The position numbers and the translations under genes were made by a program. A stretch of DNA of 64,000 nt from Eledone cirrhosa (Eukaryota), in the NCBI GenBank assembly GCA_964016885.1, contig OZ024742.1, forward strand, positions 264,926,001 through 264,990,000, read 5' to 3'. Of the stretch, positions 1 through 64,000 are shown piece by piece (within the stretch, counting starts at the first letter, position 1; each line of letters opens with the position of its first letter). The notes under the pieces were generated by a model. The model did no database searches. It was not told where the DNA came from and worked only from the letters and a program-made list of their open reading frames with translations.

Positions 1-1107
1 AACTGACACTGTTAAATAATATTTTTTAATTGGAATGAAATCACCCATTTGAAATGCCTCAATGATATAAAATTAGTTTTACTCTAGAACATGATTAGAA
101 CAATAATAAGTAACTATATACATATATTTTTAAAATATATATGTGTGAAAATATTCTTAACTCCATACATATCATTTTCTTCTATACCTGCAGGGGACGT
201 TTGACTAACGAAAAATCGTGTAAATATTTTCAAATCTAACTGAACGATCTGCTCTATATTTGTAGGAAACATTTTTTAACAACCCCTGCTCTAACCAATT
301 CCTAGTTTTAATGTATTTTTTCCGAAAAAAGCACTGATGAGTTAAGCATTTTGCATGTTTGAAAACCTTATACAAGCTTATACTGACTTTGAACTTAACA
401 TTTTAACTGCCTGTCTAAATGCTCCTTGGATCGTCTATTTTTCTTGATATTTGTCTTATGATATTAATTTATTGTTATTTTATTATTTATATTTCCCGAA
501 GAGATACAGTTGGGATAAAGCACCCATAATGGAAATAATTGTGAACTGGTAATCTCCAGTTTCTCCACAAATGGATGCGATATTCTAGCGACGTTGAAAC
601 GTTCGTAGAGATGTATAAATAAATAATAATATCCTATCCTTGGCTTTCATAAAATTTGAATTTTAAATGCTCTGCTACCTGAATTACGCTTAGTTCATCC
701 AGTTTCTTTTCACTTCTGAAGAACAGAGTACGGTAAAGTGCATCGAGTTTATTTCATCTTACCAATGAAAATAGTGAAGTACTACACTCATATATTGTTG
801 TATATATATATACATAAAATTATAAATGGGAAGAGCGAATAGATAGAAAGTTACCTAATTTTACTTCAATGTCCCATCTGCAGTTTTGCTGAGTGGTGTG
901 CAGATAGTGAGCATCTATAACTGTGAGGCCAATTGCTTTTCAAGAGGCATCTCAGACTCAGAAAAATATCCTAGTACTGATTGCTGACAATGATATTTTC
1001 AAAAGGGAAAAATATCACGTGGTTGATACTTATGTATATATACATACACACATATGTGCGTGTGTATGTGAGCATATTTGTATATATGCATATGTATATG
1101 TATATAT

Positions 1108-1550
1108 TATGGTGAACTCAAGCTGGGCAAAAGGTTAAATAGTAAGCCAAGGAGGAGATACAGAGACTCTCTAAAAACGAACTTAAAATGGTTTTAAAAT
1201 CTTGAATCATGTGCAGCAGATAGAGTGGTTTGGAGATATGCCATTTGGGATGGAGGTAAAGCATTAGAAATGGAGAGGGTAAAACATGCAGAACTGAAAC
1301 AATAAGTGCGGAAGATTGAGACCAACAGTAATAATTATGAATCTTATCCAGCGTTGGTTTTCAAATGACCTGTGTGCCCTAAGGTGTGCCTTTTGAATGT
1401 TGGCTTGAAGTCACACCAAGGAGCACATGATGGTGAAGTCTAAGTTGACTATTCAAACGTTGCTGCAGAGAATCAGTTCTAGTGCCATGTTTATCAGAAA
1501 ATTTGCTAATCAGGTGGTGGATTGAAGCAACATCTGAAGATACACAATAA
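1108..1550 (+). mobile_element. Degraded RTE (BovB-like) LINE 3' fragment
   Basis: Translates YGELKLGKR..KPRRRYRDSLKTNLK..ESCAADRVVWR with stops, followed by a zinc-finger remnant GGGLKQHLKIH. Confidence 0.6.
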
Positions 1551-2240
1551 GCAAACCCAAAGTAGAAACATGAAAGAAATGAGACATCATTGTATTATTT
1601 GTGAATGGGTCTTTCACAGGCTTTCTGGACTCAACAACCATTTGAGATCTCATGCCAGGAAAGAACAGATATAAGGTTCTAGAAGAGGTCAAGCTTTGTA
1701 TGGAGAAGATGACCTTCATATGTGTGTGTGTGTAGTATTTCATTAATCTTTTCATGTATTTGTTTGTTTACACTTTTTCATATTTCCAGTTAAGAGGAGA
1801 AACTTGTGTGATTTGTCCACAGGGGATATTTTCAGAGAGGATTTAAATATTAGATATATTGTATATGACACCCCCTCCTCACACACGCGCATTAACACAC
1901 ACATATACATGCACACACAAATTCTTATATACCCATATATATATATATTCAGGAATAATTGTTTAAGTATTTTGAGTATAGAAATATGAGCTTAAACTTA
2001 CACTTAAATGTTTTCATTGAAGAAAGGAAAAAGACAGAATGCAATAGTATTTCCCTCTACAATAGATATTGCAGATCAGTTCCATGAAAGCTGAAAAGCT
2101 TGCTTAGAAAAACTTGATTTTTTTTTCTTTCTTTCTTCAAATTTTGCCTGAAGATCAGAGAGTAGCAAATATATATATATATATATATATATGTCTAACC
2201 CATGCTAGCGTGGAAGAACGGACGTAAAACGGTGATGATG

Positions 2241-2277
<37 letters not shown>

Positions 2278-2529
2278 AGTGGAAGCTTAGTAAAATCGAA
2301 GCTTTAGCTGTGGGCAAGCAAAGTCGACCTACAATATGAATGAGTTAGCAAAGCACTCAATAAGGGTAGGTCCTTAGAGTAATAACATAGGTTTAAATAG
2401 CTTGACAAATTGAACATTGTGGTAGGCAAAACCTAACCACACAATAACGAAAAACTAACAGGCTAAAAAGATACACCTGGACAAATCAAACGATATACGT
2501 TTAAAGTGTTTCATATATATATATATATA

Positions 2530-3250
2530 TGGTGATGCACAGAAATACAGAAAACCTGACTTCCCATGAGCACAAGCTGAAGCATATAGACAGTATGCCC
2601 CACCACAAACCACCCTCCCAGGATGACACCCCCCTCCTCCCAGGAGGAGAGGCCAAAGTAAATGAATCCTATAAAGCTCCCCAGCCCACACTGTAAAGTG
2701 GTCGTGTAGGTGTCATGATAAAAAGCACTCAGTACTCACTGTATATTGAAGTTGACGTTAGGAAGGGCATCCAGCTGCAGAAACTAAGCCAGAACCAGAC
2801 CAGTATGAGCAAAACATGGTCACCTGACCTAGGATTGCCTACGATAGGACAATCCCGCCTAACCCATGCTAGCGTGGAAAATGGACATAAAGATGCACGT
2901 GATGATGATATGCGCGTATATACACAAATATGTATATATATAGACCATGTGTGTATATATATATATAACATCCAGCCACACTGTAAAGTGGTCGTGTAGG
3001 TGTCATGACAAAATAGACCTAGCCCACACTGTAAAGTGGACATGTAATACACATGGCAAAAAGCACCCAGCACACGCTGTCAATGTGGTTGGCGTTAGAA
3101 AGGGCATTCAGCCGTAGAATACCAGCTAGAAACACTCCTATATGAGTGAGACATGGTCACCCAACCCAACTTGCCTCTAAATGGGGCAAACCCGTCTAAC
3201 CTATGCTAGTGTGGAAGATAGATGTTAATCGATGATGATGATGATGATAT
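2530..3250 (+). mobile_element. Two RTE 3'-UTR fragments with ~48-bp subrepeats and (GAT)n tails
   Basis: Both end in acccatgctagcgtggaa..gatgatgat, as do the RTE copies at 33300-33845 and 58164-59632. Confidence 0.7.
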
Positions 3251-3894
3251 GTATAATAATGGTTTACAATGTAAACTATAATAAAGTAAGGAGTGTGGGA
3301 CTGCGTCCCGAATATATGTTTCTATCCCGTTTGTGAAATAAGTTGGATTACTTTGAATAAATAATGAATGAATATTACATAATTTATCTACTAATTTTCG
3401 TTATTCTTGATTAATTATAAATAATTTTGTTGCTTATTTTAAGATTCATTTCTTTAAAATTTTCAAATGTCAACACTTCCGGTTAGCGATCGCTTAAATA
3501 AACATTCATGTATTTCTGTCATTAATTTTCTCCTAATGCAGTTTATATATAATATCGTCTTTTTTTTAATGTATCATGGATTACGTTACTGATTACATAA
3601 GAGAGTGTAACGCAGTCTTCGTTCAATTTCTGCGTATAATGTCAATTACGATTTTATTTGATGTATCATATCTACTTGCATATATACTTGCGTATAATAT
3701 CAATATGCACACTACACATGCTAGCAGAAAACTACGCTTCGGGTGGTTTTTCTGCTAGTAATAATAATAATGGTTTCTTATATAGGCACAAGGCCAGCAA
3801 TTGGGAGGGGGGGGGGAGAAAGTCGATTAAATCGAGAGTGCATGACTGGTACTTTATTTTATTGACCCTGTAAGGATGAAAAGCAAAGTTAATC

Positions 3895-3925
<31 letters not shown>

Positions 3926-4230
3926 TTTCTTTATTGGCCACAAGGGCTGACATCAAGAAAAACATTACAGACGGCACAGGACGGTACAGGACGGTACAAT
4001 GTGGGTTTGTGCGTGTAAATATTTTTATTATTTATATAAGAAAAGAAAAAAAGACATAGAAACATATATATATATATATATAAACAATAAAAATGAAAAA
4101 ATTCCCCAAAGGGGCAAAACCTCCGAGGGTTACACGTGGCGAAAACCACACAAAAGACCACAGCCACCCTGACCACCAGGGCAAGCGCCTTCTCTCAATT
4201 TTTCCATTTCTCAAACTAAAGGCGTATATT

Positions 4231-7200
4231 TCACCATGGCCACCAGGCAGATGAAAACCGCCAGCCCTTCCATTTCTCCTCGAAGGAAGACGGCGAGACC
4301 ATCTGCACAATGGACTCAGTCGACAACCGGATCAGTCCTACACGCGACAGCAACTGTTCGACATAGCTCCATAAGTCAGCAATGCTCGGGCACTGAACGA
4401 GTGCGTGCACGACGGTTTCGTCGCTCTGCGCGCATCTCGGACAGGCTCGGCTGACGGCACTTCCGTGCCTGTAGAGCTTATCTCGAACCGGCAGTGCTCC
4501 CCGGTAGCACTGCCAGGCCAGGGATTTTTGGAAGTTATCGATAGGTCCCGGGCTGAAAGTTCTCCGGAAGAGAGCAAACAGCTGATCTTCCACGCCCAGG
4601 ATATCTCCGAGAACGTCGTCACTCTTCCCCTCTATAGTCCTCTATAGAACACCGAGGTGGATGTTCTACCGAGACTGGTGCCCAGCTGGCAGAGAGCAGT
4701 GAGCTCCTGGAGACATTCCTGTTTTCAAGCGCTATCCCTCGGTCTTTTCCTGACCCAGGACTGCAGCTCCGTCAAGGAGACAAGCTGTGGGAAAATGTGC
4801 CTGGCGAACGGCGACCACAGCTGTTCACCGTCAAGGAAGCACCAGAGATGTCGCAGCCTCAGCGCATGTTTGCACATCATCAGCTATGGCATGCCCAGTC
4901 CTCCACGCAACGGGTGTTGACAGCAGATGGATCGTCTGACCATGGGAGCGCGTCCCTTCCACACAAAGCGGAAGAGGAGGCGCTCCATTTTGGTGAGAGT
5001 TTGGCCGGGGGACGACGGTGAGGCGGTAGCAGATGACGGATGCGATGAACGCAGTCGCCACCTCCGCCCGGCCTTTCAGGGACAGCTTCCTCTCTGCCCA
5101 TTTCTGGGTGATGGAGGCCACCTTGCTCGTTACCTCGCTCTAGTTTTTCTCCATATGGAGGTCCAGTCCGAACCAGACCCCGAGCAATTTAACTGGTCTG
5201 TCTGTACAACGCCCCACGAGGCTGTCGAACGACATGGACTTGCCTCTCCAGGTGCCGAGCTGCAAGCCCACCGACTTTTCCTGGTTTATCTTTGCTCCTG
5301 TCACCTCTTCGTATTCCTTGAGAGCAGTGCCGAGCATCTGGACGTGCCTGGTGCTCGACACCACCACGAGGACGTCGTCGGCGTAAGCCGACTCGGATTT
5401 CCCGCATCCTAGTTCGTGTGGGACGCCCCTCATCGCCCCCAGTTTGTGCAGTAATGGCTCGAGAGCCAATACGTACAAGAGGGATGAGAGGGGACAACTC
5501 TGGCGGACCGAGCGCATGATGCTGAACGGCTGCGACAGGTGACCGTTCACCCTCACAACAGCAGATGTTGCTGTACATCGCAGCGATACAACCCCTGAAA
5601 ACGGGCCCGAAACCGGCTGCCAGGTACCGATGGTCGACCCTATCGAATGCTTTGGATTGATCCAAGTTGATCAGGGCCCCACCCCTGCCAGGTTCCTTAA
5701 CCACCCTCTTTATGATGTATCGCATGAGGTGGAGGTTGTCGTGTATAGATCTGTCCGGAATGGTGCATGTATGTGCCTCACCCACCAGACCCTTGACGAC
5801 AAGCGCCAACCTCGTTGCTGACACCTTGGCCAAAATCTTGAACTCTGCGTTTAGCAGAGTTATGGGTCTGAAGTTATCGATAACATCCTCCTTGTTCGGG
5901 TCTTTTCTCAGCAGCCCACCGCTCCCCGGATTACAAAACTGGGAATGCTCCCGTTCTGCTGCCAATTGCAGTAGACGTCTGCCAAGAGGTCAGCGAACAA
6001 GTCTGGCATAAATGCATAAAGCTCGTAGGGCAGACCATCCAAACCCGGCGATTTACCCCTCGTGCAGTTAGCCATTGCTTCCCGTATTTCACCGGGTGCT
6101 ATTGGCTTTTCGCAACACTGTGCTGCGGTCGTCAAGAGCCGAGGCAGTTCGTCGAGGTATGCACTGAAGTCCATACTCCGATCCGGCCCGCCGCTGCCTC
6201 CGAACAGTTCAGCAAAGTGCTGCTGAAAAGCTTCACACATCTGCTCGGGTTCGAGCAACACGCACCCGTTTTGGCCAGATAAAGACCGAATTGTGGCTTT
6301 GTTGTCACGTCGCGCCTCTGCCACCCGCGCCCATTGGACGGCTTTTGTCCCCTCATGTTTCAGAGCAGGCGCTCTAGCTCTGACAACGCAGCCTTCGTGT
6401 TTTGCGTTGAAGAATTGGTCGAGTGCCAATCTCGCCGCAAACACGTCGGTTGCTGTCCTAAACGCCTCTTCTAGTTTTCTGCCTAGCTCTCCCTCTACTC
6501 TATTTTCCTCTATCACTAGTCCTTTGCTAAACCCAATCGACTCTACTTTAATAGCCCTTTTCAGGGCGAACCACCACCTGTTGTTGACGACCGCTCCCAT
6601 CAATGCCCGCTTAACTAATACGCTAATCCGGTCTCTGTAGGCTTTCCAGTAACCAGGTCCTTGTCTATGAAGTCTGTCTATGTCGATCTCACAGATCACA
6701 AATTTGTGGTCTGTGTAGTCGACTATTTTAAATTGTGGACAACTTATACTAGCCTTATCTAGTTCTCTGCAGAATTCCCTATCGAAATATGATCTGGATG
6801 ACCCGATGCGGTTTGTCCATGTCCACATTGGCACATTCGGATGATCCAGTCGATACCTGTCAGACAGTTCAAAACATCTGAGCAGGTTGGTGAGGCTCTT
6901 GCACCCTCCTCCCCTATCCACTAGCCCCACACAATCCTAGTGTGCATCCAAGATACCGTTCCAGTCGCCCACTAACACTAAAGAGCGGGACGTTCCAAGA
7001 AAGGTTTCTAGACGTCTGAAGAAATCTGGTCGTCCTCTCCCTGTCGGGGCATAGACGGCTACTAGCCTGAAAGCGTTGCCTTCAGTGCCGCTTACGTCCA
7101 GCACCACCGACTTACCTTCTGGGTCCAGGAAGATGGTCCGTATGGCGAGACCCAAGCCTTTCCGAAACAATACAGCCACTCCGCCCCCCACTCCCGGATG

Positions 7201-7422
7201 GCTCGGAGATGCGTACACCTCGTAACCGTTGAAGATCGGTGCGAAAGCTTGCGTTTCGGAGATTCTCGTCTCGCTGATGGCCACCGCATCTATGTTTAGT
7301 GACCTGAGGTCGTTAAGCAAGTGACCCTGCTTCCAAACCAAGCTCAAGCCATGTACATTTACACTTCCGATCCTGAATACGGCCATGTTGGGTGAGGAAC
7401 AGGGCAAGTGAGAAAGGATCAC
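4231..7422 (-). pseudogene. Tx1 ORF2 (APE-RT-zinc finger), broken
   Basis: Consecutive pieces 6937-7422, 5908-6930, 5189-5965, 5140-5556, 4831-5121 and 4231-4593 are in canonical domain order. Confidence 0.9.
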
Positions 7423-9470
7423 TTACCTTGATTGTCTGGTGAAGGGGCCGTCGAATCATCCCTTCGGCTCGTCGTCGGCTCTTCTGTGAGTATATCCGAA
7501 TATACTCTCCGGTTGAGTGTCCCTCCTAGGTCTCTGAAATCACCAACTGCGTTAGGGAATTTAATTTTAATGTTTGTGTATTGTTTCAGTGATATTCTTA
7601 CCAGTCTTATGTTCGTAGGTGTTTTGATTTGTGCTGGTATTATGTAGTCGTGCTGTGAAATGTCTGTGTGTTCAATTATGTGAGTCACTAGTTTCTTGTG
7701 TGTATTTATTGCTGTGCATTTCTTTTTCTAGTGGTGGGGTGTGGTTCTGCTATTTTCTTGTCGTTGTTGCTGGGTGTGTGTGTTTGTTGTTGTTCTTTGC
7801 GATGTTGGTGCTTGTGGTGGTTTTGTTGAAGGTGTTGTTTTTGTTGCCGGTGGGGTTGCCGCCGGTGGTGATGGTAGTGCTAGTGTGGGTTGTGATGGTG
7901 TTAGTGGTGTTGCTGCTGTAAGTCTCTTTGCAGTAGCCTTCACCCTTTTTTCATTTCTTCCCTCCCTTTCGAAGGTCACGATGCGGTGCTTCTGCGTTTG
8001 TGCCTTCTTGCGACCTTCTGCCATCCCTCTCCCACCTCACACTCTATGTCTGATTCTGTAAGGTCGAGGAGGCGTACCAGTTCCACTCTTTCACTTGTTC
8101 TTGTTGGTGATGGTTGCAGTGGAGTCTCTGTTGCAGCTGCAGTTGGTATTACTGTTGTTGTTGTTAATACTTTCACTGCTGCTGCTGTTCTTGATTTCCG
8201 TGGCGTGGGTATGGGTGCCACGGACCTATCCTTCCTGCTTGCCGCCTGTCCTGTTGCTGGTAGCACTGGAGCCGGTTTCGGAAGGAGGGAGGGTTTTCTC
8301 CTTTCTCGGGGTCTTCTCATTGTAGAAGGCCATGAGGTGAGTCTTTGACCCACAGCAAAAGCATTTTGGGCGTTTGCCCTCAACACTTATGAGAAGTTGA
8401 GTGCCGTTATCAAAGTCTATCACATCCGGGATAGCTTCGATGCACTCCTGGTTGGTTTGAATTAACATCTCAATGGAGGCGCCGACCGAATCTTCTCGTA
8501 CTTTTTTCTGTACTTGCAGTACGGTTGTTTTGTCCTCGATTCCGACGAGGACAGACACAGCCAGCCAAGAAGGGGCCATCCCGGGGGGACATGTGTCAGT
8601 TTGACCCTCAGAATTTTTTGCCCGCAGTAGGAGGGCACCAACACCATTTCCTCGCTCCTTGGGATTACTAAGGATTGAGCCTTTGCCTCCTGGGGTGTGG
8701 AAAAAAGCACGTCCACGGTGGCATATTTCTTGCCTCGGGTGATATGCGTTTTCTGCTGCCACACAGATCCTAAGGCTTTTTGTATTTGAGCCTCTGTGGG
8801 CTCTTTCAACCCTACGTGATTTTGTGCTTACTGTACGGTACGTGACCGTACAGTGCTGTTGGCTTTCGAAAAATTCTTCGGCTGCCTTGCAGATTGCTCG
8901 GTGTCCGGTTTTCGTCACCATCTTTCTTGCTTCCTGTAATTCCTCATTTGTTATAAGGATGGTTTCCAGGTTCTTTGCGATACCTGCAAACGAGATTAGT
9001 TTTTCTTTCTTGTTGTTGTTGTCGTCAGAGCTGTTGTTATTTTTCTTGTTGTTGCTGCTGCTGCTGCTTGTGCTGCTGCTGTTGTTGTTTATGCTGCTGC
9101 TGATGTTGTTGCGGCTGCTACTAGTATTTTCCTCGCCACTGTTGCTGCTGTTATTACGGCTGCTGCTGCTATTCTTCATGACGTCAGACGAATGAAATAG
9201 CTTTCCGTATTTACCGCACATATCTTTCGTTGTTGTCGTCGTCGTGGAGAAATGTTCCACGGCACGCGCGTTCTCTTGATGAAGAACACTACGAGAGACT
9301 ACATTTTTCTTTTTCTTTAATGGCGTCGCTTGCAAAAGAGGCGACAGAGGCATCACCACATTTAGAGAAGGGAGGGAGAGAGACAATCTTTTCTCTGACG
9401 TAATGATGATTGGGGAAGAAGAAGACGGAAGGAGTGGGAGTGACTTGTGAAAATTCTTTTTTGTAGCCAT
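7419..9470 (-). pseudogene. Tx1 ORF1 (gag-like), broken by frameshifts
   Basis: Overlapping ORF pieces 8226-9470, 8462-8809, 7976-8386, 7728-8024 and 7419-7688; poly-S/N tract and CxxC-x4-H knuckle. Confidence 0.7.
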
Positions 9471-9703
9471 GTTTTTTTACGGTTTAAAATGAATATTGGG
9501 CACAAATCCCCAATAACTGGTTATTTAACCCCGAAGGGCCAAATAACGGACAGAAAGACCCCTCTCACGAGGAGGAGAGTGTCTTTATCTACAATTTGGT
9601 TCAAGTTTTAAACAATTTACAATTGTTATAACGGTTAAAAATTATAATACCTTACAGAGCCGAGCCTCCGTCAACCATGGCATTCAATAATAATAATAAT
9701 AAT

Positions 9704-10200
9704 ACGTTGAAAAGCATGAGAGAAGTAAGAAGCTTCATTCTATCTTGAAGGAGAGCAAAAAATATGCTACTGATCTCATGCTTGATACCCAGGCTGGACA
9801 GACTAAATAAACTGTTGCCACTGATGCTGCTAGGCACATAAAATCACTGGCAAAAGCAAAAGGGCAAGGACAATTAGCATCAAATTGGGAGCAGAAACCT
9901 CTGCGTGGCAAATATATGGCCTGTAGCAAACAAGCTGACGTTGACCAAAAGCACACCCATCAGTGGCTACGTAGTTCAGGGCTAAAGGCGAAGAGTGAAG
10001 GCTTAATCTTAGCTGCCCAATATCAAAGCTTATTGACTCGTAATTACCAGGCTAATGTGATGAGAAACGGAATAAACCCAAAGTACCGATTCTGCAATGA
10101 TGAGGTTGAAAAAGTGGATCACTTAGTCTCTGGATGTAAAGTTTTAGCACCAGTAGAATACAAATATAGACATGACAGAGTTGGCCAATATCTACACTGG
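9704..10200 (+). mobile_element. R4/Dong-like (RLE-type) LINE fragment
   Basis: HQWLRSSGLKAKSEGLILAAQ..RFC..VDHLVSGC..YKYRHDRV (CCHC region); begins right after (AAT)6. Confidence 0.8.
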
Positions 10201-10457
10201 GTCTCTGCACGAGGTGCAAAAAATTGTTTTGACTGGTACTGCACACTTATTGAGAAGAGCACTATCTCTGTAAGACGGATATCCTTCCTTGTATTTACAT
10301 ATGCAGATGTGTATATATGTATACTGTTTTTTTAAAAATTATAATCAATGTGCTGTATTAACTGGCTTACCAATGCACACTGTGAATTTATTTGCCCTAG
10401 GTGTCAGTAAGACACTCAGCATATATCTCCGAAACAATAATGAAAGAAAATAAAAAT

Positions 10458-10644
10458 AATAATTGTTTCTACTTTTGGCACAAGGCCAGCAATTACCCAG
10501 TGCATTACTGGTACTTTATTTTATCGACCCCGTACGGATGAAAGGCAAAGTTAACCTCGACGGGATTTGAACTCAGATCATAATGGGAGGTAACTCTATG
10601 CTTCAAAGCATGGCGTCCGACCCTCTCCCGATACTGCCAATCCC
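10458..10644 (-). mobile_element. tRNA-derived SINE (Meta/MESC-like core)
   Basis: Reverse complement of the consensus at 19696-19887: A box, B box gagttcaaatcc, core ctttgcctttcatcc..ggggtcgataaaataaagtaccag. Confidence 0.85.
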
Positions 10645-10684
10645 TTAAAAATAAAAAAATAATAATAATAATAATGAGTATAAA

Positions 10685-11240
10685 TCGAAGTTGCAGCCAC
10701 AGTACAGCAGATACTTATCAAATTGTTTGAGGCAGTCAAACTGAGTTTGAAGTGCGATGTTGCATGGTAGTGAAACATGGGCTGTGACTGCTGATAACAT
10801 GCATAGACTGGAGAGAAATGAAGCAACCATGCTTAGTTGGATGTGTAATGTAAGTGTGAGAGAGAGGCAGAGCTTGGATGAGTTGAGGGAGAAGCTGGGT
10901 TTAAGATGAATCCAAGGTGGTGTGCAGGAGAGAATACTGTGTTGGTATGTACATGTGATGTGCATAAACAATGATTGCTAGGTAAAGAAGTGCCAGGAAA
11001 TCTCAGTAGAAGGAATCCGCAAAAGAAGTAGACCAAAATATGGGCAGATGTTGTGAGAGCTGACCTCAAATCACTGAGACTTGCAAAGGAGATGACTCAC
11101 AAAGGGAACTCAATGAGTAGAGAGATGTTGTACTGAGAAGGATACGTCCAACTCATGCAAGTGTTGAAATATGGACATGTAAACCATAATGATGCTATAT
11201 ATTAGCATTGAAAATAAACGTTAAATGACGATGATGGTGA
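10685..11240 (+). mobile_element. Degraded RTE LINE 3' fragment
   Basis: AMLHGSETWAVTADNMHRLERNEATMLSWMC motif and RTE-type tail. Confidence 0.8.
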
Positions 11241-11260
11241 TAAACATATACATATATATA

Positions 11261-11368
11261 TACTAGAGTAAAGCATGTCCAGAGAATTATTTGATAATAT
11301 ATATACATCATCTCTAGATGATGTATATATATTATCAAATAATTCTCTGGACATGCTTTACTCTAGTA
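11261..11368. repeat. Perfect palindrome with 53-bp arms and 2-nt centre
   Basis: tactagagtaaagc..tacatcatct-ct-agatgatgta..gctttactctagta; extends imperfectly to ~11231-11402. Confidence 0.95.
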
Positions 11369-11559
11369 TATATATATATATATATATGTATATCACCATC
11401 ATTCCATCTAGTATTTCGCTCTGATTAATTTATTAATTCTCAATTGAGCCACAACATGAAAAGTTGCAAAAACACATATATACCTGTAACTCTGTTTAAT
11501 TGGTGTATGTGTAAATATTTATATATATATATATATATAGTAATAATAATAAATTTGAA

Positions 11560-13620
11560 GACTAAAATCCAAAGAGGGCTCGATAAGGATAAATATATAT
11601 CAAATATATAAGAACCGTAGAGCAAATATTTATTAAAATAACAGATTAAAGTTTAAGCAAAGAATCGCTGCTTTCACCCTTAACGGGATCTTCTGAAACT
11701 AGCAAAGTCAATCTGTAAACGCAGAACTGGATATTTCAAAACACGTTGCAACCGGAGGAAGACAGGAAGACGATACTTTGGTTCGTGGAAATGTTCGCTG
11801 GCAAAGAACGGGAAAAAACGAATATAATACGTCATTAATAGGAGCTGTGAAAAACAATTACGCGCAAAGACAGAACCACGTTTATGGTATAAAAGAGGTC
11901 GTAGACTAATGTTCTCTTAGGTGATTCATAGAGACGTTCTCTGGCAATGAACGAAAAAAACGAAGATAATACGTCATATGTGGAGCGTAGAGAACAATAG
12001 CACGCAAAGACAAAACCACGTAAATGGTATATCAGAAGTCGTAGACTAAAATTCTAACTAGGAGACCGAATGAATCTCCGCTACAGAGTTAAGAACAAAG
12101 TAAATAAATATAATACGGAAGTAATAGAAATAAATAAATACATACACGCAAACAAATTCGTACATACACAAGCATACGCAAAGCACTTACGATAGGTAAA
12201 CAAAACCACGCACATATAAATATGTGTGTGTGTATGCGTGTATACAAATAAATAATTATATAAACGTATATAAATAAATAAATACGTATATAACAAGCGC
12301 ACACACATACCTACATGTAAATACACGAATGTTCGGAGACGTAAGTCAACCAAAACATGAAGTACACATATACACACACCCTACCTACGTACGAACCAGC
12401 ATACTCACACAGAAGCAAAACTCCCGTATACACATAGCCAAACCATATGTACCAGAATATATAAAATTATACGCCATAACATAAACAATCAAATATACGT
12501 ACGAGAAGGTATACGTACCTTCACAAAACATACGGGTAATATATACTTACCTATGCAAATAAATAATGGTATAAACAAAACATATACTTAGCTCCCACAT
12601 CAAGACGTAAAATATCCACGTATAGATCGTACTATCCGTTAGGGTATAACGTGGGGCGGTAATACAGGAAAGTTTTGTGCAATTTATGTTTACAAGCCGA
12701 AATTGCCTCAGATTTTTTGTTTAAGATGTGGTCTGTGGCGTAGAGTATTTCCAGGGCCTCAGCGGCGCAGAGGTCACATGGTCTTTTATTTCCGTTATAC
12801 GATCTAGCCCTAGCTAGGATCTCCCAGTGTAACTTATATTGGGTGTGGTTGTCTTTTAGTCTCCAGATATAAGCTGAAAGTGACGTCATATTCCTTCTTA
12901 GAGGGTAACGAAAAGAATGGGTATGCATGTAAAGACGCTGCTTGAATCTATAGGCGGTTAACCCTATGTAGGCCCTACGGGACGTGGGTGTTACAACCTT
13001 ACATTTGTAGACAATGTTACTAGAGAGGCATTTCCCGGATAGGGGGGCAATCAACCCGATTCCTACAATTACAGTTAGTACTAACTACAGGGTTGCACGT
13101 GTTCCTACGGCTAGGTAGTTTAGCTAAATTTGAAGCAGTGATGTTATGTGCAAAGTTAGGAGTCGTAGAGTAAGACATTTTAATAGTATTTCTATTAAAA
13201 ATTTTACTATATTTATGTGTAGGGGGAAAATGCTTCGTAATAAGGGAAAGAAAGATCTTAGCTAATGGTGTGGCCACCTCCATATTATATGGTGGGTTAT
13301 ACCAACAAATGCGACGGGATCTATTTCTTCTAGGTCTAATTTCGTACTCTGTATATGCTACCTTATCGACAAATCCACTTCGAGCAAGAGCTTCATTGTA
13401 ATAAGTGGAATGGTCGTTGAAAATACGCTCGTTGGTGGAAAGACGGGAAAGCCTCAACGAAACGTTTCTTACCAGGTTCTTGGTTATGCTGGCAGGATGG
13501 TTGGAATGCTTACTTATGTAATTAAGCGTATCATTCGGCTTTCTATACGGGTAATACAACCCATTCAATAAATTGAGGGTAACGTCGAGGTAATTAACGA
13601 CCGAGAGATTGGCCTCAAAG
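11560..13620 (-). mobile_element. 5'-truncated Penelope-like element (RT thumb + GIY-YIG) with 3' non-coding region
   Basis: YRKPNDTLNYISKHSNHP, Cys linker CNCRNRVDCPLSGKC (one frameshift), NIVYKC..AYIGLT..FKQRLYMH, CDLCAAE..LNKKSE. Confidence 0.9.
11650..11700 (-). ncRNA. Candidate variant type I hammerhead ribozyme
   Basis: AGUUU CAGAAGA U-CCC guuaa GGG-U GAAA GCA..UGC UU AAACU. Stems I and III close; has a U4A variant and a U.U at the base of stem II. Confidence 0.5.
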
Positions 13621-14877
13621 GTACATACATATATACGTACATATGTTTACATCAGCTTTTCCATAATTGTGTGGATTGGATGAGATCCTTTCTGACAGGT
13701 TTTCTATGTTCAGATGCCTTAGCTAATGCCATACTTCATGTATCCTTATTTTTAGAATAGGTTCACTGTATCTCTATATGTCTAGGTAACTAAAAGTATT
13801 GGCATATAGAAGAGTGTCTGACCATAAATCACTGCCTCAAAATGTCTCATTCAAAGCCATGCTAACAGAAAAGCAGGCATAAAAACGATGAAAACAATGA
13901 AAACTATTCACATTTTCCTTTAGGCAGTAGACTTGACATCTACTTAGCAATCAGTTGATCTAATAGTTTGTGTTCTAGATTTTATTTAGCTTTCAGTTTA
14001 CTACATAAAACATTTATATTGTTAAAACCATTTCTATTGTTGATTCACTCTTGTTTGACTTTTTGTTGTTAATTTGTTCACCTGAAATTATTCACTACTT
14101 TTATCTGTCAGTATTATTTTATGCTACTTCTCTTTGATCCTGTTGTACTGGAGTTGGTCACCTGACAGCAGGTGACAATTACTTGCAAAATTCAAAGAAG
14201 CAATCACAGTCATTTAATCAAAGTTTATATTTGTAATTTTAAGTTTTATTTTTAGTCCTGTTTTGTTTTGTTTTCCTTTTCTGCTTTTTTACCCTAGCCA
14301 GTATATGACATGTGCTCACTTCTATACCTTAACTGTCTACATTAAATATTTTCTTTATCTAAAACTGGTTTTAACTGGTCTTTTAAGTTTCTATACATCT
14401 GAAATCCTCCATATAAAATATGCTTGGGTATTTTCCCACATTTTTACTTTTACCTTCTATCCATACAACAGTACAAGAGAATTAAAAAAAAAAAACTTCG
14501 TAAAAAAAAGCAATAGAGACAGTCTCAATGGGAAATACTACTAATGATACTATATTTTCATGGTGGAGGGCAATGAATTGGCAAAGTCATTAGAATGTCA
14601 GATAGAATGCTTTACATCACTCATTCCAGATCTCTGTGCTCGAAGTTCAAATCCTGCCGAGATCAGTCTTAACTTTCATCCGTTTGAAGTCGATAAAAAA
14701 ATTACCAGTCCAGTGCCATGATTGATTCTTCTCTCTCTCTCTATGGAAGAAATTGACTGTGTTCAAACTTAGAGTGGGAATGAGCTCTGCCAGGTTTAAA
14801 ATGCCAAAGTCATATCATTTGTCACTAGTGCCCTGACAACTCCATCAGTAAGGATAAATACATATATATTTTTTCTT

Positions 14878-15161
14878 GATAATAATTGTTTCTACTTTTG
14901 GCACAAGGCCAGCAATTACTCAGTACATTACTGGTACTTTATTTTATCAACCCCATAAGGATGAAAGGTAAAGTTAACCTTGACGGGATTTGAACTCAGA
15001 CCGTAAAGGGACGTAACTATGCTAGAAAGCATGGCGTTAAAACCCTCTACTGATACTGCCAATGATAATAATTGTTTCTACTTTTGGCACAAGGCCAGCA
15101 AATTCCAGTACATTACTGGTACTTTATTTTATCCACCCCGTAAGGATGAAAGGCAAAGTTA
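14878..15161 (-). mobile_element. Two tandem SINE copies
   Basis: Reverse-complement SINE core and tail repeated. Confidence 0.85.
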
Positions 15162-15559
15162 GTTCTGTAAGTTGCTTTTGTATAACTTTCAGTCAGTTTG
15201 TTATTTCACCTGTCCATATTGTGATCAATTTGGCAAAAATGTTAGAGAATTGGACACTTGTTCTGCGTTTCTGCATTCTAAGTTGAAATCCTACCAAGAT
15301 CCATTTTGCTCTTCCTTCTTTCTAAGTCAATAAAGTAAATACCAGCCCAGAACTGGTGCAGCTCTCTTTCCTTCCAGCTGCACATCTTAGATGTTCTACT
15401 GAATCAAGGGAGGAAATATCAAGAGAGTGTTTATGTCTGCTCACAATTGAATGAGCACCTGAAACCCTTTGCGAAAGCATGGTATATAATTTTAAGTCTT
15501 ACCTGATTGCAAGTGATGGCTGTAGTATTATTTCATTTAATGAAGTTTTTCTTTAATGT

Positions 15560-16992
15560 ATGTTCTCATTCAAAATTAATTATTATTTTTATTGTCATTA
15601 TTATTGGTATTTATATATGTATCTTTATGTTCTGAGTTCAAATCTCCTTAAGGCTCTATTTGCAGATTATTGTTCCAGAGTCAATATAATCAACTATATC
15701 CTCCCCACAAAATGTCTATCCTTAGGTTTCTGTTAGAAATCATTATTATCACTGAAATAGAGCTTTAGAGCATTGGATAAAATATCTTGTGGTATTTGTT
15801 CTGACCTCTTCTTCATCCTTTTGGAGTAGATAACATACAGTACCAGTCAAACACTGGGGTTGTTATAATTGACTTTACCCTCCCCAGAAATTGTTTGCCT
15901 TGTGCCTACATTAAAAATCATTATTATTATTCTGAGCATCAGACAAATGTTTTGCAATATTTGTTCTGGCTCTTTACATTGAGTTCAAATTCCATAGAGG
16001 TTAACTCTGCTTTTCATCCTTACATGTACCAGTAAAATACTGGAGTTGATATAATTGACTTTACCCTCCCCACAAATTGCTGGACTTGTGTCTAAAAAAG
16101 AAATTGTCGAACAAATGCTTGGCATTATTTATTATTAGCAGTATCGGTAGAGAGTCGGACGCCATGCTTTCCAGCATAGTTACGTCCCTCTACGGTCTGA
16201 GTTCAAATCCCGCCGAGGTTCACTTTGCCTTTCATCCTTACGGGGTAGATAAAATAAAGTACCAGTAATGCACTGGGTAATTGCTGGCCTTGTGCCAAAA
16301 GTAGAAACAATTATTTATTCTACGTCCCTTTACGATCTGAGTTCAAATCCCGCCGAGGTTGACTTTGCCTTTCATCCTTACGGGGTCGATAAAATAAAGT
16401 ACCAGTAATGCACTGGATAATTGCTGGCCTTGTGCCTAAAGTAGAAACAACTATTTATTCTGGCACTGGATTCGTAGTATCGATAGAGGGTCAGACACCA
16501 TGCTTTGCAGCAAAGAGTTACGGCCCTTTATGTTCAGAGTTCAAATCCCGCCAAGGTTAACTTTGCCTTTCATCCTTGCGGGGTCGATAAAATAAAGTAC
16601 CAGTAATACACTTGGATAATTGCTAGCCTTGTGCCAAAAGTAGAAACAATTATTTATTCTGGCACTTGACATTCTGAGTAAACTTTTCTTTTCATCCTTC
16701 TGGAGTCAATAAAATAGAATACCAGTCAAGTACAGAGGTTGATTTAATTGACTAACCCCTCCCTCCAAATTGTTGACCTTGGGCCTAAATTAGAAGTGGT
16801 GGATTGGCTTGTATCAGTAGAGGGTCGGACGCCATGCTTTGACGCATAGACTTACAGCCCTTGCCATTCTGAGTTCAAATCCTGCCGAGGTTAACTTTGC
16901 CTTTCATCCTTATGGGGTCGATAAAATAAAGTACCAGTAATACACTGGGTAATTGCTGGCCTTGTGCCAAAAGTAGAAACAATTATTATTAT
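15560..16992 (+). mobile_element. Head-to-tail SINE cluster (about 4 young copies at 16135-16990 plus older copies)
   Basis: Repeated gagttcaaatcccgccgaggtt..ccttgtgccaaaagtagaaacaatt. Confidence 0.85.
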
Positions 16993-17608
16993 ATTTTTTA
17001 ATAGTTTCGTGTGAACCTTTACTGCCCTACTAGGTGCACTCCCAGCTTCCTTAGGTGTGTTCAGCAGTGTTTTTTGAGGGATTATGAGGCTATGTGAATG
17101 TTATATTCAATCTATTTTGTTGGGTTTGTTTCTGGTGTTGATCTAACATTTCATTTGTTGTATGGGTTGTGTGACATACTATTGGCTGACAGTTGTGTAA
17201 ACTGTTTGTTGTATGAATTGTTTTATAATATTGTGAGATGATTATATAAAACATGTATTGTGTCAGTTTCGTTAATTTATTGGTTGGTCATTATTCTTGA
17301 TATGTACCTTGTAAATTGTCTTATATTATTGTAGATGACGTTAGGAATTGACGGAGTCATTAGAATGTCGGGTGGTATGTTTTATAGCATTCCTTTCAGC
17401 TCTGTTCACTCTCTGTATTCAAATTCAGCCAACATCAAATTTGCCTTTCAATCTTTCGAGGTGGATAAAAAAAAGTAGCAGTAAAGTACTAGGGTTGATT
17501 GCTCATCTCTATTTCTTTATCTCTTCCTCTCTCTCACTTTCTCCTTTCCAGAAAAAATTATCTGTGTTCAGAGAATGGATGGGCTCTACTAGGTTTAAAA
17601 TATCCATA

Positions 17609-18062
17609 TGAGGTTGTATGGTGGACCAAGTTCAAAGAACTGAAGATAGACACTTTTCTCTTTGGCCAATCATCAACTTTTTTAAGTTTCACTTGGAAAG
17701 GAAGGTGAAGATGGAGAGAGAAGTGCTGACCCCCAGTACATTTGCTAAAAGGTGGGCGAATGTGGCGAGAATGGCTCGTGTGAATGCATCTACACTTAGC
17801 ATGCATCTGTAGGCTGGATAATTTGTGAAGGAGAGGGATGCCCTCAAAGTGTCGGGTGGTTCAGAATTGCTGGGGTGCCTGTGTTGCCCCTGGGTGGTTA
17901 TTCCCCCTATTGGGGAATTTATTTTGTTATATTTTAGTGTTAATTGTTTTTGTTAATTTGTTTTTTGTAAAATCCCACTGCCCCCATCTATTGTATTGTT
18001 CCATATATGTTAGCCCTTGTGGCCAATAAAGAAACCATTATTATTATTATCATTATTATTAT
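17609..18062 (+). mobile_element. Tx1 LINE 3' fragment
   Basis: EVVWWT..INFFKFHLERKVKMEREVL..RWANVARMARVN; ends agcccttgtggccaataaagaaaccattattatt. Confidence 0.85.
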
Positions 18063-18249
18063 TCATTTATCTTGCTTTATGTTCATATGAGTTATCTCCA
18101 AGTCACAACCAGTGACCTCAAGAGACAACAACGTCTGCCATGTTCAAGCAAGAACACATACACACATACATGTATCTTTAGGTGTTTAGAACTGTGATGT
18201 ATTTATATTGACATAATCTTAGTATATGGGCAATTCCCATTAGTACTAT

Positions 18250-18448
18250 GGTGGCTTGGCAGTATCGGTAGAGGGTCGGACGCCATGCTTTGACACATAG
18301 AGTTACGGCCCTTGCCATTCTGAGTTCAAATCCTGCCGAGGTTAACTTTGCCTTTCATCCTTACGGGGTTGATAAAATAAAGTACCAGTAATGCACTGGG
18401 TAATTGCTGGCCTTGTGCCTAACGTAGAAACAATTATTATTATTATTA
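18250..18448 (+). mobile_element. SINE ending ~45 bp upstream of a BMAL1 acceptor
   Basis: Full head, core and tail match the family. Confidence 0.88.
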
Positions 18449-18491
18449 ACATGTCATCTAAATCATGCATTCTTTTCATTGTATTTTCCAG

Positions 18492-18598
18492 GGCAACAGT
18501 TATATTAGGTTATTTGCCACAAGAACTATTAGGGACATCAGTGTACGAATATTATCACCAAGACGATATCTCACACATGGCAGACATACACAGAAAAG
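18492..18598 (+). CDS. BMAL1: BMAL1/cycle exon, PAS-B first half: (R)[35 protein letters not shown]
   Basis: Acceptor ttttccag and donor gtaagt. Peptide closely matches BMAL1 [26 protein letters not shown]. Ends in phase 1. Confidence 0.95.
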
Positions 18599-19695
18599 GT
18601 AAGTTATCATGCATGCACACACACAGATATATGCTCACATTTACAAGTATTATTCATTAACGTAAAGATTTCTGCAAACACACCATACAAATGCTTTTAA
18701 ATATATGCCTCCAACTGATTGTATGCATACACACATTATAATCATTTTTATATATATTTTGTATATATAAATACATACATCTCTTCCGGCTATTTTATTT
18801 ACTTTGATAGACAATTTGAGATATGGGAAGCTATCAACATTCAAGTACTTTGAAATAGAAATAAATATATAACAAAGCAGTGAATGAGAATATTTGTTAG
18901 AATGTCAGATAGAATGGTTTGTGGTATTTGTTTCAGCTCTCTGCTATCTGGGTTCAAATCCTGTCGAGGTCAATAAAAAAAAAGTACCAGTCTAGTATTG
19001 GGATCGATTTTTCCTCTATATCTCTTTTTCACTTCCATTCTCTTAATCTCTATCTTTCCCTGGAAGAAATCTGCTTTATTCAAGGCTGGAGAGGATTGGG
19101 CTCTGCCAGGTTTAAAAATGCCCTAGAAATGTTGTATGTCAATACAGCACACCTATGACTCCCTTAGCAGTCATGGGATGGCACATATATGAATATCTGT
19201 GTGAGTGCAAGCATGTGTGAGTGTGTGTGTGAATGCAATTGACAAAGGAGACATTGACACTACAAGTGGTTTTACAAGCAAACTGTTTAAAAGGTCTATA
19301 AATCAGAATAAGAACTGATACAAGGCAGAGGGAAATTTTTAGTCCTTCTGCAAACAACTTTTCTAGCACTAGTACTATAATAAAATGCACCCAGTCCATG
19401 CTGTAAAAAATATCAAGTCATAAAAACTTGGTATATATTGCAACAGGGAGTAAGATATTTTAAGACATGTCCAACCCATCCAAGCTCCAAGCATAGAAAA
19501 AAAGAACAAAACTTATGATGACAATACTAATGGTAATATAGTAATATGCATATATATGTGTGTGTATATATATATATATATATAATCAATGAAAAAAGAG
19601 TTAGTTGATTTGTAATCAACTGACTCTTGTATATAACAGATACCAAGCACTCAACGGTATATATTTATCCGGAGTATTAATATAATAATTGTTAA

Positions 19696-20040
19696 GGGCG
19701 GTGGATTGGCAGTATCGGTAGAGGGTCGGACGCCATGCTTTCCAGCATAGTTACGTCCCTTTACGATCTGAGTTCAAATCCCGCCGAGGTTGACTTTGCC
19801 TTTCATCCTTACGGGGTCGATAAAATAAAGTACCAGTAATGCACTGGGTAATTGCTGGCCTTGTGCCTAAAGTAGAAACAATTATTATAATAATTGTTTC
19901 TACTTTTGGCATAAGGCCAGCAATTATCTCAGTGCATTACTGGTACTTTATTTTATCGACCCCCGTAAGGATGAAAGGCAAAGTTAACCTTGGCGGGATT
20001 TGAACTCAGATCATAAAGGGCCGTAACTCTATGCTGCAAA
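19696..20040. mobile_element. Tail-to-tail SINE pair (full + copy 19696-19887; truncated - copy 19888-20040)
   Basis: ggcggtggattggcagtatcggtagag..gtagaaacaattattat is immediately followed by its reverse complement. Confidence 0.9.
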
Positions 20041-20480
20041 TATACTTTATATCATCTCTATTTATTTCATCATATATTTTGAAGATGCAAAGTTTTATGT
20101 ATAATATAAACCAGAACATGTTCTCTTCAGACAAAATATATACAAGATGTATAATTTTTCATGTGATGCTTGTAGCCAACGAGCTGGGCAGATCAGTGAC
20201 TACCAAATATATGACTAGAAAAAAACTCAACACATAGGAGGTTACGTGAGTGGGAGGACAATTACAGTTGGTTTAAATGTTTAATGAATTATTTAAAATA
20301 TAACGTAATTAGATTGGTCAAAAAACAAAACAAAAATTGACCGTTATTCAGTTTATATGTTGCTTATAATCAATTAAAATATGTATTAAATCAAAAATAT
20401 ATGTATCAAAAGGAAAAAAAACGAAAAAAATATTCTAGGAAACGAAAGTAATATTATGAAAATATAATAAGGGGGGAAGA

Positions 20481-20599
20481 ATTTGGATTACAAAAGTAGT
20501 AGGTAAATTATCTTTGTTTATGTATAATTTGATTTTGAAATTTCAAAATGAAATTATGCATAAACAAAGATAATTTACCTACTAATTTTGTAATCAAAT
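20481..20599. repeat. Near-perfect spacerless palindrome (~60-bp arms)
   Basis: Centre gaaa|tttc at 20540/20541; about 4 differences between arms. Confidence 0.9.
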
Positions 20600-20619
20600 G
20601 TCTTTATTTTGTCCTTAAT

Positions 20620-21433
20620 TATTAGTTGTGATGTTGCTATTCCACCCATGTTTTCTGCTTAATTTTGGTTGGAGTTCATTTATATTTGTCGCCTCTGTGA
20701 TTTGTCTGAACATTGCATCTTTTTTGTGTGAGGATATAATTTTTATCTCTATGTTCTCTGATGTGCCCCTATGTTCTATTTTGGCATGTTGGTAGAGTAC
20801 TGATGAGTTTTTCCCATCCTGGATTTCCTGCCAGTGTTCACTTATCCTTTCTCCTATGCTACGGACTGTTTCACCTATGTATCTTGTGTTCTTATTCCTA
20901 CACTGTTCCTCAGTACATCTTATGCTATATACTGCGTTCCTAGTTTTGCAGTTAGTTTGCGGGTTTAGCTTGCAGACTATGCATTTCCTATCAGTGCAGG
21001 GCTTCTTTGAAATGGGTATGTTTTGCTCATTAGGGTTTTTATGGGAATACCTGGTCTTTCAACTATCTTAATATTTAATTTGAGCTTGTCTATGGCCCTT
21101 CTAGATCTATAACCTAGTTCGCCTTTAGGGGTTGTATTGACCAACATTACCCTCTGGTATTTATTGCTATCATACCTTGAGTTGATTTTATTTGCCTTAT
21201 TCCTAATCCTTTCTATTCTATTCTATTCCAAAATTTGCTCCTATACATGGGGCAGGTTACATTTGCATCATTTTCTACATTATTTTCTATGCCCATTTGG
21301 ACCTGGGTCCTTTATATACCCTGATCTTGTCTCTCTGATTGTAGCCAGAGAACTGCATGCGGTGGATGAAGTGTTGTATGTGTCTCTCTAATTCTTTAGG
21401 GTTACACATGTGGGACACGTTCTTCATCACTCT

Positions 21434-21440
<7 letters not shown>
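20620..21440 (-). mobile_element. Penelope-like fragment (Naiad-like), truncated at (TA)n
   Basis: IVRVMKNVSHMC..HFIHRMQFSGYNQRDK; CKTRNAVYSIRCTEEQC..YIGETVRSIGERISEH..HAKIEH..RQITEA. Confidence 0.8.
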
Positions 21441-21498
<58 letters not shown>

Positions 21499-21499
<1 letters not shown>

Positions 21500-22619
21500 T
21501 AGCAGAGGTCCCTACCAATACCTTGGTATATTACGAAAGTAACAATATATTTTAACGTACATTACAACATATTTAGCTGCTGAAGTGGGAAAAACAGCAG
21601 AATTTTCTTTATTACATGCTCATTGCAAGTCATCAAGATAGACAATATTGTTTATTTTGTCTAGTATTATTGCTGCCCATGAAATAAACTTGCACAAAAT
21701 TGTGAGAAGTTGCAGACGAGCATCCATTAACTGAAACCAGTTCCTCAATTTTATATGTTCAACACAATTGAAAATCTGTTATATTCCTATCTGCTCTGAA
21801 AGATGTCATTTGAAAAGCAGAGTTGTATTTTTAATCTATTGAAATGTCATGCCTCTGGGGTATCATGGAAGAGCAAATTCTTCAGAAATTCAGGGTGATC
21901 ATGGGTTGTAGAGAGGTAAACTTTGTTTCTTGAGCAATATAGATCTGGTATGCCTGCTACTCACTTCTTGGCCTCTTATTGTTGACAGCATTTGTTCATA
22001 TTTCCAGTGATTGGTGGATTGCTGCTGTAGTCCTTTTGGAGTCATGGAAGAAGCACCTATCAACTAATTTGTATTTCGTATGGCTAGTACTTAAGCATGG
22101 ACTGAAGAATAGTGTGCTTGATCAACATTTCACCTATTTTGCTTGTGATTATTAGTTGGTTGTCACCCGTCATCTTCAGTAACACATTTTCTGCTTTCTT
22201 TATGAAATTTCAATAAAAATGTTGTTTCACTTTCTCTCTCACAATGAGTATCTTTCTTTTATACTATTTCCCCTAACATATTCTATCATCTCTCCTCTCT
22301 CTTTCTCTTTTCTACTCTCTCTTTCCCTTTTCTCACATCCTCTCACTTCTACTGTCACACCCTCTCTGTTCTTCTGTGCAGAATGCAGAAAGAGAGACTA
22401 TTCCGAAACAAAATGACCAGAGTGTTTTTATACGAATATGGGAAAATAAATAGAATGGAATTTAATATAAATTATAGTTTTATACATCAAAATAAATGCT
22501 ACTATTACTTATCCAGTAGGATATGGAATAATAATATATATCTTTTTTGTGTGATCATTCTTTAATTTCTGAATATGACCTGGACATACACAGAGACAAC
22601 TTACCTTCATATTATAGAC
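21499..22619 (-). mobile_element. Possible degraded non-autonomous Helitron
   Basis: actagcag-type end at 21498 and a tctataatatgaagg-like 5' end near 22618; hairpin is decayed. Confidence 0.35.
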
Positions 22620-22627
22620 ATACATAA

Positions 22628-23628
22628 TCTATATACATAAATGGCAATTTCTGTCTGTTTGTGTGTGTGTTTGTTTGTGGATTTGTTTGTGAACCTAAAA
22701 CTCAAAAACTACCAAACCGATCTTGATGAAACTTGACACATAACTTGACACATAATTTCCAGTCTGCATCGATTTTTTATAAATCAATAGGACATTTGCA
22801 TACAAATGCTCATATGAATGTTATTTTCTGCCATAACTTTTAAAGTTCTCAACCGATTTCCTTCAAAATTGAAACACAGATAAATTACGTGCTAAGGATG
22901 ACTTTAGGCTAAGAAAACATTATCCTAGACAACTCGTGGAAGGCAAAAAGCTGCACAAACCTATTTTTCATTTCGTTTGTTTCTTCTAATATGAGCAACC
23001 AATTTGCTTTAAACTATACAGGTGCATTATTTATGTATCAATAAGGTGTTAAAAGTTTCCCCAGGAAACCTTAATAAAGCAAAAATACCGCAAATATTGA
23101 ATGTCGCAAATGCTTTTTTCAAACATCATAGATACACCACTTATGTGCAATGGATGGTTTTCTCCAGCGACACAGAGGGCTGTATAACAATGGAATGGAT
23201 AACAATTGAATTTGCCCTCCACGGGCCGAGTTTTACCCAGACAAATGGGATTTATGGGCCCTGGTTGGGTAATGTGGGGTTAGTTTCCAAATATGTATAC
23301 CGGGTGGAACCCTTTGCAAATTGAATAGAAATCTTCAACGGGCCACAGTTGACACGCAGGCTGTAAGGATATTTTAAAATTACCTACCGACCCTAGGCTG
23401 TGTCATCTTTGCTCCTAACATGCGTATATTTAACCGAATGGAACATTTTACGGGACGGATAGAAGGCCTCTGCAGGTCGCATTAACCAGTTGGCCGTGGT
23501 GTGGACATACCCGACGATGACCGTGTTTTCCTATAAGACTTAATTTAACCGAGAGCTTCATCAAGTGTTATTTCTGCACAAACAATTGTATTACTTAAGC
23601 CCTAGCAACGCTGGGTAAACTCAGCTAG
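22628..23628 (+). mobile_element. Non-autonomous Helitron
   Basis: A|TCtatatacataaa 5' end followed by ctgt/gttt repeats; 3' hairpin cctagcaacgctggg then CTAG|T; no TSD. Confidence 0.85.
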
Positions 23629-23680
23629 TATATAATAAATATATATAGATTATTTTATATATATTATATATATAGTATAT

Positions 23681-25162
23681 CATCATCATCATCATTTTAC
23701 GTCCGCTTTTCCCTGCTTACGAGGGTGGGACGGGTCTTATTCAGCACAGCATCTCTCCACTCATCACGGTCCTTCGTCATCTCCACCGTGAGCTTCAATG
23801 ATCTGAGGTCTGTTCTCACCACCTCCGCCCATGTTTTTCGTGGTCTACCTCTACCACGTCTTCCTTCAACTGGCATTTCCTGGCACTTCTTCACCCATCG
23901 GTCATCCTCCATGCGCATCACATGTCCATACCACCTCAGTCTCCTCTCCCGTACACTATATTCTATCCCTCTCAGACACATTTTCTCTCTCATCACATTT
24001 ATGCTGGGTCGTTCACGCACATTTACACTGCACATCCAATGGAGCATGCTTGCCTCATTTCTCTCCAGCCATCTCATATCCTCTGCAGTTGCTGACCATG
24101 TCTCACGACCATGCATCATCGCACTCCTCACACAGGCATCATACAACTGGCCTTTCGTACGCAGGGAGAAACCCTTCTTCGTCAACAGAGGAAGCAGCTC
24201 CCTAAACTTCTTCCAATCCATCCTTATTCTAGATACTATGGCCTCGGAACACCCTCTTCCCATGCTAATCTGATCTCCTAGGTACCAGAAGCTATCCACC
24301 ACTTCTATAGCGCCCTGCTGCATCTGGAAAATGTGTCTATCAATGCGACTTCTGTCTAATTTCCCTGTACATCTACTGCATACATATTTCTCTCTACCTG
24401 TTAGTTTGCCTGCTATCCCGCTACATCTCTTGTGTACCCTGGATCTGCATTGTGTGCATTTTATAGAATTTATGCCAGTTCCTTTTCTGCATATCGAACA
24501 TGGCCATTTCCCTGACGGAATCAGGGTTTTGTCCTCTTTTCTACTTATCAACACTTTTGTCTTAGCTAGGTTCACTCTCAGTCCTCTTGCTTCCAACTGC
24601 TGTTTCCATAGCCAGAATTTATTCTCTAGCTCCTCTACTGATTCTGCTATAAGAACCAGATCGTCAGCATAGAGAAGTTCCCATGGACAGCCAGTCTTAA
24701 ACTCCTCTGTTATGGCTTGGAGGACTATAATGAACAAGAGCGTGCTGAGGACCGAACCCTGATGTACTCCTACTTGTATCTGGAATTCCTCACTAAACTC
24801 CATTCCTACCCTGACTTTACTGAGAGTACCTCTGTACAAAGTTTGCACTGTCCTCACAAGCCATTCCTCAGCACCTACCTTCCTTAGGGACCACCAGATG
24901 ACAGATTGGGGTACCCTATCAAAGGCCTTCTCTAGGTCAACAAAGGCTAAGTATAGTGGCTTATTTTTCTCTAAGAACCTCTCTTGCAATTGTCTCACCA
25001 AGAAGAGGGCATCTGTTGTACTCTTCCCAGGCACAAAACCAAACTGCATCTCATCTAGTTAGACCCTTTCTCTAATTAGTTGCACTAATATCCTTTCTGC
25101 CACTTTCATAACCTGATCCATCAGTTTTATGCCCCTATAATTGCTCCTCTCCAGAGCATCCA

Positions 25163-25164
<2 letters not shown>
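23681..25164 (-). mobile_element. 5'-truncated RTE LINE with an intact 450-aa RT ORF (23697-25049)
   Basis: QFGFVPGKSTTDA, FVDLEKAFDRV, GVHQGSVLS, LLYADD, PHD-like Cys cluster, RLRWYGHV, RGRGRPRKTW; (GAT)n tail. Confidence 0.93.
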
Positions 25165-25215
<51 letters not shown>

Positions 25216-25230
25216 CATACATATATATTG

Positions 25231-25299
<69 letters not shown>

Positions 25300-25403
25300 T
25301 TTATGTACACATATGTATGTAAAAGGTAAACAGAAATAACAAAGCAAATGACACAGTAATTAAAGAAATATATTAGTTTCATGCTTGAAATAGCAGGTAA
25401 AAA

Positions 25404-25440
25404 ATCTTAATGTTTCGGACATATTCCTTCATCAGAAAAA
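25404..25440 (-). ncRNA. Decayed minimal hammerhead-like motif
   Basis: uuuu CUGAUGA a GGA auaug UCC GAAAC auu aaga; canonical core but broken stem III. Confidence 0.35.
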
Positions 25441-25552
25441 GTTAGAAATAGAAGATAAATAAAAAGAATAGAGTGAGAAAAGGAAGGAACGGGGAAAAAT
25501 GAGGAAAACAAAAAGGGAGAAAAAGACACATGTGCATATTTAGTTTGCCATT

Positions 25553-25592
<40 letters not shown>

Positions 25593-25595
25593 AAT

Positions 25596-26705
25596 GAGGA
25601 ATTCCAGATACAAGTAGGAGTACATCAGCGTTCGGTCCTCAGCCCGCTCTTGTTCATTATAGTCCTCCAAGCCATAACAGAGGAGTTTAAGACTGGCTGC
25701 CCATGGGAAATTCTCTATGCTGACAATCTAGTTCTTATAGCAGAATTAGTAGAGGAGCTAGAGAATAAATTCTGGCTATGGACACAGCAGTTGGAATTAA
25801 GAAGACTGAGTGTAAACCTAGCTAAGACAAAAGTGTTGATAAGTAGAAAAGAGGACAAAACACTGATTCCGTCAGGGAAATGGCCATGTTCGATATGTAG
25901 AAAAGGAACTGGCATAAATTCTATAGAATGTACACAATGCAGATCATGGGTTCACAAGAGATGTAGTGGGATAGCAGGCAAACTAAAAAGTAGGGAAAAA
26001 TGCATATGCAGTAGATGTACAGGGAACTTTGACAGTAGAAGTCGCAGTGATAGACACATTTTTCAAATGCAGGCAGGTGCTATAGAAGTGGTGGATAGCT
26101 TCCGGTACCTAGGAGATCAGATTAGTATGGAAAGGGGTGTTCCGAGGCCATAGTATCTAGAATAAGCATGGGTTGGAAGAAGTTTAGGGAGCTGCTTCCT
26201 CTGTTGACAAAGAAAGGTTTCTTGCTGCGTACGAAAGGCCGGTTGTATGATGCCTGTGTGAGATGCACGATGCTGCATGGTAGTGAGACATGGGCAGCAA
26301 CTGCAGAGGATATGCAAGGGCTGGAGAGAAATGAAACAAGCATGCTCCATTGGATGTGTAATGTCAAGGTACGTGAATGACCAACCATGGATGAGTTGAG
26401 AGAGAAACTGCATATAAGAGGTATAAGTTGTAGTGTGCGTGAGAGAAGACTGCGATGGTACGGACATGTGATGCGCATGGAGGATGATCACTGGGTAAAG
26501 AAGTGCCAAGAAATGCCAGTAGAAGGAAGATGCAGTAAAGAAAGACCATGAAAAACATGGGTGGAGGTGGTGAGCGCAGACCTCAAATTGCTGAAGCTCA
26601 CAGAGGAGATGACGAAGGACCGTGACAAGTGGAGAGATACTGTGCTGAATAGGACCCGTCCAACCCTTGCAAGCAGGGAAAAGCAGACGTAATATGATGA
26701 TGATA
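25596..26705 (+). mobile_element. RTE LINE 3' fragment, inverted relative to 23681-24791
   Basis: Same family as the neighbouring copy (ORFs 25650-26153 and 26168-26380), with stops. Confidence 0.92.
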
Positions 26706-26781
26706 TATATATATAATATATATATACAAATATATATATATAATATATATATACAAATATATATATATAATATATATATAT

Positions 26782-26834
<53 letters not shown>

Positions 26835-27019
26835 AGTATATATATTCTGAGATTCTATAACAGAGAAGCAAAGTAACTGATGTATTTCAGTCTTAGATTG
26901 AACCTCATACATATTCCTGATAGCTAAGTGATCTGAGACAATGTAGATGATACTGACAATTGAAACTACATACTACTTCTTAACTACTAAAGAAATTATC
27001 ATTATTATTATAATATTGA

Positions 27020-28945
27020 CTAGCAGAATGGCCAAGCGTTGATCGGGATTCTAAACATAGATAGGCATGTTTATCCCTCCTTTCTGAAGCAGTTTCGTCG
27101 TATGTTCACCAATTGATGCAGAAGTCCTAATAAAAAGTAAAGTCGCCTTGGGTGAATAGGCAATAACTTTCCATTAAGATTTTTCAAAAGCATGTAATTG
27201 CGTTCCCTCTCTTTTTTGTTGTTGTTTTTGCTGCTGTTGGTGTGATAGTGGCCGTTGGTTGTACTACTAACACAGCCTCGTCCTTCTTCAGCCAATCGTG
27301 TATATCCCCTTCTGCTTCATCAGCAATGAGAACAATATTTGCTCTAGGGTTCTTATATATTTGATATATATTCATCCTTATCGAGCCCAGTGAAATAAAT
27401 ACGTTTGTTTATATCTTGTTATTGTGTATGCAAAAATATCTGTACACGAATATATAATTATATATCCCTGCGAAGATGCCTCTCCAGGAAACCCGGGAAA
27501 TCGACTGACGCGTGCTCCCTCAGAAACTGCCCGATGTGCCGTACGAACTGTTGCCTACGCACATACGTCGTGTATAAGGGAGAATGTAACAAGTGCAACC
27601 ACTACTATATAGGTAGCACAATCCGGATGTGTAGCAGCCGGATCAAGGAGCACATCAACACCAGGGCCTCGTCTTTCCAGAAATACATAACCAAATGCGG
27701 AAACAAAGACGGAAGGCCGATTGTCACAGTGCTAGCGACGGAACGAAACGTCGGCACATTACAAATCAAGGAAGCACTTTGGATCAAACGCCTAGGGCCA
27801 CAAATAAATAACCGATCCGAGAGAAGCGAAATGAGGTGGTTGGTTTAAATAAACAAATGAAGCAACAACACACGCACACACACACGCAAGCGAGACAGCA
27901 ACACACGCACACACACACAGTAGCATTCCACCATACAAATATACTACACTGTTAATACAGACAAATGAGGCAACACACGCACACAAGCGAGACAACAACA
28001 CACGCACACACACACACAGTAGCATTCACCAAACAGGCAGGGAATAGTACCACCACCACACACTATTCAACATTGCTAATACAGAAACCAGCACGGGCAG
28101 ATAATACAATGGATTGACAGCTAACGCCACCCCACTCCCACAATTAAAAGAACAATTTTGGCCGCCGACCTCTGCTTCACCGACCCCATTTCACGCGCGT
28201 GCGCATTCTGCTAAATACCTCAGATATTCAAAACAACGAACAGCGGAGGACACGTATCACTCCATTCCGACAGATAACCCCCCACCCCGGAAAACCCCCA
28301 GTTGATGGATGTGAATCCGAAATATAAGGACAATTAAATCTCTCCTAAGGTAACTCTATCTCGTGTTATTATTTTTATTTTTTACGCTCTTTCCTACGTT
28401 CTTCTACACACTATACATCTCATTCTACATTCACTTACATCTCTCTCCCTACCACCAGATCTTGTTACCCGGAGAATTACCCATCTGTATTGTTGAGGCT
28501 TCCAAAACGACCTAAAGAAAATATATCTAATTATATATATATATATATTAAAAGAACATTAAAGTTTAAGCAAAGAATCGCTGCTTTCAGCCTTAACGGG
28601 ATCTTCTGAAACTAAAAAATCAATCTGGGAACGCAGAAGTAAATATTTCGAAAAATGTTACACACTATATATATATATATACACACACACTATATATACA
28701 TATATACACACACACACACAGATAGTGTCATAATGTCGTAATGCAGACAGCCAGACATACAGACAGATATTACAGCTATCTAATGCGGTCCCTAGGACTT
28801 CGAAAATTTGAAATATTCTTTGCTCAAAACACTCACACGACCATAAGTATTATATGTGTAAAGTTTGAAAAAAATCGGTTGGGTGGTTCTCGAGTTTTAG
28901 GGAGTCAGACAAACAGACAGAGATTCTCTGTTTTAGATATATAGA
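27020..28945 (-). mobile_element. Non-autonomous Helitron (copy 1) with a nested PLE fragment
   Basis: Minus strand reads TCtatatatctaaaacagagaat at the 5' end and cccgatcaacgcttggccattctgCTAG|T at the 3' end. Confidence 0.8.
27466..28527 (+). mobile_element. Penelope-like 3' fragment (GIY-YIG) inserted in the Helitron
   Basis: CPMC..VVYKGECNKCNHYYIGSTIR..RIKEH..LQIKEALWI..PQINNRSE; flanked by taattatatat; absent from Helitron copy 2. Confidence 0.85.
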
Positions 28946-29226
28946 CTAGCAGAATGGCCCAGCATTGCTCGGGATTTGCTCTAGGGTTCTTATATATTTG
29001 ATATATATTTATCTTTATCGAGCCTCGTAAAATAAATACGTTTGTTTCTATTTTGTTTTTGTGTATGCAAAAATATCTGTGCACGAATATATAATTATAT
29101 ATATATATATTAAAATAACAGATTAAAGTTTCAGCAAGGAATCGCTGCTTTCACCCTTAACGGGATCTTCTGAAACTAAAGAAATCAATCTGTGAACGCA
29201 GAAGTAAATATTTTGAAAAATGTTAC

Positions 29227-29278
<52 letters not shown>

Positions 29279-29597
29279 ATATACATATGTACACTCACAC
29301 ACAGATAGTGTCATAATGTCGTAATGCAGACAGATATTACAAGGGCGTGACATCATAGCTATGTATCTATCTAAAAAGACAGACTAAGAATTATAGAGAG
29401 ATCGCTAAACGGCGCCTAATGCGGTCCCTAGGGCATTGAAAATTTGAAATATTTTTGCTCAAAATACTCACACAACCAGACCAGAAGTATTACATGTGTA
29501 AAGTTTGAAAACAATTAGTTGAGTGGTTCTCGACTTTTAGGGAGTCAGAGAGACAGACAGATAGACAGACAGACATTCTCTGTTTTAGATATATAGA
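28946..29597 (-). mobile_element. Non-autonomous Helitron (copy 2), head-to-tail with copy 1
   Basis: Same 5' TC end; hairpin cccgagcaatgctggg then CTAG, directly abutting the TC of copy 1. Confidence 0.82.
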
Positions 29598-30635
29598 TTA
29601 AGCAACTGATAGTACACCTGCACTTTATGTAATTTGTGTACACACATCCAGTTCTCACTGTAAATAAGGTTGGTGTTAGGCATCTACCTGTAGAAATCAA
29701 GCCAAAATCAGTTCTGTATGAGCAAGACATGGTCACCTGATCTAACATTGCCCATAACAGGACAACTCATCTAACCCATGCTAGCATTGAAAAATGAACA
29801 TAAAACGGTGATGATGATGATGATGATTATGATACAAACACACACACACACACACATTCCAACTTTACCTTTTTTAAAAAAAAGCCATGTGGAGATTTTA
29901 TGTAGTTTACTTGACTTGCAAGAAATAACACCCAAATCTCTTTCAAATCAGAACCTATTGTTTTTTTTTGTTAAAAACAGGGGAAGACATTGGGTAATGT
30001 GAAAAAAAGGAAATATCTTAGCTGGAATGCTATTGACCATAGGGCTGCTCAATCAGAGTTTCATCCAAAGCACACCCTTTAATATATGTGGTAGATACAA
30101 TATTAATTTTGCTGTTAACATTCTTATCCTATATCAAATAAAAGAAACCATCAAAATGTTTTATTCCTAGTACCATTGCAGAGTGTTCAAAGCTAGCATT
30201 TGCAGCCAGTAAGAATTGTTACAAAACTGCCATTATGTCTGTAGATGTGGAATTAATGTCAGGAATTGGTTTTGACTATGTTCCAATTTGTCGGACAGCT
30301 AACTTCATTACCAGTTTCTATATACAAGTCAGACCACATCATGTAGCAATATTCATGAAAAAAGAGAAAAACTACACACTAAGTTATATGTATGTGTGTA
30401 TGCATTTGTGTATATGTATAAATATATGTAAATATGTATATATATGTATGTATGTCTATATGTATAAATGCATGTATGTATGTATATATGTAAATATGTA
30501 TGTATGACTATAAAAATATAAAATACAAATATACCAATTTCTCAGTAGCTGTATCTATCTCATCATCAAATGGTAACCTAAACTTTTTTTCAATCACTTT
30601 CTCTCTTCGCTTCTGGAATGGTCTCTGTCATGTTT

Positions 30636-30701
30636 CTCTCTCTCTCTCTCTAGCTCTCTCTCTAGCTCTCTCTCTAGCTCTCTCTCTAGCTCTCTCTCTA
30701 G

Positions 30702-30720
<19 letters not shown>
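30636..30720. repeat. (CT)n / (CTCTCTCTCTAG)n compound microsatellite
   Basis: Directly visible. Confidence 0.9.
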
Positions 30721-30732
<12 letters not shown>

Positions 30733-31879
30733 CCTCATTCTCCCTCATTTACTTGATCTCTCTCTCTCTCTCTGTCTATGTTATTTTATGTTTCTCATTT
30801 CCTCTCTTTCTCTGTCTTTAACTTCACCTCCTTCTCTAACTTTCACTCTCCCTTTCTCTCTCCCTTTCTCTCTCTGTTTTTCTCTCCTCACTCTCTCCCT
30901 CTCTCCCCATCCTTTTAATCCACTCCCAGTTAATAATACAAGAGTTTGTCAATCAGCATGCTGGTTGTGTGTGATTGTGAAGGGAAGATGTCTGGTTGGT
31001 TAGTATTTTATTCACTTACTGCAAGTGGGTTAGAAGTAATATTGGGTTATGGACCAGGAATGTAGTATGTGTTTTCTGTGTATATGTGTGTATGTTGCTA
31101 TGGCTTCTGTTGTTGATGTTGTTATAAATGTCTGCTTTACTACAACAACCCTATCATACAAAAGTACCTGGACAAATAATGGAGAACAACAATCAGTGCC
31201 TATATTTGGTCCTCTTTGACTGAAATGATTATGCTATTACGATATTTCATATGAAATACATTGTATTTGAATTAATTAATATAGAATCTGGAGGAATGTA
31301 GTCAAATTATTGATTATTTCATTATTTAGATGATATTTAAAGTGCAATTAAACAAAAGATTCTTGTGTCAAATTATGTTGGAGGATTTTAATATAAATGG
31401 ATAGGTTTTGGTTCAATTGGTATTAATTAAAAATGATGATGTTAATTGGTCCCAATGTAAGCATACCCAAATAGCTGTTGAAGCAGACTTATTGCCAGCA
31501 TAAGATTTAGGCATAAGCTAAACAAGCTACAGCTTAGGGCCTCACATCCTCTGTGGCTTCAAAAAAGTGTATATATTTTCAATTTTCATGAGAATTTCTA
31601 GTGTAATATTTTAAAAAGGGATCACCCAGCTTTCTATATCTTAAAGTAACACCAAATCTACATCTAGCACAAGAGGTAGCTGATCAATTGAAGCATTTTT
31701 TAAATATTTCCAATTATAAACATTTCGCCTTTCTTGATAAACATGTGTTTAAATTTCAGCAATAATACTGTCCCACATTTTAATGACTGCAAGAAGTATA
31801 ATGAAGGAAATTTAAACTGCTATATTTAAGAGGCTTAGGTTGCCATTATAAAAACCTACAATAAATGTGTGAGTTATTT

Positions 31880-33130
31880 CATCATCGTCATCATCATCGT
31901 TTAAAATCCATTTTCCCATGTTAGCATGGGTTAGATGAGTTTTCCCTTTGTGAGATAGGCCAGGTCAGATGACCATGTCAGAACAGATTTTGGATTAGTT
32001 TCTACTGCTGGGTGCTCTTCCTAATGTCAACCACATTTACAGTGAGTACTGGGAGCTTTGTATTGTGACACCTACACAACCACTTTACAGTGTAGGTTGG
32101 ATGCTTTTTTGTTGTGACACCTACACAATAACTTTTCAGTGTGGACTGGATGCTTTTGTTGCAATACCAATGCAATAACTTTACAGTGTATGAGTGTTGT
32201 GATCAGATATGGGTAAGTGTTGGGGCATGGGAGAATTATGAGAGTTGTGAGGATAGTGGTTAAGAGGTGCCTACTAGCTGTATGTTTCAGTTCATACACA
32301 TAATTCCAACGATATCCATCCTGTGTCATTGTCTTTGAGAAGTGCAATTGTGCAAGGTCAGCTTTTATCACCTCATTCCAGGTCTTCCTGGATCTTCCTA
32401 CTCCATAGCTTCCATCAACTTTGATTGCTCTGCACCTTTTTATACAGCTTTCATCCTTCATATACATCATATGGCCATACCAATACAATCTATTCTCTTG
32501 CATATTGCATTGGATCCCTCTTATGTCCAATTTCTCTCTCAGTTCATTTACGCTATGCTCTTCATGTATATTACTATTACACAGTTCCCATGTCTCACTA
32601 CCATACAACATTGCAGTTCGTATAGATGTATCATACAATCTGCCCTTCATTTTAAGGGAAAAACCTTTTGTAGCTATCAGCGGTAGTAGCTCCCTGTACT
32701 TTCTCCATCCTGTTCTTACTCTGGCTACTGTACTTTTGGAACAGCAATGCTGCATAGTAATGAGACCTGGGTGCTGTGTGCAGAAGACTTGCATAGATTG
32801 GAAAGAAATGAAGCTTGCATGCTCTGATGGATGTATAATAGTAGTATAGGTGAATGGCAAAGCATAACTGAACTGAAAGAGAAACTAGGCATAAGAGGAA
32901 TCAGATGCAGTGTGCAGGAGAGGAGATTGCATTGGTATGGACATGTGATACGTAAGAAAGATGACAGCTTTATAAAAAGGTGCAGAGTGTTTAAAGTTGA
33001 TGGAAGCCTTTGGAGTGATGAGACCTAGGAAGACTTGGGAGGAACTGATAAAAGCTGACCTTGCCCAATTGCACCACTCAAAGATGATGACACATGACCG
33101 AGATCTCTGGCATTATGCAGGGATCTAATG
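31880..33130. mobile_element. Two divergent RTE fragments fused at ~32740
   Basis: Minus arm STVARVRTGWRKYRELLP..RKTWNEVIKADL plus 3' UTR; plus arm AMLHSNETW..RRLHWYGHV covers the same segment. Confidence 0.8.
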
Positions 33131-33246
33131 ATTGCAAAGCAAACATCTTCATCTTCACCATTTGGCCATGCTGCATCTATTACATTGCCTGAGACCTGAC
33201 ACATACACAAGAATTATATAAAATTACAAACATGACTCTCTGTCTT

Positions 33247-33989
33247 ATTATAATTGTTTCTACTTTTGGCACAAGGCCAGCAATTACCCAGTGCATAAAT
33301 AAAAAATACGCGGTAGCCACGGAGTAGGCAGACCCAGAAAAACCTGGGACGATTTGATAAAATCCGACCTCACACACTTACACCTCTCCAAGACAATGTC
33401 ACTGGACCGAGATCTTTGGCGCTACACAGTAATACAGAAGACCCACCTTGCCTAAGTGCAAAGCGAAACCTACAGTCAGTAGGTACCTCTTACCAAAATA
33501 CACCCCCGTCCCACTACCCCCACCCCATCCACACCACCCCTTTCGATGTAAAATTATGTTGGTACCACAACATCCAGCTCGAAATAAATGAGGTCGTGTA
33601 GGTGTCACGACAAAAAAAAACACAGTCCACGCTGTAATGTGGCCGTGTAGGTAACACGGTAAAAACCTCCCAGTTCACACTGTAAACGTGGTTGGTGTTA
33701 AGAAGGGCATCCAGCTGTAGAAAACCCACCAGACAGTCCTATACGAGCAAGACAACCAATCTTGCCTCAAGTGGGAAAATTACCGTCCATACCCATGCTA
33801 GCGTGGAAGATGGACGTTAAACGATGATGATGATGATGTTGATGATTACTGGTACTTTATTTCATCGACCCCGAGAGGATGAAAGGCAAAGTTAACCTCG
33901 GCGGGATTTGAACTCAGAATGGCAAGGACCATAACTCTATGCGTCAAAGCATGGCGTCCGACCCTCTACCGATACTGCCAATCCACCCA
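33247..33989. mobile_element. Minus-strand SINE split by a + strand RTE 3' end (~33300-33845)
   Basis: SINE tail half ends ..cccagtgcat and resumes ttactggtactttat.. after the (GAT)n tail. Confidence 0.8.
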
Positions 33990-34453
33990 GTCTACAGTGC
34001 TAGATTGAGACATCGATATCAAATCCAGATGCTTAGAATCACAGAACATCAAAAAGTTCTAACTTGTAAAACAATGATGAAATATATATAGTATGGAAAT
34101 GAAAAGTATTGTAGACTTAATCTGTTGCCCAATTAAACACCACCACCTAGCTTTTGATGCATTTAGCAATTTTCTTTCAGTTGATCACCTTTTACTCAGG
34201 TCATGGGTCTGAGAATAAATTCTCTAGGCGTGGGAGTTGGGCTGAAAAGGATCACAGATTTAGCCCTTCCTTCTTTGACTAAGCAATTAAATAAAATATG
34301 CTACCCTAGGTTAAAGTTTATATTATAAAGAATCACAGTGGAAGCCATGATAAATAATATATGCATTGCATATAACACTAATTTGGAGCCTATTTTAGAA
34401 GCTTAATACCAATCTTAACCCAATATGACTGTCATTACTGAAAATTAGTTTAA

Positions 34454-34680
34454 CCTTTTCATGACCATATTTCTAATGAAATACATTATATTTCAATTAA
34501 TTAATTAAACATTTTGAGGTATTTACTGAAATTATAAATTTTTTTTTTTACAATAGTATTTTAACATGGTTCTTATATAAAATTAGGTTGGAAGATTTTA
34601 ATTTAAATAGAAATCCTTTAAAATGAGAGGTTTTGTTTCATAAACCAGAATTAGTTTTGGCCGAGTTGATATCAAAAGAG
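34454..34680. mobile_element. piggyBac-like MITE
   Basis: TTAA|ccttttcatgacc ... gatatcaaaagag|TTAA; related copy at 44004-44353. Confidence 0.6.
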
Positions 34681-35907
34681 TTAAATATAATTGAAATGTA
34701 TATCTAGCAGTCCAACAGTACCATGGGCTATTGTGTCAATAGGTTGGATCCTTGTGTGAAATGAATGTTCATCAGTAACATGTTCAGTCTGGCATTTGAT
34801 AATGAACAGAGAACAAATGCTGTCTAGGATGTTTGTGCACATATCAGCAGCACTATCCTATATATAACTGATCAAAGCTGAAAGATTTTCTGGGCTTACC
34901 CAATTCATTACCAGATTTCTAATAAAAGACACTGCCTATGATTTTCAATTAATGTTTAAAATAATAAGAAATGTGTAATGGTTTAGTAGTATAACTAACC
35001 TTCTCATTATTAAGAGTTCTTACATAAAATTATAATTGGTGGTTTGAATTTAAACAGGAACACTATAAAACAAGTGGTTTTTCATCCTAGAATAATGGGC
35101 AGTTAGTATCAAAGGTGTTAAGGAGGAGAGCTAGTCTTTAGGGGGCAGTTTTACAAATAATCAAACACTAGATAAAAATATGTGATGTTTGAAAAGTTGT
35201 ATTTTCCCCTTTTGCTAAATAAATAAATAATTTATGTGTATGTGAGTGTGTGTTTGCCTACTTGTCTGTCTGACTCTTCTAAAAAAGTACTAAGATAGAA
35301 CTGTTCAATTAGGTTTGATATAACTTGATCATTTCAGTACTTAACAGACACTATAATGCTGTAATTACTGGTCGTGGTAGTTGTAACTATATCAGCTAAC
35401 TTGATAATATGGAGAAATTCCAAAGTCGGAAATATATCAAGGAAACAATGTAACCTGAAGCAGATATTGACAAATTGTCATGTAGCACTTAATCAGATGA
35501 GATATGATCAGCAGCACAACCATGTGCAATTAGATAGTTATGACCACACATACAGGGAGCAACAATTAATGACATCACTAATGATATGAAATGACAAGAA
35601 GACAAATTTGATAAAATGTTCATGCAGATTATTAATTCCAATGACATTACTGTGGAGTAGCAAAAAGAACATTCTAGATGATGTAATAAGAATAGGACAA
35701 TGATGATGATGGTTGAATTTGTCGTGAAGAAGAGGAAGAAGAAAGAGAAAAGATTTCTGTGCTTAAGTTTATATGAAGCAAATTTTGAGGCACAAATTGT
35801 CAAATGAACACACATCTAAGTGTATATACTGTCATACAAACATATCTACAAATATCTATGAGAAAGAGAAGAGAAAACAAATTGCTGACACACACACATA
35901 TATATAT

Positions 35908-36500
35908 ATCATCATCATCACCATTTAACGTCCGTTTTCCATGCTAGCATGGTTTAGATGAGTTGGCCTGTTGTGAGATAGGCTAGGTCAGGTGACCATA
36001 TCTTGCTCATACAGAACTGATTTTGGCTTGGTTTCTACAGTTGGATGCCTTTCTTAACACCAACTACATTTACAGTGGGTACTGGGTGCTTTGTGTCATG
36101 ACACCTACATGACCACTTTACAGTCTGGACTAGGTGCTTTTTGTTAGGATGCCTACATGACCACTTTACAGTGTGGACTGAGTGCTTTTTGTCGTGACAC
36201 CTACATGACCACTTTACAATGACTACTGGGTGCTTTTTGTCATGACACCTATATGACCTCATTACAGTGTGGACTGGGTGCTTTTTGTTGTGACACCTAC
36301 ACAACCAATATACACTGTGTGTTGGGCACTTTTTGCTTTAGCCTGTACTCATGGGAGATGTATGGAGGTGAATATTATACATATGCTTCTGTCTGTGCTC
36401 ATGGGAAGGCAGATCTTCTGTATTACTGCATAACACCAGAGATCTTGGTCCCATGTCATCGCCTTTGAGAGGTGTGATTGGGCAAGGTCAGCATCCACAT
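35908..36500 (-). mobile_element. RTE 3' end with 5-6 tandem ~48-bp units (36065-36310)
   Basis: Unit ccactttacagtgtggactgggtgctttttgtcatgacacctacatga; (GAT)n tail. Confidence 0.75.
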
Positions 36501-36514
36501 ACTCCCTCCACAAC

Positions 36515-37266
36515 ACTAATATCAAGAAGTCTTCTTGTGAACATGTCCTGGACATTACTGTCAGCAGCGATTTGCGTTGGACAAAGCATATCTCTAAAGT
36601 TGTCAACAAGGCCGAGGGTGTCTTGGCATCACTCAGCAAGACCTTTGTCAGTTGCTCCCCAGCTATCTATTTAAAGCTGTATATATCTATGGTGCAGCCA
36701 CGCATGGAATTTGCATCACCAATCTGGAACCCCTATCTTGCTCAGAACATTGACCTCTTAGAGACTGTTCAGAGATGTGCAACCAAGCGAATAGCCTCCA
36801 TCAGGCATCTACTCTGACAGCCTTGCTTCCCTGGGCATGGATACATCTGGAAACTGACTTGGTAAACACCCACAAAATTATTAATCATCTTGCCCACAAC
36901 AACTCTGAGCACCTTTTTGAATTCCATGTGTCTAACATATGTGAGCAAGTCAGAAAATAGCACAGCTCCCATGGCTTTTGGAAACATTTTTTCGTGCTCA
37001 GAGTTGTTGAAGCATGGAACAAACTATCTGCATCAGTTGTTAGCTGCCAAGACACTGCATCCTTTAAAACCTCTATGCTTCCTGAAATTTGCTAATACTA
37101 CACCTGATATCCACCCTCAAATACACGCACACATGTATATCATGACTCATACACTGTTCACTTTCCTGACATTTGTACATTATTCTACGTACTATACATG
37201 CACCTTTGATGAGTTGTAGTGCACCTGAGCACTGTACACAATAATTTCATTATTATTATTATTATT
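36515..37266 (+). mobile_element. CR1-clade LINE 3' fragment
   Basis: SSDLRWTKHISKVVNKA..LYISMVQPRMEFASPIWNPY..LETVQRCATK; (ATT)n tail. Confidence 0.85.
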
Positions 37267-37519
37267 AAAGTGTTGTACAAATTCTTAGCACTGTTGGCTC
37301 CAGCATTTTACTTTCATCATCATCATTTCATTTTATGTCCGCTTTTCCCTGCTTACAAGGGTGGGACGGGAACTGATTCTGGCTTGATTTCTACAGCTGG
37401 ATGCCCTTTCTAACACCAACCTCATTTACAGTGAGTGCTGGGTGCTTTTTTGCCGTGGCACCTCCACAACCACTTTACAGTGGAATGATAGGGACCCCAG
37501 TCCTATCATCTCATTTCTA

Positions 37520-37650
37520 CAGGTGAGTAAACTGGAGCAATGTGAAATAAAGTGTCTTGCTCAAGGACACAACACATCACCCGGTCTGAGAATTGAACTC
37601 ACAACCTTTCGATTGCAAGGCCAATGCTCTAAGCACTAAGCCATGTGCCT
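37520..37650 (-). mobile_element. Second tRNA-derived SINE family (CORE/V-like), partial
   Basis: Minus strand: ggcttagtgcttagagcattggc..gagttcaattctc..gtgtccttgagcaagacactt. Confidence 0.6.
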
Positions 37651-37734
37651 CTTCATCGTATTTGAAATCTGAGAACTTAAACTTTCTCTGTCAAATCACC
37701 AATTACTGAATATCCACCAATTCTTCCATTTCAG

Positions 37735-37885
37735 TTTTACAAACTAAAGACAAACTTGAGACACACATATTTCAGTTTAAAGCCAAAGATGGAACATTTC
37801 TGCATTTATGGTCAAAATGTTTTAGTTTCCGGAACCCTTGGACGAAGGAAGTAGAGTATATTGTGACTACGAATACTGTTGTTCC
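37735..37885 (+). CDS. BMAL1: BMAL1/cycle exon, PAS-B/PAC: VLQTKDKLETHIFQFKAKDGTFLHLWSKCFSFRNPWTKEVEYIVTTNTVV(P)
   Basis: Acceptor ccatttcag and donor gtaagt. G+TT joins the previous exon in frame. NPWTKEVEYIV is BMAL-type (ARNT has NPYSDEIEYII). Not in the ORF track. Confidence 0.95.
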
Positions 37886-37947
37886 GTAAGTGATTTTCTT
37901 ATTGTTACTGCTGTACTTTATTGTTGCTTTTCTTGTCATTATTATTG

Positions 37948-39133
37948 TCCATCTGTTGTCAACACTCGCTACATGGAGGGCTGGGCATGCCGTGGCTGAT
38001 GATGCGCAGACACGCGCTTCGGCTAAGACATCTCCACCTCTTCCTCGACAGTGATCAGGTGTGGTCGCCGTTTGCGAGACGTGTCTTTCCCCAGCTCGTT
38101 TCCTTGACGGAGCTGCAGTCCTGGGTCAAGCGAAGACCAAGAGGGAGCGCTTGGAGACTGGAGTGCCTTCAGGCGCTCACAGTCCACGACCAATCGGACA
38201 ATGTGATCGGTGGAAACTCCACCTCGCCATTCTATAGAGGATTAGTGGAGGGGAAGAGCGACGACGTACTTGGGGGAAACTCTAAGCCTCAACGAAAATC
38301 AACTAGCCAATCTCTTTGGAAGAACTTTTGGGCCGGGGCCTATGGACAACTTCCAGAAATCCCTGGCCTGGCAGTGCTACCGAAGAGCCTTGCCAGTTCG
38401 GGATAAACTCTACAGGCATGGAGGTGCCGTCAGCCAGGCATGTCCGAGATGCGCGCAGGGCGACGAAACCGTCCTGCACGCACTCGTCCAGTGTCCGAGA
38501 ATTGCTGACTTGTGGGTTTATGTCGAACACCTGCTGTCGCGTGTAGGACGGATCCGGCTATCAGCTGAGTCCATCGTGAGGATTGCCCCGACCTCTTCCT
38601 TTAGCCAGGAAGGGCAGGCAGTTTTTATCTGTCTGGTGGCCACGGCGAAAGAGATAGTATGGTGGACATGTTTGAAAGGGCTGAAGACGAGCACTTACCT
38701 CTTCGGTGATGCTCTGATTGACTTTTTCAAATTTCATTTGAAAAGGAAAATCAGGGTAGAGAGGCAAGTGCTCTCTTCCCAGCATATTGTTGAAAGATGG
38801 GTGAGAGAAGCAAGAATGGCCCGAGTAAATCGGCCTACTCTGAGTATGTGTCTGTAAATTAAAGGTGGAAAACTGGGAGAGGGCACTTGCCCTGGTGGTC
38901 AGGGTCACTGTGGCCTTTTAATGGGCTTTCTCCACAAATGTCCCTCCAAAGTCTCCCCCCTATTGGGGAATTTTTCATTGTTATTTTTTTTGTTACATCC
39001 TCTGTTTCTGTTTTTTACACGCAGAAATGCCCATTTGTACCGTCCTGTATTGTCCTGTACTGTCCTTAATGTCTACTTCATGTAAACCCTTGTGGTTAAT
39101 AAAGAAAGCATTATTATTATTATTATTATTATT
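37948..39133 (+). mobile_element. 5'-truncated Tx1 LINE ~60 bp downstream of a BMAL1 donor
   Basis: GGLGMPWL..MDNFQKSLAWQCYRRALPVRDKL..CPRCAQGDETVLHALVQC; aataaagaaagc then (att)n; attattattgt at both junctions. Confidence 0.92.
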
Positions 39134-39149
39134 GTTGTTGTTGTTGTTG

Positions 39150-41075
39150 TTGTGTTATTTCGTTTAGCTCAGTTCTGTTTCTCTGTGCCGGGTTCATAAA
39201 CCTAGAGCAATAGATGTTTTCACTGTAGAGAGAAAACTCGTCTGAGAATGTGTGCTGTTCCTAGTAGCCCAATCTGCTGTACCTCATATTGGCTGATCTT
39301 GTATGGAAGGACACTAATGTCCAAGTCTGAGGATTTGAATATTAATCCTAATGTTCCTATTACCACAGGGATAGTGTTTGTGGTCATCCTCCACATGCAG
39401 TTGATTTCTATTTCCAAGTCTTTGTATTTTGACAGTTTTTCCATTGTTTTTATAGATATATTCTTGTCAGCTGGTATGGAAATATGTACAAGGCTACATG
39501 TCCAATCTGTTTTGTTTTTTATGATGATATCTGGTCTGTTGGCAGCGATTTCACAGTCACTTATCACAGACATATCCCACAAGATGGATATGTTTCCCTT
39601 TTCCATGACTATTTTTGGTTGATGTTCATATCATTTGTTAGAAGTTTGGGTGCCATGAGAGCGGCAGAGCATCCAGTACACATATTTGGCAATGCGGTTG
39701 TATCTTTCGATATTGTCAGTTTTTGACAGCTCTGGATACTCGCAGATAACATAATTTACCGTTTCTTTATGTTTGTAGCATATTCTGCATAGCGGACTAG
39801 TCCCATCTTTCACTATTCTGTGTCTATAGGCCCAAGTGTTGAGAGATTAGTCTTGTGCAGCTACTAAGAGTCCCTCAGTCTCTGCTTTCAAACCAGCACT
39901 TCTGAGCCTGGATAGTGAGCCATGCTGATCGATATCATTGTCAGAAAATTGTTCTGGGAATCTACCATGTAGTGGTTTTGCCTCCCATTCATGGTTTAGA
40001 TCCTCTGTTTCTTTGCTTTGATCTTCACAGTTATAGCTAGTTGTGCAGCACTCTGTTGTTGATTTTCTATGGGTATGTCCTGTTCCTTGTTCAGATTTTG
40101 CCTAAATTTTCTTGCCTCTTTTGCCCTCCACAGTAACTGACTTAATGGAGCAAGTGACATACAGAACAGCAAAGGGGACAATGAGTCGCCTTGGAATATT
40201 CCATGATTAATCTTGATCGGTTTAGATTCCAGTGGTCCGTTGTGGTGTTAAAGGACCATTGTAGTTTTCCAGTCTGTCATCATCACCTTCAGGAAAGTTG
40301 TGATCTCAGGTGCTATGTGATACATTTCTAGTGTCTTTATGATCTATGAATGAGGTATGCTGTCAAATGCCTTCTTGTAGTCTATCCAGGCCATTGACAG
40401 GATTTACTTTTTCTGTTTGCAGTTTTCCGTTATGAGTCTATTTATCAGTAGCTGCTCTTTGCACCCATAACTCCCTCATTTACAGCCTTTTTGTTCAGGT
40501 GGCAATAGATCTCCAAAGACGAGGTAATTGTAGACCCTGTTAGTAATCACTGATGTGAGGGTTTGTACATCGTTGGAAGACATGGAATTAGTCTATAGTT
40601 TGGGGGATTTTCTATGCTTTCATTCTTCAGTGGAAGATACATTGTGCCAGTTGTCATCCACTTTCGGACCTTGGGTTTACTACAATCCTGGAAAATTCAG
40701 CAACCAAGGCTTCAATGGAGCACATCCAGATGTTTCAGCCAGAAATTCTGCATGCCATCTCTGCCCAGTGATTTCCAGTTTCCAACATTGCTGATTGCTA
40801 TTTTTATTTCTTGTGAGGTGATCTCATTCCATTCCTGGATGCAAGCAGAGATTTCCAATTGTTCCAGCCATGTGGCATTGGAGTTGTGGTCTTGAGCTTT
40901 TTCCAAGATATTTTCCCAAAAGTGTTCAACTTCATCAAGCTCAGGTGGTTGCCTTATTTCAATATTTTTCTTACCTAACTCTCTGTAAAATCTTTTGGCA
41001 TCTTTGGCAAAGATTTTGTTTTGTTTAAAGAAGTTAGCTCTTTTTTTTTGCCTTTTCTTAGTTTCTGCACCTTTG
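39150..41075 (-). mobile_element. R4/Dong-like RLE non-LTR retrotransposon, internally deleted
   Basis: WKSLGRDGMQNFWLK, WIDYKKAFDSIPH, GIFQGDSLSPLLF, CRIC..ETVNYVICE, ILWD..AANRPDIII..KLSKYKDL, PVVIGTLG. Confidence 0.88.
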
Positions 41076-41119
41076 CCTGTATCTTTTGCTTGATTCAACA
41101 ATTTCTTTCCATTATTATA

Positions 41120-42055
41120 ATGGCGGTATTGGTAGATCATCAGACAACATGCTTTGTGGTATATAGTTATGTCTCTTTACATTCTGAGTTCAAATCCTGC
41201 CAAGGTTAGCTTTGCCTTTCATCCTTATGGGATTGATAAAATAAAATGCCAGTAACACACTGGGGTTCATTTAATTGACGTTCCCCTCCCCCAGAATTTT
41301 TGGCCTTTTGCCTTAATCAGAAACCATTATTATCATCATTATTTTGTATGGAATGGTAATTTGGCAGAATTGTTAAAAAGTTTAAAGAAATGCTTTTAAT
41401 TATTTCTTCTGGTTCATTACTTTTTGATTTCAAATCCTAGTCAGGTCAACTTTGCTTTTCATTCTTCTGGGTTGATAAAGTACCAGTAAAGAACAGGGTT
41501 TGAGATAATTGACTTTTCCTCTCCCACAAATTGCTGGCCTTATGCCTAAATTAGAAATCTTTATTATTATCTTGTATGATGTGGTTCATATTGTATGTAT
41601 GTGTTCTTATGACTAATACATGGTTGTTGTTGCTAGTGTAGTTGAGAGCAGCAGTGTCAATAAAAGAACATGGGACGATTAAATTGACAAATTTCTCCCC
41701 AAAAGTTTTGGCTTTCTGTCATAATAATAATTATTTTTACAGTAGAAAGACAGAAACAATAGTGTTGGGCAAAAACAAAATGCCTTGCTACATTTAGTTA
41801 TAGTCCTTTACATTCTAAGTTCAAATACTAGCAAGGTCAACTTTGCCTTTCATCCTTCTGGGGCAGATGAAGTAAAATATCACTCAACTATTGGAGTTGA
41901 TGTATAAACTTTTCCCCCTTCCTATGAATTACTGACCATGTGATTAAAATTAAAATCAATTATTACAGTGGATTGACAAAAACAATGGAGTATTGAACAA
42001 AATGGGTTGTGGTGTCTGGTCACATCACTTTACATTCTGATTTCAAATCTAGCCA
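41120..42055 (+). mobile_element. Cluster of older SINE copies
   Basis: Repeated degenerate B box and core. Confidence 0.7.
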
Positions 42056-42834
42056 ACCAGACAGGCCTGTCACCATAGAGGTAAGGGGTGGCACTGGATG
42101 ATACTGCCCTAACTACTTTTCAATGGTGTGTCCTCAGATTTAGAAAACTGTTTATTTAAAAAATGTCCTGAAATAAGTTACTTGAAGTTTGACTTTATTC
42201 ATTTTTCATCTCAAATCAAGAGCAAAGAACAAAAATAAATTAAAGAATAAACAAAAGAAAGTTAACCAAAGAAGCAAGTAGAAAAATTCCTTAGAGAATA
42301 GGTGTGCCCACCAAGAATGTTCTGAAGAGTGCTAAGCACCAAAAGCCTGGTGATGAGCCTGTTAACAGAATTAATAAAATAAAGCACAGTTCAAAAAGTG
42401 GGTTAATTAAATAATCCCACTAAAAGTATGAGGCTTTGTGACTTATGTTAGAAATTATTGTTAAAACTTCTTCCTTTGACTAACAGTTACACTTTATCAT
42501 GAGTATTGTATTATAGTTTAGGAAAACTCAACTCTATCATTCCACCCTTCCTGTGCCATCATAGATATATCGAAATGAGCCAAATACAGTATTAGGCAAT
42601 TAATATATAGTTATTATACCACAGTAGATTATTAGATGCAATAACAATTATGTTGCGTCTGATATATGATATGGATCATGTAGACTGAAGACTTTTAATC
42701 TCTGCCACTGTGGTTATCAGCTCAGCTTCTAGTGTGTATGTTATACTTTACTACATATACACTATGTATAATTACATGCTTATCTATGTGTGTGTGTATG
42801 TGTTTATGATTTCAAGTTTTGTGTGTGTGTCTTT

Positions 42835-43170
42835 TATGGCAAAGTGGTTAAGAAGTTAGCTTCACTATCATGGGATCCTGAGTTCAATCCCACTGCATGG
42901 CCTCTTTGGCAAGTGTCTTTTACCTAAACCTCGGGTTAACTTGCATCTTATGAGTGAAACTAGATAAATGGAAACTATATGGAAGCTTGTCAGATGAACT
43001 GTAACTATAATTCAAAGGGCCAACTTTGAGATTCCTTGTTACAGGTTAATTCTACCAGAAAATCACATATAAGGTGCAAGTGTCTATGGAATACACCATA
43101 ACTCAAGGAGCAGGGTTCATTGAATTGATCACTCGATTGGAATACTCATTATTACAACTGACAGCAGATC
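42835..43170 (+). mobile_element. Old tRNA-derived CORE-like SINE
   Basis: tggcaaagtggttaagaag..gagttcaatcccactg..ggcaagtgtctt. Confidence 0.55.
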
Positions 43171-43659
43171 TATTTACTTTTAGATTTGTATATATTTTCC
43201 TGTCTATGTTTATAAATGTATATGTGTCTTTGTGTGTATGTTTTGTGTATATATATAAAAATATATACTTATCTACATATATAAATAGGCAGTCACACAT
43301 ACATACACATATATTTTATTATTATTATTTGGGTGGTGGATTAACATTGAACACATGCTTAGCCATATTTGTTCCAGCTCTTTACTTTCTGAGTTCAAAT
43401 CCTGTCAAGAGTAACTCTGCCTTTAATCCTTCTGGGGTCAGTAAATATACTACCAGTCAGGCATTGGATTTGATATATTTGACTTTTCCATCTCTCAAAA
43501 TTTCTGACCTTATGCTTATGTTAGAAACCATTGGGGGTGATGATTATGATCAGTTTCATGAGGGTTGAGATCAAAGATGCCATATTGATCCCACCAGCTT
43601 TAATGATTTTAATACAGCTATAGACCAATTTTAAATTATGTTTCCTTCTTGTCTTACAG

Positions 43660-43769
43660 AATGCCAAAGGTCACGAGTTCTAATCAAGCAGCAGAATCAA
43701 GTGAACCAATGCAGGTTGATGTTGCTGTAGAAAGTACGTCGTCTAATAAAGTTGAAGAGGCACAGTCTG
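43660..43769 (+). CDS. BMAL1: BMAL1/cycle linker exon: MPKVTSSNQAAESSEPMQVDVAVESTSSNKVEEAQS
   Basis: Acceptor tccttcttgtcttacag and donor gttagt. Phase 2 in and phase 1 out fit both conserved neighbours; frame is open. Confidence 0.8.
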
Positions 43770-44003
43770 GTTAGTATGATAACCATTTCATATTTCCTAT
43801 CTTATTTCTTACAACTCTATTGAAACCCATTTCTGCATTATCTGCTCTGTTTGGACATAGTTTTATCTTTACTACTACTACTACTACTACTACTGCTGCC
43901 ACCCCAGTTGTCGTCGCCATCACCACTATTTATCATTTTATCTATACTGATGTTGTTGTTGTTGCTAATAGTTTGGGTAGCTTATATAGATAATATTTAT
44001 TAA

Positions 44004-44353
44004 CTCTTTCATTACCATGTTTCTCAGAATAGACACTGCTCATAGCTTTGAAACCAAGCATGATTTTGAAAAGAATTAGAAAAATAATTAACATTTCCTT
44101 TCATCCCTACGGGGTCGATAAAATAAAGCACCTGTCATGCCTGGGCCGATTTAATCGACTTTCCCTTCCCCTAAAATTCTTGGCCTTGTGCCTAAATCAG
44201 AAATCGTTATTAACCTAGTGTTTGGAGCATAACTTAACAAAGGTTAACATAAAATTACAATGGAAGGTTTTAAGATAAATATAGATATTTAAAAACAAAC
44301 AGTTTTGTATCGTAGAACCATGGATGATTTCATATGGTTTGGTATCAAAAGGG
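44004..44353. mobile_element. piggyBac-like MITE with a nested SINE fragment (44090-44211)
   Basis: TTAA|ctctttcattacc ... ggtatcaaaaggg|TTAA. Confidence 0.6.
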
Positions 44354-44630
44354 TTAAATATCGTACCACAGAAATAACTAACCTGACACAATTTCTTTAT
44401 TGTTTTAGTCTAGAGGAAATGTATATGCTCATGGCATTTGCTTAACCTTGGAATTCACCCACTAAACAAACATGTCTAGCTTCAGTAATCACTTCATATT
44501 GTGACAAGATTTTCTCCCAAATAATATTGCAATCATCACCATCATTATTACTATCATTTTCATATGTGCACATACATACACACAGAGACATGTTTTCTAA
44601 TACTGTTCTTCTATTTACCTGGTTTCACAG

Positions 44631-44697
44631 CAGGTACACGGACAGGTGCCGGTCGAATAGGAAGACAGATTGCTGAAGAAGTCATTGAAACAATGAG
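44631..44697 (+). CDS. BMAL1: BMAL1/cycle exon: AGTRTGAGRIGRQIAEEVIETM
   Basis: Acceptor tttcacag and donor gtaagt. Matches the conserved BMAL1 motif GTRAGAGKIGRMIAEEIME. Confidence 0.92.
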
Positions 44698-45233
44698 GTA
44701 AGTTTCTTTCTAATTCATTATACACATGGTTACCTGTTAACATGCATTCATATATATAAAGGACAAAAAACGGTTCAGTACTATATGAACACACCAGAAA
44801 AAGACATGACGGTAATATAGACAATATAGAAATTAAAATAATATCTAAGCTTAGAAATGACTCTACAGGAAGGCAAATCAGAGAAGCAACTGAGATAGCA
44901 CTAATAAGACCAAATTTAAACAGAAAAAATGAATGGAATAACAACAACAACCATACTCAAACAAACAATAATGACTTAAGGGAAATATAAATAAATAAAT
45001 AAATAAATATATACACAAGTACAATAACAACAAACATATATAAACACACACTAGTGAACAAAAATAGAATACAAAAACCAAAACACATACACACAAATGT
45101 GAACACACACACGCGCAAATGCATGTGCAGAGACAGAGACAAGAATAAATAAATAAAAAAAATAAATAAAATAAAAAATGGCGTAGACATTACATTACAA
45201 TACAATGGGAGGAAACATAATAGTACCACTGAT

Positions 45234-46387
45234 CAGTGGAGTAACTAGGGGGGGGGGGGCACGTGCCCCGGGTGCCGTTTTGAGGGGGGCGCAAAAAAGA
45301 GATGGAACGCAGTTTGACAGAAGAGCAAGGAATTATCGATGCACGGCTTCAATCACTAATAACAACCGAGAAGCAACGTTGGCGCGATATCCTCTCTAGA
45401 CTTCTACAATGCATCAAGTTTCTTGTGACCCATAATATTGCATTAAGGGGACATCGCGAATCGCTCCAGCAAAACGAAACGACCAATGCTGGGAACTTCA
45501 TCGGTTTATTGAAGTTGCTTTCATGTTTTGATCCTGTGACAAAGGAGTTTCTAAGTAATGCGGAAACTCATCCAGGTTCCACGTCGTAACTCTCCTCCAC
45601 AATCCAAAATGAATTCATTCATCTACTTGTTCTCAACGGCAAGTAGAATGTTCTTCGACGCGTAAAAAATGCTCGTCATTATGAACTGATGGTGGACTCA
45701 TCTCCTGATCAAGCTCATCGAGACCAGCTGTCACGAGTGGTGAGGTATGTCGATGTTGATTTCAACAAAAGGACCGTTCGCATCCGAGAGTCCTTTCTGG
45801 AGTTCACACTACTGGAAGACAAAGATGCAGCCAGTATTGTAGAACTTATTTTGAAAGAATTGAAAGATGATGGCCTTGCACTAAGTGATTGCAAGGCACA
45901 ATGTTATGACAACGCTGCGGTTATGGCCGGACACACCAGTGGGGTTCAACAATGCATAACAAATTTGAACGAAAAGGCGATATTTGTTAACTGTGACAAC
46001 CATTCACTTAACCTCATTGGTTTGACCGCAGCAAAGAGTAGCTTCAAAGTTATGTCATTTTTCAACGTCATCGAGTCATTGTTTGCATTCTTTTTGCGAT
46101 CAACACGGCGTTGGGAAAAGTTAAAGCAAGCAATCCCTTTCGTTCTGAAATCTCCATTGGACACCAGGTGGAGCGCATGAGCAGATGCTGTAAAGTATCT
46201 TGCAAACTTTCTGAATGAAATCCTCGAGCTTCTGCAAAAGTTGGTAGAGGATAATGAGGAGAGATCCGACACACGAAGTGATGCAGAACATCTTTTAAGC
46301 CAAATGCTTGTCTTCCACTTCTTCGTGTTGCTTGGATTGCAAAGTTCGAGCTTGCCCCCAGGCGCAAAATCCCTAGTTACACCACTG
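45234..46387 (+). mobile_element. Internally deleted hAT transposon (ZMYM1/Tip-like transposase remnant)
   Basis: TIRs cagtggagtaactaggg / ccctagttacaccactg; 8-bp TSD ccactgat; motifs ALRGHRE, GNFIGLL, MVDSSPD..DQLS, QCYDNAAVMAG, CDNHSLNL, TRWSA. Confidence 0.95.
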
Positions 46388-46429
46388 CCACTGATGATGT
46401 TGCAGATATGCAACGAAAGAACTTTGATA
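46386..46429 (+). ncRNA. Candidate minimal type I hammerhead ribozyme (sense to BMAL1)
   Basis: ugcca CUGAUGA u GUUGCA gaua UGCAAC GAAA G aa C UU ugaua; canonical core, 6-bp stem II, minimal stem III, imperfect stem I. Confidence 0.55.
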
Positions 46430-46919
46430 GACTATATATATACATTTATATCTGTATTTTTAACTGCTGGTCAATCAATGATAAACATTGATTGCCAAAT
46501 AAATTAACTATGGAGATATAAAAGATACAGAAGCGAAAACCAACCTGAACCAAACAGTGAGTGTGTTCTGTTATTATTTCTGGCAATATTTTAACAATAT
46601 GACCCTCCCCAAGTATAACATATATATACATATATATATATATCAACACATAACATACTAAACATAGATAACCATATATATTTACTTACCCAAACACAGA
46701 ATTTTCAGTACTAAAAGCAACTATATGTGTGTGTGTATGTGCTTTTAAAATGTCTGTAGGTAGCGAAAAAGGAAAAAAAGTGCTTTATCTAGTGCAAGAA
46801 AACTAGTATACCATGAGAACTCCTGCATCAATTCCCAGCATAGATACCAGATGAATGTCCACTTTATATATATATATATATCTCTGTGTGTGTATTCAAA
46901 TTTAAAAAAAAATATTTAT

Positions 46920-47820
46920 AGAGTTAGAAACATAGTATTCTGTACATATATAAAAAACGTGATATTTTGGAAACACTATATGTTTTAAGGTGGTAAAATT
47001 CCTTACAGCACTGTTTCATAGCTCCTAGAACAAGATTGAAAATCGATCTAAGTAATTGATTATCAATTACCAAATATTGATCTTGGTATAGCTCCGGGAG
47101 ACCTGGAACTAATTGTCGGAGGAAATTGTCTCGTTATGAGATCAATGAAATACAAAATAGCTTTTTCTGTCATGTTCAGAGAAATAGTCAATCCAGACCA
47201 CATGGGGTGAATTTATATTTAACAGTGACAACAGATACAAATAGGACTGGCTGTTGCATTCACTAGAAATAGGTGTGATGTACTAGTCTCAGCAGAAGCA
47301 GCTCAACATCATCATCATCGTTGTGTAACATCTATCTTCCACGCTAGCATGGGTTAGATGGGAGTTGTCCCAATTTGAGACAAGGTTGGTCGGGTGACCG
47401 TGTCTCGCTCGTATAGGACTATCTGGCAGGTTTTCTATGGCTAGATTCCCTTCCTAACACCAACCAATTAAGAATTTGGAGCAGATATATTAATTGAAAG
47501 TATCATAACATATACAATATGTATGATGAGTATGTTTTTCGGTGAAAATGCTCAATGGATGTTTGTCCAGAACATCAATAATTCAAATTATAACAAATAT
47601 ATGTATATCATTAGAAAAACATATTCTGTACATATATAAAAAAACATAATATTTTGGAAACACCATATGTTTTAAGGGGAGAAAGCTAAAGTTCCTTACA
47701 GCATTGTTTCATAGCTCCTAGAACAGGATTAAAAATCGATCTAAATAATCGATTATCGATTATTAAATATCATCTGAGGAAATCGTCTCATTATAAGATC
47801 AATAAAATACAAAATACCTT
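46920..47820 (+). repeat. Diverged ~200-bp direct duplication (46923-47160 and 47611-47820)
   Basis: ttagaaa..tattctgtacatatataaaaaac..ccttacagca..tcatagctcctagaaca..aaatacaaaata occurs twice. Confidence 0.75.
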
Positions 47821-48795
47821 TACATTTGTTGAGAATCTACATGCACACACACATATATATGTATGTATGTAGATTCTTGAGTTATGTCAGGAGGATAACC
47901 ATAGTTAAAAAAAGGTATTCAATACATTAGTAGAGTAGAGGCGTTTTTTATTTTATATAGAAATGAGTTCTACAAGACCAGAACTGTTTAATCATAGGAA
48001 TGAGATAGTTCTAGTCCTGTAGAAGTCATTTCTATCTAAAATAGTATATATGTGTGTGTTGCTTTTCTAGGAATCTACCTTTCAGAGACTTTGTATAAGT
48101 TATTCTATAAGTGTATATATATCATCATCATCATCATCTTTTAACATCCACTTTCCATGCTAGCATGGGTTAGACAGTTCATCCTAATGGAGGTAAGTTG
48201 GGTCAAGTGCCCATGTCTTACTCATATTGGACTGTTTCTGGCTAGGTTTCTATGGCTGGAACCACATTTACAGTGTATGCTGGGTATATATATACATATA
48301 TATATATACATATAATGCAGGTGATAAGTCTTTGACAGTTAAAGTTCATGTTGTTGATGACAGTTTAGGAAGCAGAGTATTAATATTTAATAAGACAAAA
48401 TACCAAGGTTAACGACTTAAATTCATTCTTTTGCCGTTTCAATATGTTTACAATACAGTACATGCATATGCAAAAATTGGAAATAACTAATTATCAATTA
48501 ACACCATACATAATACCTATAACTGCATTTCTTCAGAAAAATGGTGAGAAGGAACAAAGTTTACCAATTTCAAATAGTATTAAGAATATACTACATGTCA
48601 AACACTGAGCATAAAGCAATTACATTTTAAAAACATATTGTCAAAATTATTAACATTTAAAATGTTATTATTAATTTTCATTATATAGTTAGAATAGTAT
48701 TTGTTGTTAGATTTGCAGGAGTGGAAATTATTTAAGAAGCAATTGCTAACAGTCAGCATCTTACATAAACAATGAATATATATATATATATATAT

Positions 48796-49338
48796 TGTTA
48801 TACTTGGGGAGGGTCATATTTGTGTAATATTGCCAGAATTAATAACAGAACACACTTACTGTTTGGTTTGGTTTTCGCTTCTGTGTCTTTTATATCGGTG
48901 GTTAATTTAATTTATTCGGTCCTCAATGTTGCCATTGACTGACCAACGGTCAAAAATACAGATACAGTATAGACACAAAAACATATATATAGTCTATCAA
49001 AGTTCTTTCGTTGCACATCTGCAACATCGTCAGTGGTGCTATTGTTTCCTCCCATTGTATTGTATGTCTACGCCATCTTTATTTAGTCTGTTTATATATT
49101 TATTTATTTTTTTGTCTTCTTTGCGCATGCGTTTGCGTGTGTGTATAGCGTTTTGTTTGATGTGTGTTCGTGTTTGGGTGACTGTGTATTGGTTAATGTA
49201 TTCTATCTTTACTAGTGTGTGTTTATATGTGTTTGCTGTTATTGTGCATGTATTTATTTATCTATTTATTTATACTTCTCTTAGGTCAGTGTTGTTTGTT
49301 TGGATGTTGTTGTTATTCCATTCATTTGTTCTGTTTAA
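48796..49338 (-). mobile_element. Second copy of the PLE 3' UTR (hAT empty site), with hammerhead-like motif at 48995-49040
   Basis: Reverse complement of 44915-45233 joined to 46396-46620, with a single ccactgac; core CUGACGA u GUUGCA gaug UGCAAC GAAA. Confidence 0.85.
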
Positions 49339-50659
49339 AAACCTCGCAAAACTATATATATATATATATAAAAGAAATAGGATTTCGCTTCAAGCATAGC
49401 TTTATACAATATGTATAAATATTTCGTATATCCAAAGAAATACGGTTTTAGGAAGCCGTAGCTATGCAAACACGGGGGGGGGGGGGCTAACGCTCTCTGG
49501 TGATGTCCAGCAGAAGCAAGGGGGCAATTCAGGCTTAACTGGCCTCGTCAGAACGGTCCCTCCCACCGCTTGCGACTGCTGGACCAGGAGACAGGCGAGA
49601 ATAAATACTTTTCTCGTCTGTGTAAAGGAGGTGATTAATCTCATTTGTATATGAAGCTGCATAAGTTGACTCAACTTATAATAATATAATACACACACAC
49701 ACACACACACGAAGCATACGTAAATTACCATTAATATTAATCTGGTTCTAATATACAGTTTGTGTATAGAGTTGAAGTGGATTCAATTCATCTCTATACA
49801 CATATACATTCAAAATCTTACTGCAGCGAGTTAACTCTAGTACTGGTAACCTACATAGATTTTTTTTCTCTTCTTTTGCTGGTTGGAGCTAGTTTCCAGT
49901 CCAGTCAGTTATTAAACAAAATGGGTACAAGGGAGATAATTCTAAATTGACTTTTCAGGTAGTTGATAACTATAACAATGTTTCCTGACTGGAATATGTG
50001 GCGTTTGTTTCGTGTTGAGATTTATCAAATACATTACTTCTTCTTTGGATACTTGACAGATCCAATAGTTTAAGTTTATATTTTCATTGTATACAGTGTA
50101 GTTTAATTGGACACAATCTGGTTTAATTTCGTGCACTAGTTACAGTTTTCGGTAGCCATTTCACTTTAATTACGATAGGAATGTTCTTCAGTAAAATTTG
50201 AACATCGTACTGCTGCATTTCCAATAAATATATGTCCCGTGTCTGATATCTGGGGAGATCAGTACACCTCGATACCATTGTAGTTTACCTCTTACACAGT
50301 TTATCATACTAGGAAGACGCTGGCTTTTCTCTCACCATCCTCCCCCCACATCCTTTATTTTAAAAACAAACAGTGTTAAATGATCACTTAATCACGTAGG
50401 TAACTTGTTTTAGAAGGACACTCCTGATATCAAGCAACAAAGGGTTATATATTTACAGAAAAAAAGGTGGAGTTGAGATTGTATGATGTTGACGTTGAAT
50501 CTTGTCCATCGTTCTTACTGGCAGTTATCCAGTACTAGAAAGTGTTTTAAATATATACATAAATAACATTACAAATGCTTAGATAACATTATAAATTCTA
50601 CGCGATTCTTTCAGAAAGATATATTCTTTTAATGTTACAATATTAAAGAAAATGTAAAG

Positions 50660-50945
50660 GAAGGGGTGAACAACCGAGCCAACACCAGAGCAAAAGACAG
50701 CAGCGAGGGGTACTGGGCAACCTCTCTAATGATTTTGAGGCAAGCTAGCACACTCGCAGCGTTGCCTCCGGTGAGGATGAGGCAATGCGCTGAGCCGCCA
50801 GTGAAGAGAGGAACCTCGCAGTCAGCGGCCCGACTCCCCCAAACGTCTCGAAAGCCACAGGCTGAAAAATGATCAGAGTATTTGAGGGTCTTACTCCGCT
50901 GGGCTGCGGAAGCTGTGGCTCTCGTCCTAACCGCCGCAGCATCTA
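50660..50945 (-). mobile_element. CRE-clade (RLE) retrotransposon 3' fragment
   Basis: KTLKYSD / FQPVAFETFGGVGP..RFL / GGNAASVLA motifs of the CRE endonuclease C-terminus. Confidence 0.6.
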
Positions 50946-51220
50946 AGAAAGTTAGACATCGTTCTAGGCATACTGTTTAGGCAATAAACAGAAGTCAGTT
51001 TGGTCGATTATATTGACTCCAGAAAAGAAATGAAGGGCATAGTCAAGTCTTACACAACTTGAACTCACAATATTGACACTGAACTAGAAAAGATATCTCA
51101 TTTAATTCTCTACTCTTCATACGACCTCTGATTTCTGAAGATCTGTAATTGTAACGATCTTAAATAAAACCACATTATCTTATTAACACGATAGGATGAT
51201 ATTCATACTTTTCTCAAAAG

Positions 51221-51545
51221 CAGTGGTTTCCAACTTTTTGTGCACCTCATCATCTCAAAAATTGTTATGCCACCACTTTGATATGACAACGGCGATAATC
51301 AGCTGCAAAGTGTAAACAAATTGGCGTATAAGTGGTGCCATATGCACAATAATTGTTTCTACTTTGAGGAAATGAGGCAGGAGTTTCCGACAGTAATGTG
51401 TACTAAAGCTGCCTGGGTGTAAAGGTAATAAGGTAAAACCCGAAGTTTGTTCTCATTAACATCATTTTCAAATTACCTCCATTCAATTTTTAAATTACCC
51501 CCCCCCCACACACGTGGGGCGTGCAGCTTATTTTGGGAATCACTG
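51221..51545. mobile_element. hAT (Charlie-like) MITE
   Basis: TIRs cagtggtttccaa / ttgggaatcactg; degenerate 8-bp TSD ctcaaaag / ctcgagag. Confidence 0.65.
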
Positions 51546-52447
51546 CTCGAGAGAATTTACAACATAAGTGATAAGTGAAGTGAGAACAAGCAGGAATCGA
51601 AATCTGGTCCTAGATGCAATTGTTTGAGATGCGAAATAAAATTTAAAAATCATTAAATATGTGAGTCAAATAGTTTTAATCACCGGCACTCTAAAGTACC
51701 GCGACATATCCCTTATTCGATCACTGACTGGTTGGCTTTAATGAAGATTATGAGAATATTTGGACACGTTTAAAATGTATCGGTGCCATTAAATTTCTTC
51801 CATATATTCTTTATTGTATTTTATAATTTTTTTCCATAAACCTTGTACCCTGGAGTTATAAAATCCCTGCTTTTCATAAGAATATATTCAACGATATGGA
51901 AATGGTAGCAGGTTCGATTCGCAAAAATTCACTACTTACTCTGGTATAAAAGAGCAAGCAAGCGCAATTAAGGGAGGTAATTCATCCAGAAAGATTTGGT
52001 TGAACATGCGAATTTATATAGGAAGACGAAAATTTATTTCAGAAAAATATCTCCATGAAACAAAACAGGCAAAAACAAAAACAAAAATATTGGTGAAACA
52101 TCATTACCTCTTTAACTTCGTTCAAACGTAACCATTAGCTTCACAACATAGCGATAACATCGTCACCAAATATACAAACAAAGCCTATACAACTAATATT
52201 GCAATTGATAAATCTCGCCTGCGAAAGGGGCAGTCATAATCCTTTCCTTTCGACAGAACCCACCCTTAACACCCTCATATCTAATTGCACGCTCATACAC
52301 ACAAGTTTTTCTTTTCCTTTCTTTTTTTTTCTTTCAACATTAATATATATATATTTTTTTTTCTCTATTTCTCTAATAACCCATATTGTATGGATAAGAT
52401 GGTGTTGAAATGTGGGCAGCTTCTTTTCATCTTCACTGAAACAATAG

Positions 52448-52692
52448 TAATAATTGCTTCTACTTTTGGCACAAGGCCAGCAATTATCCCAGTGCATTAC
52501 ATGTGCTTTATTTTATCGGCCCCATAAGGATAAAAGGAAAAGTTAACCTCGGTGCGATTTGAACTCAGACCGCAAAGGGCCGTAAGTCTATGCTGCCAAA
52601 CATGGTGTCCGACCCTCTACCAATACTGCCAATCCAATGATAATAATAATTGTTTCTACTTTTGGCACAAGGCCAACAATTATCCCAGTACA
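52448..52692 (-). mobile_element. SINE plus a partial second copy
   Basis: Matches the family consensus. Confidence 0.85.
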
Positions 52693-53199
52693 TTTCTGAA
52701 AATGTTGGCCTTTGATCTATTTCTTCAATTAATTCTCCCCAGGTAGAAGGGGTTCTTTTGAAAATAGAAGTTTTTGTCTAAAACCTAACAAAGTAATGCA
52801 AATTCAAAGATGTAAAAATAAAAACAGACAATTACACATATATTTATATCTACAATTATATTTTCAAGTCATATTTTCCCAGTTTCATTGATTGCCTATA
52901 TTGCAGTCAAGTATGGTATCTACAGTGTCAGATGAGCCTAGTAACAAATGCAGCATTTGCTACAGGGCCCTATGCTAAGTGCTTTATACTATAGAACTAT
53001 ATTGCCTTTATGTCACATTTTTTTAATTTAGGTCCTACTTGTAATATATGCTTCAGGCCCTCCACTAACCTAATCCAAAAATGGGTGTGTGTATAATTGT
53101 TTTAACATAAAGTAAACTATTTTACATATACCAGCCATGATATGCTGTTTGTGTTCAGATTCAGCAGTAAAATAGATTAAGCCAATTCAGACACATTTG

Positions 53200-53780
53200 T
53201 CTGAAGCCAAATTCTGAAGTTAGCCCTGCAGACCACTTGACAGGCTTCTCTATTTTTCCTTATCATCCTCATCTCATTCACTAACCTCCTGGCTCTCATT
53301 TCTTCCTGCATCTTTAGTTTTCCTGGTTTTCCCCTTCTACTTCCTTCCATGTCCATTTCCATTACTCCTATCAACTTGTCATTTTCATATTTTTTCAACA
53401 GGACTCTACCATCTCATTCCATTTTGCTTTACAACATTCATCACTGGCTCTATTCCCATCATCTGCTGCTATTCATTCTTTGTCTTCTGCTCTCTGAGTG
53501 ATACTCTATCATCCACAAGACCATTTTCATTTCCATTCTTTCCAGCCTTCCCTGCTATTCTATGTTCATCACTCTTATCTCTTTTCACAGATGCAGCATT
53601 CACCTTTCCTTTCAGTTTCAGTCACACTCCTCTCGTCATTAGCAGGCCTCTCACATCACAGAACAATTTCCATGCATATATCACTCTGGCTATCTAGTCC
53701 AATCCACCTCTACATTCAACATGCCTCCTAGGCCACAGAACGTTTTCGCAACATTCCCACATTTTCAACATCCTATTCAT
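53200..53780 (-). mobile_element. Highly degraded RTE-like fragment
   Basis: EMDMEGSRRGKP-like motif and tgtgaaaag..gaacatagaa similarity to RTE 3' coding region. Confidence 0.4.
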
Positions 53781-53805
53781 CTGCCACTCTCTCTCTTTCT
53801 CTCTC

Positions 53806-54023
<218 letters not shown>

Positions 54024-54630
54024 TCAATAAGATCAGAATGACATTTCTTGAAAACCGTTTGGAATCAGGAGAGAAGATATTTTTTATTATTTTTATAGGA
54101 AAAGGTCAAGTAACAATCACAGATAGAGTATCTGAAGCTTAGCTTAGTAATTCTGTCAAATCATGCATAGGTAGGTTAACTGACATCTCACCTACTAAAT
54201 GACAAAGGATCCATGTCCTGCAGGTTAGGAAGAAAAATTGTTTGATACTATGACACTAGCTATGGATTGAATTTATAATTGAGAGCTGAGAAAGAATGGT
54301 TGTATGATTAAAAGGTTATCTTCACAAACATATAGTCAAGGTTCAATGACTGAGCAATGTAGCTCTCCTGTTGTGGAAAGTATAACATATTTGCTGGGTC
54401 ATGCTATTTAGGTTGACAGTTCAATGAAGAGCTGAACTAGGCAAGAATAGGGTAATTGAACTAATAAACACTGGAAAAAGTTGGATGGCTGTATCAGCTA
54501 AACTTCAATAAATATCTGAAAATTGAAGCCCTGTCAAGATGTTTGCAGAAGAATCAAGTTTCTTACATCCCCAATCATGTATAAACTCAAATAAATGATA
54601 TCTGAAAAGTAGTAGAAAGCACAGAAAATA

Positions 54631-54783
54631 CCGTATTTCCCAGCGCCAAAGATGCACACCCTAATTTTGACAACCAAAAATTTGAAAAATAATAATTATC
54701 AACCTTCAGCCTCCAGGGCACATGGTAGATTTTTGAGACTTATTTTATGAAAAAAGTAGAGTCTTCGACTCTGGGGAATACAG
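54631..54783. mobile_element. pogo/Tigger-like MITE
   Basis: TA|ccgtatttcccag ... ctggggaatacag|TA. Confidence 0.65.
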
Positions 54784-56066
54784 TAATAGCTATTGTTTTA
54801 CATGGTATGAATCAATTCATCTTGAGTAATTTGACTATTTTCTTCTAAAAGAAAAAAAAGAAAAATGTATGACTACTACAAAAAAAAAGACAAAAAGCCA
54901 GAAAGCAATTTACATCACAGGAGTTCAGGCATTTTTGTTTGTTTGTTTGAGCAACTATAATTGGCACAAATATATTTGTTCTGACACTTGTACCACATAC
55001 ATATATACACAATCTCTCTCTCTCTATATATATATATATATCTATATATATATACATATATATATATATACATATATATATTGTGTGTATTTGTAATGCA
55101 GGTAGCTCTAGAATTGCAAGTTGAACTATCATTCCTTCCAGTTATGTTTAAAGTCATTTGGGAAAACTTTAATGAAAATGAATAACATTTTTGGCAAGCT
55201 TTCCAGGATTTTTCTTCCATACTTCATTATTTTGGCTTTGAGTGCTTGAAAATAATTTTGAGAAAGTAAAGAGACTTCTGTTGGTCTGCTGTAACAAACA
55301 GTTAAATTTGTTGTAAAAGCTACTTTTTCATGACTTTCAGTTTTGTGCTAAATAGATGGTCCTTTTGATGGATGTGATTCTAGTGAAATATATATTGCTT
55401 TGTCATCTTGCAGTAACCATTCAGTTGATTAGGTACATGATGATTTGTCAATAGAGAATGATGGATAGCAGACTTATACACACAAGCTTACACGCACACA
55501 CACACACATATAATCATCATTTAACATTTGTTTTCTTTTGTTAGCATTGGTTGGACAGTACTTAATCAGATATATCAGATGGACCAGAGTCCATCTCACT
55601 TACATATGCTCCTGCACTCTACTGAGTGAAAAATATCATGCAATCATGGCACCAGCTCTAAGGAGATCATCATGCCTTTGAAACAACTAAAAAGTACTTT
55701 CTATCCTTTGTTTGGCAGATTTTCTATAGCTGGATACCTTTCCTGTCACCAGACACATTACAGAGTGTACTGGGGGCATTTTATTATATCAACATCATTG
55801 GAAAGGATGTTGTAACCTTGATACATTGAAGAATCTTCTCAACTCTTTTTAGCACATTTTCTACAGCTGAATTTCCTTCATATCATCAACTACCTTACAA
55901 AGTGTAGTGTGTGTGTTTTATCATCGCACTAGCTACAGAGAGGTTGTCAGTCATGGACTCAACTGAAGAGACTTCTCTGGAACTGTGTGGAGAGTTAGGG
56001 AAGATGATAATAAGTATGTGTCATTTGTAAGTAACGTATATAGCCGTTGTTGACAACAGAATAATG

Positions 56067-56109
<43 letters not shown>

Positions 56110-56112
<3 letters not shown>

Positions 56113-57428
56113 GGTGCGAACGATATTTGTTCGCAAGATTACTGTCAGGAAAAAATAACACAGTAGTTTTATTTTTTAAGATTTATTTATCAAACTTGGG
56201 TCAGTTTGTCTTCATGACTTGTTCTTTCGATCTCACTCAATAAACCCGCCATTGGTTTTGATGACGGCCTCAAGGCGGCCTCGAAACTGGCTACAGGTCT
56301 TCATCACTGTCCCCCGACTTAGGCCCCTAAAGGCACTTGCGATCCTGGCCTTCAGATCGTCTTTTGTATTGCAGCTAAATCTATTGGTGTCTCGTTCCAC
56401 TGTGCCCCACACAAAGAAGTCGAGGGAGCTGCAGTCAGACGATCTGGGAGGCCAGATGTCAGGTGAAGTGTGGTCGACGAAGTTCTCTGACAGCTAGGCT
56501 TGGGTCTTTTGGCTGGTATGGCAGGGCACTGAGTCTTGCTGCCACACGTATGGCCTACCTGCAGCTACCTGGTCAATCCAGGGCTTTACTACCTCGCTCA
56601 GAACGCGGATTTAGCCATCGGTTTTCAGCTTGAGGCCCTCAGGGAAGAAGTGAGGTGGCGTGACGTCACCTTGACTGCTGATGACACCTAAGACCAATGT
56701 TGTTGCTGGAAACCTAAGACCAATGTTGTCGCTGCATGACTCTGGGCACATCTTTGGATGAGACAGCGAGCCACCTGTTGTTCTGGGAATTGATCCTCTG
56801 GTCATGGCAGAAGTTTTTCTCGTCGGAGAAAAACCACAGCCTGTCTGGCTCCAGTGGGTGTTTCAATTTGTTGATCAGCTTCTTTGCATGCTTCAGTCAC
56901 TTTTCTTGCATCGCCTTTGACAGAAAATGTCCTTTCCTCATCTTGTATGAAACGTAGCGAATGTCTTCATGTACCACCAGCCTAATGAGCTTTTCATCCA
57001 CACCTTTCTCCCTTGTAATGGCACGCATCGACTTGCTAGGTTCATTGTTGATGATATCCTGAACTTCAGCGACGAACTCGGGCGTTCTGAAGGGGTCAGA
57101 TTGTCGATCATGTGTTTTCCTCTCTGATGTTGCTTCGTAGTCGAATCCTGAATCTTCCAATTCCTTTCTGACCTTTTCCACCGTTATCCTGCTGATGTTG
57201 AGAAAGTCTGAAATTTCCTTATTTGTCCTCCCGGTGCGGATTCCAAGAAGAACTCCATGTCTCTTCCACAAATTTGGAGGTTCAAAATTATTCATAATGA
57301 ATTATTCTGAAAATAAATAATGGAAATATAGTCACTGTTTTTATGAAGACAAGAGTGACAACGGAAGTAAAAAAAGATTGCATAAAATTACCAGTTGAAA
57401 ATTGCGAACAAATATCGTCCACACCCTG
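56110..57428 (-). mobile_element. Full-length defective Tc1/mariner DD37D (maT) transposon
   Basis: ~27-bp TIRs cagggtgcgaacgatatttgttcgcaa / ttgcgaacaaatatcgtccacaccctg within (TA)n; HTH ORF 56897-57295; WFFSDEKNF; VWQQD-x37-D (SSLDFFVW); frameshifts and a stop. Confidence 0.93.
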
Positions 57429-57693
57429 TATATATATATATCCAATATATATATATATATATACATATAGATTAAAATAGGCACTCCCAAAAATTCTTAT
57501 TTAGATAAAATAAGCCATATACTCATTGTATTCTCATTAAAAACCTTCTATATACTGATTATACATTTGCTATCGAATACTTGCTAACATTATATGATTA
57601 TGCAAGCAGCGATACATAGGTGTTCCGTCTGTTACAGAAACATATGTCAATACCTAATAAATTCCTTTATAAAAGCACTTTCATTTTATATTC

Positions 57694-57851
<158 letters not shown>

Positions 57852-58085
57852 AATTTTGACACCCAATTATGTATGTAATGTTTGCAAATGTAATCATCCT
57901 ATTCAACAGCCTTTTAAAGCACTCACATTAAATTGCCACCCTTGTTAAATAGTAGCTCACATGATCATCAGGTTGAGCCACATAACTCAGCAAGTATGTC
58001 TAACTTCAACCATAGGAATGTTATAAGGAACAATTTGGAGAAGTGTCTTTTATCATTTTGTTAGATGAAAACTGTGTGAAAGCCC

Positions 58086-58163
<78 letters not shown>

Positions 58164-58166
<3 letters not shown>

Positions 58167-59632
58167 TCATCATCATCATCATCAACGTTTAACGTCCGTG
58201 TTCCACGCTTGCATGGGTTTGGACGGGGGTTTTCCCACTTGAGGCAAGAGTGATTGTCTTACTCGCATAGGACTGTCTGGCGGGTTTTCTACAGTTGGAT
58301 GCCCTTCCTAACACCAACCACATTTACAGTGTGGGTCTGGGAGGTTTTTACCGTGTTGCCTACACGGCCACATTACAGCGTGGACTGTGTGTTTTTTTGT
58401 CGTGACACCTACACGATCTCATTTGTTTCGGCCTGGATGTTGTGGCACCAACATAACTTTACATAGAACGGGGCGGTGTGGATGGGGTGGGGTGGGGGGT
58501 GTTGGTATTTTGTTAGAGATGCCTACTGACTGTAGTAGGTTTTACTATGTATTTAGGTAAGGTGGGTCTTCTCTATTACTGAGCACCGCCAAAGGTCTCG
58601 GCCCAGTGACATTGTCTTGGGGAGGTGTAAGTGTGTGAGGTCGGAGTTTATCAGCTCGTCCCAGGTTTTTCTAGGTCTGCCTATTCCGTGGCTACCGTCT
58701 ATCTTTATTGCCCTGCACTTTGTTATACAGCTATCGACTTTCATGTGCATCACGTGTCCATACCAACGTAGCCTTCTCTCGAGTAAACAACATCTGATCC
58801 CTCTTATTTCTAATTTTTTCCTTAGTTCGTTTATGCTTTGTCGTTCACGTATATTACTATTACACATCCAGCAGAGCATGCAAGCTTCGTTCCTCTCTAG
58901 TCTGCGTATATCCTCTGCACACAATGCCCAGGTCTCACTGCCATGCAACATTGCTGTTCGTATGCAGGCATCATACAACCTGCCTTTCATTTTTAGGGAG
59001 AACCCTTTAGCGGCTAATAGTGGTATAAGCTCTCTGAACTTTTTCCATCCAGTTCTGACTCTAGCTACTGTACTCCCCCACTGCTGATTTTGTCACCCAG
59101 GTAACGGAAGCTGTCCACTATTTCTATAGAGCCCTCTGCGCAGTTGAAAGAGCTAGTATTTTATGGGCACTTGCTGCTACTTATTGCACCAGAGCACCGG
59201 CCACATGTGAAATCTATGTTCTTAGTTAGCTTACCTGTGATCCCACTACATCTTTTATGCACCCATACTTTGCATTTCTGACACAAAATGGAGTTTCTAC
59301 CTACGCCTTTCCTACACACTGAGCATGGCCACTTCCCGGAAGGGACCGCCGCCTTATTTTCTTTTCTACAAACTAGAACTTTGGTCTTAGCCAGATTAAT
59401 TTTAAGGCCTTTTGATTCTAGGCCGTGCTTCCATGTTTGGAATTTCTTCTCTAGCTCGGCCATTGATTCAGCTATGAGTGTTAGGTCGTCTGCGTATAGG
59501 AGTTCCCATGGGCAGCCGGTCTTGAACTCCTCTGTTATAACCTGAAGGGCAATAATAAATAGTAGGGGGCTGAGAACAGAGCCCTGTTGGACGCCAACTT
59601 TTACACTAAACTCTTCACTATATTCGTTGTTA
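58164..59632 (-). mobile_element. 5'-truncated RTE LINE with PHD-like finger and long 3' UTR
   Basis: GVQQGSVLSPLLF, LLYADD, WPCSVC..CQKC..HKRC..CGRC, RLRWYGHV; (GAT)n tail. Confidence 0.92.
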
Positions 59633-60453
59633 ATAAAGTCTAACTTAGGTCAACGACTATTTATTTCACAATTACGGAAATAATCGATAAAACTAAATAC
59701 ATGGCGCTTTACTCCTCTAATAAAATCAGCTTCCCTCTCTCTACTCCCCTTAAAATTCGATAAAACTACATACATGCTGCAACTTTCTCTTAGATAATGA
59801 TTAAACTTACAAACTTTAAGAGAGAGAGAGTGAGAGAGAGAGAGAACGTTTGTTTTTGATATACGATTAAACTTACAAACTTCCTTTAGGAACGTCGAAG
59901 AGAGAGAGGTGAGAGGGAGAGAGAGAGAAAACGTTTGTTTTTGAGTGTGGAATGGTCAAACATTTATTTACTTCAATGACAAAGAGAAATTATTACATTT
60001 CATACGAAACAACAATTATTCAAATGCAACAGATAAATTTATTCAACAACAAAAAAATAGCGATAAATCTTTTTTAAAACCTCTCAACAAACGTGGAAGA
60101 AAGAAGTATCTCCCCCATATCACACCCCTCCCTACTGTCTTAAATTTAGAAAACACACATTAGACAAACATGCAGAACAACTCCATCGCAGCTCTGTTGT
60201 TCGGCTGGCATCGTCTACGCGCGTGTTACGCAAGTACTGTGAAACAATAAATTTCAACACTTCTTTGCACAGAGATAATATCCATAGGTGAAACTACAAT
60301 TGTCACTGCTGGTGCAGCTCCTGCTTCAGCAGTCCAGGTCTGCAATTCATTCACCCAGTGCCTGGCAGACAAAAGAGTGCTGCCATAAAATGGGTGGTGC
60401 AACCTAACTTTGGTAACTTACTGACCCCGAGCAACGCTGGGCTTTAATGCTAG
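59630..60453 (+). mobile_element. Non-autonomous Helitron; 5' end abuts the RTE
   Basis: 3' hairpin ccgagcaacgctggg followed by CTAG|T at 60450-60454. Confidence 0.65.
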
Positions 60454-60486
<33 letters not shown>

Positions 60487-60487
60487 A

Positions 60488-61572
60488 TAGAGGCATCAAG
60501 TTGATGGAACAAGTCATGAAAGTTGCTGATTAGAGACAGAAACAAGTTAGATGAGATGTTTGGATCTATGCCAGGCAGTAGTACTACCAATGCCCTCTTC
60601 CTGGTGAGACAACTATACAGGAGAGATACTGAGCTAAGAGTAAGCCATTGTATCTAGGTTTTGTTGATATGAAGTGGCCATTGACAGGGTCCTATCACTC
60701 TGAAATCTGGTGAGCACTGAGGAAGCTAGGTGTAGAAGAATGGCTTGTGAGGACCATGCAGGCCATAAGTAAAGGAGCAACCAACCAGCTGAGTGAGATT
60801 TAGCAATGCGTAGAGTGATGAATTTGAAGTACAGGTTGGGGTCTACCAGAGCCCTTAGCCCACTCCTGTTTATTATTGTCCTTCATCCCATCACTAAGGA
60901 GTTTAAAACTGGCACTCCATGGGATCTATTGTATATTGGTGACCTAGTCCTCATAGTTGAATCTGTAGTAGAGTTAGAAACAATATGTTAAGCATGGAAG
61001 AAGAAGCTAGAGTTGAAAGGCTTAAAAGTAAACTTAGCACATATGAAAGTATTAATAAATAGGAAAGAGGACAGGAGGGTGATACCATCAGGGAAGTGGC
61101 CTTGTTTGAAATGTCAGAAAGGGGTAGACAGAAATTATATAAGGTGTACACAGTGTAATCTATGGACACAAGAAATGTAATGGAATTGTGGTTCATGACA
61201 GGAAGAGCACCCTGCTGTAGAAACCATGCATAAAAGGGTCAAAAGGATCCTTCAGTTGTGTCAATGATATAACAACCTCTCTAGTGTTTGTGATCTAACG
61301 AAAAATACACACTGTAAAATGGCTGTTGATAGAAAGGGCATCCAGTTGTGTCAAAGACATGACAATCTCCCTAGTGCTGGAGTTATGATAGAATGATCTT
61401 CGTACATGCTATAAAGTGGTTGGTATTAGGAGAGGGATCCAGTCATAGAAACAAACTCAAAACAGAATATATGAGCAAGACATGGTCACCTGACAGGTTA
61501 ACCTCAATATATGCCAGTCTGTCTAACCCATGCAAGGATAGAAAATAGATGTTAAATGGTGTTGATAATGAT
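60488..61572 (+). mobile_element. Degraded RTE LINE
   Basis: RGIKLMEQVMKV, LSPLLFIIVL..EFKTGTPWDLLY, PSGKWPC; RTE tail. Confidence 0.8.
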
Positions 61573-61620
61573 ATTCATGCTGCAGATATTTAATTGAAGA
61601 TTATTTCACTTTCTCTCCAG

Positions 61621-61684
61621 TAACAGATCAACATTTACTGCAGACAGTAGCAGTGTTCCTGGACCTTCAGCTTCACAAGTACAA
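61621..61684 (+). CDS. BMAL1: Probable BMAL1 C-terminal exon: (S)NRSTFTADSSSVPGPSASQVQ
   Basis: Strong acceptor ttcactttctctccag and donor gtaagt. Phase 2 in and phase 0 out are compatible; Ser-rich with little recognisable homology. Confidence 0.7.
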
Positions 61685-62517
61685 GTAAGTTTGTTGCTTT
61701 TCTTATTAGCTTATAGTTATTTCAACAATTACCTGCTGTCATTGTTTAGTTTCCCTGATCAAGCACAGCTATGATCAAAACATTCCAGCCTTGATTATCC
61801 CATTGTTTTAAAGAAATTTATGACTCGTTGTCTAATATGTCCTTTAAGATGCTAACGTATATTTGAGGTAGACATGACTGTTATCTCTAGCAAGTCAAGC
61901 AACCATGTAGAAGCTCCCTCAGTATTTCAACTATATTGTTGTTGTTATTGTTGTTAGAACAGTGAAAGCAATATAGTATTAGGCATCAGATATGCTTTGC
62001 TTACCAACAGGATTACAGAGCAGTTGTTAATCAAACACTACAATCAAATATATTTGTTGTTTTTGTTTTTTAATGCTCATTTCATTTAATATGTTAATGC
62101 TAATTTAATTAACATAACATGTCGGATCAGAAGAATGAGCAGACCTTATAGCTCAATAAGGGTTTTCAATGCCTAAGGAGTAAGATGTTGGAAATATTTG
62201 TATGATTTATATGTTTGTTTATTTGATGTTAACTTAATAGTTAGAAGAGTAGGAGAAGTGACCATGACTTTTGCCTTAGCTTCTCTATAACTGGTGCAGT
62301 TTATATGGTTGATGTTCAGTTTAAAGGTCAATATTTGTAGGAAGATGTGGGTAGGGATGAAATACTGCAATTCTGTGAAGAGGAATGATTAAGCAACATA
62401 TTTAATGCAAGGTTTGTAGGATGAAACAATAATGATGTGAGGAGAAGGAACAAGTATTAACTGGGCTGTCGTGAAGGTGGTATGCTCCATGCTAGTTTAG
62501 AGAAACACAGGTTGTAA

Positions 62518-62738
62518 TAGTGCTTTCTGATTTAGGCACTTTACCAACAATTTTGGGATAGGGGAAAGTCAATTAAATTGACTCCAGTGCGTTACTGGTA
62601 CTTAATTTTATTGACTCCATATGGATGAAAGGCAAAGTCAACATCAGCAGGATTTGAAATCAGAATGTAAAGAGCCATACCACTATGTGCCAAAGCATAT
62701 TGTCTGATGCTCTACTGATACTGCCAATCCACTGCCAA
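62518..62738 (-). mobile_element. SINE, longer subfamily
   Basis: Matches family head, core and tail. Confidence 0.8.
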
Positions 62739-63044
62739 TCTTTGGTGTGTGTTGTAATAGTGGTAGGAAAAAATGGAAGAGAGAAAAAATATAACATATC
62801 TGTGATTGTAAGGCATTAGTTAGTGAGTCTGATGAATGGTAGGTTTCCTGAAAGATGTTCTGAAAGATGTTGACTTCAGAGTTTAGTTGTAAATGTAGTT
62901 AGTGAGACATTTATTAGGTATATATATGTGTCTATGTATTTTTGTAGACATGCATATATACATAGTGTATGTATGTGTGCTTGTTGAAACGCATGTTAGT
63001 GTGTGTGAATTATTTTAATATTTTCCCAATGTTCTCTCTTGCAG

Positions 63045-63093
63045 AATAAACATACTCGGACCAAAATGTCTATTGCAGAAACAAACAGTTCAG
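63045..63093 (+). CDS. BMAL1: Probable BMAL1 C-terminal exon: NKHTRTKMSIAETNSS
   Basis: Acceptor gttctctcttgcag and donor gtaaat. Phase 0 start fits the previous exon. Supported by splice signals only. Confidence 0.6.
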
Positions 63094-63295
63094 GTAAATA
63101 CCTAATTCTTTTTACAGTACACTCATCAATACATAAAATATGCACAAAACTATATATACTTACAAAAATATATATATACTCATTTACAATTTGTTAAAAT
63201 ATAAGTTATCGATGATTTGTCATTTAAAATTTCAGGTTTTTCTCTCTCCCTCCTCCCTCTCTCTCTATATGTATATATATTTAAAAAATCAACAA

Positions 63296-63996
63296 AGTTT
63301 CATTTACATGTATTTAGGTTTTTATTGTGTACCGACCTGTTACACACATTTTGCAGAGGAGTGGCTCAGAGTCACCCATAGCAGTTATGGAGCTGATTCC
63401 ATTATTGATATGCTCTTCAACAAACTATATTTTAAAAGTAATTTTGAAAACCAAACAATGCACTAGAAAGAAAATTAAAATTGGTAAGATAACAAAAAAA
63501 TCCTACCGTAGCAAATTTAATAATCCCAAATATTTTGATGTTTAAAAACCCATTTTCAAGGGAGTATGAGAGACTTAAAAAATCGATCGGAATTGACTTG
63601 TTTGGAAGGCAGATTGAAGTTAAATGAAATGTAAAGACGTTAAAATGTTGAATGTGTGCGTTGTGAAATGTCTGTGGAAAAGTGTTTGATATATGCATGT
63701 GTGTGCGTGAATGTAAGTGTGCTTAATGGGATGTTTGTATGTAAATTTATGTAGTGAAAGGCGTGTGCGAATATGTATATAATAAAAAGGGAAAGTATAT
63801 ATGATATATGTATGTGTGTGAGTCTAGAAATGGGCCATGGGGATATTGGAATATTTTTTGTTTCATCATAGATCAAGAGCAGATCGATAATGGAGTTATG
63901 TCCATGATTCCTATGGGTGACCCTGAGCCAATCCTCTGTGAAACAGGCATAACAGGTCAATACACAATAAAGATCTAAATACATGTAAATGAAACT
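63296..63996. mobile_element. Foldback/MITE-like element with ~120-bp diverged inverted repeats
   Basis: 63296-63418 is the approximate reverse complement of 63876-63996; may extend beyond the window edge. Confidence 0.7.
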
Positions 63997-64000
63997 TCAG

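What the first reader, a model, noticed from the sequence alone, without database searches (positions are those of the whole stretch)
27020..29597. Tandem Helitrons carry a Penelope-derived hammerhead-like cassette
Seen: both Helitron copies contain the 51-nt motif found in the PLE 3' region at 11650-11700 (copies at 28563-28613 and 29127-29177). They also carry the adjacent PLE segment atatttgctcta..tatcgagc, inverted relative to its orientation at 11578-11629. Known: PLE termini often carry minimal type I hammerheads, and Helitrons capture foreign DNA. Inference: a rolling-circle DNA transposon is spreading a retroelement ribozyme. The predicted cleavage triplet is CUU in two copies and CUG (non-cleavable) in the third.
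Basis: partly seen in the sequence, partly recalled or inferred. Interest (0 to 1): 0.72.

Follow-up and report, generated by a model that had tools for sequence, protein, structure and literature searches.

The report
Helitron spreads crippled Penelope hammerhead
A small rolling-circle jumping gene has copied the end piece of a Penelope-type retrotransposon, including its hammerhead RNA motif, into thousands of places in this animal genome, but the motif carries a fixed change in its catalytic core and is likely a non-cutting passenger that probably marks the retrotransposon's transcription start.

Summary
Observation confirmed. Two head-to-tail non-autonomous Helitrons (minus strand, TC...CTAG) each carry a ~125-bp end of a Hydra-clade Penelope-like element (PLE) with the 51-nt motif, plus an inverted piece of that PLE's tail. 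It is no one-off: 22 of 29 Helitrons fetched by their 5' end hold the whole motif, mostly with one shared breakpoint, nearly identical to PLE subfamily B. The motif has the architecture of published Hydra hammerheads, but core position 4 is A instead of U in over 99% of copies, the hammerhead fold is not favoured, no compensatory changes were seen, and 19 of 47 Helitron copies share a helix-breaking change. The PLE itself, not the Helitron, made most copies (12 of 100 sampled are Helitron-linked). PLE 5' junctions pile up at the motif's first bases (23 of 100), with an extra G at +1, and not at the cleavage site (1 of 100), so integrated RNAs likely began at an uncut hammerhead. Best reading: a nested PLE insertion amplified as passive cargo; cleavage untested. 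The scan noted another Helitron-borne hammerhead (a retrozyme) on other DNA of this genome.

The parts
27020..28945 (-). Non-autonomous Helitron copy A (long form), TC start at 28945, hairpin and CTAG end at 27020
   Evidence: long-form relatives at 93-95%
28946..29597 (-). Non-autonomous Helitron copy B (short form, 652 bp), TC start at 29597 after A, CTAG end abutting copy A's TC
28541..28662 (-). PLE pLTR-end cassette in copy A (-49 to +75 around the inferred PLE transcription start), flanked by (TA)n
29103..29227 (-). PLE pLTR-end cassette in copy B
28563..28613 (-). Hydra-type hammerhead homologue, A at core position 4 (28607), one helix II pair broken, CUU triplet
29127..29177 (-). Hydra-type hammerhead homologue, A at core position 4 (29171), private CUG triplet
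27334..27388 (+). First ~55 nt of the PLE tail, inverted relative to the cassette (copy A)
28974..29024 (+). First ~50 nt of the PLE tail, inverted (copy B)
27466..28527 (+). Later nested fragment of an unrelated PLE (GIY-YIG domain) in the (TA)n of copy A
   Evidence: Pfam PF01541 E 1e-4; no meaningful similarity to the Hydra ORF; boundaries read
11540..13650 (-). Donor-family Hydra-clade PLE (subfamily A), 5'-truncated and frameshifted: RT/EN 3' part, pLTR (~12600-11626), 86-88 nt tail (11625-11540)
11650..11700 (-). Family-consensus motif in the PLE; position 11700 is the inferred capped RNA 5' end; predicted cut would fall after 11655

Best explanation
The two elements are members of a non-autonomous Helitron family that carries the 3' end of a Hydra-clade Penelope-like element, which likely retro-inserted into the progenitor's (TA)n and has since been copied as likely passive cargo; the hammerhead homologue inside it has a fixed U4-to-A core change and is predicted to cut poorly or not at all. 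Steps: (shown) the family has TC/CTAG ends and holds the cassette at one place and orientation; (shown) the cassette is nearly identical to PLE subfamily B and begins at a shared 5'-truncation point; (inferred) one insertion with an inverted tail, later trimmed to nested lengths, then amplified by rolling-circle transposition in trans; (inferred) the motif is conserved in the PLE because the transcript starts at its first base, so it overlaps the internal promoter and RNA 5' end; (inferred) it has no role in Helitron movement.
For: Helitron anatomy: 77 of 82 3' ends are CTAG and 78 of 82 are followed by T; 69 of 79 5' ends are TC, 58 of 79 preceded by A. Cassette in 22 of 29 loci fetched by the TC end and 24 of 29 fetched by the 3' part (whole motif). 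Shared (TA)n-GTG|TGTAAC breakpoint in most of 77 Helitron-class rows. Helitron consensus differs from PLE-B at 2 of 125 and from PLE-A at 9 of 125 sites. The tail recurs just upstream of the ORF in tandem PLE copies, so it is PLE-native; two loci keep inverted tail joined to a longer 5'-truncated pLTR inside Helitron sequence. Crippling: 24,016 exact core matches versus 181 with non-A at position 4 (the patterns differ in length); all 26 Hydra rows of Craig File S2 have U there; single changes in CUGA give low activity (PMC9901934); hammerhead fold -4.8 vs MFE -8.8 kcal/mol, helix I pair probability under 0.1. No constraint in Helitrons: stems 5.1% and core 1.8% vs flank 2.3% substitution, 19 of 47 share an A-C mismatch in helix III versus 0 of 59 PLE copies, no compensatory pair. 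Uncut RNA: 23 of 100 5' junctions at 0..+10, 1 of 100 at the cut site; G precedes +1 in 16 of 17 ends versus 4 of 30 downstream junctions (my count). Cleavage is not needed for PLE insertion in vitro (PMC11167929).
Against: No cleavage assay and no RNA data. The motif is identical between PLE subfamilies A and B (0 of 51) while the upstream 193 nt differ at 23 sites (Fisher p 0.006), and subfamily C varies mainly in loops II and III and N7 (the 3' half was fixed by the search pattern), as expected for a fold still under selection; four public runs show no listed difference in 11626-11701 (4 rows not shown). The C15.2-G16.2 pair of Hydra hammerheads is flipped to G-C, keeping pairing. Some natural core variants keep activity (PMC3088659) and a PLE hammerhead can need its protein. 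Cut, uncapped RNA may simply not be retrotransposed. Three of the 16 G ends can be explained by the inverted partner, leaving 13 of 14 from 8 loci; RTs add non-templated G without a cap (PMC13000458); the cap reading is recalled knowledge. The 100-copy sample is the first 22 Mb of one contig.
Confidence: 0.68

Rival explanations
1. The U4A motif is a working, slow or protein-assisted natural hammerhead variant in the PLE, and intact Helitron copies disperse a cleavable RNA element.
For: Complete type I topology beyond chance; same spacing, extra U residues and U at the cut site as Hydra hammerheads; stems and core constant across subfamilies A, B, C while loops vary; U10.1-U11.1 is the best-tolerated mismatch; PAc hammerhead cuts only with protein; 12 of 47 Helitron copies keep all pairs and the core.
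Against: A4 in the CUGA turn; A4 creates a 5-bp pairing that hides GAAA in the MFE fold; folding z-scores 0.37, -1.07, -0.42; no two-sided change in 10 pairs over 13 rows; 1 of 100 junctions at the cut site; both window Helitron copies are individually damaged.
Confidence: 0.17
2. The cassette is retained in the Helitron because it works as a portable promoter (PLE internal promoter and start site) that fires towards the Helitron 3' end and into flanking DNA.
For: Junction peak and extra G place the start at the motif's first base; the Helitron keeps -49..+75 in all nested forms; in Drosophila Penelope about 47 nt from the start are required for expression (PMC2377424); the inverted tail is lost more often (14 of 21 complete elements lack it) than the cassette.
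Against: No transcription data; cassette-free derivatives exist (L114); retention may only reflect which master copies were active; a promoter is not needed by a non-autonomous Helitron.
Confidence: 0.1
3. Helitron copies gained the cassette many times independently because Hydra PLEs target (TA)n, so the Helitron is only a landing pad.
For: Hydra PLEs prefer (TA)n; several longer breakpoints occur; an unrelated PLE landed in copy A's (TA)n.
Against: One breakpoint and Helitron-specific substitutions are shared by most copies; 1,344 exact matches to that junction.
Confidence: 0.03
4. The block or the tail came from the Helitron and was picked up by the PLE.
For: The tail piece is contiguous with Helitron-internal sequence near the 3' end.
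Against: The older subfamily C has homologous motif and tail in PLE context; the motif matches Hydra hammerheads of other phyla; the Helitron copy is truncated and B-like.
Confidence: 0.02

Closest known systems
Hydra-clade PLE hammerheads (Craig et al. 2021, PMC8557442; section 11, passages and supplement parts 1-2 read)
   Same: Type I, sense strand, near the pLTR 3' end; CNGA(A/U)GA-U, short helix II, U-GAA, 4-bp helix III, U at the cut site, 5-bp helix I; donor ORF has DKT, RWR, CxCx5C, CxxC/CxH, C-terminal EN, (TA)n targets.
   Different: A instead of U at position 4; G15.2-C16.2 (CUU) instead of C-G (GUH in all 26 rows); longer loop III; a copy rides in a Helitron.
Minimal PLE hammerheads (Cervera and de la Pena 2014, PMC4209133; parts 1-2 of 4 read)
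   Same: PLE pLTR location, extra nucleotide after A9, low expected activity.
   Different: Those lack a stable helix III, keep G10.1-C11.1 and a palindromic 15.2-16.2 for dimer folding; this motif has a full helix III, a U-U closure and a non-palindromic loop.
Canonical non-autonomous Helitrons with captured fragments (PMC6431247 passages; end features recalled)
   Same: TC start, hairpin plus CTAG end, A|T site, no obvious duplication, head-to-tail arrays, internal foreign DNA.
   Different: Cargo sits mid-element in a microsatellite and looks like a nested retro-insertion, not 3' terminator bypass; cargo is a PLE terminus with a hammerhead homologue.
Anolis Poseidon PAc (Frangieh et al. 2024, PMC11167929; parts 1-2 of 4 read)
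   Same: pLTR plus optional tail from two RT start sites; uncut RNA as the main insertion substrate.
   Different: PAc hammerhead has an intact core, cuts with protein help and overlaps the ORF start; here it lies ~190 nt before the ORF and has U4A.

Membership tests
Helitron (non-autonomous, HLE1 type) | 5' TC and 3' CTRR ends | tested here: met
   69 of 79 starts TC, 77 of 82 ends CTAG
Helitron (non-autonomous, HLE1 type) | GC-rich hairpin just before the 3' end | tested here: met
   CCCG...CGGG stem 11 nt before the end in the listed ends; imperfect in both window copies
Helitron (non-autonomous, HLE1 type) | A|T insertion without target duplication | tested here: met
   78 of 82 followed by T, 58 of 79 preceded by A (17 by G, largely CTAG|TC arrays); no consistent duplication by eye in 56 listed pairs, some redundant
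Helitron (non-autonomous, HLE1 type) | Mobilised by a RepHel partner with matching ends | tested here: inconclusive
   A broken PIF1 helicase ORF at L122 ends in a similar hairpin and TCTGCTAG; its 5' end was not found; met by chance, not searched for
Hydra-clade PLE (donor) | Single RT-EN ORF with DKT, RWK-like, CxCx5C linker, no CCHH | tested here: met
   713-aa ORF P0001 read by eye against section 11; RWR in place of RWK; no tree built; Pfam silent
Hydra-clade PLE (donor) | Partial tandems (pLTR), tail, inverted 5'-truncated copies, (TA)n targets | tested here: met
   unit about 3.3 kb, slightly above the <3 kb typical of the clade
Type I hammerhead ribozyme | Three helices around the core in type I order | tested here: met
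   5, 3 and 4-5 bp; 0 of 500 and 1 of 2000 shuffles
Type I hammerhead ribozyme | Core CUGANGA / GAAA | tested here: not met
   CAGANGA in over 99% of copies and in subfamily C
Type I hammerhead ribozyme | NUH triplet | tested here: met
   CUU in 57 of 59 PLE and 41 of 47 Helitron copies; not met in window copy B
Type I hammerhead ribozyme | Covariation of helices | tested here: inconclusive
   No two-sided change, but too little variation to test; one flipped pair relative to published Hydra rows
Type I hammerhead ribozyme | Site-specific self-cleavage | not testable with these tools
   Indirect only: 1 of 100 5' junctions at the site
Minimal dimeric PLE hammerhead | No stable helix III, palindromic 15.2-16.2, G10.1-C11.1 | tested here: not met

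The most novel reading that the evidence does not exclude
In a Hydra PLE family with about 48,000 pLTR ends, the hammerhead has become the capped 5' leader of the transcript with a fixed U4A switch that keeps it uncut or cuts only with the element's protein; a Helitron has lifted this start-site-plus-ribozyme module and scattered thousands of working copies that start or process host-side transcripts.
Probability: 0.2. Interest if true: 0.7.

Novelty: new variant of a known kind. Interest (0 to 1): 0.4.

Why it matters
What hammerheads do for Penelope-like elements is an open question (Craig 2021 suggests they may be dispensable; Frangieh 2024 found cutting unnecessary in vitro). This family is a natural experiment: a young, very abundant PLE with intact 713-aa ORFs has fixed a core mutation, and its integration junctions point to RNAs that begin at the uncut motif. 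One assay (A4 versus U4) would tell whether the fold is kept for catalysis or for promoter and 5'-end function. The Helitron ride itself is an ordinary nested-element story, though it moves the module by a DNA route to a few thousand extra sites. A Helitron carrying a PLE hammerhead did not show in the listings of my three searches, which cover open-access text only.

Tried and rejected
Rfam scan: no hammerhead at E<=5. Search for a sister family with canonical U4: 1,045 matches, but most of the 30 inspected were head-to-head inversion junctions at the TTC(A/T)GAA palindrome or truncation junctions, not a U4 family. Minimal-hammerhead register (GAAA-GC-A-G) rejected: A at 16.1, G at 17, no helix I. 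No second hammerhead candidate in one full PLE unit on either strand (that copy's own motif is mutated). Idea that C3-A4-G5 is a splice acceptor completed to CUG by an upstream exon: the two strong GTAAGT donors in the pLTR do not end in CUG (read) and the inferred start lies downstream of them; dropped, not tested with RNA. The 290-nt extra segment of the long form gives only a short open frame; origin not identified, no homology search run on it. Sequencing runs: no RNA holder listed; contigs of runs X4-X6, X8-X10 were laid only to compare letters. Bacterial promoter scan is not relevant to an animal. One search dropped 13 of 100 places by over-strict de-duplication; one search repeats it on all 100 and supersedes its counts. 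Lunse et al. 2017 (PLE hammerhead dimers) was not held and was not read; it or closed supplements may describe position-4 variants. PMC11014351 passages held nothing on position 4; the search for 'U4A' found nothing relevant. No covariance model was built: too little variation.

Full report
Observation. The shared block is about 125 bp (11626-11750), and both Helitron copies read on the minus strand, 29597-28946 and 28945-27020, joined CTAG|TC. They are different subfamilies (81-93% alike over shared parts); copy A has a 290-nt extra segment and a later 1.06-kb fragment of an unrelated GIY-YIG PLE in its (TA)n.

The carrier. Among distinct ends in the loci fetched up to, 77 of 82 3' ends are CTAG, 78 of 82 are followed by T, 69 of 79 starts are TC and 58 of 79 follow an A; a short GC hairpin precedes the end, and 10 ends run straight into another start. 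This is a non-autonomous Helitron family. Of 29 other loci fetched by the 5' end alone, 22 hold the whole motif in line, 2 part of the block and 5 none; of 29 fetched by the 3' part, 24, 4 and 1. These are best-scoring hits, not a random draw. The inverted tail piece is less stable: 7 of 21 complete elements keep it. A broken PIF1-helicase Helitron with a similar 3' end was met at L122; it is only a candidate partner.

The donor. The element at 11540-13650 belongs to a young family (1.5% from consensus over the block) with full copies encoding a 713-aa ORF. DKT, RWR, CxCx5C, CxxC/CxH around the EN end and (TA)n targets match the Hydra clade by eye (PMC8557442 section 11; supplement passages); no tree was built. 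The 88-nt tail recurs directly upstream of the ORF in tandem copies, as described for PLE tails (PMC11167929), so the 'adjacent segment' is PLE-native. Three subfamilies were seen: A, B (2.9%) and an older C (7%, 5 copies; 202 exact matches to its diagnostic pattern).

Direction and route. The Helitron consensus differs from PLE-B at 2 of 125 sites and from PLE-A at 9. Most Helitron copies share one junction, (TA)n-GTG then PLE sequence 49 nt upstream of the motif. Some carry longer PLE pieces at the same place, and two loci keep an inverted tail joined to a longer 5'-truncated pLTR, the usual PLE insertion signature. I infer a PLE-B retro-insertion into the progenitor's microsatellite, later trimmed and rearranged, then amplified by the Helitron. 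End-bypass capture (PMC6431247 passage) would put cargo at the 3' end and does not fit the cassette.

Who spreads it. The 24-nt core has 24,016 exact matches and the pLTR end 47,932. Junction-diagnostic patterns give 1,344 Helitron-type and 10,521 PLE-type matches; exact matching undercounts older copies. In the first 100 places, 6 have the main Helitron junction, 5 a longer piece and 1 other Helitron sequence beside it (one 22-Mb stretch). So the Helitron holds roughly 3,000-6,000 copies by my estimate and the PLE made most of the rest.

Is it a hammerhead. By descent, yes. The layout (helix I 5 bp, CAGAAGA-U, helix II 3 bp, U-GAAA, helix III 4-5 bp, U at the cut site) matches File S2 of Craig et al., where by my count 14 of 26 Hydra rows have both extra U residues and 10 cut after U, and it is rare in shuffles. 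It is not the minimal dimer type (PMC4209133). But all 26 rows have U4, while here only 181 copies with the matching 5' flank have a non-A base, split among G, T and C like random decay. The 1,045 'CTGA' matches are mostly inversion or truncation junctions in the 30 inspected. Pairwise mutagenesis of a type III hammerhead found low activity for single changes in CUGA (PMC9901934 passages); U4A was not among the natural variants named in the section I read of PMC3088659, which does list tolerated ones including U10.1-U11.1. A4 also lets UUUCA pair with UGAAA, and the hammerhead fold is 4 kcal/mol above the minimum. That CUU is a weak and CUG a dead triplet is recalled, not from a call.

Selection. 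In 47 full Helitron copies not chosen by the cassette, 12 keep all pairs and the core against 48 of 59 PLE copies; 19 share one helix III mismatch; stems change no slower than flanks; nothing compensates. In the PLE lineage the motif is conserved (0 of 51 differences between A and B against 23 of 193 upstream, p 0.006), but so are the next 24 nt and the tail (0 of 24, 1 of 85), so the constraint is not specific to the fold. Subfamily C varies in loop II, loop III and N7, which favours a retained fold; no two-sided change was seen. Contigs of four public runs list no difference in 11626-11701 while many appear upstream.

Where the RNA starts. In the 100-place sample 23 5' junctions fall at motif positions 0..+10, against 4 in the 45 nt upstream (Helitron junctions at -46 to -50 lie outside that range) and 17 in the 44 nt downstream (p 4e-13 and 2e-7); 1 falls at the predicted cut. 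Where a copy starts exactly at +1 without templated bases, the base before it is G in 16 of 17 ends from 12 loci; three could come from an inverted partner, leaving 13 of 14; downstream junctions show G in 4 of 30 (my count). An extra G is the recalled mark of reverse transcription across a cap, and (T/C)AGTT resembles a recalled initiator; RT can also add G without a cap (PMC13000458 passage). Penelope uses an internal promoter just downstream of its start (PMC2377424 passages). I infer that the transcript starts at the first base of helix I and that integrated RNAs were uncut, which agrees with PMC11167929 and offers a non-catalytic reason for conservation. It does not prove that cutting never happens.

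Comparison and novelty. Each part is known: Hydra PLE hammerheads, non-autonomous Helitrons, nested elements. It works like passive cargo; membership of active hammerheads fails on the core. New are the family-wide U4A variant, the junction evidence for a start at helix I, and the Helitron ride, which did not show in the listings. The bioRxiv retrozyme paper (part 1 of 5 read) does not treat it in that part. Earlier scan notes describe a Hydra hammerhead in many copies and another Helitron-borne hammerhead in this genome; I did not check them, and sequence look-ups of this element returned nothing. Lunse et al. 2017 and closed supplements were not seen and may bear on position-4 variants.

Verdict. 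Observation confirmed, interpretation partly supported; new variant of a known kind; interest 0.40; about 0.2 that the module is functional in the bold sense.

Noticed in passing
genome-wide, e.g. L184, L187, L204: Hundreds of perfect head-to-head fold-backs of the PLE end are joined at the palindrome TTC(A/T)GAA centred on hammerhead position 4; the join recreates a canonical CUGAAGA on one strand, inside a long inverted repeat.
   Followed up: partly
window 28299-28325 (+): The nested unrelated PLE has a degenerate minimal-hammerhead-like stretch (CAGUUGA, U, GGAU/AUCC helix, GAAA-UA-UA); two core mismatches, family consensus not checked.
   Followed up: no
window 25407-25440 region (-), end of the ORF at 25407..25727: The translation ends in SDEGICPKH, which suggests a CUGACGA...CGAAAC minimal PLE hammerhead; DNA not read.
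   Followed up: no
window 11231-11402: A long near-perfect palindrome (92% over 176 nt) just outside the PLE tail; gives spurious miRNA matches in Rfam.
   Followed up: no
window 11779-11915 and 11922-12055: A 143-nt direct repeat (79%) inside the Hydra pLTR upstream of the motif.
   Followed up: no
L013, L065, L085 and others: A second Helitron family with a palindromic CTAG-footed end often sits directly in front of this family's TC start; matches earlier scan notes.
   Followed up: no
window 27050-27335: Extra 290-nt segment of the long Helitron form; subfamilies delete it at several fixed points; a 60-codon open frame on the minus strand, origin unknown.
   Followed up: partly
L122:2506-4180: Broken Helitron PIF1 helicase ORF ending in a hairpin and TCTGCTAG|T like this family's end; candidate autonomous partner.
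   Followed up: partly
window 20615-21058 (-): Another GIY-YIG-like PLE endonuclease fragment by eye; no Pfam hit.
   Followed up: no
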